DNA of 64,000 nucleotides from Botryllus schlosseri (Eukaryota). The position numbers and the translations under genes are program-made. Below the pieces are notes generated by a model. The model was not told where the DNA came from and did no database searches. It saw only the letters and a program-made list of their open reading frames with translations. Below are positions 1 to 64,000 of the stretch, piece after piece. The first letter of the stretch is position 1. Every line of letters starts with the position of its first letter. The stretch lies in the NCBI GenBank assembly GCA_051294905.1, contig CM119380.1, forward strand, positions 15,314,001 to 15,378,000, written 5' to 3'.

Positions 1-51
1 TGGAAATAACTTCAACGAGCCGCGGAATAAAGAAGAAAGAACTGTGACATT

Positions 52-560
52 CAAGTTCAAGGTCAAGTTTATTCATAAAATTTCATCACTTCAAAACATC
101 ACAAGACTACAATGCAATGAAAGATACGAAGATGCCGAAAAGACTAGAAGGTATTTGAGATCAGATACCCACCTGGGCCTAGGCGATGTAAAGAGGAGGC
201 ATTGAATGAAAGTAAAAGATGATAATATAAAATGACAAGCGTTAAAATCAGGTGGGAAGTGATGCAAGGCGAGATCGATATGTCAGGTCGTGGTCCGGTA
301 AATGCAGAGGGCTGACTAGTATTCATTCAGTAGAAATTGCTTGTATTTCGACTTGAATGTGAACAGCTGGACATGCTCGAGGACTGTCGGATAGCCGGCG
401 AGATACTGTTCCACACTTCAGGTCCGACATATTTGATGGAGCAATGATCTTTTTGTCAACGATCCAATAGTTGGACGACGTGGACGCACGTGTGTCGTAC
501 TTATGCACTTTTGATACCGTGGTAAAGAAGTCATTGAAGTTCTCGGGGCAGTGGCCGCAG
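52..560 (-). mobile_element. 3' end of a non-LTR retrotransposon (CR1/L2-like): frameshifted ORF2 C-terminus, 3' UTR and tandem-repeat tail
   Basis: Minus strand gives HKYDTR / SIKYVGPEVWNSISPAIR / FKSKYKQFLLNEY* across frameshifts, then AATAAA and (CTTGAA/CTTGAC)n. Confidence 0.7.
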
Positions 561-574
561 AGGAACTGACATTA

Positions 575-815
575 GTATCAGTATCAGTTCATTAATAATT
601 TCATCGTTTCAAAACATCACAAAACTGCGATACAATGAAAAGATAGGAAGGTTTCGAAACGACTTGTAGTAGTCTTTGATATCAGACACCCACCTTGGCC
701 TAGGCGAAGTAGAGAAGAGGCATGCATACACTGAATGAAAAGTAAAGCAGAGAATATAAAACGCAAGCGACAAAATGATGTGGCCTGTGGTGCACACTAT
801 AGGTCGAGGTGGATG
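575..815 (-). mobile_element. Second copy of the same LINE-like 3' UTR
   Basis: Aligns with 60..300 (ACATCACAA...CACCTTGGCCTAGGCGA...TGAATGAAA); tail (TGATAC)n on the minus strand. Confidence 0.7.
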
Positions 816-1892
816 CCAACTGCGACCGCTACTGGTATCGTATCGCTATCGGTATCCGTCTATCTGTTCATTACATCGCATTGTGTCTCATCGCATTGTA
901 CATTGTGTGTTTCTTGTCTAAATAAAAAATATAATCTAACGATTGTTACGATTACTACCTCTGTATAATTTCTCGAACAGCAGATGAAAATTGTCAGAAT
1001 CGACGAAAAATTCTTTTATGGGATTATTTTACTGTTTTTGCCACCAGTTCACACAAGTTGAGTATTGCAACCTTGTGACGTTTTTTAAATGATGAAATTG
1101 CTGAACCAGCAATGGTTGTGCTTAGAGAATCACAAATTTACCAAGGTATTTTCTTGCCTAGAATTTTCTTTACGGAATCCGGTAGGTGGTAGCGCTGAGT
1201 CTTTCAGAACTCATCCACACATGCTAGTCAGTATCGTGTCGTTATCTACGTTCCCTGTATTCAGCATGATAATTTCATTCTTACTTATAAAATAGAAGAC
1301 AGGAAATCAGTCGACGAAGTCGCCGCAGTGTGTGTCAGCGGCTTTCGCGGTAGACAAAGCCCGTCGAGACTTGGCCGTAAAACTTTCTTCTTACTGTCTC
1401 GGTTTCAGTGAGTCATACTTTAAGTGTGATTAGATATATAAGTTATTCACTTTAGATATCAGGTATTTGTCATTTATTGACAGGGTATCGTTTACGACGC
1501 CTCTGGCCGATTTCAGGCGACAAGGTGGCATACAAGCGCTAGAAATGATTAGACATTTTTATTGATACGTACATGAACCATGTTTCACACAAATATTTGC
1601 TTTACTTAGCTGCGATAGTCAGGTTACTAACAATGGAATCGTGCTGGCATGCGTTAACCGGATAGTCTTGAGATAAGACGCGAGGGCACGTGCTGGATAC
1701 AATGTATCGTTGCTTAGCTTGGAAATAATGATCGGTTTGGAGAGCGTCATTTCGCTAATTTTGCCAATGCCTTTATCAGAGTAATCAGCGATAGCTCAAG
1801 GGTATGAAAAAAGTCTGAAAAATTTGAACCATACTCAAAGTGTCAGGTCGAACTTACTGACCTTTGGCGGAATTATACCTGCTGGAACGAAC

Positions 1893-2098
1893 ATGGGGCC
1901 GTTTCGTCGGACATTGCTCATGCTGTTTTGCACCTCGGTGATTACGTGCGCCGTTTCCGGGCAAAGGCTCAGCGCACGGAGGCGCATTCGACACCACTGC
2001 CCGACCAAGTGTTTGTGCTTAACTGCAGCGTCTACAGTTAGATGCATGCATGAACAATTGGTCAGAATTCCCCGGATACCGCGGGACACGCTGATATT
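1893..2098 (+). CDS. PXDN: Peroxidasin exon 1: signal peptide and LRRNT
   Basis: [23 protein letters not shown]...[28 protein letters not shown]; donor GTAAGT at 2099, phase 2. Confidence 0.9.
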
Positions 2099-5000
2099 GT
2101 AAGTAATGCATGTTTCATCCTCGTCCTGTGGTGATCAATGTGAAATGCAGGAATAAATGTTAGAATCACTACAAGGCGATAGCCGTCTCTTGAAGTGAAC
2201 ACTACCCACATAATTCACGTGGTAGTCGTAGAATCATTAGAAGCAGAATGTTTCCAAGACTATGAAAAAACACTATCACATGAAATGTAACTGCTCTTTT
2301 CAATGTATGCTTCTATCACCTCGGTGATAATGCTCTTAATGTATATGAACGGGATAATCATATATATGTATACGAATCTATATGAATCGCACAAAAGGGT
2401 TTTGAGTGAAAACTACAGGCTCGTATAGAACACCCTGCCCTTGTATTTCACTAGCTACTGTTATGAATTCGGAGGTGTCACTTATTTTACGCCCTCTGCG
2501 ACTATCCTTGAACAAACTTTGGTAGGTTGGAATAGGAATTCCACCAATTATATTGAACGCTCCAAATCGCCCGTGCCAAATTAAACAATGAGAAGATAGT
2601 CAGATAAATGAGGTACTTGCCTTATGGTGACCTTTCGGAAATTTGATATACCCATCCTAAATAATGTGGTGGTTGCGATGTGTCTGTATTCTTGTCTTAT
2701 CAACAAAACATGACAAGTCTCTGTTATGACCCAAAACGCCGGCGGTATCTGTCGGCTTTACTTGTGGGAAACCTACACTTGTCGATCAACCTGTAGATTG
2801 ATTCCCGTCAAGAAAACACTTCTGTTGAAGTTCGAATGCAATCCAGAAACAATTTCGAGAACATGAACACCGCATCGTAATGACTTGATCACGAAAGTGG
2901 ATCTTCTTCAGGAAACATCAAAGTCGAATTACAATTGTTGACTAAACTACAGACAGGAAACCTCAATACGAAATTGAGTAATAACGCCGAACAAAGTCTG
3001 TTGATTTCACGGGATCTTGATGTGCTACACTTGGCATCAATGCAGGATTACAGGAACAACATTGTGATTGGCACTTATCTCTTGTGTTTGGATTTGATGA
3101 CTTTATTTCCGAAGATGTGTTAAATTGTCTTATGGAAATTTCTGTACGAAAACAATAAACTACAACTATAGTAACCAAGAATCGCTGTGGTATTCACGAA
3201 AGGTAGATTAGTTCGTAAATCTGGTTAATGTTCCTACCGGACACTCTAACGGTCTGTTCGGGAACATATTCTATATGCGTGAAAAGCATACCTATGTCTA
3301 CATCATATAACATGTATTAAAGTTGCCGGCACAGAGCACAAGCACACGTACACGTCCCATAGTTTACAAGGTACACTGTGTAAATATATATCTACTATAG
3401 CCATATGTCACTCGACCGAAGTGGGACAAGTTCACTGACATTTGCCGCATGAATATTGACGGTTATGAGTGAATTTTGACTCACCGGAGTTCCATCAATT
3501 CATTCGGTAGTTGATAGTTTTTCAACAATCTTGAAGGTGTCTGTGCTGGCTTTTGGTCACAAAGAATTAGGGACACGTTGTAAACCATGAATATTCGTCG
3601 GAATAGCCTCTCTTATTTCGCATAGTCTTCCCGCTCTGCTATCAAAGTGGTATAAAATTCTCGTCTCGATATCCATGCAATGCTACTTGCGTTGTTTGAT
3701 TTGACTACGGGTACCCACTTATGACGTGGTTCAGATTCTTTCGAGAATCAAATCTTACCCTCTTGAGAGTCTCAAAATACCAAACGATTAATCAACAGGT
3801 TGGGCGTAATCGGCGAATTCCGTCAGCGGACTAGCCATTCACATAATTCTTGGAACACACAAGACACAATACCAGCGACGACAGCCGCCACCATTCCAAG
3901 CAGTCTTCGCAGAATTGAATTTGTTACCGTGGTGACGTAATCATTCATTACTAGACCGGTTGGGAAAATCAGCTGATCCGTCCTGCGCAGGCGAACTCAC
4001 TCGGCCGTAGCTTACTTTGACTTGGGACTCTCATAACATTCGTACTTGATGGGGTTGGTGTTAAGTTACAACCGGAAGGCAAACAACAACAACATTATGA
4101 CAAACCGCGATGATTTATTTGTCTGGTTAATTGATCGTGGGTGTGAACGAATCTTACGCATTGATGAGTGAGATTGAGTGACCTGTTGGTCAATTATGAC
4201 CCAGAGATGGTAATTCACGCCTTGTTTTATAATGCATGTGGCACCATCTCACGAGGGTGGATGGGAGTCAGCATATTCGAGAAAGCTGATCCTCGATTGA
4301 AATCTCCTCCTCAACAGAGACTCGCATTGGGCCGCATCGTATTATTTCACCATGATTTTGTAGATATTGCTGGACCGTTAAATGCACGGCACTCCACCGC
4401 ACATAACCGCCAACCGTAACTTATCACTGCGCAATTCCAGAGTAGTTTGGATTAGGTCAATTTTCCTGGAAAACGGCTTGCATGCTGCCTAATTATACCT
4501 TAATTCACTTACGTAACATGAACTGCATAACTAAAAACAAGGATTTGAGATCTTGCGCAATTTTGAACGCATCGCGTGCTACATCCGACGGTGTTGCTCT
4601 TGATTATCGCCAATTCGTTATCAATTTTGCTGACAGCTATACAATTTAAAGAATACTGAGTGCTCCTTCACCAAGAACAAAGAAATGCGGGCCAGAACCG
4701 ATAAGTCACGTCACTAAGTTGATATTTCTAACGCGAAGAATTCGCGCACAAACAAAGCACCGACTAGAGAGAATGTTATGTTGTTTCAAAATTACTGGGC
4801 GGTGTGTCGTAGGTATCATCTGTAAGCAACTGGAAAATACTGGTCATGAATGAGTCATGGTTGTCGTTCAAACACATATATATTCCCAATGGTAGATAAT
4901 AGGGATGGTGTGAACGCGAGGTTCACGTTCGCGTTCTGTGCGTGAACCTGGGAAATTTAGAGGTTCGCGTTCACAACAGAACCTTGGTAGGTTCTGCACT

Positions 5001-8000
5001 GTGAACCTTTTTCATATATAACAATTTTCACTTCATTATAACATCGTTGGTTCAAATTTATTGCATTTCAACTGCAGGCCACTCCATGCATGGCGCTGGC
5101 AGCATAAAATAATCAACACTAAACGAGCATGCATCTTGACAATCTCAAAAGTTTCACTTGCTTTGTTGCAAAAGTTTGCTAGAAAGATCCAGCTTTCCGT
5201 TTGTAAATATCAGGGATATATAGAACTCCGGGATGGCTGACTCCTTCGATTGCGTCATCACGGTCATACACAAGTAGGGTCATTTTTGCGCACTCACTTC
5301 AGATAGGATTGTTGACAGCGCTTTGTCTGTTTATACACTTGGAGACTTGGAATTACCTTTCTGGTTTGTGATTGCTGGTGGATGCGTATGATATCAATAT
5401 TTATAATTGTTTATAAAGCTAGAGGACACATGTGATGTTCAGGTAGTTGATTTTTAGCAGTATTGGTTACCGGTATGTAGCTTCAGCTGCAGGTTATTAC
5501 CGGCACTACCGGTATGCCGGTACCGTACGATATATCGCTGGTATTCGGAATATCTCCGCTTATCGAGTATGTTTTGCTACATTGATAAGCGTAAGTGTAT
5601 ATCAGGATGTAGCAGAATGTTGAGAATTACATTTCAGGAAGATTTTAGTATTGATTACGTTATGCATTGATGACTGATCTGATGCTATAGAACTGCATAA
5701 TAAACTAAGTCCTAGGCTGTACTGTACAGTGTACAGTACAGTGACTGCTGCCAGTTTAGAGTGACTTCGTCTGTTAGGATTTTATGTGATATGTTAATTG
5801 ATAATTATAGTTTGTCCGTGCTACTTTCCTATTTGTAGGTAACATGATGCAGAACAAAGGAAAGAAAGGAGTATCGAACGAGCCTAACGGTTCTATACCC
5901 ATGGTTTGCCATAAGACAGTTATATAGTTGTATAGCGTGAAATGACCAAAAATTGCAGCCTCTAAGTAACAGTATGGAAGTTGCATTTCAGTCAGACAGT
6001 CAGGATGATTTTTAGACTTTTACGTAAAATACAAACCCTTGGAGCATGGTAGTGCTACAATACAGAACATGGTAGTTAGAAGTTAACATAATTGTATAAC
6101 AGTCCAGGCACCATTTAAATTCAATCTGTCTTTACAGATACGGAACCGATAGGCTACTAGTGACACATAAATATGTTTGTTAATGACTGGCAATCAAATG
6201 CCACTATACTGGAAAGATACCTCCGTTGCAGTGAACTGTAAAGAATGACGGACACAAAATATAGCATTTGCTGGCCACTGAAACTTTTGAAGATACAAAA
6301 CAGGACTATTCATCACATCAATCGACTTGATGTCGGCCACTCCCTCATGATGGATAAGTTAACTGTATCGTCAGGATGAGGCAATTGGGAAAAGCTGTGA
6401 TAAAAACTCTGGAAACTGCATCAAAGTTTAAAAGGTTTTGTCAAACCCTTGCAACACAGCCAGGACCTCTCCTCAGCATGCATGGGTAAGTTTGTCTGAT
6501 TCTGGTGAGCTTTATCAAATGAAGGATTGAAATCCATCTAAATATACTGTTGTCTGTGTGTTGAGCGAATCAACTGTTTATGGCTTGAGGTAGGCTACTA
6601 TGCTACAGTAAAGATCATCCTGCCATTTTATCAACTGTGCATTTTGTCGACATTATACTCAATAGCTGGAATATTATGGCAGTTAAATCAGCGGTTGTCA
6701 CTTCTCAACCTTTTTGATCTTGCACACCTTGCAACTTAAATTGCATATAGGACTAATGTATGCAAATAAAAACTATATATTTGGAACAACATTTAATGTC
6801 TTTTGATATAATATGTGGTGCTAATGAAGTTTCTGCAAGGGTTCTGCCACCAACTTCTGTTTGATTGCTTTTGAAAGAAATACCGGCAGCTTATCAGTTT
6901 TCTAGTTCCTCTGTTCCACTGCTGAAGATCGCTAAATTGTACAGTCCAAATTTAAATATCTTTTTGTGATAGTCTTGTAGCTTTTCCGTATAACTGTTGC
7001 TAAAAGAGGTGTAGGATATTTCGTTCCGTACACTTGCAGCGTTGTGACGGACATCAAGACCAAAGTAGACTATGAGCTCTATATTATGACACCATGCAGA
7101 AAAATCCGATTCAATCTGAAATTTGATGTTCCTTTCTCTAATGGACTTCATGCTCTTGGAATAGGAAAAATCTAACATATTTGGCGGTTGAGAACCACTG
7201 GGTTGAATCGATTCTGGGGATCCCCAGATCAATCTATTCTTAATGATTGGGTTTATGGTTGATTTGTATCACTAGTTTATTAATTTTTGTTGCAGAATTC
7301 TGAAACGAAATGCGACGTTCCATCCTGTACATCACATCATCAGTGGATATCCTGCTATACTATACTTGCGTTATCATCTGTAAATTTGGGTCTTGTGTCT
7401 CAGCAGCAACGCTTTAAATATCTATTCAGTCCATTGAATCAGCTATCATCCTATCCGAAACTCTTCAAGAGAGAGAGAGATTATATTCTTTTTCGCCTGT
7501 ACCGTCGAGAAGCTATATACGACCGTAAGGTCACCTAGTCTGCTACCCCCCCCCCCCGTTTCTTTTTCTCCTCCGGATACCAGTTTTCGGGTCTTTGGTA
7601 TGACCCGGCCTGGAATCGGACCTACGACCTACCGATCGAGAAGCCGACGCATCGCCATTACACATAATTTCAAATACTTGTGAATTGGTATCGAACCCCT
7701 CAGAAGCTTGATTCGGGATGTACTGCACAGCCAATGACGATTAAGCTCAGGAATGTCTATCGATGAAAAAGTGGAGGAATATTTGGCGTGTTGTAGTATT
7801 CGAAAGAGCCCTTACAATTCAAAAAGTCCCGGTCATCATATAGGCCTATTTACTCTTCCCTGATTGACTTATATTACTTCTCCCAAATACTTTTCAAAAA
7901 TATCATTCGCGCTGAAAAAGTTTGGAAAACAATGTATTGAACGTTTAGAAAATGCTGATTTTCTTCGTTATCCACCTTTCTATGTATTACATCTGGGTAA

Positions 8001-11000
8001 ATTTAGGCTAATTTGAAGTATACAACTGTATTCATGATTTATTTACTGAATGAAATTAATGATATTCAACGTTGTAAGAGTTTGCTTATTTGTCTGTATA
8101 GCATAAAGATTGAGGTATGGGAAGACCCATGTTTCCTAGAATGTCTTGCTTACTCACCAGGAAGGCGGCAAAAGGTGAAGGAACCTGAATGTATAAACAC
8201 CTACATCGCTAACTTGCGAAAAATGTGAAGATTTCGAGATAGATTGCAGCTTGATATATAGCCCTACTTATGTATAGGTCAAAAAGAAGTCAGCCATCCC
8301 GGAGTTCTATATATCCCTGGTAAATATATAGTGACTCTCTGCTGCGAGCTTGACCCGCAATCACAAAACATCACGAGCGAAATAAGCTATGTAGTCATTG
8401 AATGATGCTTATTCGACCAATCAATGAGATTGATATCGTTTTCTGATGTAAAAAATCTAGCAGGCGCACGGGGTCAATCTTGACTTCATGTTTACGATAT
8501 CATTAAAACCAAATCGGTGCAATTGAGGTGTTGGCTATACTGCTGTATATTTTGTTATTGGGGTAATATCAGTAGCAAGCATAGATACCCGATTCACACC
8601 ATGATCAAAATCAATGTAGCAATACTCGGATGCCGAATACATTTTCCGGTCTATCATACGAAAAAGGTGATTTAAGTCTGATTTGAGTCAAGTCATGACT
8701 CGAGCCATCCCAACACTGCTACAAGGCTATATCTGCATCTTCCTTGCCCGGCGGCATATCCACATAATGTAATCATGGTATGCATATGCGCAGATCGTGT
8801 GTATGTATATCATGATTCGGTGTATATGCTGCAAAAACATCAAAGACAAAAATACACCTACCTTTCCTTATATTCCCTGGTAAGTCCTCGTCGAAATTGT
8901 TGGCAAAGGCGGAAGATATTGATTTTATGGGATTATTATATCATTTAATTGCCCCAGTTGATATATTTGGCGACGTTTAAAACGTCAATATATACTTCAG
9001 CATTGTGACGCTATGTTGCCCGAGTCGTCACTAGGTATCGTGTGCATTAATATAGGCTATCATTTCATTGAAGGATAGGGTTGGAATTAGCAATATGACG
9101 TCACGTGACGTCACGAGGTTCACGTTCGTGTTCACACAGAACCTTTCAAAAAGGTTCGCGTTCACACGAACCTGAACCTTTCAGAGGTTCACACCATCCC
9201 TAGTAGATAACTTTCACACAGATCGCTCGGAAATATATGAGTTAAATCATCGCATAAGGTATTAGTTTCTCCGTTACAATCACACGAGAATACACCGTGT
9301 GAATAGGAGGGCTAGCCTTTCCGAATCGCACGTATAAAGGCTTGCATTACAAGAGCATATACATCTCAATCATAATCGAACTATTATTATAAAAAATATT
9401 GTTTTTACGTATCAAATTAATGGCTAATGGCTCGCATTCAATAACGATTTTAATGAGGGGTAAGATCGGAAGGGTGATTATGACATTATTATTATGTCAT
9501 TATATCATCACATAACGATGTGCTGCTATGCCTTGCAAAGATAACGATGGTATTACTGTTCTTATTGCTCGATTCCACTAATTCTTCGTGGTGTAACCCA
9601 CAAAACTTCGTACGCGTGATTGAATGGTGGTTCAAAAAATCAACAACTGTCAAAAACATATCAATCCATTCGAAAGGTCTATTTTACATATTATATAATG
9701 AGCTCCAATTGTCATTTCTTGTCTTGAAATTGTAATATAATAGACGCATGGGAAGGCAGGTCTAAATATTAAGTATCACATCTCTAAGGTCTTGAAAATA
9801 TCGAATTGCAGGTAATCTCCATTTGCTGACTATATTATTCAAAATATGTGTGCTAAACAAGCTTCGGAGATGTCCTGTTTGCTATTAGTGATGTGTGACA
9901 ATTCACAGCTTGCACTTTATTCTGTAGCAAGTGGACGAAGTGGTGTCAGCGTTATTTATTACGCACCCGTGTTAACGGACACGGTGACAAGTCATATTTA
10001 GGTCTAGCAAGGGATGTGGTGCGAGCCCCGAAAGGTTCGAATTTGTTTGCGCTCGAACCTTACAAAAGCCTCGTTGTGGAGCACAATTTGACAAGATAAA
10101 AGTATGAAATCGTTTTAAAACTGTGGAGAATTCGCGGTAATATAATTAATGAGAAGCACGCAAATACAACTAATTTCGACGCTTCGTTGTTTTCCCCGCT
10201 GGTTGCAACCACGCCTGCGAACTGCAAGTGCGTGTGAGCTGAGCTCGGAGCAGATGTACGCACGAACAGGAAGTAGGGACCTCATGTACTATGATTGTGC
10301 AGTACATATTCTCTACGTTTTTGCGTCAACATCAATATCTAAGTGATTGATTGAATGTGAATAGCTCATCCTGTCCCGTCTGAGCACTTGTTTTTATGTT
10401 TCGTAGGGACATTCGATTCAATAACATTCGCGAGATTCGTGCCAACGATTTCAGAGGACTTTCAAGATTGCACTCACTGTAAGTATCATTTATTCCTGAT
10501 ATCACATATTTGAGAAACCATTCGATATTGTGAAATCTGTGGAATAATGCGAGGGAGCTTAGTACACGATCTCTTGCTTTTTAAAGAGTAAGGTTAGGAA
10601 TATATGACCACATGATCGTTGCGCGAATATTGGATGTTCTTTTAAATAGGCCTTTTGCGACGACGTTTAATGAGGTAAGGTAAAGCATTTTACGATAGAC
10701 AGGGTGGAAGAGAGTTTATCATACATTCTTAGCATTGATAATGATTTACTGCCGCAATCAAGCCTTGTCAGCAGTTTTATGGTAATCCAGGGTCTACGTT
10801 ATAAATGACTGAAGGCCCCGGGTATCCATTGCGATTTGCTGAGGTATTGACAAAACATTGCGTGGGGCGTAATTCGTGGCACAGCTGCAAGTGTGGTTGG
10901 TGCGAATACTTTGAAGTTACTTTGAAAACCGATGTGTAAACCGGGTTAACACCAAAGTGCGTTATGAGGATTACGAGAAAGTTACAAAATATGGCAATTT

Positions 11001-14000
11001 TCTTTTCTTCACATACTACAAAAAAAGTTCTTATGTATTGATAGGATATCCTTTGCTACCGAACTGCGCATGTGCAATGTGCATTGTGCATATTAGTCTA
11101 GCGGTCTCATTCGTGATTGTCTGATTGATAACAAAGCACTGGTAAATTTTAACTGCACTCACAACATCAAGCTCAACCGCAAAACACATGTTAAGCCTAA
11201 TCCGCTTCAGCCTATGAGCGACATAAGAAAAGCCTGCAATATACACACTGCCGCGTGTCTCTCCTTTTCGTTCGATGCAACCGCCGCCGCCGTTGCGCGA
11301 TTCACGTGTATTTGACGCACGTGCGTCATGTGGGCTGACACGCGCTTTCGCAAGCGAAGCGCACATTGTACCGTAAAGCATGATCCATATGCCCGACAAA
11401 TGCAGTAGTTGAGCCGATGGGCGCACGCTTCATACATTCGCCAGCATTGACTCTGATAAAGCAACCCCATTCTGTACAGTTACAATTGTATGAGTATATG
11501 GCTCCAGAGGTGGGTACTTTTCCGATTACTCAAGTAGATATGCCTACTTGTACTATCTACTCAATTTGTTATCATGTTACAACGTCCACTCATGCTTAAC
11601 AGTGTTTTAGGCAAAAGTTCTTTGTCTTTATATTTTGGATTTTTGTAAAGTCTAATGTGGTTCTGGGGTATGAACGAATCATGTTTATGCGTGAAATTGT
11701 CATTAAAACTGGGCGAAAGAGCCACTGTACATGTAATCACGGAAGAGGCCATATCCTATCAACTGCTAAAAGTATGAGACCCATCGACCAATATACTTTT
11801 GGGAACTAGTTTATTTAGTAACTCTCTGAGTGTAAATTGACGACGCTACTTCCACCTCTATTTGCGTACCAACACTGAATAATTTGACCGCCTCTGCATG
11901 GCTATCATTTCGAACTAGCACTTCCTCCGTGACACCATCGTATTGGTAACAGTTTGGATCTTCCTCAACGACAGTGTAATAACCTCATTCGGACGAGATT
12001 CATTATTAGCCAAAAATGTGCAAACTGAACAAATATACATTTGTACATACCCTGATTCTGATTGTGATATTTTGTCACTATCATGCCATCGCTAGTCCTT
12101 GCACCATTGCAAACATTGATACCGCGTAAACACTTTAGCAGTCGATAGTCGATACCATAACAATAAAATTCTGCGAATCAGAATGCTATGCATTCTTGCG
12201 AGATGTTTTGACAGAGTACCATGTACCTGAGTGGATTTGGCCCTTCGCTCGGATTTCATCGACAATACTTCGTTCTCACCAGAGCTGTTGTGTCTGCTGT
12301 GGTACCGCCGCCACTTACCGATATAGTTCAACGATCGGAAATTTACCGGCGTGAACATTGAAATGAATGAATAACGACTGCAAATAAATACTGGTTGGGT
12401 GGGGCGTGTGCACGAGAGAATTCCGAGGTAGTTTTTCAGTGGTAGTGTTCAAAAGCAGTGAATTTGTTCATAGCCTGGATTAGAAATCTTTCTCTATAGC
12501 AGTGGTTCCCAACCTTTTTTAGACACGGCCTCCTTTATGATAGTGAAAAATTTCGCGCCCTCCTTATCGTCATATCACAAAACCCAACCGGGATGCTAGC
12601 AACCTCAACAGATTGTTTGATGGCACGGAAGGTTATGAGTGTTGATGAGAAAATTAAAAATATGAAATTCGGTCTAAATATAGAGAAACACGCGTGAATT
12701 GGAGGTAAATCGCGCAGAGCGCGAAAAATTCTTTCAGTTGACCGCTTCTTCGCGCTCCCTCAGATGCTTTCACGCCCCCTGGTTGGGAACCACTGCTCTG
12801 TAGGGACATGTGAGAACTTCGTTTCGCTAGGTAAATAAATCACCCCCTACCTATGATGGTTTATTCGAGGAAATGCATGATTTAGTGTCAAACATGTCCC
12901 ATCCAACTATAATGACAGCTACTTACGACGATTCAAATTTACGAAAGTCATTACCATTTATAATGAATACCACTCTAGCATCAGTCAATTCATGCAAATG
13001 ATCATGTGATTGTCTGGAATCCAGACTGTTCTTTACACATGCGAGATTGAACGTTATTCTTGCTGTCCATGTATCTCTCATAGAATTTTGAGCAGGCCGT
13101 GTACTATTATTTAAGTCGTGTATATGTCCTGTTGACTCCTGTCTATACAATCGATAGCTAAGGTAATGAAAAAAGGCACGCATCAACCCGCATACTTATC
13201 AGTTACGTCGAGATATCAATTTTACAGTTCGCGAATCGTTGGCTTGAGCAGTATAGTAGTGCATCAAATGTTACGTTATTCGTAGACCATACGCCGGTTG
13301 TATTTGCAGACGAATCAAAATTATCGTCATGTGCTTCGAATATTGATCATGCTGGGCCAAAGTTTAGTGATAGGCAATACTAAAGTAGCAGAGCTTCCCT
13401 GCGCCTTCTGGACTACATCCGCCATACGAAAGATGAGCCACGTCCCAATACTACACAAGTTAGTTGAATACGACAGACATGCTTTAAAGACAACAAATAC
13501 CGCAAGAAACGCACAATTCGGCGCCAGCAACCGTGAATCACATGATCTTTTGAAAGTATCGGAATGTGTATCGTTTTTCGCGTATTTATCAATGTCTGTT
13601 TTCAAGACACTCCGGATCCCGGTTTCCTTGCGCACGCCGCAAGTAAGTGTTTTAAACACTTGAGCCGTGGCCTTTAATGTAGAAAAACCGCAAGACATCT
13701 GTCTGTAAAACAGCAACGACATTGGTAACACTGCACTTGCAGAATTTCACGAATGTTTGCAAGATACACTACCGGTAAACCGATAGGTACGGCGATTCCG
13801 AACATCTTGATCAGACCAGTAGCGGTCATCACTTTACTCTGATTTCAATGGGAGCGCCATTTCAAGAACATCCATGGGTCATCGATATATCTTCAGCAAG
13901 GTTTCACACGGTTTCCATTTTCAGCGAAGCTCCAAAGTATCCCGCGTCGAGTGTATTTGATTCGTTGCTCCATCAAGCATAATGGACACTTGATCGCCAT

Positions 14001-17000
14001 CTACCCTCATGAAAGTGCTCGTGGCACTGATCTTGAATACGTTATTTACCTCGAAGGTTTAGTTCGTGTCTCATGCTGCCGTAACTCAGACATATACTTG
14101 GGATTAATTCCCATAGTATAGGCGGCAGTGAGGTCGCTTTTCCCAGCGCGTTATTCGTATCTAACTATCTATATTAGTCTGCATCTATAGTTCAGACGTC
14201 TTCTCAGGGCTGTAATAATCGTAATTTAGATCAATCATGACTGCTTTTGATCTATTGAATTACATGCCCCATTCTCTAAAATCCATCGCTTAAATGTAAT
14301 CCTCCTTGTTCTACCCGCAGGTTACTGAATAATAACCAGCTACGGCGTATTCCTGCCCGTGCGTTTTCAAATCTGCCATCGCTGAAGACATTGTAAGTGT
14401 GAATCTGTTAAAAGTAAAAGAAGTTGTATTTTGATACAGTCTCTTGTGAGCGAGTTTTTATGCTTTAATGTGTTACATTTCAGATCTCTATACAAAAATC
14501 GGATTAGTCATGTCCACGAAGATGCGTTTGTCGGTATAGAATCCCTGGAACAACTGTGAGTGTGCGCTTGTTTAGATTTCTCAAATGACGCTGTACCTGT
14601 GGTGGTTCACCTGAATACTAAAATATCTCACAACACCTCTTGCGGTCTGCTTCAAACTGCAGCCGGCGGGAAGTGTCAACGGCGAAACTATCATCCACTC
14701 CAAGGCGTAGGTGCCACCCTGAGTAGTCTGAGAAGTCTGGCAATTTCCTATGGTTAATAATGGTTATCATTATTAGCCGGTGCTCATTCGACACAGATTC
14801 TTGCTCGGACTTATTAAAATCGACAAACAGTGTCTGTGATATATTGATAGCCTGTAATGAGATTGTTTCACCTCGTCCTTGGTTGCAAATTTCCGACTAC
14901 GTTCAATATCACGTGTATTGAGCATGCATTCGGCGTTGAAATCGGTGACAATCGGCTGCGACATTTGATTAGTGATTATAAGCACTGTGCATGTCAAATC
15001 GCTTTGACGGGCTGTCCCCGAACTTTGGAAGGCAATACAGCGTCTAAAATATGTTTGAAATGAGATCTCGGCTTGCCTCTTTCTCTTGGATAACCTTCGA
15101 TGCGATTGGTGTTACTGTACAAGACACGCTGGACTTCCAGGTCAGGTTAACCCTTTAAAACAAACCCACAGGTACATCTACAACAATGATTTAACGTCAC
15201 TGGATGCCTCAGTCTTTTCGCACCTTCCCAAACTTGACAGATTGTGAGTAGCGAAGATTAGAGTTTTTCATTCGTTCATTACAAGCACTGCATGGGTAAT
15301 TTTGCCTTCGAGAGTGAGACACCGTGTGTAGAGGGCGTTTTGTATTTTTCAGTCGTCTTTTTAGTTTCGTGTCATGTAACAAGGAAATTCTCACACGCCA
15401 TCGGCTCATGTAATTATCGCGCGTCACCTATGCTTGCAGGGGGACGTAGATGATTATATATCCTCGTAGGAAGATTTATGTCTTTCATCGATGTGATGAT
15501 TGCGGCATAAATTTTCTAGTCTGAGTTGTATTAACCCTCCTCGAGTTATGGTATTATGGAAAATAACATTTACGGCATAATCCCATTTCGTAAATTTCAC
15601 GGTGTCTTAAGGATGACTAAGAGACTTACGGCCATCAGCGGTTTTGATAGTAGCTCTAGTGCGTATATGCCAAGCCTGGATGATTAAATAAGCTAATGGC
15701 ATTTCCAACAGATATAAGATCCGTATTTGCCGTAAGTTGCCTCGTTGAAGCACGTCTTGAGAGATTTTCTATCACGTTTGCTAGAAATCCGCATCAACTT
15801 GAAGAAAATTATTATCGATTTTCTGCACAAGATTACTGATTGATTATTATCACTTTCCACCCGGGTGAACTATACTTGATACATTGTGAACTCTTGAAAT
15901 TGCTCATTTGTACGTTCCTGCCAGTTACTAGGATTGACAGCGTTCAAAAAGACATGGTGGCTAATGTTCTATCGGGTCACATCGAGAATTCACGAGATTT
16001 AATCACTTAGCTTGAGATGTTAGGCACTGCGTTTTGGCAGTTTCGTTCGCCACCACATTAGTGATACATCGGCAAGTTACCCATGTTTTGTCTCGCTTGT
16101 GGTGAATGGGGGGAGCGTGTTTCCGTGATCGGGTTACATTTCCGCCCTTCGCAGAAACCATCATGACTGTCTGTAGCTGTAGGAAGTGGGATATACATCG
16201 CACTTACAAGTTGAATAATGAACAGTGCGATTTTCGATATATATCATTTTCCTATTCTTCAAAATCGTATTTCGTATAAATTAGACCTAAGTAGTGGTGT
16301 AATCAGAAAATATAAACAATTCCATAGGTGAACTAATCTTAAAGTATAACTTTGATGTCATAGATATACACACGACCCGGTGTTGTGAACCGCGGGTGAG
16401 TCCCAGCAGTTTCAAAAATAATCCCTTGTTTGGTTCATTCTGCTAAAGAAATTGTGTTATTTGCTCATGTGTCAACAGAGTAGGATTAACGCAATAGCGC
16501 GATTAACTAGTTTCGAGTGAGCTATAGTACAACTTTCGGCGGTTAACACTTGTCGTTAGGAACTGCTTCATATAGGCTATATCCCAACGATTTTGACTTC
16601 GCAATATAGGTAATCGAACAGATCACTGACCAAGTTACCATTCACCCAGTATACGCGATTGGATATGATATTTGAAAAACAACATCTGTCACGATTTACG
16701 AGTCAGCGAACACGTGTAGGTGATAACTATCGCTGTTCGGTGTTCACGACTCAGTGCGCTCCACAAATTTTCGTAACTTTGATCGATAACATAACATGTC
16801 TTTTTCGATGATTGTCTGTAAATCACCGCGTGCCACTACGGTATGGAAGCACGGAGAAAATATTTTGTCGAGCTAAATTGTGAGAAATTGTCGGCAACTA
16901 TAACTGACGCGGTGGGTGGATTACGACGGCATGTTTACGATTTCGTCAGTTTTGAAATATGAAATTCGAGGATAGCAATGTGTTTTCACTCATGATGTGC

Positions 17001-20000
17001 TCATGCATTCTTATCAGATGTAATTTCAGTAGAAGTAGATTCAAATAGTGATTCTGTTTGCTAAATTATTGTTACCGCGCTGTGAACTCGTCGAGTACAT
17101 TTCTTCTAAAGGCAGTTACCTTTTTGTAGTTGTATGCCGCGATTATGTTTGTTTTGATCATGATCTCTGGAGGAATTCGCGGCATTTCCATGAAGTCTCT
17201 GCCCAAACCAGACATTATGAGATTACATACAATTGAATTAATTTGTACCATGTCACCTGCCATTATATTTCATGTCAATAACGCAACCTGCGGTGCTATT
17301 AGCTTTGTACGTGCTGTCGCGTGGTTTAAAATCATGTTTCCTCACAATCGTGCATGCAGGATGATCATTAATGATTCTTACGAATATTAATACGGTATAT
17401 GTTGCAGCGACGCTGCGTTCGCTGTTGCCATGCGCTGATCTTAACACCAAAGCAGATGATAATCGTAATATTCGTAGCACTTTCGATTCTTACGTGATTG
17501 CAGCAATACTAAACCTAACCATGCTCAAGTTTTCTTTGTTCGACTACAAGATATTGTGCCTGGCTTACTTTTGCTGTTATATCCGAACTTTGAACCTCCA
17601 CTATGAGTGAAATTTAAAAATTCCACAATCACCGATCCACTGACTCAATTTCGTCGTAATTTCTCTGTATGACGTAACTACTGCTCCCTTTCACAGATTT
17701 ATGCAGAACAACCACATTATGACACTGCCCGAAGGTTTGTTCGGAAGCCTTCCATCATTGAAGCGACTGTAAGTAATAAGTATGCCTGCCCAATTGCGCA
17801 GTCGAGAATCCAACCCTGCAAACGGATGATCTGATCGGACGCACGAATTAAATTTTCAGGCGACTAGACAACAACCAACTTATCTGCGACTGCGAAATAC
17901 GTTGGTTCGCCAAAATGTTGCGCTCATTCGGGGGGAATAACCAGGCGACAGCAACGTGCCGTTCGCCGAGATCTTTGTACGGTAGATCTATATCGGATAT
18001 ACCGCTTGCTGACTTTCGATGTAGTGAGTATCGCGATATAATTATTACAAGCACCCAACGTATGGAATCCAATTCTCTATTTTCGAGATTACATCCATCG
18101 TCAGTTAGTTGGTAAACTAGTGACTAGTGATAAATATATCTGAGTCGAGCGGTATCAATTTAGCAACGAAGTGTCTTCACCAATGCCACTAATATATTGT
18201 GACGTAACAAACAGGAATTCCGCAACAATACGACATTTCACGTCTTCATGAAGCTTGATCTCCCATGGTCAATTAGTACTATCCTTCAGTAAAACGACAC
18301 ATTGACCTGAAGTCCGGCTGTCTCTGTGGGGCAGCCTGATTCCAAGACCATGGCGCCATATTTTATGTACTGTCATGGAAGATGATCGACCGCATTTGCT
18401 CAGACTGCCCTTACGCTTACGCGTGGTTTGGCTCACATAAAGTAGACCTACTACAATTGTTGACCCACAACAGCACAGCACCGGTCAGTGGTAGGTAGAA
18501 AAATCGATTTTGAGAATTTATAGTTATGAATAACTTCCAATTGAACAACACGTAACCAAGCTAGTTGTCAATGCTTGTAACTTTGCTCAAATTATGTTTA
18601 AGGTCCGCCTATATTTATTACCCAACCTGACAGTTTGCAAGTCAGAAGTGAGGAACCTATTTATTTATCATGCACTGTGAGCGGATCGCCCCAGCCAGTC
18701 GTAACCTGGTACAGAAATGGGTGAGTATAGCTGTAAATTTTCACATCACGAATGGCAATGGCGGTGATTACGATATTTTCAGTCAACAGGTATATGCAGA
18801 TACGCGAAGGAGAATAAGTCGCGGTGGGTCGCTGATAATTTTAAGTCCGAAAAAGAACGATGAAGGTTAGCGAAAACTTCTAATAGGGTTGCATTTAAAA
18901 TAAAAATCAATTTAAATCAAACATGTTTAAAACAAGACCCTTGTTTAAAACAGATTTGTTATTGTTTTCTTCATATTCAATTACGATGTCATAGTTGGTT
19001 GACATTGACAAATGAAAATATAGGGTAAATACAGCTCCTTTGACGAAATATCTATGTACTATAGCTATTGAACGTACTATTTTGAGGGTTCCAACCATCC
19101 CTATCGTATACGTCGGGGGGGTAATTGTCCGTAGGCTCATACAACATGTTTTTGGGTAAGTATTTGCACAATCATGACATAATTTTTGCAACATAGAAAA
19201 ACACAATATTATTTTTTTAAAAAGGCATTTGTTTAAAACATATTTTAAACAAAGTGTTTTTAATAACCATTTGTTTTAAATGCAACCCTAAGTATTACTG
19301 GGGATATCACTCCATACAAATCAGTGCATATCCCAATAAATTTGAATGTCTTTTAGAATGTATTTACCACTCAAATTGCAATGTTATCAGAACCTCACAA
19401 GCACAAACGGTATCGTGATTAAATCCAAGGATGCGTGTCTTACAATGTAATTCAAAGTTGCCTATTTCAGTAATTACATAAAAACTTGAAAAGTATAGAA
19501 ATAAACACGATGTTCGCGACTTGAGTCACCTCATACACATATACCGCATGCACAGTACACAGTACACATCATGGCCTATAGCAGCAGCGCGTGACCTACG
19601 GCCTGCGGACAAATTTCTATTCGACTCGTACAAAGTGACGTCATATGTATTCACTAAGTCACAGTAGGTCCACGACGCCACAATATAGTTGAGAAATTAC
19701 CGCAGTGGGATTTTCAAGGGCATTGTTCTGTTGGACGATTATACATTCGCAATTTTCAGGTCAGTATAAATGCACTGCGGTAAACAGCGCTGGCGAGATC
19801 GAAAGCAGGGAAGCCACTGTAGTCTTCCGACATGCAACTGCCGGGCCTCCATTCTTTATAACTTCGCCAAGAGATCAGAAAGTAAGTATGAAGATATGCT
19901 GCTATGAAACCACCAAAGGGGATCGCTAACGATGCACTTCTACTCTTGTCGGAGTACTTATGTATATGTTTTTTGTGTACTTATACTGCTTACTCAAGTT

Positions 20001-23000
20001 ATCACGTTTTTCGATTACTATGTCTATTGAGCAGTTTCAGGACAAAACAACTTACTCGTTACACGTGGAATGTTGAAGAATAGAAAGCAGTTTTGGGATA
20101 GGCCTATGTGCAGCGTTTTTATGACTGAGATTGTCATACCATCACGGCAATTGAATACATATTTAGATGAAAGCAGTTAGCCTATATACGCTGTGTCATT
20201 GCAGTCAACGCAATTCCGAATGAATTCACTTCAGATTAACTAAAAGTATGCGGCCCCTCGAACAAATCTATACTTTTGAAAGCTACATACTTTTCCAGAC
20301 TTTCATTTCCTGCTTCGATTTTATTGAAGTAGTTTGCACATGTTTAAATAGCTAGTTCTACCTGCAATTCCTTACTTACGACAGTACTTTTATTTGAGTA
20401 CGAGGGCTGACTACTTTGAGCCCACCATTGCAAACCACACCACCAGTATAGGAGACCGCCTACAATCTACATATATCGAAAGGCATAAATAAAACAACGG
20501 AAAGCGTATCACATATCACGAAACACCATTCTTGTGATCAAGCCGTCGCGTGTGCAATGTGCATGAATAACTTGACAGATGTTGTGCATCAGAGTTGGAT
20601 CAATTACATTATTTCAGTTCAATTACAATTACAATTACAATTACTTTCATGCATGTTTCCATTACATTACAATTACAATTACTCCATGCTAAAAATATCA
20701 AATTACAATTACAATTACAATTACTCCTTGTATGCTTCAATTACATTACAATTACAATTACAATTGCTGCTGTTGAACATGTAATTGAATAATCATAAAT
20801 TCAACCGTGCTCCTTGACAACCATAGCGTCGTATTTAACAACAATTCAAGTCTAGTTCAGATTGTGTAGTAATAAATGCGTTTATGTGCGTACATAGTAT
20901 GCCATGTAAGATGTCATTGTGACGTAATATAAGCGTGTTTTGTATGCTCGGTAATTATGGCTCACGTAATTGGAAATGTAAAATGTTATTTACCTAATTT
21001 CCTATGGGTTAGGATTAAGGATAGGGTGCAGTATGTCGTTGAAAAAGTATCATAATATATGCACGTGTTGGATTTGCGTATATAGTATATAATTAAAGAA
21101 ATAATATTACTTTCATCGAGGGACGTAGGAATTAGGATGAGGAGTAAAAACAAAACCGTGCTTTGTCAGATAAGACGTTATATAATATCCAGTGGTCTGG
21201 TTAGTTAGCCAGACGAAGTAACGATGCAGCATCGTGATCTGAAATCGTATTGTAGATTGCCAACCCACGGATAGATGCGCAAGATGTGAGTCACGGATGA
21301 ATGCACCGACAAACGTACTGCAGAGCCGGCTAAAAGCAGCAAACTTTGTAGTCCTAGAGCTGGCGATCCATGCGTCCAAATTTGAAGCATCTGGTCTTTA
21401 TCGTAAGCTATTGATGTACTAATTCCGAAAATACGAAATAAAATCTCGTCAGGGCAATGTAACTGCTCCAAAATAGCCGTTTAAGGCCGAATGTTCTGAA
21501 AAGTGAGAGCGCTGCAGCAGCATGACCACAACAATTACCAATTACGCCCAGCGATTGTTCAGAACAATGCCGATTCCCAGACTTTCACGACTATTTTGGG
21601 ATGGTACCATTGCCTGGAAATATACTTTTATTGCGGAATCAGTGCGACACTAGCTTTCGATTAGGATCATACATATCAAATTTCGACGCTTGGATCGCCA
21701 GCTATGGGACTATCAATTCTGCTGCTTTTAGCCGGTTCAGCAGTTCGCTTCTCGGCGTATTCAATCGTGAGTCACGTGTTGCAAATCCATCCGTTGGTTA
21801 GTAATCTAAAAATTGTATACAATGGCAGCCGAGGCCAGCATAGCGGTAAAAATAAAAAAAACTTTGCCCGCAAGGGCGCAGTCAAGGGCTTCCGCGAATG
21901 GATCCACCAAATTCCTTGTCGACATTTAAAGAGAATGCATTATAAGTCAATTATTTTATGTTGTGCTTGTCAGGTCTCAATAGCAATTCAATGTAATTGA
22001 AATTGTAATTGAGCAAAATTTTTGTCAAATTACAATTGCAATTACAATTACACAAAATAAAAATGCTTCAATTACAATTACATTACAATTACATTGAAAA
22101 ATGTAATTAATTACATTCAATTACAATTACAAATTACAATTGATCCAACTCTGTTGTGCATACACATTTATTGAACGAATCACGATACAGTCCATCCTCA
22201 AGAATACAGTCCATCCTCAAGATTACAGGACCACGACTGACCTATCGATCTCGCTTCCCATGACATGCCGCCCTATTCTTGTCGCTTTCTTTTTCTATAC
22301 TGTATTCTTTACTTTCATTCAGTGTGCATGCCCCCTCTTTACATCGCCTAGACCAAGGTGGGTGTCTGATTCCATAGACAAATCCAAGTCGCTTCGACAT
22401 CTTCCTGTCTATTCATTGTATCGCATTTTTTGTGGTGTATTGAACTGATAGAATTTCTAATAAACCAATGATGATGATGATAACTTACGCTGCCTCTATT
22501 CAGGTTAAAGCGTCGAAAACTTTCGATCTCGAATGCAAAGCAGGTGGCACGCCAAAACCGACCATTCACTGGTACAGAAACGGCAGCGAAATCTCAGCGG
22601 GCAACGGCGTGCTGGTAACCGATTCCGGCTCGCTGCACTTCAGCCGCATCAAACCGGACGACGCCGGCGAGTATAGATGCGTCGCGCGCAATTCGCAAGG
22701 CGAAGTCGACGTGCGCGTGACGCTGTCTGTCGCCAGCCCGCCAGCGTTCACCCAAGAACCTTCCGACGTCGGCGTGCTGCAAGGTGAAAGCGCCACGATA
22801 ACATGTCGGTTTGTCGGCGTACCGACGCCGACGGTCACGTGGTTGAAAGACGGCGAATCGCTGCCGAGAGATCAAAGATATTTGGTAATGGACGCAGGTA
22901 ACGGAATCTTCCATACTAAACGGAAGTGGCCAGTAACGAAGTTCTTCTGCTTTTTCGATGTAGGGTTTGCACACTTGCGTTACCGACTCAAGCGGTTATG

Positions 23001-26000
23001 ATTTTATAATACTTGTACCTCAAAGTTTTCTAGGCCTAGAGTGCTCACCTTTTACCTACTCGGATATAATTTGCAGCGTTACTTCTACTTCTACTGGTGT
23101 ACCAATGGCCATACTTTGACCACTTCTGACTTTAAACCGTGAATTATCATCGATGTGTTGTTGATTTGGATATTAGACGTTAGCAACCAGTTTACACTGT
23201 GTAAAACGTATATATCTCCGATGTCCACCATAGCGCAGGGGAAGAATCGAGTACACCGCTCTTTCTAGTAGAACATTCTACTTTCACACCCATGCCAATC
23301 GGTAAAACGGGTCAAATGCACCGCTTCGTATGGATATATGTTCCAGGGATCTGTTTTCGCGTACCAAGCCAAAAAGGCATGGGATATATCTCCATAAGGA
23401 TTGCTTAATTAGACTCGATTTCGCCCATTGGATTGTCAAAGCAAAATTTTGTACCGAAAGTGCCGATGGCCTGATTTGCACCCTACTTTATGCAGAAAAT
23501 CTGATAAATAAAGCTTTTTTCCACACATGAATGTAAAGTGTACAAACCGCTACCAAATGAGCAGAGGTCATAATAACAGCTCTAAGCGTATCGATATCAG
23601 TACCAATACCACTTACAAAAGTGATATTTGTTTACGTTCAGGCGACCTTTTAATTAGAGCCACAAGCTCGGCTGACGACGGCCGGTACACTTGCAGAATA
23701 GAGAATCCGGAAGGCACTTCAAGTTCGTCCGCGGAACTCACCGTGCAAGGTTTGTACGGTCATGTCACAGTCCTGCCAACATTCGGAACGCGCATATCAA
23801 TCGATCGAATGTTGCAGTGCCGCCGAATTTCATCGTGCGCCCGCAGAATCAGCGTGTGCGACAAGGCAACACCGTGGACTTTCCTTGTAAGGCGTCCGGG
23901 ATTCCGCAACCTCACATCGTCTGGACGCTGAACGGTATGGAGAACTGCTGCTCAAATTAACGCGATGACTCAAGCATTATCTCTCAGTCTGAGTCGCTGT
24001 GGTTATTTAGTAGACAAATCATGTGCTTAGCACGCATAATCTTAACAATAATAGCTGTCATTCTGATGGTGATTTAGTACATCAATGCAGATTTACCCAA
24101 TGTTGTGCTCGGTAGCTTCGAAATAGAAACATTCTTTAACTCAAACTGGCAAGTTACCCGATTCGGGGGCTTTTAGCAGGAAATAATTCTATCAGCGTTC
24201 TCCGGCGTGTGAAAATGTCCCGCCGCTAAATGAAGGAACTATATTATGAAGTGATTTGAAGATGACGCAACCAATCATCCTGGTTTCTACGGCATTGCGA
24301 GATCCGGAATTGACCACTAAGGCTAGCGTAACCATATTTTGGAAATCTGAAAAGAAGACACTTTTTCAAAATTTTTAGACTTGCAATACCAGAGGAACAT
24401 CATAAAAAAGTGATAAATTTTTCCAAACTCGTGGTCGGTTGACTCGGGGCCCACGTAGGCCCCGGTTGATTAAAAAAGTTCAACTTTCCGGCTCAGATCC
24501 CGAATTACCGGCTTTCAACGAGATTTTCCCGTTGGTTGACTAGAAAAAGGTCATCTTTCCGACCCAACTCCCGAAATACCCGTCGGAACGTTAATGAGTA
24601 CTGATTTCCTATATTTCTGCCGAATTTTACCGTATATTTAACCAATATTTTCAAAAGAGGGAACATCTGGGCGTCCTCCGATGACACTTTCAAAACAGTA
24701 AAAAAAGAGGTCAAGTCCTCTTAAAAAAGGACGTATGGTAACCCTAGCTTAGGCAATGTATAAAACGTGTTTAATAATGATTATTTCCAAGCATATGACA
24801 ACCGAGGTACAGAAGTGGTCGGTAATAATGTAATTCTACATGAACCTAATGTGCGAATGGATGGTAATGGATGAAAGGTCAATGGAAATCATCTTTCCAG
24901 CTATACTCGGCTAATTGTTTTTCGAATCAACTACTTCGGCACCATGCTGCTTCAGTTATTTCTACTTGTACTTTTAGTTTGAGCAGCAGCAGTGCTGGGC
25001 TTCACCAATCACCACCATTAGTGAAAGATTATAGCGGTTATGTCAAGGATTGATGAAGGTTACTTACAATTTTCGGTGTCATTATTTGCCATTTACCGAT
25101 GTATAGCTGTCCAGGGATTCTACAGTGCTTGACATGATTTGGTGCGTCGACTGACATCAATGCTTCTAATTATTCTCGTCTGTGACATTGGCTTATGCTA
25201 TTACCGCAGGAGCCGGTATTGGTATTCCCAAATCAGATGAGTCATATTGTATCCGCATAGACAGTTTCCAGCTGTCTTATTCTTCCCTTACCCGGCATCG
25301 TAATGCCATAAACAGAGATTATTCGGCTCAAAACGTAATATTTTCTGTTTATTTGTTATGACATCGTGCACCATTTGCAAGCCTGAGAAAACCCACTCGA
25401 TTGGTTGTAAACAAGGGAAGTCGAAAGTTCATATAGCTGTCTAAATACTCTAAATCTTTCTGGTGGAGATAATTCCCTGCAGCTTCCATGATAATCTATC
25501 GACTCAACGCTCAAATATTCACAGCGTAGCGGTAGAGTTTTCCATAAGAGCCCGGTGTTTGGTTTATACTGATAGCATCTTGCTTCATTGCATTCCTCCT
25601 TGCCTTACAAAAGGGATAAAATCGATATGATTGGATGCTATCTAGTGGTCTTCAAAATCACAGGTATTCCACAGCGCTACTGTTACATCAGTGGGAAGCT
25701 ATATCGACTGCTGATAATATATGTCGCCGATATCATATTTTAATCCAATGTGAGTCATTTAGAGTTTCACGAGTTACAGTAAACCAACACACACTCCCCC
25801 GAGATATACTGAGTCATTGCAACGGCGTATTAAATCCGTGAAGGACTAATACATTAACACGGAGCTAATTCCCCGTCTCATGATATTTGAGTTAATAATA
25901 CATCGAACGATGTAAGGATTAAATTCACCTCGCTGAATAGTATCGGCACTCTGTCAACGCCTATTATACCGCGCGTTCATGATTTGAAACTATTTCAGGT

Positions 26001-29000
26001 CGGGCCATTCCGAGTAACAACAGATATCATGTGCTGCCATCTGGCACGTTGCGAATTCTGAGAGTGGAAACGGGAGACGCCGGGCTATTGAGGTGTGAAG
26101 CGGCAAATTCGCTGGGAGCCAGGAACGCAGACGCGACATTGGAAATTATACCTTTCCAAACTATACAATTCGCCAGGTAAGCGGGTAACACTATCAGCGT
26201 TGGAGATAGGTCGGAATCATGTTGGCGTGCTTTCCCACCAGTTTTCGAAGTATAAGATTTTGTGTGCAACTGCGAATTTGACGTCGCGAATCTTCTCATG
26301 TTTCATGGATATGATATTATGACAACTAGAGGTGGTCGAATTCGTAAGCGTTGGTAATCAAGTGTGAGAAGACGAAACTGGCGCAAATTTTACTCAATTA
26401 CACGTGGACTAGGAGCAGCGGTTTCCAAATCTTGTCAAAACTGTACTTCCAGTGGAAATTGGAAATAAACGTTTGAGAAGTACTCCATAATAGTTTCAAA
26501 AGGGATATCTGGTCGGATGGTGACATGACATTGGTATACTTAGAGCGGTTAATCAGGATCGAATGCTTCCCGAATTACAGAGTGTATCCACGCGACTAAC
26601 TCATAACGACAAATAACAGGATTATTATTTGAGAATGGCGAAAAGCTACGCTTGAGTTTTCAAGAAAAATACATAATATTCAGTTACAGTGATTAAGGAG
26701 ACATTTCGCGCAATTCGAATGACAAGTTCCCGCATGAGAGTGATGAAAAATTCCTCAAAACGTCTTCCTGCTTTGCTGCAAAATTCGTAATGTAAACATT
26801 AAGTAGTTTTGGCTACGAAACTGTTCTGTGAAAACGGAAATATTCATAATATTTTAGGTAAGTAGTCCAGTCGGAAAAACCTACTTGAGTACACGGAGAA
26901 AAAACTTCGTTACCGAACACAGCCGATAAAATCCCAAACTGATCGATCAGATATCAGATGTAGTCTTCCGACGCAGTGTTCAGCAATTATTTCTGTTCTC
27001 TCACTGGCAAAGGAAGTGTTTCGTGGTTAGGAATTATGATATACCTGTTTCAATGCGAATATCGCTCTTCCGACAAAATATACGATATCGAGCATTCGGC
27101 GTGACTCCATTTTTCCCCACTGATTTTATCTTTGTCCCCAGGACACCCACGGATCTGACTGTGGATTCTGGAGAAAAAGCTCGTATTCCGTGTCACGTGC
27201 GACAAGACACCAACAGCTTAACGTCTGTTACCGTTTCCTGGAGCAAGGACAACGTAGGCATAGTCACAGCAGGTCAGCATAGCATAGTTTCGCGAATGGA
27301 CCAAGCTTGATTTACAGACATTTACTATTCTCATGCTCGCAAGATTGAACCGTGATTTGGTATCGTCGGGACTGGGTGCAATTACTAAGTTTTCGCCAAT
27401 TCATGCAGTAATTGTAATCTAATTTGGAAAAAATGTGTGGCTTGGCTATAATACTAATTTTAATGAAACTTTGAAATAACTGTGTAATTTAATTCTACTG
27501 TAATTTGAAGAAAAAAACTGTGTAGCTATAATACTAATTTTATAACGTAGTCAAAATACTTATTTTATTGTAATTTTTAAATAACTGTGTAGCTGTAATT
27601 CTATTTCTACCGTAATTTGGAAAAAACTGTGTAGCTATGATACTAATTTTCATCTAACTTTGAAACAGCTGTAGCTATAATTCTAATTCTAATCTAATTT
27701 GGGAAAATTGCAAATTTACTGGTTGTGCGAGTCTGCGGAGGTGGACACTGGACAATGACGAATTACTTCTACTTTTTCGGAGTACTCGATTAGATTTTGT
27801 CCATTTGCAATACTTACAACGGGGCCTATAACTTAGTTATCGTAGGCCCCGCTTACACACGTGATTGTTTTTGGACTACTTTTATTTGGACACTTTCACT
27901 TGAATTGGGTTTTTGGCATAACTATTCGCTTTTTACACTTTGGATTTTGAAAGGTAAAAATTAGTTTTGGTATAGGTTTACATTGACTTTATGCATGAAA
28001 TTGTCATAGGACCCGCAGGAAATAGGTATCAGGGTAACTGAAGATATATTCGGAGATTGTACCTATCGGAGCTGTGGTGCCATCAGCCGTTTTACTTTAG
28101 TCGCGAAAATACATCATCATACTATTTCGACAGTGAAGCCACCAGGGGCCTGCGATAACATAGGTTATCTCGGGCCCAGAGCCACCTCAGTTAAGTTAAC
28201 TTTGGAAGCATGCGTCCCGACGACCAATTCTACTTTTTAAAGGTCCTTACTTGAGTACATTTCAAACCATGCTTCTTCGACTTCCTCTTGAAGTAGTTTT
28301 GATATGCTTCAGGGATCACTTCTTCTACTTGTAATTGATTACCACCGCTAACTACTTTGACCACCACCTATGGCACTATATACTTATTCGTGTCGTCTCT
28401 TATTCTTTCGTATTATCTGACCATTGCCCCAGAGACCGGAACGCAGAATTCAGCCAACACCTACAATGCAAAATGGTTATAAAAAAGCCAACAATATCCA
28501 CACCTGGTATATCTGGAAGCTTGCTTCTTTTTATCGCGACTATCCACACAAGACCGCGAAAATGATAGTTGGGTCCGCGAAATATCATCGATATTATCCT
28601 ACGCTCTCGTTGCAACTTTATGCGCCAATGTCGAGAACTGTTTTTATTGCAAAAACACGTGACTGCGTACTGCATATTTATAATTCCAAAGAACCTGATA
28701 CTGTCAACTTGACCTTGACGTAATGTAGGTATTTGCTCATAACAAGTGTCATCATAACACGCGAGTTTATCCGTCTTACGCTTGATTGTAAATATTTTTT
28801 TGACGCTATATCAAAATTTGCGTCTTCTCCGAATTACATCGCGATGCATATCGATATCAGTAAAGATGATGTAACATAATTGAATGTTATTTTTCTCCGA
28901 AGCTATCTTAACAAGTTAACTTATTACAGATTCGACGCGTAATCGTATACATTTGCATTCTCGGTTTGAGTACTCGATTGCATTCGAGATTCATGGATTG

Positions 29001-32000
29001 TTATTGCTTCAGACGAAAGGTACACCATCACACCCGCGCCAAACAGCTACCTCACTATTCACGATGTCGGACAGGACGATACTGGCCGATACGAATGCGT
29101 CGCCAGACGGGGATCTCTGACATCTAGAGCAAGTATGTCGTTAACCAGTGGTGGGCAATTATTTTTCCCGGCGGGCCAAATGTAAAGCAGAAAATACCTT
29201 TGCGGGCCGAGACAGAAGTTTAGATCATGTCCTGCGGCCTGCAGTTCTATTTCTAAATTGAAAGCAGTGAATTACATTGTTAACGCATGTTGCTAAGTGG
29301 ATGCGTAAATACTAGGTTGCGTCCCTAGCTCTGTTTGGCTTGATAAAATAGCCATGCTGTTTTGCTAGTTTCTCTAGGTCCGCATCAGTCAAGTGTATGT
29401 ATTCACTGCATGATTTTTCTCATAATGCCGACTCAAATTATACTCCGTAAATACGGAGACGTGCTCGGTACTCGCCACGACTGATTTTAGTAAACAAATA
29501 TTTAGTGCTCCAAATTTTGTTGAAATGTCGGCCTTCAGCCGCATCTTTCATTGCTTAACGTACATCGTTTGCGAGTGAGGTTGGTAGTTAATCACCTGCA
29601 CTGATTGTATTATTTTAAGAATTAAGATTTGGAAACGTATGACGTAACAGTTTAAAGCACATACCTGGCAACAAACAAGATTTGAACTTGAACATGGAAA
29701 CAGTGACTTGTAGCTTTAATTGTTACGGCATAATTTGCTATATTGCCTCTATTTTGAAACTGGATAACTCACACGACGTCCGTGGGTCACGTAATCACGA
29801 TACGTAAATAAGCTAGACTTCAACCTAAACGCATTTCCGGATCAGTTTATATATAGTAATTTTGACCACACATTAACGGTAATGAATACATTTTATGGTC
29901 CAAATTCGAAAAAGCTTTTCGCGGGCCAAACGGAAGCTGTTAGTATCATACGCAGTACTATTACAGGCTCTGTAAAACATAGTATTAAGAGCACTTAGTT
30001 TAGCCTGCTTTAGCACATGTAAATATTCTTTGTACTAGTGCTTTACGCCGCGACCTACTGGATAAACTATCACACAAACTTCGTTATTTCAATGGACCGT
30101 ATTGCGATTTTAAATCCCTTTTTACAAGTATTCGCATGCTACGTACGTGGTTGAATTTTGTTAACTTGACTTTCCGAACTCTGCTTGGATTTATATTCTC
30201 AGCGTTTCTGGAATAGGGAGTAATTTTTCCAATCGGTATCGTATAATGTACCCTTTTAATTCGAAACAGACGCAAAATACATCTAATGGTCGGATATTGA
30301 ATTTCGGTAAACCGTAGTGTTAATTAAATTACGAACAAACTGTGTTTTGTTTTGGTGTTCGCCCTAACTCTGTCACCTGGCGTGCCATTCTCCGAATTGT
30401 CCATTATTAATAATTGTTACGTTGTTTACCCAACTTGTCATATCTGTTAAATTTATGCTCCGCTGGGTGGATGCGAATACCAATATGAAACCATGAGTCC
30501 CTCGACAAATTGATTGATCAATTGAACTCCGTCATACGCTAGTTACAGCCGGGAAGCAACAAATCAGAGCAATCCGTTTTTAGTTGCGAACTAGTATAAC
30601 GCCGATGCATATCTCTTTTGGTACACAGTGTTTTTAAGGTCATATCGCGAGTCTAATAGAAAATATCTATACTTACTATATCGCTAGCTTACCCCTGTTA
30701 TATCTAGGCATGACTCTCACTGTGAATGCAAAATCGTCGACCGAAGAGATTACAAGTAAACTATTCGAGATTCTACCAATCGGCTGCCTGGAGAGCGGAT
30801 GCTCAAGCAACTCTGGTACGGCACCTTCGTACCAACCTTGTTAAAAGCAGCCTAGCGCTAACCATGCCGTTTGACGCGTCAGATATCCGAAGCGACTTAT
30901 CCGAAGAGGACATAAACGAAGCTCTACGAAGCCTTGGTATTCAACGAAGGGGAAAGAGACAGATCGGTAAACAGCGGACCGCAAAAGTAGCTCTAAGTGC
31001 CTAGAAATTACGCGCTATTAGGATAATGCTTCGGTAACTTGGCGAAAGTAGTTTTTGCCTCCGTTTCAACGCCTTGTCTCTAGACCGGGCCTTGATAATA
31101 ATCCTATGTAAGCCTCAGAATTTCGAACTTGGCATCTCGCCGGGTTGACATATCTCAAGTGTAAGCTAGACGCCTTTGATTTTGTTTACAGTTGCTAGCG
31201 ATCTGGAGGAACTTTCAAACAGCATTAGAGAGGTTTCTAGCAACGTCGACGGTGCCATCAACAACACCATACATCACTTCAACGACAGGTGAGAAACTGC
31301 GTCGGAGTTTTAAGGGCGACACCGGAAATATGGGCGCAATTGTATAATTCTGGTTTCCGCTGCTTTGCATTTTGAAAATTTAATGTTTTGGATGCAGATT
31401 ACTGTTTATGTGATTTCGTATTATAATCCGGTAATACGCAACAGGTAAGGCATACTGATGAAAACACGCAGTTTTTATTAGAAATGTATGGATTGCATTC
31501 ATAATCTCTCGGCAAGGTAATCGTTCCATTTAAAATTCCAATGCTGTTACCAGGCGATAATGAGTTAATGGCTGAGTCCTGTATCATTTCATTTCCGTGT
31601 TTCATATGCGAAGTGCAATAGTTTCTGGTGGTAATCTACAAAGTAACGCGTTAAGACTACGACCTTAAGCCTCTCCCGGGACTCATATAAGGCATATTAT
31701 CACGCCACCATCGAAAAGAGCTTCTTTCAAGTAACTTCGAATGGCAACATCATAAGACGGATATCACTTAGTTATCCTCCGAATAATCCAACCGTCACAT
31801 ACGAATAATAAGGATGATAGCGTATGCTTGTAAACACGAAGTGACTTGAAGTTTCACCAGCATGAGTTGTTTCTGATCAGAAACTCTGTATAGCTAAAAA
31901 GGCAAGCGAGCGCATATATTATTAGGTGTATGATGCGTGCTTTTTGTGATATACCGTCCCCGGTAGACTCGCATGCACTTTCACCGCGATAAATCTGTCT

Positions 32001-35000
32001 CAAAATTAATTAGCGAGCTCCAAGCCCGCAGCTGTGCAATTATATGTTCTATTCAACACGTTATAGTCGTTACACTCTATAAAAAGAAAGACAGGCGGCA
32101 GCACTAATTTAGTGCTTTTCATTATTCCCATCGTAAGCTGGAATAGATGCTCACACTGGATGAAATAGAGATATATGTACGAATAAGGGCGGATTTCATT
32201 TTAGCGATTTGTCATCCCCGGTGTCTGGAAAGGAGGACCAGCAGCATTCGTCGGTATATGCCATAACGTGACCATGTTTTAGCTCACACCGTACACACAT
32301 GGGTCACAATCATGGCAAATGGTACCAAATTATTCTTTCATAACCATTCCAACGGGCGAAAACGAGTTAAATGCACCAACTTTTGAGTGGATATATCCTA
32401 AGGGGTGTAGTGGATTGTGTTCATGTGTGCAGGCATTTTGTGCCTTTTTGGGGGTAGCGCATCAATACAGAACCCATGCTACCCCTTGAATGTATAAAAA
32501 TGAATGTATTTGAGTCGTTTTCATCTATTGAAATGGACGTGACATCAACATTTTAGTCTGGAAAGTTCCGTGGGCCTGATTTGTGCACCATTCTATGGTG
32601 GGAGTCGACGAAATAGACGATTTTCGGGTTTTCGCGTGATTTGTACGCTTCTCAAGCCTAGAACGGAAAGCGGGCCGCGCTATAGAAGTCGGCTCAGGAA
32701 TTATAATAAAGAGTATCCAACTTGTGTCAATTAACCAACGTATAGTCGAAACACCATGGATACTAAAACAGCTTGACTTGTCAAGGTTTTGCCTACTTGA
32801 ACCATTTACGTACCAAGTGAAGTGAAGTGTTTTTAATATAATTCCAGTTCCACTACTTGCTTTTTATTTTGGTTCTAAAAAGTAGTAACGGAGCCTACGA
32901 TATCGTAGGCCCCGGTAGTAATTATCTTTATCTTGAATTTGTATAACGTTTATCAGTCAAATTGTCAAGAGAATCTCTTAAAATAGAGCCTGTATCACCG
33001 TAACGGAATATAGTTCGGGGATTACGCCTATATTTATACCGCCATCAGTCACTTTGAGTTAGTCGCGAATATACAACTTTCAACTACGAAAGTAGCCACC
33101 TCAGATTAACCCCTAAAAGTATTCGGTCCCGCAACCAAATCTACCTCTTCTTCCTCTTGAAGATACTTCTCGAGTAGGCCAACTTTTCTGACTTTCATTT
33201 CCCGTACTTCCACTTGAAGTAGTTTTGAGATTTCTTGGGTTTGGAACTCGCTGCTTGTACGCACAACGCACAACGTACATGTACAATGTACATTGTACCA
33301 GTACATGTAATCTAATAAGAAATTTACTGCGTTACTTATAATTCGACTTGAATGGCCATGTTGAGTACTTTGACCAACTCTGTTTCTACATGCGTATAGC
33401 TTTGCTATCTATACCAGTTAACTATGGAATAGTATTGCATAGTATCGTCAGCTAGGCTGTATCTTTGCTTGCAGACGGCACAAGCAGACCGCGAGCGACT
33501 TGTTGGCCCTGATGAGGTTTCCCTCCACCCTCCGGGGAGTGAATATGATGCGCGCCGCTGAAGTGTTCGAGGTCTCCCTACAGCTCATAGAATGCTGCAT
33601 CAAGCGCGGAATGAAGCTCAGACAGTTCGCCGTGACCCACAACCACGTGGTGCCGGAGGAGAAGGCTCTGAGAGACACTGATTTAGGTGAGTTGTGCGGA
33701 CCTGTTGGTTGCGTGCTGTGCTGGTGACACACGCGATGTCGCAAGAGACATTAGGAACAAGAATATACATTGAATACCACTGAAGAAGGAAATTAGGAAG
33801 TTTGCGTCCCAACGTCGCATTGTCATGTGCGAAAAATATGAAGAACATATATTCTGTGGAACAGAAGATATTATAGTCTATCTCAGTGGTTCCCAACCTC
33901 TGGTGCCCGTACGAATCAACTTTCCCGCGGCCTAATATAGGTATCTCAATTTTTTCGCAATTGCTAAATGCGAGAGCTTGTCCGTTAATTAGAGAAATCA
34001 AACACGACATCTTAAACTAAATTATAAGTTTAGAACGTGTAATTTAGAGCTCTATGTGGAGTGTTATATAGTTCATGGTCTATTTCGACTAATCCTACGT
34101 CACAATGTTGTTTGTGATAATCATGGTGTTTGCCGACTACTATGGTCCTTTACACCAGGCCGATATTTCTTTTTTTGATTTCGTATCTGCCGTCACGATG
34201 TGTTACCAAACTGATTAAAACTACCATAAAACTCACTTGAGACCAATAATATGTGACAGTTGAGAGTATTGAAACCAAATTTGACGAATGTCGGCGTTAC
34301 ACTTTATCGATATTTGAAAGGGTATTAGAAGCTAGCAACAGCGAAGTCTCATTTCTTTGAAAAGAAACGCAACAATTGCAATAGAGATCGCGATGTTAAC
34401 AGGACTTTTCCTTGCAGAAGCCTCGCATATTAGGTTTAATATCACAAAAGCAGCAGCAGATTTCTCCTTAAATTAAAGTTCCAATTCTTTGTTTTGACCT
34501 GCATTCTTTTGTCGTAATTACATTTCGTGTTTATTTTGATTCTTGACAGTTCACCGTCCACAAGCCGAAATGGTCGAGAACCATTGCCCTGGGCTACTAA
34601 TTTTTGATTTTTCACCGATGTCACTCCATCACAGCTCACAGCAGCCTCTAACTCGCAAAACTCTTTAAAATTGATTTGTGGAATGCCTTTCTGTGTTTTC
34701 CGCTAACTGTAGTTTCATGCCGGACTGTCAATACCCTACTGTCAATATTCAGACACACTGGAAGACGCGGCGGTGCATCCAAGCACGCCTGTGATCGGCA
34801 GCGAGATCGTGTCCGTTGTCGCTAATTTATCGGGATGCTCAGGCCACCAAAAGCTTCCAAATTGCTCTGAAGATATTTGCTTCCACAAAAAGTATAAGAC
34901 GAAACACCGCGTGATGACACTTGAATTTTCATGCTCACTTTTTGACAATGCAGGTACAGATCGGCCGACGGGACCTGCAACAATCTACAACATCCGATGT

Positions 35001-38000
35001 GGGGTGCTGCGCTAACGCCGTTTCATCGCTTGCTCAAACCTATCTACGAAAATGGCTTCAATTCGCCGGTCGGATGGGACCATGATAAATTGTGGGTGTT
35101 GTCAATTACGTTTTAGGCATCCTGTTGGACCAGATGCCATAAAGCGTGCCAAACCGGAACATGCTGGGTTTAAACAAGTGGTGTTCAATCCGTGTAACGG
35201 TGCTGGTTCACATCTACTTTTCGACCGGCCGATAAATGCATTTCAATTTTATCCTCAATTTAAAAATGTAAGAGGTTGAATGAGGAGTTGCTCATTACCT
35301 GAGAAATAAAACATGTCATTTCGAGAATTTATAAATTTAGGTCGTAATTTATAATTTAGAAAATTAAAAATTGACGAAATTACACAAGACACTTTGGCGA
35401 CACTTGACAGTATAAAAAGAATCTAGCAATCAGTAAAGTCGCATTTATTTCAAAACAAATACAAGAGTCTCAACCGAGTTGGTGGTGGTACGTTAACTTT
35501 ACGACCTTGTCATACAGAAACTTCAATAGATCCCACTCATCACAAATACACAGCAGTATATTTCTCATTTAATTAAAGTTGCAAATATTTGTGTGGAGAT
35601 GCATACGTTTTTGGTAATTTCATTACATTACGTCCAGAAGAACGATTTTCAGAATTCACTGCCAAATCGCATCAACCACGAAAAGCAACATAATGTGTAT
35701 TTGGCCGCGTCGTATGGTCCTGTGTAATTTTTATAAACTGCCAGCGATCTTATATTCTCCTAGGGTAGGATGGGCTGAACTTGCTGTTGATAAATCACTA
35801 AACCCCAGTAAAAGCGAGAGAATTATCGTTGGATTCAGCGAATGTTCGCAATGCAACATAATGATTATACTTACTTTCACCACGTGAGGTCAGATTTGCG
35901 CGGAAAATTATCATCCGCGTGTTCAGTTACTGCTTTGGACTAACACGAAATATAACGGCATGAAGATACTCGTGATTTTTTACAGGTATCGTGGTAGAAC
36001 CTTGCCGAGTGCTAGGCGCGTATCGCTGGAGGTTTTGGTGTCACGGGAACAAAGGCCGGCGGCGGATGCCGAATTTACACATATGACAATGCAGTGGGGC
36101 CAATTCCTCGATCACGACATGGACTTTACCACTATGGCCCCCAGCGTGCGGAGATTTTCTGATGGAGCCGCATGCAAAGATTCGTGTAATCACGACGCTC
36201 CTTGCTTCCCGATATATGGTGAGAATTACTATTTGATATAGTGTGCTCGAAATTGATGTAGTCGGTTGAAGTAGCTATGATCATATGTTTCGTTCATCGT
36301 AGGCGTCTGATAACTTTGTAAACCTACGGAAGGTTATGTATTTATTAATACACAACGATAGGTCCGAACATATAGGCGTCGTATTACTATTCATACCAGT
36401 GATGGGCGACTTCTCATCAATTATTCTGTGTAAATATATACGAGATGTTGATTTTTATGCCTGTAAATGATATACATTTGCTTCATAGTGGATAATAATA
36501 CATTGATTCTGTAATATTTCCCTCCAGCGCAATGACTTAGATTAGGAATTCCACATAATCTGAGGATTCGAAGTATTGTCATCCGTTTTCGGCATCTTTT
36601 ATACCAGTAATTCGTTTCTGACTACTTTGAATCGCGTCATCCAGAGATGGCATTAATCCTAGGGGTGGCAAAATCAATTATCTGGGTGATTCGCTTCCGA
36701 GCATCGAATTGGGTGTGCGACATCATAACATTGAGTCATGTTTGAAGAGTTTGCATACCTATTCATGTGATCACGATTCAGTAAATAATGTAATCTGCAC
36801 TCAAGCACAAATAATTCCAATTTGACAACGCTAACTATGACATACGACATCTGTGACAATACCAGAGGTCGATAACTTCTGCGTACAAGTGTTGTTTTCC
36901 ACGAACTCGTGCCACATTTTCTGAATGATATGATGAGGCAATCAAGATTTGAAGGCCCGATCGGGGGGAGAACAAAATCGGAACAACGATTCCCGTTGAT
37001 AAAATGTCTCTTGGTGACAAGGGACAAATAATCTTCCTACTAGAAAACATCGACTTTCGCTATACCCGACTCGAATAATCAAAATTCGTATTAGATTCGT
37101 ATTCGAACACTCGAATCGTTATGCCCAGTCCGAATTGATCCTAGTTGGTTTTTAAAACATCGATTCTGAGTAAACCCATTCACCTTCAGTGCACGGGAAT
37201 GATCCTAGGCGTCGCCATTTCCATCACCGTTCGGATCATCATCACGGCGCGTCAGGATCCTCTTCTTCATGTATGGAGTTCACTCGATCCAGCGCCGTTT
37301 GCGGGTCCGGAATCACGTCTGTCTTCTTCAGCGCCTTGTCGCGAAGAGAGCAAATCAATCAGGTACAAAAGAATCTATTTCAATTGTTGTCCAGTATCAT
37401 AAATCTCCATTGTTTAGAAGTATATGATCCAAAGCTAATAAATTATCCGATAATGACGATAGATAATCCCTTTCTCTGATTAATTGTAAGGTTACGTGTG
37501 TACCGACTCCCTTTAGTGTAATAAAATATTGGGTTACTGTCATTCACATAGCCAAGAAGTCATCAACCTTCCTCCTGTAGGCTTCTTCTAGTCCAAACAC
37601 CTAACTATCCATTGACAATCAACTCGCAGACACCAGACTCATCAATAGGGCTGTAAATACCGATGATAATCAACGGCGCAATCTTCATAGTCATTAAATG
37701 CGAGTCGGCTGTTTTTACGATTTGGCTATACGAATGGCAAACACCATCTTATTTCGCCTATGCGTTCTGGACAATGCCGGCTGAAATTTCATTTGTTTCA
37801 TATCGCACGCGGAGATTCACCAACGTGCAATCATTGCCATGTTCCCGATACCGTTTTCTTTTATCTCGTTTTAAATACCAGTTTCATGAAACGTTTATTT
37901 CTGAGGTTCATAATTATACTTGCGAAGTCATTATTCTGCTATGACGTCATGCAGGTGGTATTTGAATATTCGATTCGACTCGAAGCCTAAAACTCGCATT

Positions 38001-41000
38001 GGAGTGGAATCAGATACTTAATTTCGGCCAGCCCTCATCATAATATTAGTAATAATAATAAATCCGAACCTGGTTGTTTTAAGTAAAAGCAGACTTCTAC
38101 TTTGTAAATAGTACACCTAGCGTGTCTTGCGTTCTAATCTACAACTACACTTTTAGATTACTTCCTACATCGACGCATCCAATGTCTACGGTAGCGGGAA
38201 AGAGGAAATCGACAATGTTCGCGATCTATCCTCTGATTTCGGACTACTCAAAGAAGGCCAGCCGTTGGAACCCGGGCAAAAAGCCATCCTGCCTTACAAT
38301 GTGTACTCCGATTTGGACTCAGGTAGCGAAACATATCCTTACTCAGCTCTGCATTTAAATCGGACGAATTGCACTGTGAATGCATGGGTGGAAAGTAGGT
38401 GTAATTACCAGATTTACATCCATTCTGAGGGGTGCTAACAGGCCGAATACACCAATACTTATGAGGCTATTTTCCAGAGGATATAGTGGATTCAATTCAC
38501 ACGTAGCTTACCACATGCGCCTTCTTGGTACGCGAAAGCAGAACCCACTCCACCCTTGGGATCTATTTATGTTGGAAGTAGGGGTATTTCACTCACCCTT
38601 TAGAATTGGTATGAACTGAAGGTCAATTTTTGTACCAGAAAGTGCATTTAACCCGGTCTGCATCCGACCCTACGGTGAGAATCGGTAAAATACACAATTT
38701 TCGTCTACAGCGTCCCTGGATATACTTATCGTTATTCATTCACCGTTGTGATCTATTTTCATCGGATGTAGGGGTATTTAACTCGCCCTTTAGAATTGAT
38801 GTGCATGTGCACTGAAGGCCAAATGTTGTACCAAAAAGTACATTTGACATGGTCTGCACCCTACCCTACCCTAAAAATCGGTGAAATGCACAATTCCCGT
38901 TTGTAGTGTCCCTGAATATGCAGATCATTCATTTTTGAAGAAACTCAGCTTTCCCAACGTCCACGATTTATTACAGATGTTTCGCTGTATTACGATTACC
39001 ATATCTATTTCAGAGGTGTCTGTGATCAGACCCGTGGCCCCGATCGAGTGCCGGCGCGGCGATTCTGAATCCCCACAAGAAAGAAGCGTGCCCTGTTTCT
39101 TGTGCGGAGATTTGAGATGCAACGAACAGGTATGTCGAACGCGGGGATATCTTGAAGCATGGTGAACTCTTGAGACTACCAGATTTCGGCGATGATATCA
39201 AATCAAACAGGCCTACTCGCTGGCTCGGCGGTATCTTAATATTTGCGTAACGTTACTGAATTATTTGGAATTCTCCTCATCTCGATATGCGTTTCGCAAT
39301 TTCCTACGTGGCCATCAAAATGTCGCACTAGTGTCATCAATCGGTAACCTATTCTTATCGCGCCAGATTAAGATCAATAAGATCGCAATTGATGGTGATA
39401 AAGGTCGCCTACAACGTAACGAGACAGGTGTAATCATGACTAAATGTGATACCAACTGTGGCAAATATCGCAAACCAAGCCGGAGCAAAAATTCCTGCGG
39501 TGTTTTACAATTGAAAAATTTGCATGTAAACAAATTCTGCAATGCGCCGATCGCAAGACGCGACCCTGTAGTTCTCAACGCGAAAAGGCTGTGTATAAGA
39601 GGGCGCGCTAAACGTTGAAGGCCCAAACTCACCGCTACGCGGATTTAATTAAACACTGTCAGTCCCTTGTTCATTCGTCGATGTTTCTTCAATTTCAGGT
39701 TCTACAGTTTTAATATATCGGCGGAAAATAGGATTATTTAGCAGATTTTCACCATAGCGTATGGTGATCATACTGCTGGCATTTTCTGGTACCACGGTTG
39801 GCTTTCAAACTCATTTCGAGGGGTGAAAACAGTCGAATACACCAATCCCTGAGGAGAAATATATCAGGGATGAATCTCCATACGATTTCGGTGCATTTCA
39901 CTCGTTTTCACTCACTGGAATGGATATGAAAGATACATTTTGTTCCAGGAAGTGCCGGTTACCCCATTTAAGGTATGGCGGAAATCGCCGCAGCGTTTAC
40001 AATTTAGGCCTAGACATCAACTCGAAATCCTTCTCTCGCATCCTGCAGTCCACAGCGTTCACGTAACTGCTCGGGTTAAAGTTCCTGTCATTTTCCAAAG
40101 GTAAGCCTGACCGCCATGCACACGATGTGGATGCGCGAGCATAACCGTATAGCCAGAAGACTGAAAGGACTCAACCCGAGCTGGAGCGGGGACACGATTT
40201 TCAACGAGGCGAGAAAGATTGTTGGTGCGGAAATGCAGCACATCACTCATTCGGTACGGGCTAACGCGCTTTGCTTGGCATGTGCAGAAAACCGAATTCC
40301 ATATTTGTTTTCTTCTCACAGCATTGGCTGCCGAAGATTTTGGGACCTTACTTCGAGAAAGTCGGGCCTTACAGGATGTACGATCCGAACTCGCCGGCGT
40401 CCATTGTAAATGTGTTTGCCACGGCGGCCTATCGGTTCGGACACACTATGATTAATCCGATTATGCACAGGTATATATTTTTGGTATGTTGAAGCTTTTG
40501 CATCTCTAAATATTTATTGAAAATTCACTATTTTCCACAGAGTTTGTAATGACTCAACTAATATGCGAGGCCGTAGGGGATGTAGCTCAGGTGGTAGAGC
40601 GCGCGCTTAGCATGTGCGACGTACCGGGATCGATGCCCGGCATCTCCATTGACTGTGTTTTTCCCTTCCGTTTTCACTAGAATCATCGTCTTTGCAACAT
40701 GATTGCATCATTACAGCTAAGAGTTGGGGATGTAGCTCAGATGACAGAGCGCGCGCTTAGCATGTGCGAGGTACCGGGATCGATGTCCGGCATCTCCAAT
40801 GTCTGCATTTTTCCCTTTCGTTTTCACTAGGATCATCATCTTTTCAACATGATTGCATCATTGCAGCTAACAACCGGGGATGTAGCTCAGATGGTCGAGC
40901 GCGCGCTTAGCATGTGCGAGGTACCGGGATCGATGCCCGGCATCTCCAATGAGTGCACTATCCCTTCCGTTTTCACTAGGATCATCATCTTTTGTACATG

Positions 41001-44000
41001 ATTGTATCATTACCGCTAACAGATGGGGATGTAGCTCAGATGGCAGAGCGCGCGCTTAGCATGTGCGAGGTACCGGGATCGATGCCCGGCATTTCCATTG
41101 ACTGTATTTTTCCCTTTCGTTTTCACTAGGATCATCATGTTTTCAACATGATTGCATCACTGCAGCTAACAACCGGGGATGTAGCTCAGATGGTCGAGCG
41201 CGCGCTTAACATGTCCGAGGTACCGGGATCGATGCCCGGCATCCCCAATGACTGTATTTTCCCTTCCGTTTTCACTAGGATCATCATGTTTTCAACATGA
41301 TTGCATCACTACAGCTAACAATTGGGGATGTAGCTCAGATGGTAGAGCGCGCGCTTAGCATGTGCGAGGTACCGGGATCGATGCCCGGCATCTCCAATGA
41401 CTGTATTTCTCCCTTCCGTTTTCACTAGGATCATCGTCTTTTGTACATGATTGTATCATTACCGCTAACAGATGGGGATGTAGCTCAGATGGCAGAGCGC
41501 GCGCTTAGCATGTGCGAGGTACCGGGATCGATGCCCGGCATTTCCAATGACTGTATTTTTCCCTTCCGTTTTCATTAGGATCATCATGTTTTCAACATGA
41601 TTGCATCACTGCAGCTAACAATCGGGGATGTAGCTCAGATGGTAGAGCGCGCGCTTAGCATGTGCGAGGTACCGGGATCGATGCCCGGCATCTCCAATGA
41701 CTGTATTTTTCCCTTCCGTTTTCACTAGGATCATCATGTTTTGAACATGATTGCATCAGTACAGCTAACAATTGGGGATGTAGCTCAGATGGTAGAGCGC
41801 GCGCTTAGCATGTGCGAGGTACCGGGATCAATGTGCGAGGTACCGGGATCAATGCCCGGCATCTCCAATGACTGGATTTTTCCCTTCCGTTTTCACTAGG
41901 ATCATCATGTTTTCAACATGATTGCATCAGTACAGCTAACAATTGGGGATGTAGCTCAGATGGTAGAGCGCGCGCTTAGCATGTGCGAGGTACCGGGATC
42001 AATGCCCGGCATCTCCAGTGACTGTATTTTTCCCTTCCGTTTTCACTAGGATCATCATGTTTTCAACATGATTGCATCAGTACAGCTAACAATTGGGGAT
42101 GTAGCTCAGATGGTAGAGCGCGCGCTTAGCATGTGCGAGGTACCGGGATCGATACCCGGCATCTCCAATGACTGTATTTTTCCCTTCCGTTTTCACTAGG
42201 ATCATCATGTTTTCAACATGATTGCATCAGTACAGCTAACATTTGGGGATGTAGCTCAGATGGTAGAGCGCGCGCTTAGCATGTGCGAGGTACCGGGATC
42301 GATACCCGGCATCTCCAATGACTGTATTTTTCCCTTCCGTTTTCACTAGGATCATCATGTTTTCAACATGATTGCATCAGTACAGCTAACAATTGGGGAT
42401 GTAGCTCAGATGGTAGAGCGCGCGCTTAGCATGTGCGAGGTACCGGGATCGATGCCCGGCATCTCCAATGACTGTATTTCTCCCTTCCGTTTTCACTAGG
42501 ATCATCGTCTTTTGTACATGATTGTATCATTACCGCTAACAGATGGGGATGTAGCTCAGATGGCAGAGCGCGCGCTTAGCATGTGCGAGGTACCGGGATC
42601 GATGCCCGGCATTTCCAATGACTGTATTTTTCCCTTCCGTTTTCATTAGGATCATCATGTTTTCAACATGATTGCATCACTGCAGCTAACAATCGGGGAT
42701 GTAGCTCAGATGGTAGAGCGCGCGCTTAGCATGTGCGAGGTACCGGGATCGATGCCCGGCATCTCCAATGACTGTATTTTTCCCTTCCGTTTTCACTAGG
42801 ATCATCATGTTTTGAACATGATTGCATCAGTACAGCTAACAATTGGGGATGTAGCTCAGATGGTAGAGCGCGCGCTTAGCATGTGCGAGGTACCGGGATC
42901 AATGTGCGAGGTACCGGGATCAATGCCCGGCATCTCCAATGACTGGATTTTCCCCTTCCGTTTTCACTAGGATCATCATGTTTTCAACATGATTGCATCA
43001 GTACAGCTAACAATTGGGGATGTAGCTCAGATGGTAGAGCGCGCGCTTAGCATGTGCGAGGTACCGGGATCAATGCCCGGCATCTCCAGTGACTGTATTT
43101 TTCCCTTCCGTTTTCACTAGGATCATCATGTTTTCAACATGATTGCATCAGTACAGCTAACAATTGGGGATGTAGCTCAGATGGTAGAGCGCGCGCTTAG
43201 CATGTGCGAGGTACCGGGATCGATACCCGGCATCTCCAATGACTGTATTTTTCCCTTCCGTTTTCACTAGGATCATCATGTTTTCAACATGATTGCATCA
43301 GTACAGCTAACATTTGGGGATGTAGCTCAGATGGTAGAGCGCGCGCTTAGCATGTGCGAGGTACCGGGATCGATACCCGGCATCTCCAATGACTGTATTT
43401 TTCCCTTCCGTTTTCACTAGGATCATCATGTTTTCAACATGATTGCATCAGTACAGCTAACAATTGGGGATGTAGCTCAGATGGTAGAGCGCGCGCTTAG
43501 CATGTGCGAGGTACCGGGATCAATGCCCGGCATCTCCAGTGACTGTATTTTTCCCTTCCGTTTTCACTAGGATCATCATGTTTTCAACATGATTGCATCA
43601 GTACAGCTAACAATTGGGGATGTAGCTCAGATGGTAGAGCGCGCGCTTAGCATGTGCGAGGTACCGGGATCAATGTGCGAGGTACCGGGATCAATGTGCG
43701 AGGTACCGGGATCAATGCCCGGCATCTCCAATGACTGTATTTTTCCCTTCCTTCTTCACTAGGATCATCATGTTTTCAACATGATTGCATCATTACAGTT
43801 AACAGTTGGGGATGTAGCGCAGATGGTAGAGCGCGCGCTTGGCATGTACGAGTTACCGGGATCGATGCCCGGCATCTCCAATGACTGTGTTTTTCCCTTC
43901 CGTTTGCACTAGAATCATCGTCTTTGCAACATGATTGTATCAATACAGCTAACAGATGGGGATGTAGATCAGATGGTAGAGCGCGCGCTTAGCATGTGCG

Positions 44001-47000
44001 AGGTACTGGAATCGATGCCCGGCTTCTCCAGAGGCGATTTTCCAATCCCTCGTACAATTTCCTTGGGCCCATTCTACTACTCTACCAATGACGAATCATA
44101 GGTTGTAATATCAACGTGATTTGCTATGCTTTGTGATGTAGTGAGACGCGATTTGGTGGGGACAAACGCGCTTTTCGTCGTTCCTCAATACGCCAGTGGT
44201 GATACAACGAGGCCAACACTGGCCGAGTGACCATACCCACATATCCACGAAAGTATCGCCCCATTGCTGATGCAAGAATCTCATTCGTTTGAAAGCCGCT
44301 TTGTATCGACACTTGTCGTCTAGATTGAATTCTTCGTGGGGAGTTACGGAGCACGGGAATCTCATGCTGCACCAAGCCTTTTTCGCGCCCTACCGAATCA
44401 TACACGAAGGCGGAATCGACCCTCTAATCCGCGGACTCATCTCAAAGCCGATGAAGGTATACGATCCTGCACTGCGAATAAATGTGTGGGCAATATGGTT
44501 TCGGTTGGTGAAATGAGAAAACTCCACGATTTCGTCCATTCCTTCATAGCGCCGTAAATATATACCGTATTAATTGTCGAAGCAGCAAATTCCAAGGAAT
44601 TTTTAACTACTTCTATAGTGGAATTAGAGAATGAAGAGTGCGAAAAGTGCTTAATTAGCTCGTTTCATCAAGTTGATTTGGTTGCTGGCTCGCATACTTT
44701 TAGAAGTTAGTCGGAGGCGGACACTTTCAAAATGAGACGATGTATCTTCGCAACGAAAGCATAATGACTAACGGCACTACAAATAGGTGCATTCAGTGTA
44801 TTCAGTTGCCGTGGTACCGGGGCTTTTTCACGCGGTTCTTATGGCAACTCCACCTGTAAATGAGATACAAACTTATGAGACATAACTATACGTTCTACTT
44901 TGCGAAATCCGAGCTATAAAAAGAGTAGTTTTGAGTAAGATAGTGTTTTGGTAGAAGTGGGAGCAGTCTTCAGTACAGATAAAAGGTGAAAGTACTTTGA
45001 TACTGACTATCTCTGTATATCTACATGTGGAATGGAGAATTCGACCCATTTACACCAACGTATTTGAATGTATCACTTACTGGAATGTGCGGATGACTTT
45101 ATTCACACTTTATTCAGGATGGCTATCGATAGATTTCACAATTTTCGTTTAAAGTGTATATTTTGAATGGGGGTTCAAATTCTGAAATTATCAATCGCGC
45201 TTTTCCATCCGCTAGGCTCGCGCCTCCGATTCCAACATGAACATCGAACTGGTCGAGCGACTGTTTGAACTCGCGGAGGACGTGGCGCTGGATCTCGGCG
45301 CGTTGAACATACAGCGCGGAAGGGACCACGCCCTGCCGTTTTACAACGACTGGCGGGAATACTGCAATCTTACGCGGGCGAGCACCTTCGATGACCTGGC
45401 GGAAGAAATTTCAAACGCAGAAGTGAGTCTGACACGCCCGCGCTGCCGGTTTAATTGAGAGTCCGCGTCTGTGCACGCGGGAGGATGGCGAAATTTAGAT
45501 TTAAACTTTACATTGGTAATACTCAAAATGTACGTAGAGACATTTCTAATCATCCGTTTTGTGCAAGTGCAACATGTAGGCCCACCCATAGAAGTAACAA
45601 GAAGTTGTCAATAACGAAGGACTAGCCTAATGCTTTTGCAGAATGCTTGAGTCGATGCTGCCTGCTTGTGCTACTTTTTGACTACTTCTACTTCACAGTA
45701 TTTTAGCCATAGATACTTATTTTTATGCTTTGGACTTTGTTAAGTAGTTTCTTTGATCTGTCCACATCGCTTCTAGAAGTGGAATTGCCGCAATGAGTGG
45801 GTTGGGTGAAATAGCTACTGGATTACGGGAACTGAATATATTTGTGGCCCCTCGACAAAATCTACGTTTTCAAAGCATTTACTTCAGAACCTTTCAGACC
45901 TTTTATTTTTATGCGTCTAGTTTAAGTGATTTTGGCATGTCTTGTAAATCACTAGTACTACTTGTAATTGAGTAGAAATCTACTTCTACTTGAGTACTTG
46001 ACTTGTGACTCGAAAGTAGTGACTTGATCCCAACACTGATATCGACCCATTTACTGTACGGAACGCATTGTACAGTTAGAGCCAAAGCCGATATTATTGT
46101 GTACTGGCAACCGCTTTTTTATTCGCTCGGATATCATGGACAACGACTCGAATGGGCATACCATTTTGCATTTCCGATGACAAAGGTTAATATGTCAACA
46201 TAGGGGCGGGGTTTGCGAATTATAAATTCCTCAACGTTCACGCGTTTATATCAATACTACAGGAACGCAAATGTCCCTTCATTCTGTTGGCTGCTTTCGC
46301 GATTCCATTCCATCTTCCCTTCCTGCAAAGACGCGACAATGAAATCTGAGAGCTATGAAAATTTAAGGATAATCGTAAATGTTTATGAATGAAACTGCAC
46401 AATAAGTTAACATTCACACTGTAAAGTAACATTTGAGCGGGGCTGGAGGCGTGTATAAGCCGAATATATATATGTAACTCTCGGTTGTGCTGCTGAAATT
46501 ACCAGAGACTGTCCAAGTAGTCAGCCTTGTTGCTCAAGTAGAATGATTGCAAAGAGTCGACATGCACAACTTTGCTTTAAGTGGAGGTACAGAACTACAA
46601 GAGATAAAAGTAATCAGGTAAAGGCTCAAAGCGTAGATTCGGTCGCGGGGTTGCTTACTTTTTAGCAGTTACTCGTAGGTGACTACAGCAGATTTAAGGG
46701 TGTATCTTCGCGACTAACGCACAATCACCAATGATACTGCAAATAGATGCAAACATGCAATATACGTAAATATAGTCAATTACCGTAATACAGGGGCTAT
46801 TTCGACCAGTTGTTATGACTATTTCACTTATGAGACAGATAAAAATTTAATTTCCACTTCTAATTTCAAAATTCAAGGTGCTGTAAAAAGTAAGTAGTTT
46901 TGCTGGAAAAGTGTGAAGCGGAATCCATGTAAAAATATAACCACTCTAGTAATTAGCGCAAGAAGGCCTCTTGACAGTTTAGCGCCGTACAAATCCGATC

Positions 47001-50000
47001 GATACGCCCGGAGCCACTTTGTATCCGGTTCACCGCATATTACGACGCGCATGTCATGCGTTCTACTTTTCAGGTCCGGCAGCGCTTGCAGAACGTGTAC
47101 GGCACTACGGAAAACATCGACGCCTTCGTCGGCATGATCCTGGAAGACGTGACGCCCGACTCCAGGCTGGGCCCAACGCTGGCGTGCATCATCGCCGGCC
47201 AGTTCCGGCGCGTACGCGACAACGACCGCTTCTGGTACGAGAACCCGGGCGTGTTCGAACCCGCCCAGCTCACCGAGATCCGGCAGACTTCGCTGGCGAT
47301 GATCATATGCGAAAACACGGACGGCATCGGCAGCGTGCCGAAGGACGTTTTCGTAAACACAGCGGTGGCGGATTTCGTGCCGTGCAGCGAAATTCCGCGG
47401 TTGGATCTCACGGCGTGGAAGGAGTGTTGCGAATCTTGCGCTGATGAGGACGGCGACGGGACTACTCTCAGCTCGCACGTGAGGAGGCAGAGAAGGAGCG
47501 CGCAGAGTTCGGGAGAAGATAGAACTCATTCGAAAGGCGGAAGGAAGAGTAAGTGCGATTGTCGAACGGGTGCTGAAATGTTCGGTCGCTGTACAATACA
47601 GATATGGAGAGAGATAGGCGTATTTACCAGATTTTCACCGTAGGGGGGGTTAATCGGTAGACTATAGTTACCTGATTTCAACCATAGAACTATTAATAGT
47701 TAATTTTCCAGATTTCCGCCATAGGGTGGTTAAAAGGAGCATTACCGGGTTTCAGCAATAGGGCTCTTCGTAGGTGAGTCGCCAGATTTCAACCATAAGG
47801 TGGTTAATATGTGTATTTATTTGTCTATTTCAGCCATAGGGAGAGAAATATGTGTATTAATCACATTTCTACAACAGGGAAGGGTGAAAATCATCCCATC
47901 GGCACTCGTTGGTACCGAATTTGAATATTCTGCTTTCACGTCCATTGTAATAAGCGAAACGAGTAGGGCCGGCCAAAATCGAGTACCTGAGAGATGCGAT
48001 TCTGAATCACGTCTTATGCTTCGAGTCGAGTAATCGAGTATCACTCATTATGACGCGATAACAGAATGTAAAATGTCCAAGTTCAAATATGCATGATTTA
48101 TGCCACCACAAAGAATATAATGCCTGTTATGAATTACTTGGGTAGTTTTTCGACCATACCGATTTCGTTGTACTTCGTGACAATGTTGTGGGATGATCTG
48201 GACTTCGGACATGTGTTATTTCCAGGAACGTTCGTAGCTTTGGACTATATGTTTCGCATGCTGCGATAGGCCAATCATGGTTTCAAGGTTTCCAGAATGG
48301 AAAATAGTACCGAAATTACCATTTTAGTTTATAAATTAACTTGCGGTAGCGAGGAGCGTATGATTATAGTACTCGAAAAAGTCGTCTTTTACTACTCGAC
48401 TCGAATCATTAAAATTGTTACTCGATTCAGATTCGAGTACTCGAATCATTGTGCCCAGCTCTAGAAACGAGTCAAATACATCATACCTTATGAAGATATA
48501 TCCCATGGAGTGCAATGGATTCTGTTTGCAGGTGGCATTTTTTAGCATTCATGGGCTGTTTCACGAATATGAAATCCATTCCATTCTTGTGATATGTCTC
48601 CTCAGGAATTGGCGTTTGATTATTCGTTTTATCCCGTTGGAATGGTGAAGCAAGCCTTTATATTTGAAAGTGCCGTTAACCTGATTTTCACCGGCTGCCT
48701 TCGTCGATACCGACGAAATAACTATAACTTACAGTGTGGTGCTTCCGGTGCGATCGGTTGGAATTGGAAGTTATTGCAACTTTTAGTTCCTGAGCGAGCG
48801 AGTCGACGAGATAACGAACGTATAGTTGTAAGACGTCAAGCTTCTCGGTCGGTTATAAGTTGATTTTCATTGCGGAAAACTTATATCGTGCCTTTGAAAT
48901 GTCCCCTGCTTGAAAACTATTGATAAATTTCGGATCAAAGTATTTTAGCATCAAATTCAGCATCAAAGTATATGCCGCATTTCGCATACTATAAGGCCTT
49001 GCTGACTCATAAGTCTACTATATGATACTAAAGTCTAAACCTGTGGTTCCCAACCTTTTTCCACCCGCGTACCATTTCGAGGTTTTATGCAGTGCTCGCG
49101 TACCACCTGCATAAGTGACGTGCGCCAAAGGCGGTCAACAATTTTTCCACCGCTTTGAGCTGCCGAAGACAGCGAAACAGAAAATAAACTGCCAATTTTA
49201 AGGTGCAGGTGGGACTATTGGGAATTCTTGTGTTCAAATATATTAAAACGGAATTTAGTTACGTAACAATCCCAATGCTTTACGATTAGATCTCTTCCCC
49301 GTAGGCCAGGGGTGGCCAACCATTTTGCCGTTCTCAGCCGCAAATTTCAACTACTCATGGAACCCACGGCCGCATTCCAGGGCATAGTCGTATCGTAATT
49401 AACTATAGGTGGGCAAGATCCATGTCCGGTGAACTCCGGACTAATCTATATATTCATATTGGCTTGCTATACACACCGAAATCGCGAGTGGTCACTGGTG
49501 ATGACAGGGGACCGACAGCATTGCTGCGCGAAGCGCGAATTTTTTGAAGATTTACTAATGAATTTCGTGATTAATATTAGTAGTTTTACATATTACTATC
49601 AAACATTTATCCTTTCTCGGCACATGGGTGCCGTCATATTCACCGGTAAAGTTGATGGAAGGGGTGTTTTCGGAAATGCAGGGCAAGTTATAAATGATGA
49701 TGCATCTTCGGGTGGGCCAATTGTTATTAGTCACTTTGTTGCATGCTATTATTTCTTGACCTCCCATCAGGATTGTCGGTATAGTGAGGAATACACGATT
49801 CCGAGTTGGTATTATGGGGCGCTTCCTTTTCCTCTACTCTTCGAATCTGAAATGTGGGGCTCTAATTGCAACGGGCCCTACTATATTAAAATCGAAAAAT
49901 GAAGACACATTGAATCGCGCCCACAGCGCGAAGAAAATTTCTACATTAATTAAAATCTATCAAGAAATCGGGAGTCAATTCATAAATTCAAATTGCATGT

Positions 50001-50806
50001 CGACGGCCGCCAACACATACTCATTGAATTACGTGTCTACGGCCGCACAAATTCCCTTCTATCGCCGCAGGTTGGCCACCCCTGATGTAGGCCGTCATTG
50101 GTGGGATTGTCCTTACCCACGACGACGACGGCTTCAAAAAAACTTTTAGTCAACCCAACTTGAAATAATAACTCACTTCGGTCGAAATAATAAAAAAAAC
50201 AGAATCTGCTCGCGTACCACCTGGAAGACCTTCGCGTACCACTACTGGTACGCGTACCACAGGTTGGGAACCACTGGCTAAACGATACATTTGAAAAAAA
50301 CGACCTCCCAATATGATAGCTCCATGAATAATAAATAGCCCAGCAGTACCGTGCATTGCTGTCAAATAAAAATCGAGCAATTTTCTCAAGAAAGTATGAT
50401 CGTTATAACTGCCAATCTGACGTCGGCAATATACTTCATTTCAGATCGAAAAAAGCAGAAAAAGCAACGCCACAACCCGGTGTCTGTCCGCGAACGTCAC
50501 AAGGTCTTCCTGGACTTGGCGTGGACGAAAAGCCTAAACGCGACCAGCGATCCGGAAGAAATTCTGGACATTTCCAAAACCATACTAACGCAAGACAGCG
50601 ACGGCATCGAGAGGGTTTTGAAAGAAGTAGCCCGCGATGAACTGGATACGGCGGATACCGCCGATACCTCGCATAACGCGGAAACGTCGCAGCAGCTTGA
50701 CGGGACGGAAATGGCCAAACTGTTGAGCGTTATTCAGAAACTTGAATCCAAAGTCGAATCGTTGCAAGACGAGGTGCAGAGATTGGGCGCGCGAACGGAG
50801 AAATGA
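1893..50806 (+). CDS. PXDN: Peroxidasin (31 coding exons, predicted 1654 aa): SP-LRRNT-5xLRR-LRRCT-5xIg-heme peroxidase-coiled coil
   Basis: Hand-spliced GT-AG exons join in consistent phases and sum to 4965 nt. Diagnostic motifs: [56 protein letters not shown]+Ig+peroxidase order is the established peroxidasin architecture. Confidence 0.95.
5211..8319. mobile_element. hAT-type element (family B) nested in family A
   Basis: 32-bp perfect TIR CAGGGATATATAGAACTCCGGGATGGCTGACT; exact 8-bp TSD GTAAATAT (5203..5210, 8320..8327). No intact transposase ORF seen. Confidence 0.92.
6689..7200. mobile_element. MITE nested in family B (third nesting level)
   Basis: CAGCGGTT(gtcactt)CTCAACCTTTTT ... GGTTGAGAACCACTG; flanks AGTTAAAT/GGTTGAAT (6/8). 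Confidence 0.6.
10407..10478 (+). CDS. PXDN: Peroxidasin exon 2: LRR1
   Basis: 72 nt, [24 protein letters not shown], phase 2-2, tcgtag/gtaagt. Confidence 0.93.
12500..12795. mobile_element. hAT-type MITE (CAGTGGTTCCCAACC TIR)
   Basis: 15-bp perfect TIR; TSD CTCTATAG/CTCTGTAG (7/8). Confidence 0.88.
14321..14392 (+). CDS. PXDN: Peroxidasin exon 3: LRR2
   Basis: 72 nt, [24 protein letters not shown], ccgcag/gtaagt. Confidence 0.93.
14484..14555 (+). CDS. PXDN: Peroxidasin exon 4: LRR3
   Basis: 72 nt, [24 protein letters not shown], tttcag/gtgagt. Confidence 0.93.
15172..15243 (+). CDS. PXDN: Peroxidasin exon 5: LRR4
   Basis: 72 nt, [24 protein letters not shown], ccacag/gtgagt. Confidence 0.92.
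17697..17768 (+). CDS. PXDN: Peroxidasin exon 6: LRR5
   Basis: 72 nt, [24 protein letters not shown], tcacag/gtaagt. Confidence 0.93.
17860..18023 (+). CDS. PXDN: Peroxidasin exon 7: LRRCT
   Basis: [20 protein letters not shown]...[24 protein letters not shown]; tttcag/gtgagt. Confidence 0.93.
18603..18720 (+). CDS. PXDN: Peroxidasin exon 8: Ig1 N-terminal part
   Basis: [39 protein letters not shown]; tttaag/gtgagt. Confidence 0.9.
18783..18865 (+). CDS. PXDN: Peroxidasin exon 9: Ig1 middle
   Basis: [28 protein letters not shown]; phase 2-1 fits both neighbours; 62-nt upstream intron. Confidence 0.88.
18884..19290. mobile_element. MITE-like element, AT-rich
   Basis: 17-bp perfect TIR TAGGGTTGCATTTAAAA; TTTAAA/AAACA-rich subterminal motifs; no matching TSD found. 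Confidence 0.7.
19760..19881 (+). CDS. PXDN: Peroxidasin exon 10: Ig1 end and Ig2 start
   Basis: [22 protein letters not shown]...[12 protein letters not shown]; donor gtaagt. Confidence 0.92.
20590..22153. mobile_element. hAT-type element with (CAATTA)n subterminal arrays
   Basis: TIR CAGAGTTGGATCAATT; exact 8-bp TSD TTGTGCAT (20582..20589, 22154..22161). Confidence 0.9.
21253..21808. mobile_element. Long-TIR (~135 bp) foldback element nested in the 20590..22153 element
   Basis: 21253..21390 is a diverged reverse complement of 21670..21808 (shared CCGGCTAAAAGCAGCA and AGCTGGCGATCCA). Confidence 0.65.
22225..22481 (+). mobile_element. Third copy of the LINE-like 3' UTR, sense to peroxidasin
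   Basis: Reverse complement of the 60..300 repeat (ACATCGCCTAGACCAAGGTGGGTGTCTGA); AATAAA at 22459, then (ATG)4. Confidence 0.7.
22504..22897 (+). CDS. PXDN: Peroxidasin exon 11: Ig2 and Ig3 start
   Basis: [18 protein letters not shown]...[11 protein letters not shown]...[18 protein letters not shown]; lies in ORF 22468..23001. Confidence 0.95.
23642..23749 (+). CDS. PXDN: Peroxidasin exon 12: Ig3 end
   Basis: [35 protein letters not shown]; phase 1-1. Confidence 0.92.
23818..23934 (+). CDS. PXDN: Peroxidasin exon 13: Ig4 start
   Basis: [39 protein letters not shown]; 68-nt upstream intron. Confidence 0.92.
25999..26176 (+). CDS. PXDN: Peroxidasin exon 14: Ig4 end
   Basis: [42 protein letters not shown]; tttcag/gtaagc. 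Confidence 0.92.
27142..27272 (+). CDS. PXDN: Peroxidasin exon 15: Ig5 start
   Basis: [43 protein letters not shown]; donor gtcagc at 27273 chosen to give the phase 1 needed by exon 16. Confidence 0.85.
27380..27720. repeat. Degenerate tandem repeat of AAAACTGTGTAGCTATAATACTAATTT-type units
   Basis: Motif recurs near 27435, 27515, 27580, 27625 and 27670. Confidence 0.7.
27820..27851. repeat. Short palindromic repeat family member (CGGGGCCTA...TAGGCCCCG)
   Basis: Related palindromes at 24445..24464, 28143..28177 and 32889..32914. Confidence 0.7.
29013..29132 (+). CDS. PXDN: Peroxidasin exon 16: Ig5 end
   Basis: [39 protein letters not shown]; cttcag/gtatgt. Confidence 0.88.
29146..29200. 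mobile_element. Left end of a hAT-like MITE 13 nt after the exon 16 donor
   Basis: CAGTGGTGGGCAA(tta)TTTTT...GCGGGCC resembles the other MITE ends here; right end not identified. Confidence 0.45.
30856..30966 (+). CDS. PXDN: Peroxidasin exon 17 (probable): acidic helical linker ending RRGKRQ
   Basis: [37 protein letters not shown]; phase 1-1 completes the Ig G-strand (SRATLT). The acceptor cctag has a weak pyrimidine tract. Confidence 0.65.
31192..31288 (+). CDS. PXDN: Peroxidasin exon 18: post-Ig linker helix
   Basis: [32 protein letters not shown] resembles the peroxidasin V-D-x-AIN-x-T segment; tttacag/gtgaga. Confidence 0.9.
33070..33382. mobile_element. Fragment of an AGTAC/AAGTAG-rich repeat family ending in TGACCAACTCTG
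   Basis: Right end is the reverse complement of CAGAGTTGG. Similar tracts at ~20270-20430, 28230-28370, 44600-45010, 45620-46038 and 57340-57850. Confidence 0.5.
33475..33686 (+). CDS. PXDN: Peroxidasin exon 19: propeptide-like region
   Basis: [11 protein letters not shown]...[14 protein letters not shown] matches the peroxidasin DLLALFR-x-P / RAGEIFE-x-TLQLI pattern. Confidence 0.92.
34753..34891 (+). CDS. PXDN: Peroxidasin exon 20
   Basis: [24 protein letters not shown]; donor gtataa followed by a 62-nt intron. Confidence 0.9.
34954..35091 (+). CDS. PXDN: Peroxidasin exon 21: peroxidase domain start
   Basis: [40 protein letters not shown]. Confidence 0.95.
35986..36218 (+). CDS. PXDN: Peroxidasin exon 22: distal His and heme-linking Asp
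   Basis: LPSARRVS...[14 protein letters not shown]...CFPI. Confidence 0.96.
36660..37133. mobile_element. hAT-type MITE with TCGA-rich subterminal motifs
   Basis: TAGGGGTGGCAAAAT ... ATGCCCAGTCCGA; TSD ATTAATCC/ATTGATCC (7/8). Confidence 0.65.
37190..37362 (+). CDS. PXDN: Peroxidasin exon 23 (contains His-rich loop)
   Basis: [38 protein letters not shown]...REQINQ. Confidence 0.93.
37646..38035. mobile_element. Probable MITE (TAGGGCTG...CAGCCCT)
   Basis: Short TIR; TCATCA on both flanks; ATTCGA/CTCGA motifs. Confidence 0.5.
38157..38322 (+). CDS. PXDN: Peroxidasin exon 24: Ca-binding motif
   Basis: [13 protein letters not shown]...GLLKEG...ILPY. Confidence 0.94.
39014..39129 (+). CDS. PXDN: Peroxidasin exon 25: distal Arg and heme-linking Glu
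   Basis: PIECRRGD...[14 protein letters not shown]; tttcag/gtatgt. Confidence 0.93.
40101..40253 (+). CDS. PXDN: Peroxidasin exon 26
   Basis: [21 protein letters not shown]...[15 protein letters not shown]. Confidence 0.95.
40322..40470 (+). CDS. PXDN: Peroxidasin exon 27: proximal His
   Basis: HWLPKILG...[17 protein letters not shown]. Confidence 0.95.
40576..40648 (+). tRNA. tRNA-Ala(AGC) copy 1
   Basis: Full cloverleaf, G3:U70; differs from array consensus at positions 16 and 45. Confidence 0.85.
40726..40798 (+). pseudogene. tRNA-Ala(AGC) copy 2, probably defective
   Basis: G19A and T20C in the D-loop; C61T in the B-box/T-stem. Confidence 0.65.
40876..40948 (+). tRNA. tRNA-Ala(AGC) copy 3
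   Basis: Consensus except A21C. Confidence 0.75.
41025..41097 (+). tRNA. tRNA-Ala(AGC) copy 4
   Basis: T20C and C69T (G4:U69 wobble); G3:U70 kept. Confidence 0.8.
41175..41247 (+). pseudogene. tRNA-Ala-derived copy 5 with AAC (Val) anticodon and G3:C70
   Basis: Anticodon 41208..41210 = AAC; 3' end CATCCCCA; also A21C and G41C (C29:C41 mismatch). Confidence 0.7.
41324..41396 (+). tRNA. tRNA-Ala(AGC) copy 6
   Basis: Array consensus sequence. Confidence 0.92.
41474..41546 (+). tRNA. tRNA-Ala(AGC) copy 7
   Basis: T20C, C69T variant. Confidence 0.82.
41624..41696 (+). tRNA. tRNA-Ala(AGC) copy 8
   Basis: Array consensus sequence. Confidence 0.92.
41774..41867 (+). pseudogene. tRNA-Ala copy 9 with internal 21-nt duplication
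   Basis: ATGTGCGAGGTACCGGGATCA present twice; 94 nt. Confidence 0.8.
41945..42017 (+). tRNA. tRNA-Ala(AGC) copy 10
   Basis: G57A variant; position 57 remains a purine. Confidence 0.85.
42095..42167 (+). tRNA. tRNA-Ala(AGC) copy 11
   Basis: G60A variant. Confidence 0.88.
42245..42317 (+). tRNA. tRNA-Ala(AGC) copy 12
   Basis: G60A variant. Confidence 0.88.
42395..42467 (+). tRNA. tRNA-Ala(AGC) copy 13
   Basis: Array consensus; counterpart of copy 6 in the higher-order repeat. Confidence 0.9.
42545..42617 (+). tRNA. tRNA-Ala(AGC) copy 14
   Basis: T20C, C69T; counterpart of copy 7. Confidence 0.82.
42695..42767 (+). tRNA. tRNA-Ala(AGC) copy 15
   Basis: Array consensus; counterpart of copy 8. 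Confidence 0.9.
42845..42938 (+). pseudogene. tRNA-Ala copy 16 with internal 21-nt duplication
   Basis: Same duplication as copy 9. Confidence 0.8.
43016..43088 (+). tRNA. tRNA-Ala(AGC) copy 17
   Basis: G57A variant. Confidence 0.85.
43166..43238 (+). tRNA. tRNA-Ala(AGC) copy 18
   Basis: G60A variant. Confidence 0.88.
43316..43388 (+). tRNA. tRNA-Ala(AGC) copy 19
   Basis: G60A variant. Confidence 0.88.
43466..43538 (+). tRNA. tRNA-Ala(AGC) copy 20
   Basis: G57A variant. Confidence 0.85.
43616..43730 (+). pseudogene. tRNA-Ala copy 21 with the 21-nt segment in triplicate
   Basis: ATGTGCGAGGTACCGGGATCA x3; 115 nt. Confidence 0.8.
43808..43880 (+). pseudogene. Degenerate tRNA-Ala copy 22, anticodon GGC
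   Basis: T12G (D-stem mismatch), A34G, G41A (anticodon-stem mismatch), G46T. Confidence 0.75.
43958..44030 (+). pseudogene. Degenerate tRNA-Ala copy 23
   Basis: C11A, C50T, G53A and A67T disrupt three stems and the B-box. Confidence 0.8.
44324..44456 (+). CDS. PXDN: Peroxidasin exon 28
   Basis: [26 protein letters not shown]; phase 2 start matches exon 27 across the tRNA array intron. Confidence 0.95.
45216..45422 (+). CDS. PXDN: Peroxidasin exon 29
   Basis: ERLFE...[28 protein letters not shown]. Confidence 0.95.
47074..47548 (+). CDS. PXDN: Peroxidasin exon 30: peroxidase C-terminus, CCESC, RRQRR
   Basis: [11 protein letters not shown]...LGPTLACII...DRFWYENPG...[13 protein letters not shown]...HVRRQRRS; donor gtaagt at 47549. 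Confidence 0.95.
47626..47845. repeat. Degenerate minisatellite of CCAGATTTCAACCATAGGGTGGTTAAT-like units
   Basis: About five related units just downstream of exon 30. Confidence 0.65.
47964..48463. mobile_element. hAT-type MITE (same family as 36660..37133)
   Basis: Imperfect TIR TAGGGCCGGCCAAAAT / ATTGTGCCCAGCTCTA; exact 8-bp TSD GAAACGAG (47956..47963, 48464..48471). Confidence 0.82.
49041..50276. mobile_element. CAGTGGTTCCCAACC-type element with GCGTACCA motifs, hosting a nested MITE
   Basis: CTGTGGTTCCCAACC / GGTTGGGAACCACTG; CTAAAC in both flanks. Confidence 0.75.
49307..50084. mobile_element. Nested MITE with CAGGGGTGGCCAACC TIR
   Basis: 15-bp perfect TIR; flanks CCGTAGGC/ATGTAGGC; GGCCGC motifs. 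Confidence 0.8.
50445..50806 (+). CDS. PXDN: Peroxidasin exon 31 (terminal): basic, acidic and coiled-coil tail
   Basis: Acceptor ttcatttcag, phase 1 fits exon 30; ends [25 protein letters not shown](heptad pattern)GARTEK-TGA. Confidence 0.8.
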
Positions 50807-52215
50807 TGACGCTCCGGTGAAAGCTTGGCGGACTGCAAGCTACAGAACCAACCAAGGGTTGCCGACAACGGCACTTACCGATTGCGCGTTTTACTTCAAG
50901 AAAATGGAAACTTAACGATCGCAGAATTTGTACAGACTCTTCATATTTAAACGTTTCGCGTCGCTGTGTCGAAATTCGAATTTGTCAACGTGCTGCGCGG
51001 CGAGGCGAGGCACACAATTTGAGTTCCACTGCGCGATACTTATCCTCTCGATTCGACCGTTTATCACTGCTGCATTTTCTAGCCATATATGCGAACACAC
51101 ACATAAAATATTATATAGCCAGAAATGCTGCGAATTCGACGGTACGGACACTCTCCATCGTCTGTTAGATATCTTCACGCGCCTGCGTTATTTTAAAAGC
51201 TATATTTCTTTCATTGCGTTACCTAGATTAACTGTTGCTACGCTCGAGTCCAGCATATGTTTTACTACATAATTGTACTACTTGAAACTTTATCGTCTGT
51301 CACTTTTTTACTTGAATATAGTTGTCCGTGAATGCAGTCGTGTCGCCATAATATCGCATGATGTAGGGAAACGGAGGATCTGTCATTAGATTAAGACCAC
51401 AGTGGCTATTTACGAAATTTCGCTGAATGTGCGCGGTTACGCGTGCTATATCCAGTACTGTACGAGAGATTCGTCCACGTGACTGGCCTAATGTCGCGAA
51501 TGCGAAAAATCCCCAACATGGCGTACTGTTTTTAGGGTGTAAGTATGTAATCGCAGCTTCTGGGGGGCTCCGCCCCCAGACCCCTTGTTCCCATCTATCG
51601 TTACAAACTTCATATTAGTGTGCGCCATATGGGGCAGGATTACGTGATGTGTATATGACACTGTAACAAGGCTTTCAAGCAGGCCGGAATGTTGAATTGC
51701 TCTAGATCTTGAGCCTTTTTTTTCATACATTGTTAAATTATAAAAGAAGTGAAGCAGCAAACTATAGCTCATACCGTCATGTTGAAGATGTATGTCATGT
51801 AGCGTGAAATAATAGAATAGCGATACAACTGCCGCTAAATAGACCCACACTAATCTGGAAAGCTATCGGGTGACATTAGTAATGATCCAGCACATCACGT
51901 CAAGGTTTGAGCCAGGCGCTGGATTAGGTCATATCTATTATTGCAGGATTGCAAGGATAGACTACATCAAAACTAAGTACCTCTACCGAATGCAGATACT
52001 TGATGATTGTCGGGATATGGGAGTTTTCTAACAAATGTAGAGATTTGATAATTGACCAAATAGGGAGGCCCTTCGAACAGGGGGCCCGGGAGACGGCCCA
52101 CCTCGCCCACCCCAAAAGCCACCACTGTCTGGAGTGTCTGCACCTCCCGCGGCATTTTCTCCCGATCCACGCTTTTCTTGAACATACTTGTCATTCAACA
52201 TAGGGCCCAACAAGC

Positions 52216-52288
52216 GGGGATGTAGCTCAAATGGTAGAGCGCGCGCTTAGCATGTGCGAGGTACCGGGATCGATGCCCGGCGTCTCCA
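52216..52288 (+). tRNA. Isolated tRNA-Ala(AGC)
   Basis: Same body as the array with G15A and A67G (U6:G67 wobble); G3:U70 kept. Confidence 0.8.
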
Positions 52289-52369
52289 TTGGTATAGTTT
52301 CGTTGTCTTGTACTCTTTCGTGGATCCAAGTATGATTCGATAATGATTTAAAGTAAGCCTCGAAAGGGT

Positions 52370-52421
52370 GGGGATGTAGCTCAAATGGTAGAGCGTTCGT
52401 CTAACGTGTCCGGCCTCTCCA
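52370..52421 (+). pseudogene. Internally deleted tRNA-Ala relic
   Basis: GGGGATGTAGCTCAAATGGTAGAGCG...CCGGCCTCTCCA followed by a T-run; variable loop and most of the T-arm missing. Confidence 0.75.
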
Positions 52422-52491
52422 GCGCCTTTTTGCTGTTCCAATGTGTGCTGCAGGGACCCACGTAGGGTTGTAATGACCGTAGTCGAAAGTC

Positions 52492-52535
52492 GGGGATGTA
52501 TCAGCTTAAACGACAGAGCGCACACTTGCTCTGTG
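52492..52535 (+). pseudogene. Highly degenerate 5' half tRNA-Ala relic
   Basis: GGGGATGTAtcAGCTtAAAcGacAGAGCGcaCaCTT aligns to the 5' half. Confidence 0.5.
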
Positions 52536-52669
52536 AAAGTGATGATTTACCATACTTGTTGCCAACAGTTGGGCCTCTGGGGGATGCATGTGATCAAAGC
52601 TAGCTGCAGCCGAAGGCACAAAACCGGACGCGATGCCCAAGGTGGGGAAACGGTCTTGATATACTTCAG

Positions 52670-52818
52670 TCGTGTCTAAGTCACAACGAGGTTACGTATT
52701 ACACATCATTCCGCATCGGTTACGTTCCATTATTGTCCTTACTCATCGTAGTCATCGTTATCATTATGTCCATTTATTATTTGTACAAAATAACGAGGCT
52801 GCCTCAACCTCTCACAAG
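52670..52818 (+). CDS. Candidate exon encoding a transmembrane/signal-anchor segment
   Basis: cttcag|SCLSHNEVTYYTSFRIGYVPLLSLLIVVIVIIMSIYYLYKITRLPQPLT|gtagca. Start codon and the link to the next exon are unresolved. Confidence 0.4.
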
Positions 52819-52959
52819 GTAGCAAATTGGAAATCCCATTGCATTAAAATTAGAATGATGGTATTGTCACGTCATAATTACCACCGTCAATGGAATATAT
52901 ACCGCCACATTCACGGCGGCACGGTACTAGTCAGGATGCTATTTACGACGGGGATTTAG

Positions 52960-53013
52960 AATGGACAGAGAGGCAACATGCCCTCCGATCAACGAAGAAC
53001 CAGGTCCAGCGTT
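52960..53013 (+). CDS. Candidate small exon NGQRGNMPSDQRRTRSSV
   Basis: Strong donor gtaagt at 53014, phase 0 fits the exon at 53101; weak acceptor. Confidence 0.3.
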
Positions 53014-53100
53014 GTAAGTAGTCAATAGCAGTTCTAAATTATCCTGCGACTTCATTGCGCAATGATCCTGTGGTAATTGTGAACCCATATCCTATCACAG

Positions 53101-53299
53101 AGACGAAATGGTGCACGGAAGAAGAGAAATCAATCGAATGAAAAACCATCAAAGGAGGGAAACTCTGACTCGAAATATTTTGATAAGTCTAGTGCAGAGC
53201 CGGCTAGCAAGCATACGAATCAAATTACTGTAGAAGAACCCGGTCCTGTCAGTGAAAGACCCATCAAGAGGGAAGTAAAGCGAAACACTATTGTGAGAG
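53101..53299 (+). CDS. Candidate exon, basic/Ser/Glu-rich (RKKR)
   Basis: cctatcacag acceptor; open frame RRNGARKKRNQS...VKRNTIVR; donor gtaact, phase 1. Confidence 0.5.
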
Positions 53300-53325
53300 G
53301 TAACTAAATGGTCATGGTCACTGAG

Positions 53326-53600
53326 TAGAGGGGTTGTGAACGTGAGGTTCCGGTTCGGTGTGTGAACCTCAGAAATTTTGAGGTTTGCGTTCGCAAGCGA
53401 ACGTTGGTAGGTTCTCTACAGTTCACACTACACTGTGAATCTTTTCCATGCATTACAATTTTTCACATCATTATAACATCTTTGGTTGAAATTCGTTCCA
53501 TTTAAATTTAGGAACATGCTATGCACGACGCTGGCAGCACCAAAAGAAATTTGCCACTGAACGAGCATGCACCTTGCGCTTTCAAGCACTTTCAAAATTT
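53326..53600. mobile_element. Partial family A copy
   Basis: Aligns to 4900..5160 (GTGAACGTGAGGTTC...GGTAGGTTCT...ACGAGCATGCA). Confidence 0.75.
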
Positions 53601-53825
53601 TTATCTGCTTTGTTAAAATAGTTTGCTCAAAATAATTATTTGATATACCATATATATCGTTATAGCTTCGAAAGGATACACAGTGTCCAAAGCACTGATT
53701 ACAGTCGACTTCTTCGTGTTGTTGTTAGCGGCGGTAATATTTTGGGCGAAGCCTTCTTGTGTGATAGGTATGTAGGCTCTGACATATGTAACAATGCGAC
53801 AAGCTCTAGTCTCCATTAAATGCAG

Positions 53826-53894
53826 CATCAACGGACGATTCAGAACCACTGGACGATTCGGAACCACTGGACCAGTTCTTCAACAACACACCAA
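53826..53894 (+). CDS. Candidate exon STDDSEPLDDSEPLDQFFNNTP
   Basis: Phase 1-1, tgcag/gtaaga; contains an internal 18-nt duplication that keeps the frame. Confidence 0.5.
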
Positions 53895-54038
53895 GTAAGA
53901 GATTGTAAGTAACCTATACACTCAACAGATTACCGATTTCAAATCCATTCTCGTGATCATATAGCAGTAGACGTGATCTGACCCCTTCTCGGCTGCTCTC
54001 AGTAATACAGCAGCGTTCGTATTATTATTTTTGTGTAG

Positions 54039-54146
54039 ACGAAGTTCAGCCAGTCGATGTCCCTCAAATAAATCAATTTAAGCCGGATCAGCCCCCGACT
54101 AGCATTGAAGACTCCAGCTCCAGCTCGGCAGACGACTCTCCATACG
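54039..54146 (+). CDS. Candidate exon EVQPVDVPQINQFKPDQPP...DDSPY (paralog of the 55342 exon start)
   Basis: tttttgtgtag acceptor; phase 1-1; clearly homologous to 55342..55455 with codon-level conservation. Confidence 0.55.
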
Positions 54147-54149
54147 GTA

Positions 54150-54900
54150 GTTATTATTATTTATTATAATTGCTGTTGGAAATTGGCGTGGTGCTCATCG
54201 CCATTTATGACCCTGTGCATCGCGGTAATGTGGTAATTGAAATCAGACCGTAGTTAAATGGAAGTTTCACAACGTATTACGAATTCAGCAAGCGGGGTCG
54301 ACAATTGGGGCAACGAAAGTAAATTGCTCGGGGTGAATGGGCTGCAATGAGGTATTTAAAATCGATATATGAAATTTTTATTGAACGTATGATGTCAAGA
54401 AGTGGGCGACTGTTTCGATGACGCCACATTCGCCGCACATCGGGGAGTCCGAGTAATCTATTCTAAATACATGGGATGCTTTACTTCGCCGTGTTCTGGC
54501 CGTAGTCGGAAGATTATGCGCTGAACGTGGCGACTGCAGTTTGCATCTGGTGATTGATTGAAGGACTAAGTCTTTGAATAGCTTGTAGTGCGAAATCACT
54601 CCGATGTCGTGAATCTGTTTGAATATTTCAAACATCGATACATTGATGTTAATTGATAGTCGCTTTAGTGTGTCGATATCGTCATCAATGCGAGCAGGCA
54701 ATGTGAAAAATAACATAGGCGGGATCTCGCGTGCCATGTTCGAATATCCAAAAATAATGCATTTTTCATCGCCTTCAATTACACTGTGAATGATGATGAT
54801 GGAGTGGAGCAGTGTCTGAGATCGCGATATCAAGATACAGAATGCATAATCCGTGACCAGAGCCATCGAGATGTTTTGAGTTGTCACTGTAGATTTCTAA
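54150..54900 (-). mobile_element. Degenerate non-LTR retrotransposon 3' end with a C-terminal zinc-knuckle-like motif
   Basis: Minus ORF ends SHVFRIDYSDSPMCGECGVIETVAHFL, typical of non-LTR ORF2 C-termini; (AAT)n-like tail near 54150. Confidence 0.55.
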
Positions 54901-55341
54901 ATTTCCCCACAGCGTTCACACATAAATTCTAGTTCATTAAGTTTGATTCGATGTTCTCTAGAATCTCACATTTCGACGTGAATTTCGTTAAATCCAGGTC
55001 AACGAGACGAGGGAAGTCAGTATTGTTCAGTGTGTGTGCGATGTATCCACAGTTCTGTATCTAAAATCAATGTTTGCTATTGTTTGAGGTCGTATTTGGA
55101 TTTTGGAAACCATCAATCATGAAATCCGCTCGATTTCTGTCAAAGAGGGGCTGAAATGACGCGTGCTCAATTCCTATTATTCATATTCGAAAACATATAT
55201 ATCAAACATTCGAAAATGTACGAATGAGAACGCATATACGTAATTTTAATAGTCACTATCTAATTAATATAATATATAGTTTTTAATATATACAATTCCG
55301 AAATGGTCAAAGTTATACATCGTTCGACTACCTTCATTCAG

Positions 55342-55653
55342 ACGATGTCCAGCCCGTCGATGTCCCTCCGTTAAATCAATTCAAGCCGGACCAGCCGCCC
55401 CCTATTAGCAATGAAGAGTCAAGCGCCAGCTCGCCGTCAGACGACTCTCCGTATGGAAGTTATTCGCCTGATAAAGAAGACCCTTCCGGCGACGTATCCG
55501 GCACCAGCTCCGGTTCCAACTCTCCTTCTTACTCGAATTCGTTGGGATCATCGGCACTCGATAGCTCAAGCTCTCAGTTTCAACCGGAGTCGATATCTTC
55601 TGGCCAAGCTCAAAGTCGTTATCCTCCAGAACTGTTTGTATCAAGTGGCTTCC
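55342..55653 (+). CDS. Candidate Ser/Pro/Asp-rich stalk exon
   Basis: cattcag acceptor; open frame DVQPVDVPPLNQFKPDQPPP...SSGSNSPSYSNSLGSSALDSSSSQ...; candidate donor gtgcgt at 55654 (phase 1). Confidence 0.55.
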
Positions 55654-55893
55654 GTGCGTGCTCAATTTTTCTGATATTCAATATTAAAAAGTGTTTGGAT
55701 ACCATCATAAACCCCCTGTGCCATAGTAAACGTAAATGACGCCGTAACGCAAGACCAATTTTAATGCAATACACCCATGATCCTGTAAAATACAATGTGG
55801 ATTTTTATCGTTACGTATAAAATAATATAATAAATATGTGTATTGTTAAGAGTATTTAAGTTTACAGCTTATTACTGTTGGTTGTCTTCACAG

Positions 55894-55929
55894 GCTACGA
55901 CCACAATCCTACCGGGGGAGAGCCGAGTG
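55894..55929 (+). CDS. Candidate small exon YDHNPTGGEPS
   Basis: Strong acceptor ttgtcttcacag; donor gtaaat; a 64-nt intron joins it in frame to 55994. Confidence 0.5.
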
Positions 55930-55993
55930 GTAAATGCCTTGTGTCGCCAGTTGTTCTTCATACAGGTTCAGTATGGTCTTGTTAACTTCTCAG

Positions 55994-56083
55994 AGAGTAC
56001 CGACACAACGAAACTCCCTGAAGATACTTGGAGGGACAACAACTTTCGGTGCGGGGTTCCGGTCGTAAAACCAAGAATCGTAG
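55994..56083 (+). CDS. Protease exon: linker, Cys and activation site
   Basis: STDTTKLPEDTWRDNNFRCGVPVVKPRIVG; donor gtaggc at 56084. The acceptor could instead be at 55965/55966. Confidence 0.8.
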
Positions 56084-59000
56084 GTAGGCCTATATGAATG
56101 ATTGCTAGGGTTAAATAAAACAGCAGCGGAGATATGACAGACTTATAGCACTCTGTTGAAAATTACAAATGCGGTGAAGTGATGAAAAGAGTGAAGTTTG
56201 AGTGTTATTTTATTCCAACCTTTATCGCAGTGTTTTTGTCCGTTAGTATCGATAGTATGCTCTGAAATCTTATAAAATTTATTATCATCGCGTTGATTTT
56301 TTTCTGCAGGTGGAACGATCGCCGTAAAGCACAGCTGGCCTTGGCTGGCCCACATTTACAAAAAGGAGAGCGATGGTGTCTTGGCACCAGTAGTGAGAGA
56401 ATAACGATTGATGCTATTCTGTTCTATGCTGACCAGTGACCATTCGCAAGTTTTCAGAATTGCGGGGCTACAATCGTCTCGCCGAGACACGCAATTACGG
56501 CCAACCATTGTTTTATTATTGAAGCTGATGCGTATTACCTGACTGTAGGAAAGCATGATATCACCAATGATCCAGGAGTACATGAAGAGGTAGATATTGC
56601 ATTTTATTCCATGCCGTTTCGAAATCTATCGCCCTGGTAGTACCCGCAATTCTTACCTTTATCGCTGACGTATTGCCGGACCCATATTTGCTCATGACTA
56701 CTTTCAGACATTGCCTACCCGGAACAAAAATAGATGTTTCATAATCATTTAAAAGCTTGCGCTGCGGATGGTCATCCAACTAAAGTAAACAAATATATGA
56801 TTATGTCAGCTTGCACAAACGCTGCCTCTCTCAAGGCTTGATGAACCTAATCGGGATGTCTTTTTGTTTTCCTTAAGAAGACTATATAAGTTATATCGAT
56901 CATTCTGATCGGCCGTAATCCGTCATGTCTTTGGAGACTGTATGACACTGACGACGTGATAGAATGTTACTCAATGCCTTCTGTATCGCGACGCATAATT
57001 GCTCATATCATCTTCAGATCGTCCGAATACGACGGCATCCTTTCGCTATGCATGAAGCATTCTTGATTTATTACGACATGGCTTTACTGACTTTAAAGAA
57101 TGAACTTCGATTCGGAGGCAAAGTTCAACCGGCCTGTCTTCCGCCCAAGGACAAGATCGTCACGCCAGGTTTGATGAAGTCTAAGTCACTCTGTAGAGGT
57201 GGATGGGGGAAGTATGAAATCCTGTAGTCTACATTTGCCTGGGTTATAGTATGTGTTATAGTATTCGTTATGGTGCCGATTTGCATGAATATGGAGTTAC
57301 GGCATTTTTGTAACGACGAGTAAGTAGGTGTGTCCACAACTGGTCATTAACGAAGTACTTCTGTTTTCCGAGTACTCTAGTAGGTTTTGACCACTTTTTC
57401 TACTTACTGAACGTATTTAGAATACTTGAACTTCTACAGTTTTCATGCAATGCAACTTAATTTTAACACTTTAAATTTTGTAAAGTAGAAAGTACTTTTT
57501 GGATATGCACGTATCACTTTAATGAGAATAAAGGGCGAAAGAGCGCCTGCATCAAGGTAACTGAATATGTATCTTGAATTACACCTGTTTATTGTGTCAC
57601 TGATTGTTTTGCGTTAGTCGCGAAGATGCACACTGCAATTCGAAACTGGCTAACTCGGTTCTATTGCTAAAAGTATGTGATCTAGTGACAAAATATACTT
57701 TTCGAACGTAAGATGTACAATTGTACATACTTGAGAACTTTTCCGATCGGGATTTTTTTACTTCTTTACTTGAAATAGTGTTGACACGTCTTTTGAATTG
57801 CGTAAGAATTTCCTCTACTTCTACTTCAGCTGCAACGCTGACTACATTGATCATATCCGGCTGTATCGTACTTTTCCAGAGCCCATTCCACGTTATACAG
57901 TCGTTGTCACTGAGTGTGATGCACGTATCGATGTTGGTCGCCGATGTATCAATAACGTTGGAACGATTGACACGCAATGCGTGAATTTAGGGAGGCGGTG
58001 CTGGGCCGGCGGGTGGGGATCCACCCAGTACACCGGCGGGAAAAACATTCTGAAGCAAGTTGAACTTGAAATCGGCAGCTCCGAAGAATGCGTGAAGAAA
58101 TGGGGTGATAAAGCGGCCACCGAATACGCTGTTTGCGCTGGAAAAGAGAAAGGACAAGATACATGTTCAGGGGATAGGTATAATCCGTACCCATACTACT
58201 TTGCTAGAGATAATTGTCGCTCTACTCACACTAAAAGCGGATGTGGTCAAAGCATTCATTTACATTCCTAATTCAGCAGAAGAGAAGTAATTCCCGAATG
58301 TATATTCAGTTACAACAGGGCCGGCCAACCCATGGCCCGTGGCCCGCGAGAAGGTTTTGAGTGGCCCACGAGGTAATTTTTGAAATTAGTTACATTATCG
58401 AAAAATGATTACCCAGGTAATTTATTGTGAACTGGAAAGGCCAAGCAAAAATTTGATTAGCCCGACCGTGAAATTGGGGATATTGATGGCTAATATACCA
58501 GTTCCGACGAACGCATTGGCGTAGCCATGGGCCAGCCACATTTTCGTAGATTTTCGTTTATACGACCATACAGTAGAGTATTTCGCGGTAGAGTTATTTG
58601 TCTTGAAATTCTTCTTAGAATTTTGCGTGATTTATTGTCACCCGTTTTCTTGCTTCAAGTATTGGTAACCTCTCCAGAGTTGAGTCTAACTTTATTTGCA
58701 ATTATGAAAGAACGTGCCGCTCAACATGCGACTAATCGTGTGCACTCGTAAAAGGTCGTCGGCGATGAAACCTTATTGAAATAAAATGATAGACACAATG
58801 TTCGCCGAAACCTTCGATATTGACATGTTCAAGCCGCTATTAATCCTATCCTTGCCAAATCAGCCCAACCGCATACAGAGGAAACCGTAATAGATTCAAG
58901 CAACAATATTATTCAGCAGAATTCATTTATTTCTGCGAAATTTTCGCGCTACGCGCGCTTAGGATATTGATGCACGCTGGATTTTCATGACATAATTGTT

Positions 59001-61879
59001 ATCGATTTTGATGCGTAGTAAGATAAATTCTTGTTTTCACCGTTACCTAATCCGGTTCGCTCCAAATTGGCGACTAATAAAATGTCATCAATATTCAAGT
59101 GGCCCGCGCAATAGGGATGGTGTGAACGTGAGGTTCACGTTCGCGTTCTGTGTGTGAACCTCGGAAATTTGGAGGTTCGCGTTCACAACAGAACCTTGGT
59201 AGGTTCTGCACTGTGAACCTTTTTCATATATTACAATTTTCACTTCATTATGACATCTTTGGTTCGAATTTATTGCATTTTAAATGCGGGTCACTCTATG
59301 TTTATAAAAATCAACACAAGACGAGCATGCACCTTGACAATCCTAAAAATATTACTTGCTTCGTTACAAAAGTTTGCTCGAAATATCCAGCTTTCCGTTT
59401 GTGAATATTTAGTGACTCTCTGCTGTGAACTTGACCCGCAATCACACAACATCACGAGCAAAATACACTACATGTAGTCAGCGAATGATGCTTATTCAAC
59501 CAATCAATGAGATTGATAACGTTTTTTGATGTAACAAACCTAGCAGGCGTACGGGGTCAATCTTGACTTCATATGCTAACTGTATCATTAAAACCAAATC
59601 CGTGCGATTGAGGTATTGGCTACAGCTGTATAACTTGTGGGGTAGCCTAATATCGGTAGCAAGGATAGAAACCTGTTTCACACTCTGCTCAATATCAATG
59701 CAGCAACACTCAGACGCCGAACACATTGTCCGGTATGGCCAAGACCGTTAAGGCTTAAGCTTATATTCCCTGGATAAGTCCTCGTCGAAATTGTTGGCAA
59801 AGCGACGGATGATATTGATTTTATGGGAGTATTGTATCATCTGATTGCCTATAGGTTGATACATTTAGCGACCTAAAACGCCAATATGTACCTCAGCATT
59901 GTGGCATTATGTGGCCCGAGTCGTCGTTGGGTATCGTGCACATTAATATAGGCTATCACTTCATTGAAAGATAGGGTTGTAATTAGCAATATGACGTCAC
60001 GTGCCGTCATGAGGTTCACGTTCGCGTTCACGCAGAACCTTTCAAAAAGGTTCGCGTTCACACGAACCTGAACCTTTCAGAGGTTCACACCATCCCTACG
60101 GCGCGCAATGGTTCGTAACTCTGATGCGGCCCTTTGGCCGAAAAGGTTGGCCACCCTTAAGTTATACAAGAAGACGTAGTAACTTTGTGTTAGGAGGGAT
60201 GGTATGAACATGACGTTCACGTTCGGTCGTTCGCCTTCTGTCCGTGAACCTCAGAAATTTAGAGGTTCCCGTTCACAAACGAACTTTGGTAAGTTTTGCA
60301 CTGTGAACCTTTTTTATATGTTATAATTTTTCACGTCGTTATAACATCTTTGGCTCAAATTATTTGCATTTCAAACTATAGGACCACTCTGTGCATTGCG
60401 CTGACAACATAAAAAAAATCAACACTAACAAGGATGAACCTTGTCAATCCTGAAAAATTTACTTGCCTTGTTTCAAAAGTTTGCTCGAAATATTCAACTT
60501 TCTGTTCATGAATATTCAGTAACTCTCTGCTGTGAGCTTGACCCGCAATCACACATAAAGAATGAAATACACTACATATAGGTAGTCAGCATATGATGCT
60601 TATTCAACTAATCAATGCAATTTATATAAAGAGTACATCACTGGCCAATGTAAAAAATCTAGCAGGGGTGCGGAATCCGTCTTGCTTTGATATGTTTATT
60701 GTATCATAAAACCTAAATCCGTGTGGTTTGGGTGTTGGCTACTGTATGACATGTTTAAGGGGTAATATCGGTAGCAAGTAGGGATGGTGTGGAACGTGAG
60801 GCTGACGTTCGCGTTCTGTGTGCGAACCCAGGGATCGCTGGTGCGAACCTCACAAATTTAGAGAATCACGTTCACAAACGAACCTTGGTAGGTTCTGCAC
60901 TGTGAACCTTCTTCATATAGTGCCTTTTTTCACGTCATTATAACATCTCTGGCTGAAATTCTTTGCATTTCACCTCCCGACCACTCTACACATGGCGCTG
61001 GCAGCATAAAAAATCACAAATAAACGAGCATGCACCTTGCCAATCTCAAAAAACTGTACTTGCTTTGTTACAAAAGTTTGCTCCAAATAATCCGCTTTCC
61101 GTTTATGAATATTTGGTGACTCTCTACTGTGAGCTTGACCCGCAATCACACAACATCAAGAACGAAATACACTACATGTAGGTAGTCAGCGAATGATGCT
61201 ATGAAAAGTACCCAAGTAGTAGGTTTCAAAAGGTAGGCTTTGTCGAGCGGTCGCATACTATTTGCAGTGATCCGGAGATGGCCACTATCGGAATTGCAGG
61301 GTTCGTCTTCAAGACTAACCAATGACACTACTAATAAGTGCAATCTTCGAAAATATATTCAGTTACTGTGATACGCGGCCCTTACGCCCACTTTTCATGA
61401 CAATTTCACTCGCCAAAGTGTGGAAACTAAGTGGTTTCGCCTCTAAACTGTACAGAAGTGTATAGTCGAAGAACATAACCACTTTAATAATTGGTGCAAG
61501 TATAGGCCAACTTGAGTACTCTGAAAATGTAGAATTACTTCCTTACAGACCACTTATAAAAAGTACAATATAAAACGACTTCGTGATTTTTCCGTGGGGT
61601 CATCATGTCGTCTTGGCGCGATTCAAAGGCATCCCAATTAAGAAGTGGTACTGTAAAGATGCATTTTTAAATTTCAGCGGAGGGCCGCTATTGTGCGAAG
61701 AAAATGGAAAATGGATTGTATACGGAGCCACAAGCTACGGCGATTTCCCTTGCGCGACCGGGGAGTTAGCTGTATACGCGGCAATATCATTTTCATTGAA
61801 TTGGATCTGCTGTTTCTTGGATGTACTGCCGCAATGCCGAGACATACCGTGCACGCCTTTGGAATTTCGACATCCTTAA
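55994..61879 (+). CDS. S1A trypsin-like serine protease (activation peptide and catalytic domain, 6 exons)
   Basis: RCG...KPR/IVGG activation site, SWPW, TANHC (His57), YYDMALL (Asp102), QPACLP, GWG, GDSGGP (Ser195); D189 suggests trypsin-like specificity. Confidence 0.92.
56310..56392 (+). CDS. Protease exon: GGTIAVKHSWPWLAHI
   Basis: tttttctgcag/gtgaga; 65-nt downstream intron. Confidence 0.9.
56458..56589 (+). CDS. Protease exon with catalytic His
   Basis: NCGATIVSPRHAITANHCF...VGKHD. Confidence 0.92.
57018..57168 (+). CDS. Protease exon with catalytic Asp
   Basis: RRHP...YYDMALLTLKNELRFGGKVQPACLP. Confidence 0.92.
57991..58177 (+). CDS. Protease exon CWAGGWG...QDTCSGD plus first 2 nt of the Ser195 codon
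   Basis: Ends GGG GAT AG|gtataa. Confidence 0.93.
58316..60158. mobile_element. hAT-type element (CAGGGCCGGCCAACC...GGTTGGCCACCCT) hosting a family A copy
   Basis: Imperfect TIR; GGCCC subterminal motifs; flanks AGTTACAA/AGTTATAC. Confidence 0.65.
59112..60098. mobile_element. Uninterrupted 987-bp family A copy
   Basis: Both TIRs present; collinear with 4900..5210 plus 8320..9202. Flanks share CGCGCAA but no exact 8-bp TSD. Confidence 0.88.
60195..60778. mobile_element. Left-end partial family A copy
   Basis: AGGGATGGTATGAAC start; aligns to 59112..59660. Confidence 0.8.
60779..61200. mobile_element. Left-end partial family A copy abutting the previous one
   Basis: TAGGGATGGTGTGGAAC start; aligns to 59112..59490. 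Confidence 0.8.
61678..61879 (+). CDS. Protease terminal exon
   Basis: atttcag|C GGA GGG CCG: (S)GGPLLCEENGKWIVYGATSYG...VY...WI, Cys-rich tail, TAA. Confidence 0.93.
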
Positions 61880-62347
61880 CATGATATTTCTTGTAGTGTT
61901 CGCCTAAAGAGTTGGTCATTTAAGGAAAGAGCAGGAAAATGTCTCTGATAATAATTGTCAATCGCTAACAGTATGGATGACCCTGTAAACTTGGCCCGGT
62001 CCCTAATTATTGCAGATATGTATTTGAAATTAGGGTTAGTACTTACCAATAGTAATGACTATGAGTAATGACTTAACTATCACACTTTATTAGAGAAACC
62101 AGATGTAACTCTCACAACCCACAAGCTCTATATAAACTCGCTGTTCTCTCGTTCGAGATACTCATTTAATGCAAACTACAATCTTAACAGCTTCTTGGAG
62201 GTACAGAACTTCAATAGACAATTGAATAGTATTTTCAATTATCCATATTGAAATGAGCCCCAATATTTTCGGCAGACCCTCGTCAGGGATAATCGTCATC
62301 ACCTATAGCAGCGAATTGGAAAGAACATTGTATATCAACAATCGTTT

Positions 62348-62353
62348 AATAAA
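62348..62353 (+). other. Possible polyadenylation signal of the protease gene
   Basis: First AATAAA noticed downstream of the stop (~470 nt); no transcript support. Confidence 0.25.
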
Positions 62354-64000
62354 ATATTACGTCACCAGCAGGAAATTTCGAATAAGAGAGCGTTCAATGT
62401 ACTATTTTTAGATGGTACAAGAACTCCTTTTGTTGATACAGCCTTGGCTGGTGTATTTTGATAAAAGTCGACTCAAAGGCACACAAATGAAAGTGTGAAC
62501 GACCCCTTTCGACGACAAGAAATCTGTGGTCTCGATTGATTTCAATATGAATATGCTATTCAAACTACAATCTATCTGCCTATCTGAAGTATGGCCTTAT
62601 TGCGGGAATGCAGTATGGATTGAGACAAGAACCTCAGGATGGAAGGACGTAAGCTAACTACTAGCGCAGCTCAACCTATAATATTCGGTTAGCTACTTTA
62701 CTACTGCAAGTAATCCACGAGCCGTAGTCCTATCTAGTGCCCTAGCACTAGAAAAATTCCCTCAACGATTCATGGTTCAACGCCTAGCACAATTTCGCGA
62801 AGATTATCGACTTGACACAATTTTACAATACATACAAAGCTGTTTTTCTTTAATCGTAACTGCCTCGATTTTGTTTGACTCCTTAAACCGAAGCATTAGC
62901 ATTCGTCGATGTGAAATGTTCGGTCGTAGAATCGCTTAGGCTACTCGACTATAACGATCCTCTCGGCTCTATGCCTACATTGGTAATCGCACCTGGTGGG
63001 TGGTCGGGCTCATATATAATATAGATAGAGTCTTTCGCTAGCGGAAATTCTCTAGCTTCGAGCGATTGTTAGCCGTGGATCATAATTGCTGTCGTTTATA
63101 CAGGAGAATGCCGGAGGGAGCACAAAGAACCCTTAGCTATGGCCGCTCGTCGCTTGGCACGTTCAATGGTGCTTAGCTTTCGAGTGACTGGATGAACTTG
63201 GCGATAATAGTCAGAAATTGCTACACAATGAAAAAGCGAACTTAAAGTTGACGTACTGTAGTAAGCGGATAAGCTTTAATCAGAAGAACCATCGCAATCC
63301 ATATAGTCTTTTCATCTCTATGATACTGAATGCCTTAAAATACTTGATTCATATTAATACTCCCAATTACGTTGTCAAAATGAATCAAAAGTATTGATTT
63401 TCAATTATGTATCAGCCCGATTACAGACCCCCACCAGCTGAATACTTTAGAAAACGTATTGCCAAGGCTTGTTTTCATCCTTATCCACATTTATGACCAA
63501 ATGTTTAATACAGGATAAATCAGAGTTAACAACTGCATTCATTATTCATGATAGCACTGAAGTTGATGTATGGGAATAATCCCATGCAGTTTAGTTGGAC
63601 CTGTGGAGTGGATATACTCAGATATCGCAGATATCACTAAAACCACGGACAGGTGTCATTCGTCGTTTGTAAAGTGTCTACGGCTCAATAGCCACCGACA
63701 TCACGTCTGCGGCCTGCCCGGGTTCATTCAGTGCGCTGTAGCGCGGATATCAGGTCCAGACCATGTATGGACGTAGCCTACTTGGTGCGCAGATATGGGA
63801 TCCGGAGCATGTTGGGTACAAATAAATAGGTATGCGCAAATATCATGTCGCAATGACTAACGTTCTCATTAGGAAGGCTCCCAAAGGGTTTAGGAAGATG
63901 ATTCTATAACAGTAAACAGCACTTGTATCGCTAACTTGCAGAAAAACCATGATTTCGATGCAGCATGCAGGTAAATGTTTACACCTACTTCTATATAGGC

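What the first reader, a model, noticed from the sequence alone, without database searches (positions are those of the whole stretch)
40576..44030. 23-copy tRNA-Ala(AGC) tandem array nested, sense-strand, in a peroxidasin intron
Seen: a 3.5-kb array of ~150-bp units fills most of the intron directly after the exon carrying the proximal heme His (RFGHT). About 16 copies look foldable with A/B boxes, G3:U70 and a downstream T-run. Established: tRNA genes carry internal Pol III promoters, and cloverleaf precursors are cut by RNase P and RNase Z. Inference: the array is either a large alanine-tRNA source hosted by a Pol II gene, or a regulator of the host. It could act through Pol III/TFIIIC occupancy, or because 23 cloverleaves in the nascent pre-mRNA could be cleaved before splicing and truncate peroxidasin mid-catalytic domain.
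Basis: partly seen in the sequence, partly recalled or inferred. Interest (0 to 1): 0.72.

Follow-up and report, generated by a model that had tools for sequence, protein, structure and literature searches.

The report
Alanine tRNA gene array in intron
Twenty-three head-to-tail copies of an ordinary alanine tRNA gene fill one intron of an expressed peroxidasin-like gene in what earlier scan notes call a sea squirt; the intron is still spliced out precisely and relatives lack the array, so it looks like a young tRNA gene cluster of a known kind, not a switch for its host.

Summary
There are 23 units of about 150 bp at 40576-44030, each a 73-nt tRNA-Ala plus a 77-nt spacer with T-runs. They lie sense in the 3,853-bp intron 40471-44323 of a + strand LRR/Ig/haem-peroxidase gene, directly after the RFGHT exon.

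Twelve copies are fully canonical. Five fold but are changed at conserved positions. Six are defective: three carry 21/42-bp internal duplications, one has anticodon AAC plus C70, and two have stem mispairs.

A 7-unit block is duplicated with 1 mismatch in 1,071 bp, and the edge units are the most decayed. That is the signature of unequal crossing-over. tRNA bodies vary about 2.5 times less than spacers.

RNA contigs from two studies join the flanking exons exactly. No poly(A) signal lies in the intron.

In marine-metagenome relatives the same intron is about 194 bp and tRNA-free. In another relative it is tRNA-free for at least 1.5 kb.

Best reading: a lineage-specific cluster of RNA polymerase III tRNA-Ala(AGC) genes of a known kind. 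Earlier notes of this scan list other tRNA arrays elsewhere in this genome.

Pol III activity and true copy number remain untested. Regulation of the host by cleavage or roadblock has no support.

The parts
40576..44030 (+). Tandem array of 23 tRNA-Ala units (73-nt gene plus 77-nt spacer). It begins at the first base of a tRNA and ends at the last base of a tRNA.
41324..42394 (+). Seven-unit higher-order block, first copy (units 6-12)
   Evidence: 1 mismatch in 1,071 bp against 42395-43465
42395..43465 (+). Seven-unit higher-order block, second copy (units 13-19)
41624..41696 (+). Example of the consensus tRNA-Ala(AGC) gene. Identical copies start at 41324, 42395 and 42695.
   Evidence: Rfam 54 bits
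42095..42167 (+). Example of the G60A variant (T-loop ATCGATA). Identical copies start at 42245, 43166 and 43316. This is the best Rfam score.
   Evidence: the same T-loop is the commonest in other eukaryotic loci
41774..41867 (+). Defective copy with a 21-bp internal duplication. The same defect is at 42845-42938, and a 42-bp version is at 43616-43730.
41175..41247 (+). Copy 5: anticodon AAC, C70 instead of U70, and a C:C mispair in the anticodon stem
43808..44030 (+). Decayed 3' edge units 22 (anticodon GGC, 2 mispairs) and 23 (3 mispairs)
40471..44323 (+). Host intron (GT..AG), removed precisely in RNA contigs
   Evidence: joint 40468->44322 with cut +2, in X7 and X8
40321..40470 (+). Host exon encoding ...[16 protein letters not shown] (haem peroxidase domain)
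44324..44458 (+). Next host exon ([25 protein letters not shown]...)
52216..52288 (+). Separate single tRNA-Ala(AGC) gene outside the array, 2 differences from the array consensus

Best explanation
This is a young, lineage-specific tandem cluster of nuclear tRNA-Ala(AGC) genes that arose inside an intron and grew by unequal crossing-over between units. Inferred mechanism: each unit is its own RNA polymerase III transcription unit. TFIIIC would bind the internal A box (TAGCTCAGATGG) and B box (GGATCGATGCC). Pol III would stop at the T-run 10-11 nt or, failing that, about 23 nt past the gene. RNase P and RNase Z would trim the ends, CCA would be added, and alanyl-tRNA synthetase would recognise G3:U70. 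About half of the copies look fully fit, so the cluster probably adds to the alanine tRNA supply, while the edge and insertion copies are dying. Its place in the peroxidasin-like gene is incidental: the host is transcribed in the same direction and the intron is spliced out normally. Shown: anatomy, conservation pattern, splicing, absence in relatives. Inferred: Pol III transcription and use of the tRNAs.
For: Cloverleaf, anticodon and identity elements are present. T-run terminators are present. The tRNA body is less variable than the spacer: mean pairwise difference 4.1% against 10.3%, and variable sites 9/73 against 23/77, p=0.01. The 7-unit block is 99.9% identical to its twin and the edges are decayed. 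The unusual A54 T-loop is normal for this tRNA: it occurs in human tRNA-Ala-AGC-10-1 (PMC10620816) and in 112 of the 125 full-length matches in 120 metagenome loci that share the 5' 39 nt. The exon-exon joint across the intron appears in contigs of two studies. The orthologous intron is about 194 bp without a tRNA in L003/L004, and has no tRNA in 1.5 kb of L001. No inverted terminal repeats flank the array. tDNA clusters and intronic tRNA genes are common in eukaryotes (PMC2888827, PMC4999229).
Against: No direct evidence of Pol III transcription was obtained. The poly(A)-type raw RNA run gave only 2 reads, both exonic. The small array-matching contigs in run X8 could come from pre-mRNA, from DNA carry-over multiplied by copy number, or from other loci. 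Clustered tRNA genes are epigenetically silenced in Arabidopsis (PMC7544208). Six of 23 copies are defective. The lower variation of tRNA bodies could also come from gene conversion with dispersed tRNA-Ala genes.
Confidence: 0.68

Rival explanations
1. The array is a silent, decaying tDNA satellite. It keeps tRNA shape only because it is young or because gene conversion refreshes it. It is not transcribed, or is epigenetically silenced, and adds nothing to the tRNA pool.
For: Six of 23 copies are broken and five more are changed at conserved positions. The near-identical 7-unit duplication shows recent neutral-looking expansion. The array is absent from relatives. Arabidopsis tandem tDNA clusters are silenced (PMC7544208). 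The raw RNA run gave no reads on the array.
Against: tRNA bodies vary 2.5 times less than spacers. Terminators are kept in nearly all units. Twelve copies are flawless. The raw RNA library is not of a kind that captures tRNAs, so its silence says nothing.
Confidence: 0.2
2. The array regulates its host. Pol III/TFIIIC complexes would block or slow Pol II, or RNase P/Z would cut the 23 cloverleaves in the nascent pre-mRNA and truncate peroxidasin transcripts. A variant of this reading has the tRNAs produced from the host's Pol II transcript.
For: The array is in sense orientation and fills 90% of an intron inside the catalytic domain. Pol III interference with a host gene is documented for an antisense MIR in Polr3e (PMC5358760). 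A host promoter influences intronic tRNAs in C. elegans (PMC4999229). tRNA-like structures in Pol II transcripts are cut by RNase P in MALAT1 and GUT15 (PMC6152437).
Against: Correctly spliced host RNA appears in contigs of two studies, with depth after the intron not lower than before it (X8 46.5 against 16.7-21.6; X7 6.7 against 5.9-8.2). The array is not conserved in the orthologous intron of relatives. Sense intronic tRNAs are spliced efficiently in Arabidopsis, and intronic cloverleaves enhanced splicing and were not processed in human cells (PMC6152437, PMC7722341). Earlier scan notes list other intronic or tandem tRNA arrays in this genome, which argues against a host-specific design.
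Confidence: 0.07
3. The copy number is partly an assembly product: the true array is notably shorter or longer than 23 units.
For: Two 1,071-bp blocks differ by a single base, which is hard to assemble. No contig in the laid runs spans the array. Summed DNA contig depth over the array averages about 63 against about 7-10 on unique flanks, and variants of edge-type units (40657 G>A, 40721 G>C) stand at depth 59-160.
Against: The tool warns that summed contig depth is not a copy number, and tRNA-body words are shared with other tRNA-Ala loci. The excess depth points to more units rather than fewer. Fifteen distinct unit haplotypes cannot arise from collapse or artificial expansion alone.
Confidence: 0.3

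Closest known systems
Homogeneous tandem tRNA gene clusters of eukaryotes (Arabidopsis tRNA-Pro, tRNA-Cys and Ser-Tyr-Tyr clusters; Entamoeba tRNA arrays; zebrafish and stickleback tDNA clusters)
   Same: Head-to-tail, same-orientation copies of complete tRNA genes with short spacers. Lineage-specific, fast turnover, higher-order repeat structure, a mix of intact and decayed copies (PMC2888827, PMC10701932, PMC7544208).
   Different: Here the unit is very short (150 bp, one gene) and the whole cluster sits in a single intron of a conserved extracellular-matrix enzyme gene. Expression state is unknown.
tRNA genes nested in introns of protein-coding genes (C. elegans, Arabidopsis)
   Same: Sense or antisense tRNA genes inside introns are common: 44% of C. 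elegans tRNA genes, no more than chance (PMC4999229). Host introns are spliced efficiently (PMC6152437).
   Different: Those cases are single genes. Here 23 copies make up 90% of the intron. In C. elegans some host-tRNA pairs are conserved across species, whereas here the relatives examined lack the array.
tRNA-like elements processed from, or acting on, Pol II transcripts (MALAT1 mascRNA, Arabidopsis GUT15 tRNA-like, human nimtRNAs)
   Different: Those elements lack autonomous Pol III expression or true tRNA function. The units here have full A and B boxes, terminators and alanine identity elements, and the host mRNA is joined correctly across them.
Pol III roadblock in Polr3e (antisense MIR; PMC5358760)
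   Same: A Pol III unit inside an intron of a Pol II gene.
   Different: That element is antisense, conserved across mammals and shown to be occupied by Pol III. This array is sense, not conserved, and its occupancy is unknown.

Membership tests
Nuclear tRNA-Ala(AGC) gene (Pol III type 2 promoter) | Cloverleaf with 7/4/5/5-bp stems and 73 nt without encoded CCA | tested here: met
   17 of 23 copies have no stem mispair. ARAGORN and Rfam 17 copies at 33-56 bits against a gathering score of 29.
Nuclear tRNA-Ala(AGC) gene (Pol III type 2 promoter) | Anticodon AGC, G3:U70 and discriminator A73 (alanine identity) | tested here: met
   AGC in 21 of 23 copies (copy 5 AAC, copy 22 GGC). G3:U70 in 22 of 23 copies. 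A73 in all.
Nuclear tRNA-Ala(AGC) gene (Pol III type 2 promoter) | Internal A box and B box | tested here: met
   TAGCTCAGATGG and GGATCGATGCC were read in the sequence. The A54 form of the B box is shared with human tRNA-Ala-AGC-10-1 and with most metagenome loci of this tRNA.
Nuclear tRNA-Ala(AGC) gene (Pol III type 2 promoter) | Run of four or more T shortly downstream (Pol III terminator) | tested here: met
   T5 or T4 starts 10-11 nt downstream in 19 of 22 spacers; spacers 3, 6 and 13 lack it. TTTT at about +23 in every spacer except 21.
Nuclear tRNA-Ala(AGC) gene (Pol III type 2 promoter) | Transcribed by Pol III and matured to a charged tRNA | tested here: inconclusive
   Run X8 holds a 56-nt contig of the tRNA body at depth 118 and a spacer-spanning contig at depth 40.6, but their origin is ambiguous. 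The raw RNA run had no reads on the array.
Homogeneous tandem tDNA cluster | Adjacent same-isoacceptor tRNA genes less than 1,000 nt apart in parallel orientation | tested here: met
   23 units at 149-192 bp spacing, all on the + strand. The definition is from PMC2888827.
tRNA-derived SINE or SINE-derived satellite | tRNA-related head joined to an unrelated body and tail; dispersed copies with target-site duplications | tested here: not met
   Units hold a complete tRNA including the 3' acceptor strand. Other motif hits in the window (33607, 25874, 13422) are chance matches. The spacer pattern has 0 hits in metagenome contigs.
Transposon-borne tRNA cluster | Terminal inverted repeats and a target-site duplication around the cluster | tested here: not met
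   No inverted repeat brackets the array.
RNase P/Z-processed tRNA-like module of a Pol II transcript (mascRNA/GUT15 type) | Host RNA ends or is cut at the tRNA-like element, and the element is not autonomously transcribed | tested here: inconclusive
   Host exons are joined across the intron in two studies and the units carry their own promoter and terminator. Ends of nascent RNA cannot be seen in contigs.
Peroxidasin (host gene) | LRR, Ig and animal haem peroxidase domains, with a C-terminal VWC domain | tested here: inconclusive
   LRRCT, I-set Ig and An_peroxidase exons were found in order on the + strand. No VWC domain was found in ORFs from 47.7 to 56 kb. The joined model was not searched.

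The most novel reading that the evidence does not exclude
The array could be the main alanine-tRNA(AGC) locus of this genome. Its output could be tied to the host: the host promoter might open the intron for Pol III, as in C. elegans, or RNase P/Z might release up to 23 tRNAs from each excised intron. Either would couple alanine decoding capacity to peroxidasin-expressing, matrix-secreting cells.
Probability: 0.07. Interest if true: 0.6.

Novelty: new member of a known kind. Interest (0 to 1): 0.25.

Why it matters
It is a clean, datable example of how a tRNA gene cluster is born and grows by unequal crossing-over inside an ancestrally short intron without breaking the host gene. If active, it could hold a large share of one animal's alanine tRNA genes. 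Its many copy-specific variants would allow copy-resolved tests of Pol III activity in tandem arrays and of Pol II/Pol III coexistence. As it stands it does not change what is known about tRNA gene organisation.

Tried and rejected
1. SINE or dispersed-repeat origin: other motif hits in the window are chance matches.
2. Transposon carriage: no terminal inverted repeats.
3. The same unit elsewhere: the spacer pattern gave 0 hits in metagenome contigs.
4. Premature polyadenylation in the array: no AATAAA or ATTAAA in the intron.
5. A54 in the T-loop as a defect: rejected, because it is the normal form of this tRNA.
6. Raw RNA reads (X23): only 2 reads, both exonic, so they say nothing about the array.
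7. VWC domain or further host exons between 47.7 and 56 kb: none found.
8. Earlier-findings look-up for 'peroxidasin': no finding holds that word.
9. One paper search failed on term length.
Full report
**Observation.** ARAGORN finds 21 tRNA genes on the + strand between 40576 and 43881, plus one at 52216. Rfam's tRNA model scores 17 array copies above its gathering score, the best at 54-56 bits. Tandem Repeats Finder reports a 150-bp period with better-matching 300- and 450-bp periods. A motif scan places 23 unit starts from 40576 to 43958. Each unit is a 73-nt tRNA followed by a 76-77-nt spacer. Three units are longer because 21 bp (twice) or 42 bp (once) of the tRNA body are duplicated internally. 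The array begins at base 1 of a tRNA and ends at base 73 of a tRNA, giving 23 genes and 22 spacers.

**Host gene.** Stop-to-stop frames on the + strand give exons that match LRRCT, I-set Ig domains and consecutive parts of the animal haem peroxidase profile.
- The exon ending at 40470 encodes ...[16 protein letters not shown].
- The next exon starts at 44324.
- The intron 40471-44323 (3,853 bp, GT..AG) is 89.7% array.
- No VWC domain was found downstream, so I call the host 'peroxidasin-like'.

**Quality of the copies.**
- Four copies are identical to the consensus, four carry G60A, three carry G57A, and copy 1 has two changes at variable positions. That makes 12 fully canonical genes.
- Five more fold without mispairs but are changed at conserved positions. 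Three have C20 plus a G4:U69 wobble, copy 3 has A21C, and copy 2 has G19A and a G53:U61 pair.
- Six are defective. Three carry the internal duplications. Copy 5 has anticodon AAC, C70 and a C:C mispair. Copy 22 has anticodon GGC and two mispairs. Copy 23 has three mispairs.
- G3:U70 is present in 22 of 23 copies, and A73 in all.
- A T5 run (T4 in units 5 and 16) starts 10-11 nt after the gene in 19 of 22 spacers. TTTT follows at about +23 in every spacer except that of unit 21.
- The T-loop has A at position 54, which departs from the textbook B box. The same GGGATCGATGCCC arm is printed for human tRNA-Ala-AGC-10-1 (PMC10620816).
- ATCGATA or ATCGATG is the T-loop in 112 of the 125 full-length matches in 120 eukaryote-derived metagenome loci that share the first 39 nt of this tRNA. 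It is therefore the normal form.

**How the array evolves.**
- Units 6-12 (41324-42394) and units 13-19 (42395-43465) differ by one base in 1,071.
- Units at both edges are the most diverged.
- Over 15 distinct unit haplotypes, mean pairwise difference is 4.1% in the tRNA and 10.3% in the spacer.
- Among the 17 non-degenerate units, 9 of 73 tRNA sites vary against 23 of 77 spacer sites (Fisher p=0.01).
- This is the pattern expected of a tandem gene family homogenised by unequal crossing-over, with some constraint on the gene body or conversion of it.
- No inverted repeats bracket the array.
- The other motif hits in the window are chance matches.

**Relatives.**
- The exon before the intron found an unnamed 82-aa product in a JGI metagenome. 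Its 17-kb contig (L001) carries four exons colinear with the window at 68-82% identity and the same intron position. The 1,505 bp of intron up to the contig end hold no tRNA.
- The exon after the intron led to marine-metagenome contigs.
- L003 and L004 carry both flanking exons. There the intron is only about 194 bp, with no tRNA.
- L002 has 380 tRNA-free bases before the downstream exon.
- The array is therefore a lineage-specific gain in an intron that is short or tRNA-free in the relatives examined. I do not know how close these relatives are.
- The metagenome loci of this tRNA hold one copy each. Five of them hold two copies, 380-1,240 bp apart, and none has 150-bp arrays. Short-read assemblies would tend to collapse such arrays, however.

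**RNA and DNA runs.** All 24 runs listed carry one (coded) species label; 20 hold at least part of the stretch, at most half of its sampled words. I laid one raw RNA run, two probable RNA contig sets from different studies and one DNA contig set on 39900-44600.
- Both RNA contig sets contain the joint that removes exactly 3,853 bases with GT..AG ends, and also the 68-nt intron before it.
- Depth on the exon after the array is not lower than on the exons before it.
- The host is therefore expressed and the array-bearing intron is spliced correctly. That argues against wholesale truncation.
- The raw run gave two exonic reads only.
- Run X8 also has a 56-nt contig of the tRNA body (depth 118) and a 154-nt contig spanning spacer 1 (depth 40.6).
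- Those two contigs could come from tRNA precursors. They could also come from intronic pre-mRNA or trace DNA multiplied by copy number, or from other loci. I do not count them as evidence of Pol III activity.
- In the DNA set, summed depth over the array is several times that of the unique flanks, and loose ends show further tRNA-Ala loci elsewhere.
- The tool warns that this depth is not a copy number. It does not suggest that the assembly overstates the array.

**Interpretation.** The most likely reading (about 0.68) is an ordinary, young tandem cluster of Pol III tRNA-Ala(AGC) genes whose intronic position is incidental.
- tDNA clusters with parallel orientation and rapid turnover are widespread (PMC2888827).
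- 44% of C. elegans tRNA genes are intronic, no more than chance (PMC4999229).
- Earlier notes of this scan, which I did not check, list other tRNA arrays on other pieces of this genome, described there as a sea squirt. One of them lies antisense in an intron.
- A silent satellite state (about 0.2) cannot be excluded, because Arabidopsis tandem tDNAs are silenced (PMC7544208).
- Host regulation by roadblock or RNase P/Z cleavage (about 0.07) has no support from the splicing data or from conservation.
- Published tests of sense intronic tRNAs found efficient or enhanced splicing (PMC6152437, PMC7722341). The documented roadblock case is antisense and conserved (PMC5358760).

**Verdict.** This is a new member of a known kind, of modest interest.

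Noticed in passing
window 52216-52520: A separate tRNA-Ala(AGC) gene lies at 52216-52288. It has 2 differences from the array consensus and no run of four T in the next 30 nt. A 52-nt internally deleted copy follows at 52370-52421, and a further GGGGATGTA start lies near 52492. This may be the remnant of a second small array, between the peroxidase exons and the next gene.
   Followed up: partly
window 41175-41247: Array copy 5 reads anticodon AAC (valine), has C70 instead of U70 and has a C:C mispair in the anticodon stem. This agrees with a separate note on this window. It looks like a decaying copy rather than a working recoded tRNA.
   Followed up: partly
window 41810-41854, 42881-42925, 43652-43717: A 21-bp piece of the tRNA body (ATGTGCGAGGTACCGGGATCA) is duplicated once or twice inside three copies. 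All three also carry G57A, which creates the ATG microhomology that could drive slippage.
   Followed up: partly
window 40657 and 40721 (run X1): DNA contigs carry G>A and G>C variants of the edge-type units at depth 59-160, against 7-10 on unique flanks. This hints at many more units of this type than are assembled here, either in this array or in another one elsewhere.
   Followed up: no
window 42738-42767 (run X8 record 15): A 341-nt contig of a probable RNA run joins a tRNA-Ala 3' end to a different flank (GTTTTCCTTAAATC...). The same flank appears in DNA contigs. This is another tRNA-Ala locus whose downstream flank appears in RNA data.
   Followed up: no
window 40684-40712 and the same place in each spacer: Each spacer holds a short hairpin (ATCATG, a 7-nt loop, CATGAT) between the second and third T-runs. 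Its meaning is unknown.
   Followed up: no
window 38551-38919: A 196-bp unit is repeated 1.9 times (78% match) in an upstream intron of the host gene.
   Followed up: no
window 56440-61876 (+): A trypsin-like serine protease gene lies downstream on the same strand. It gives a Pfam Trypsin hit on the exon at 56440-56637, and further protease-like frames lie at 57774-58268 and 61574-61876.
   Followed up: partly
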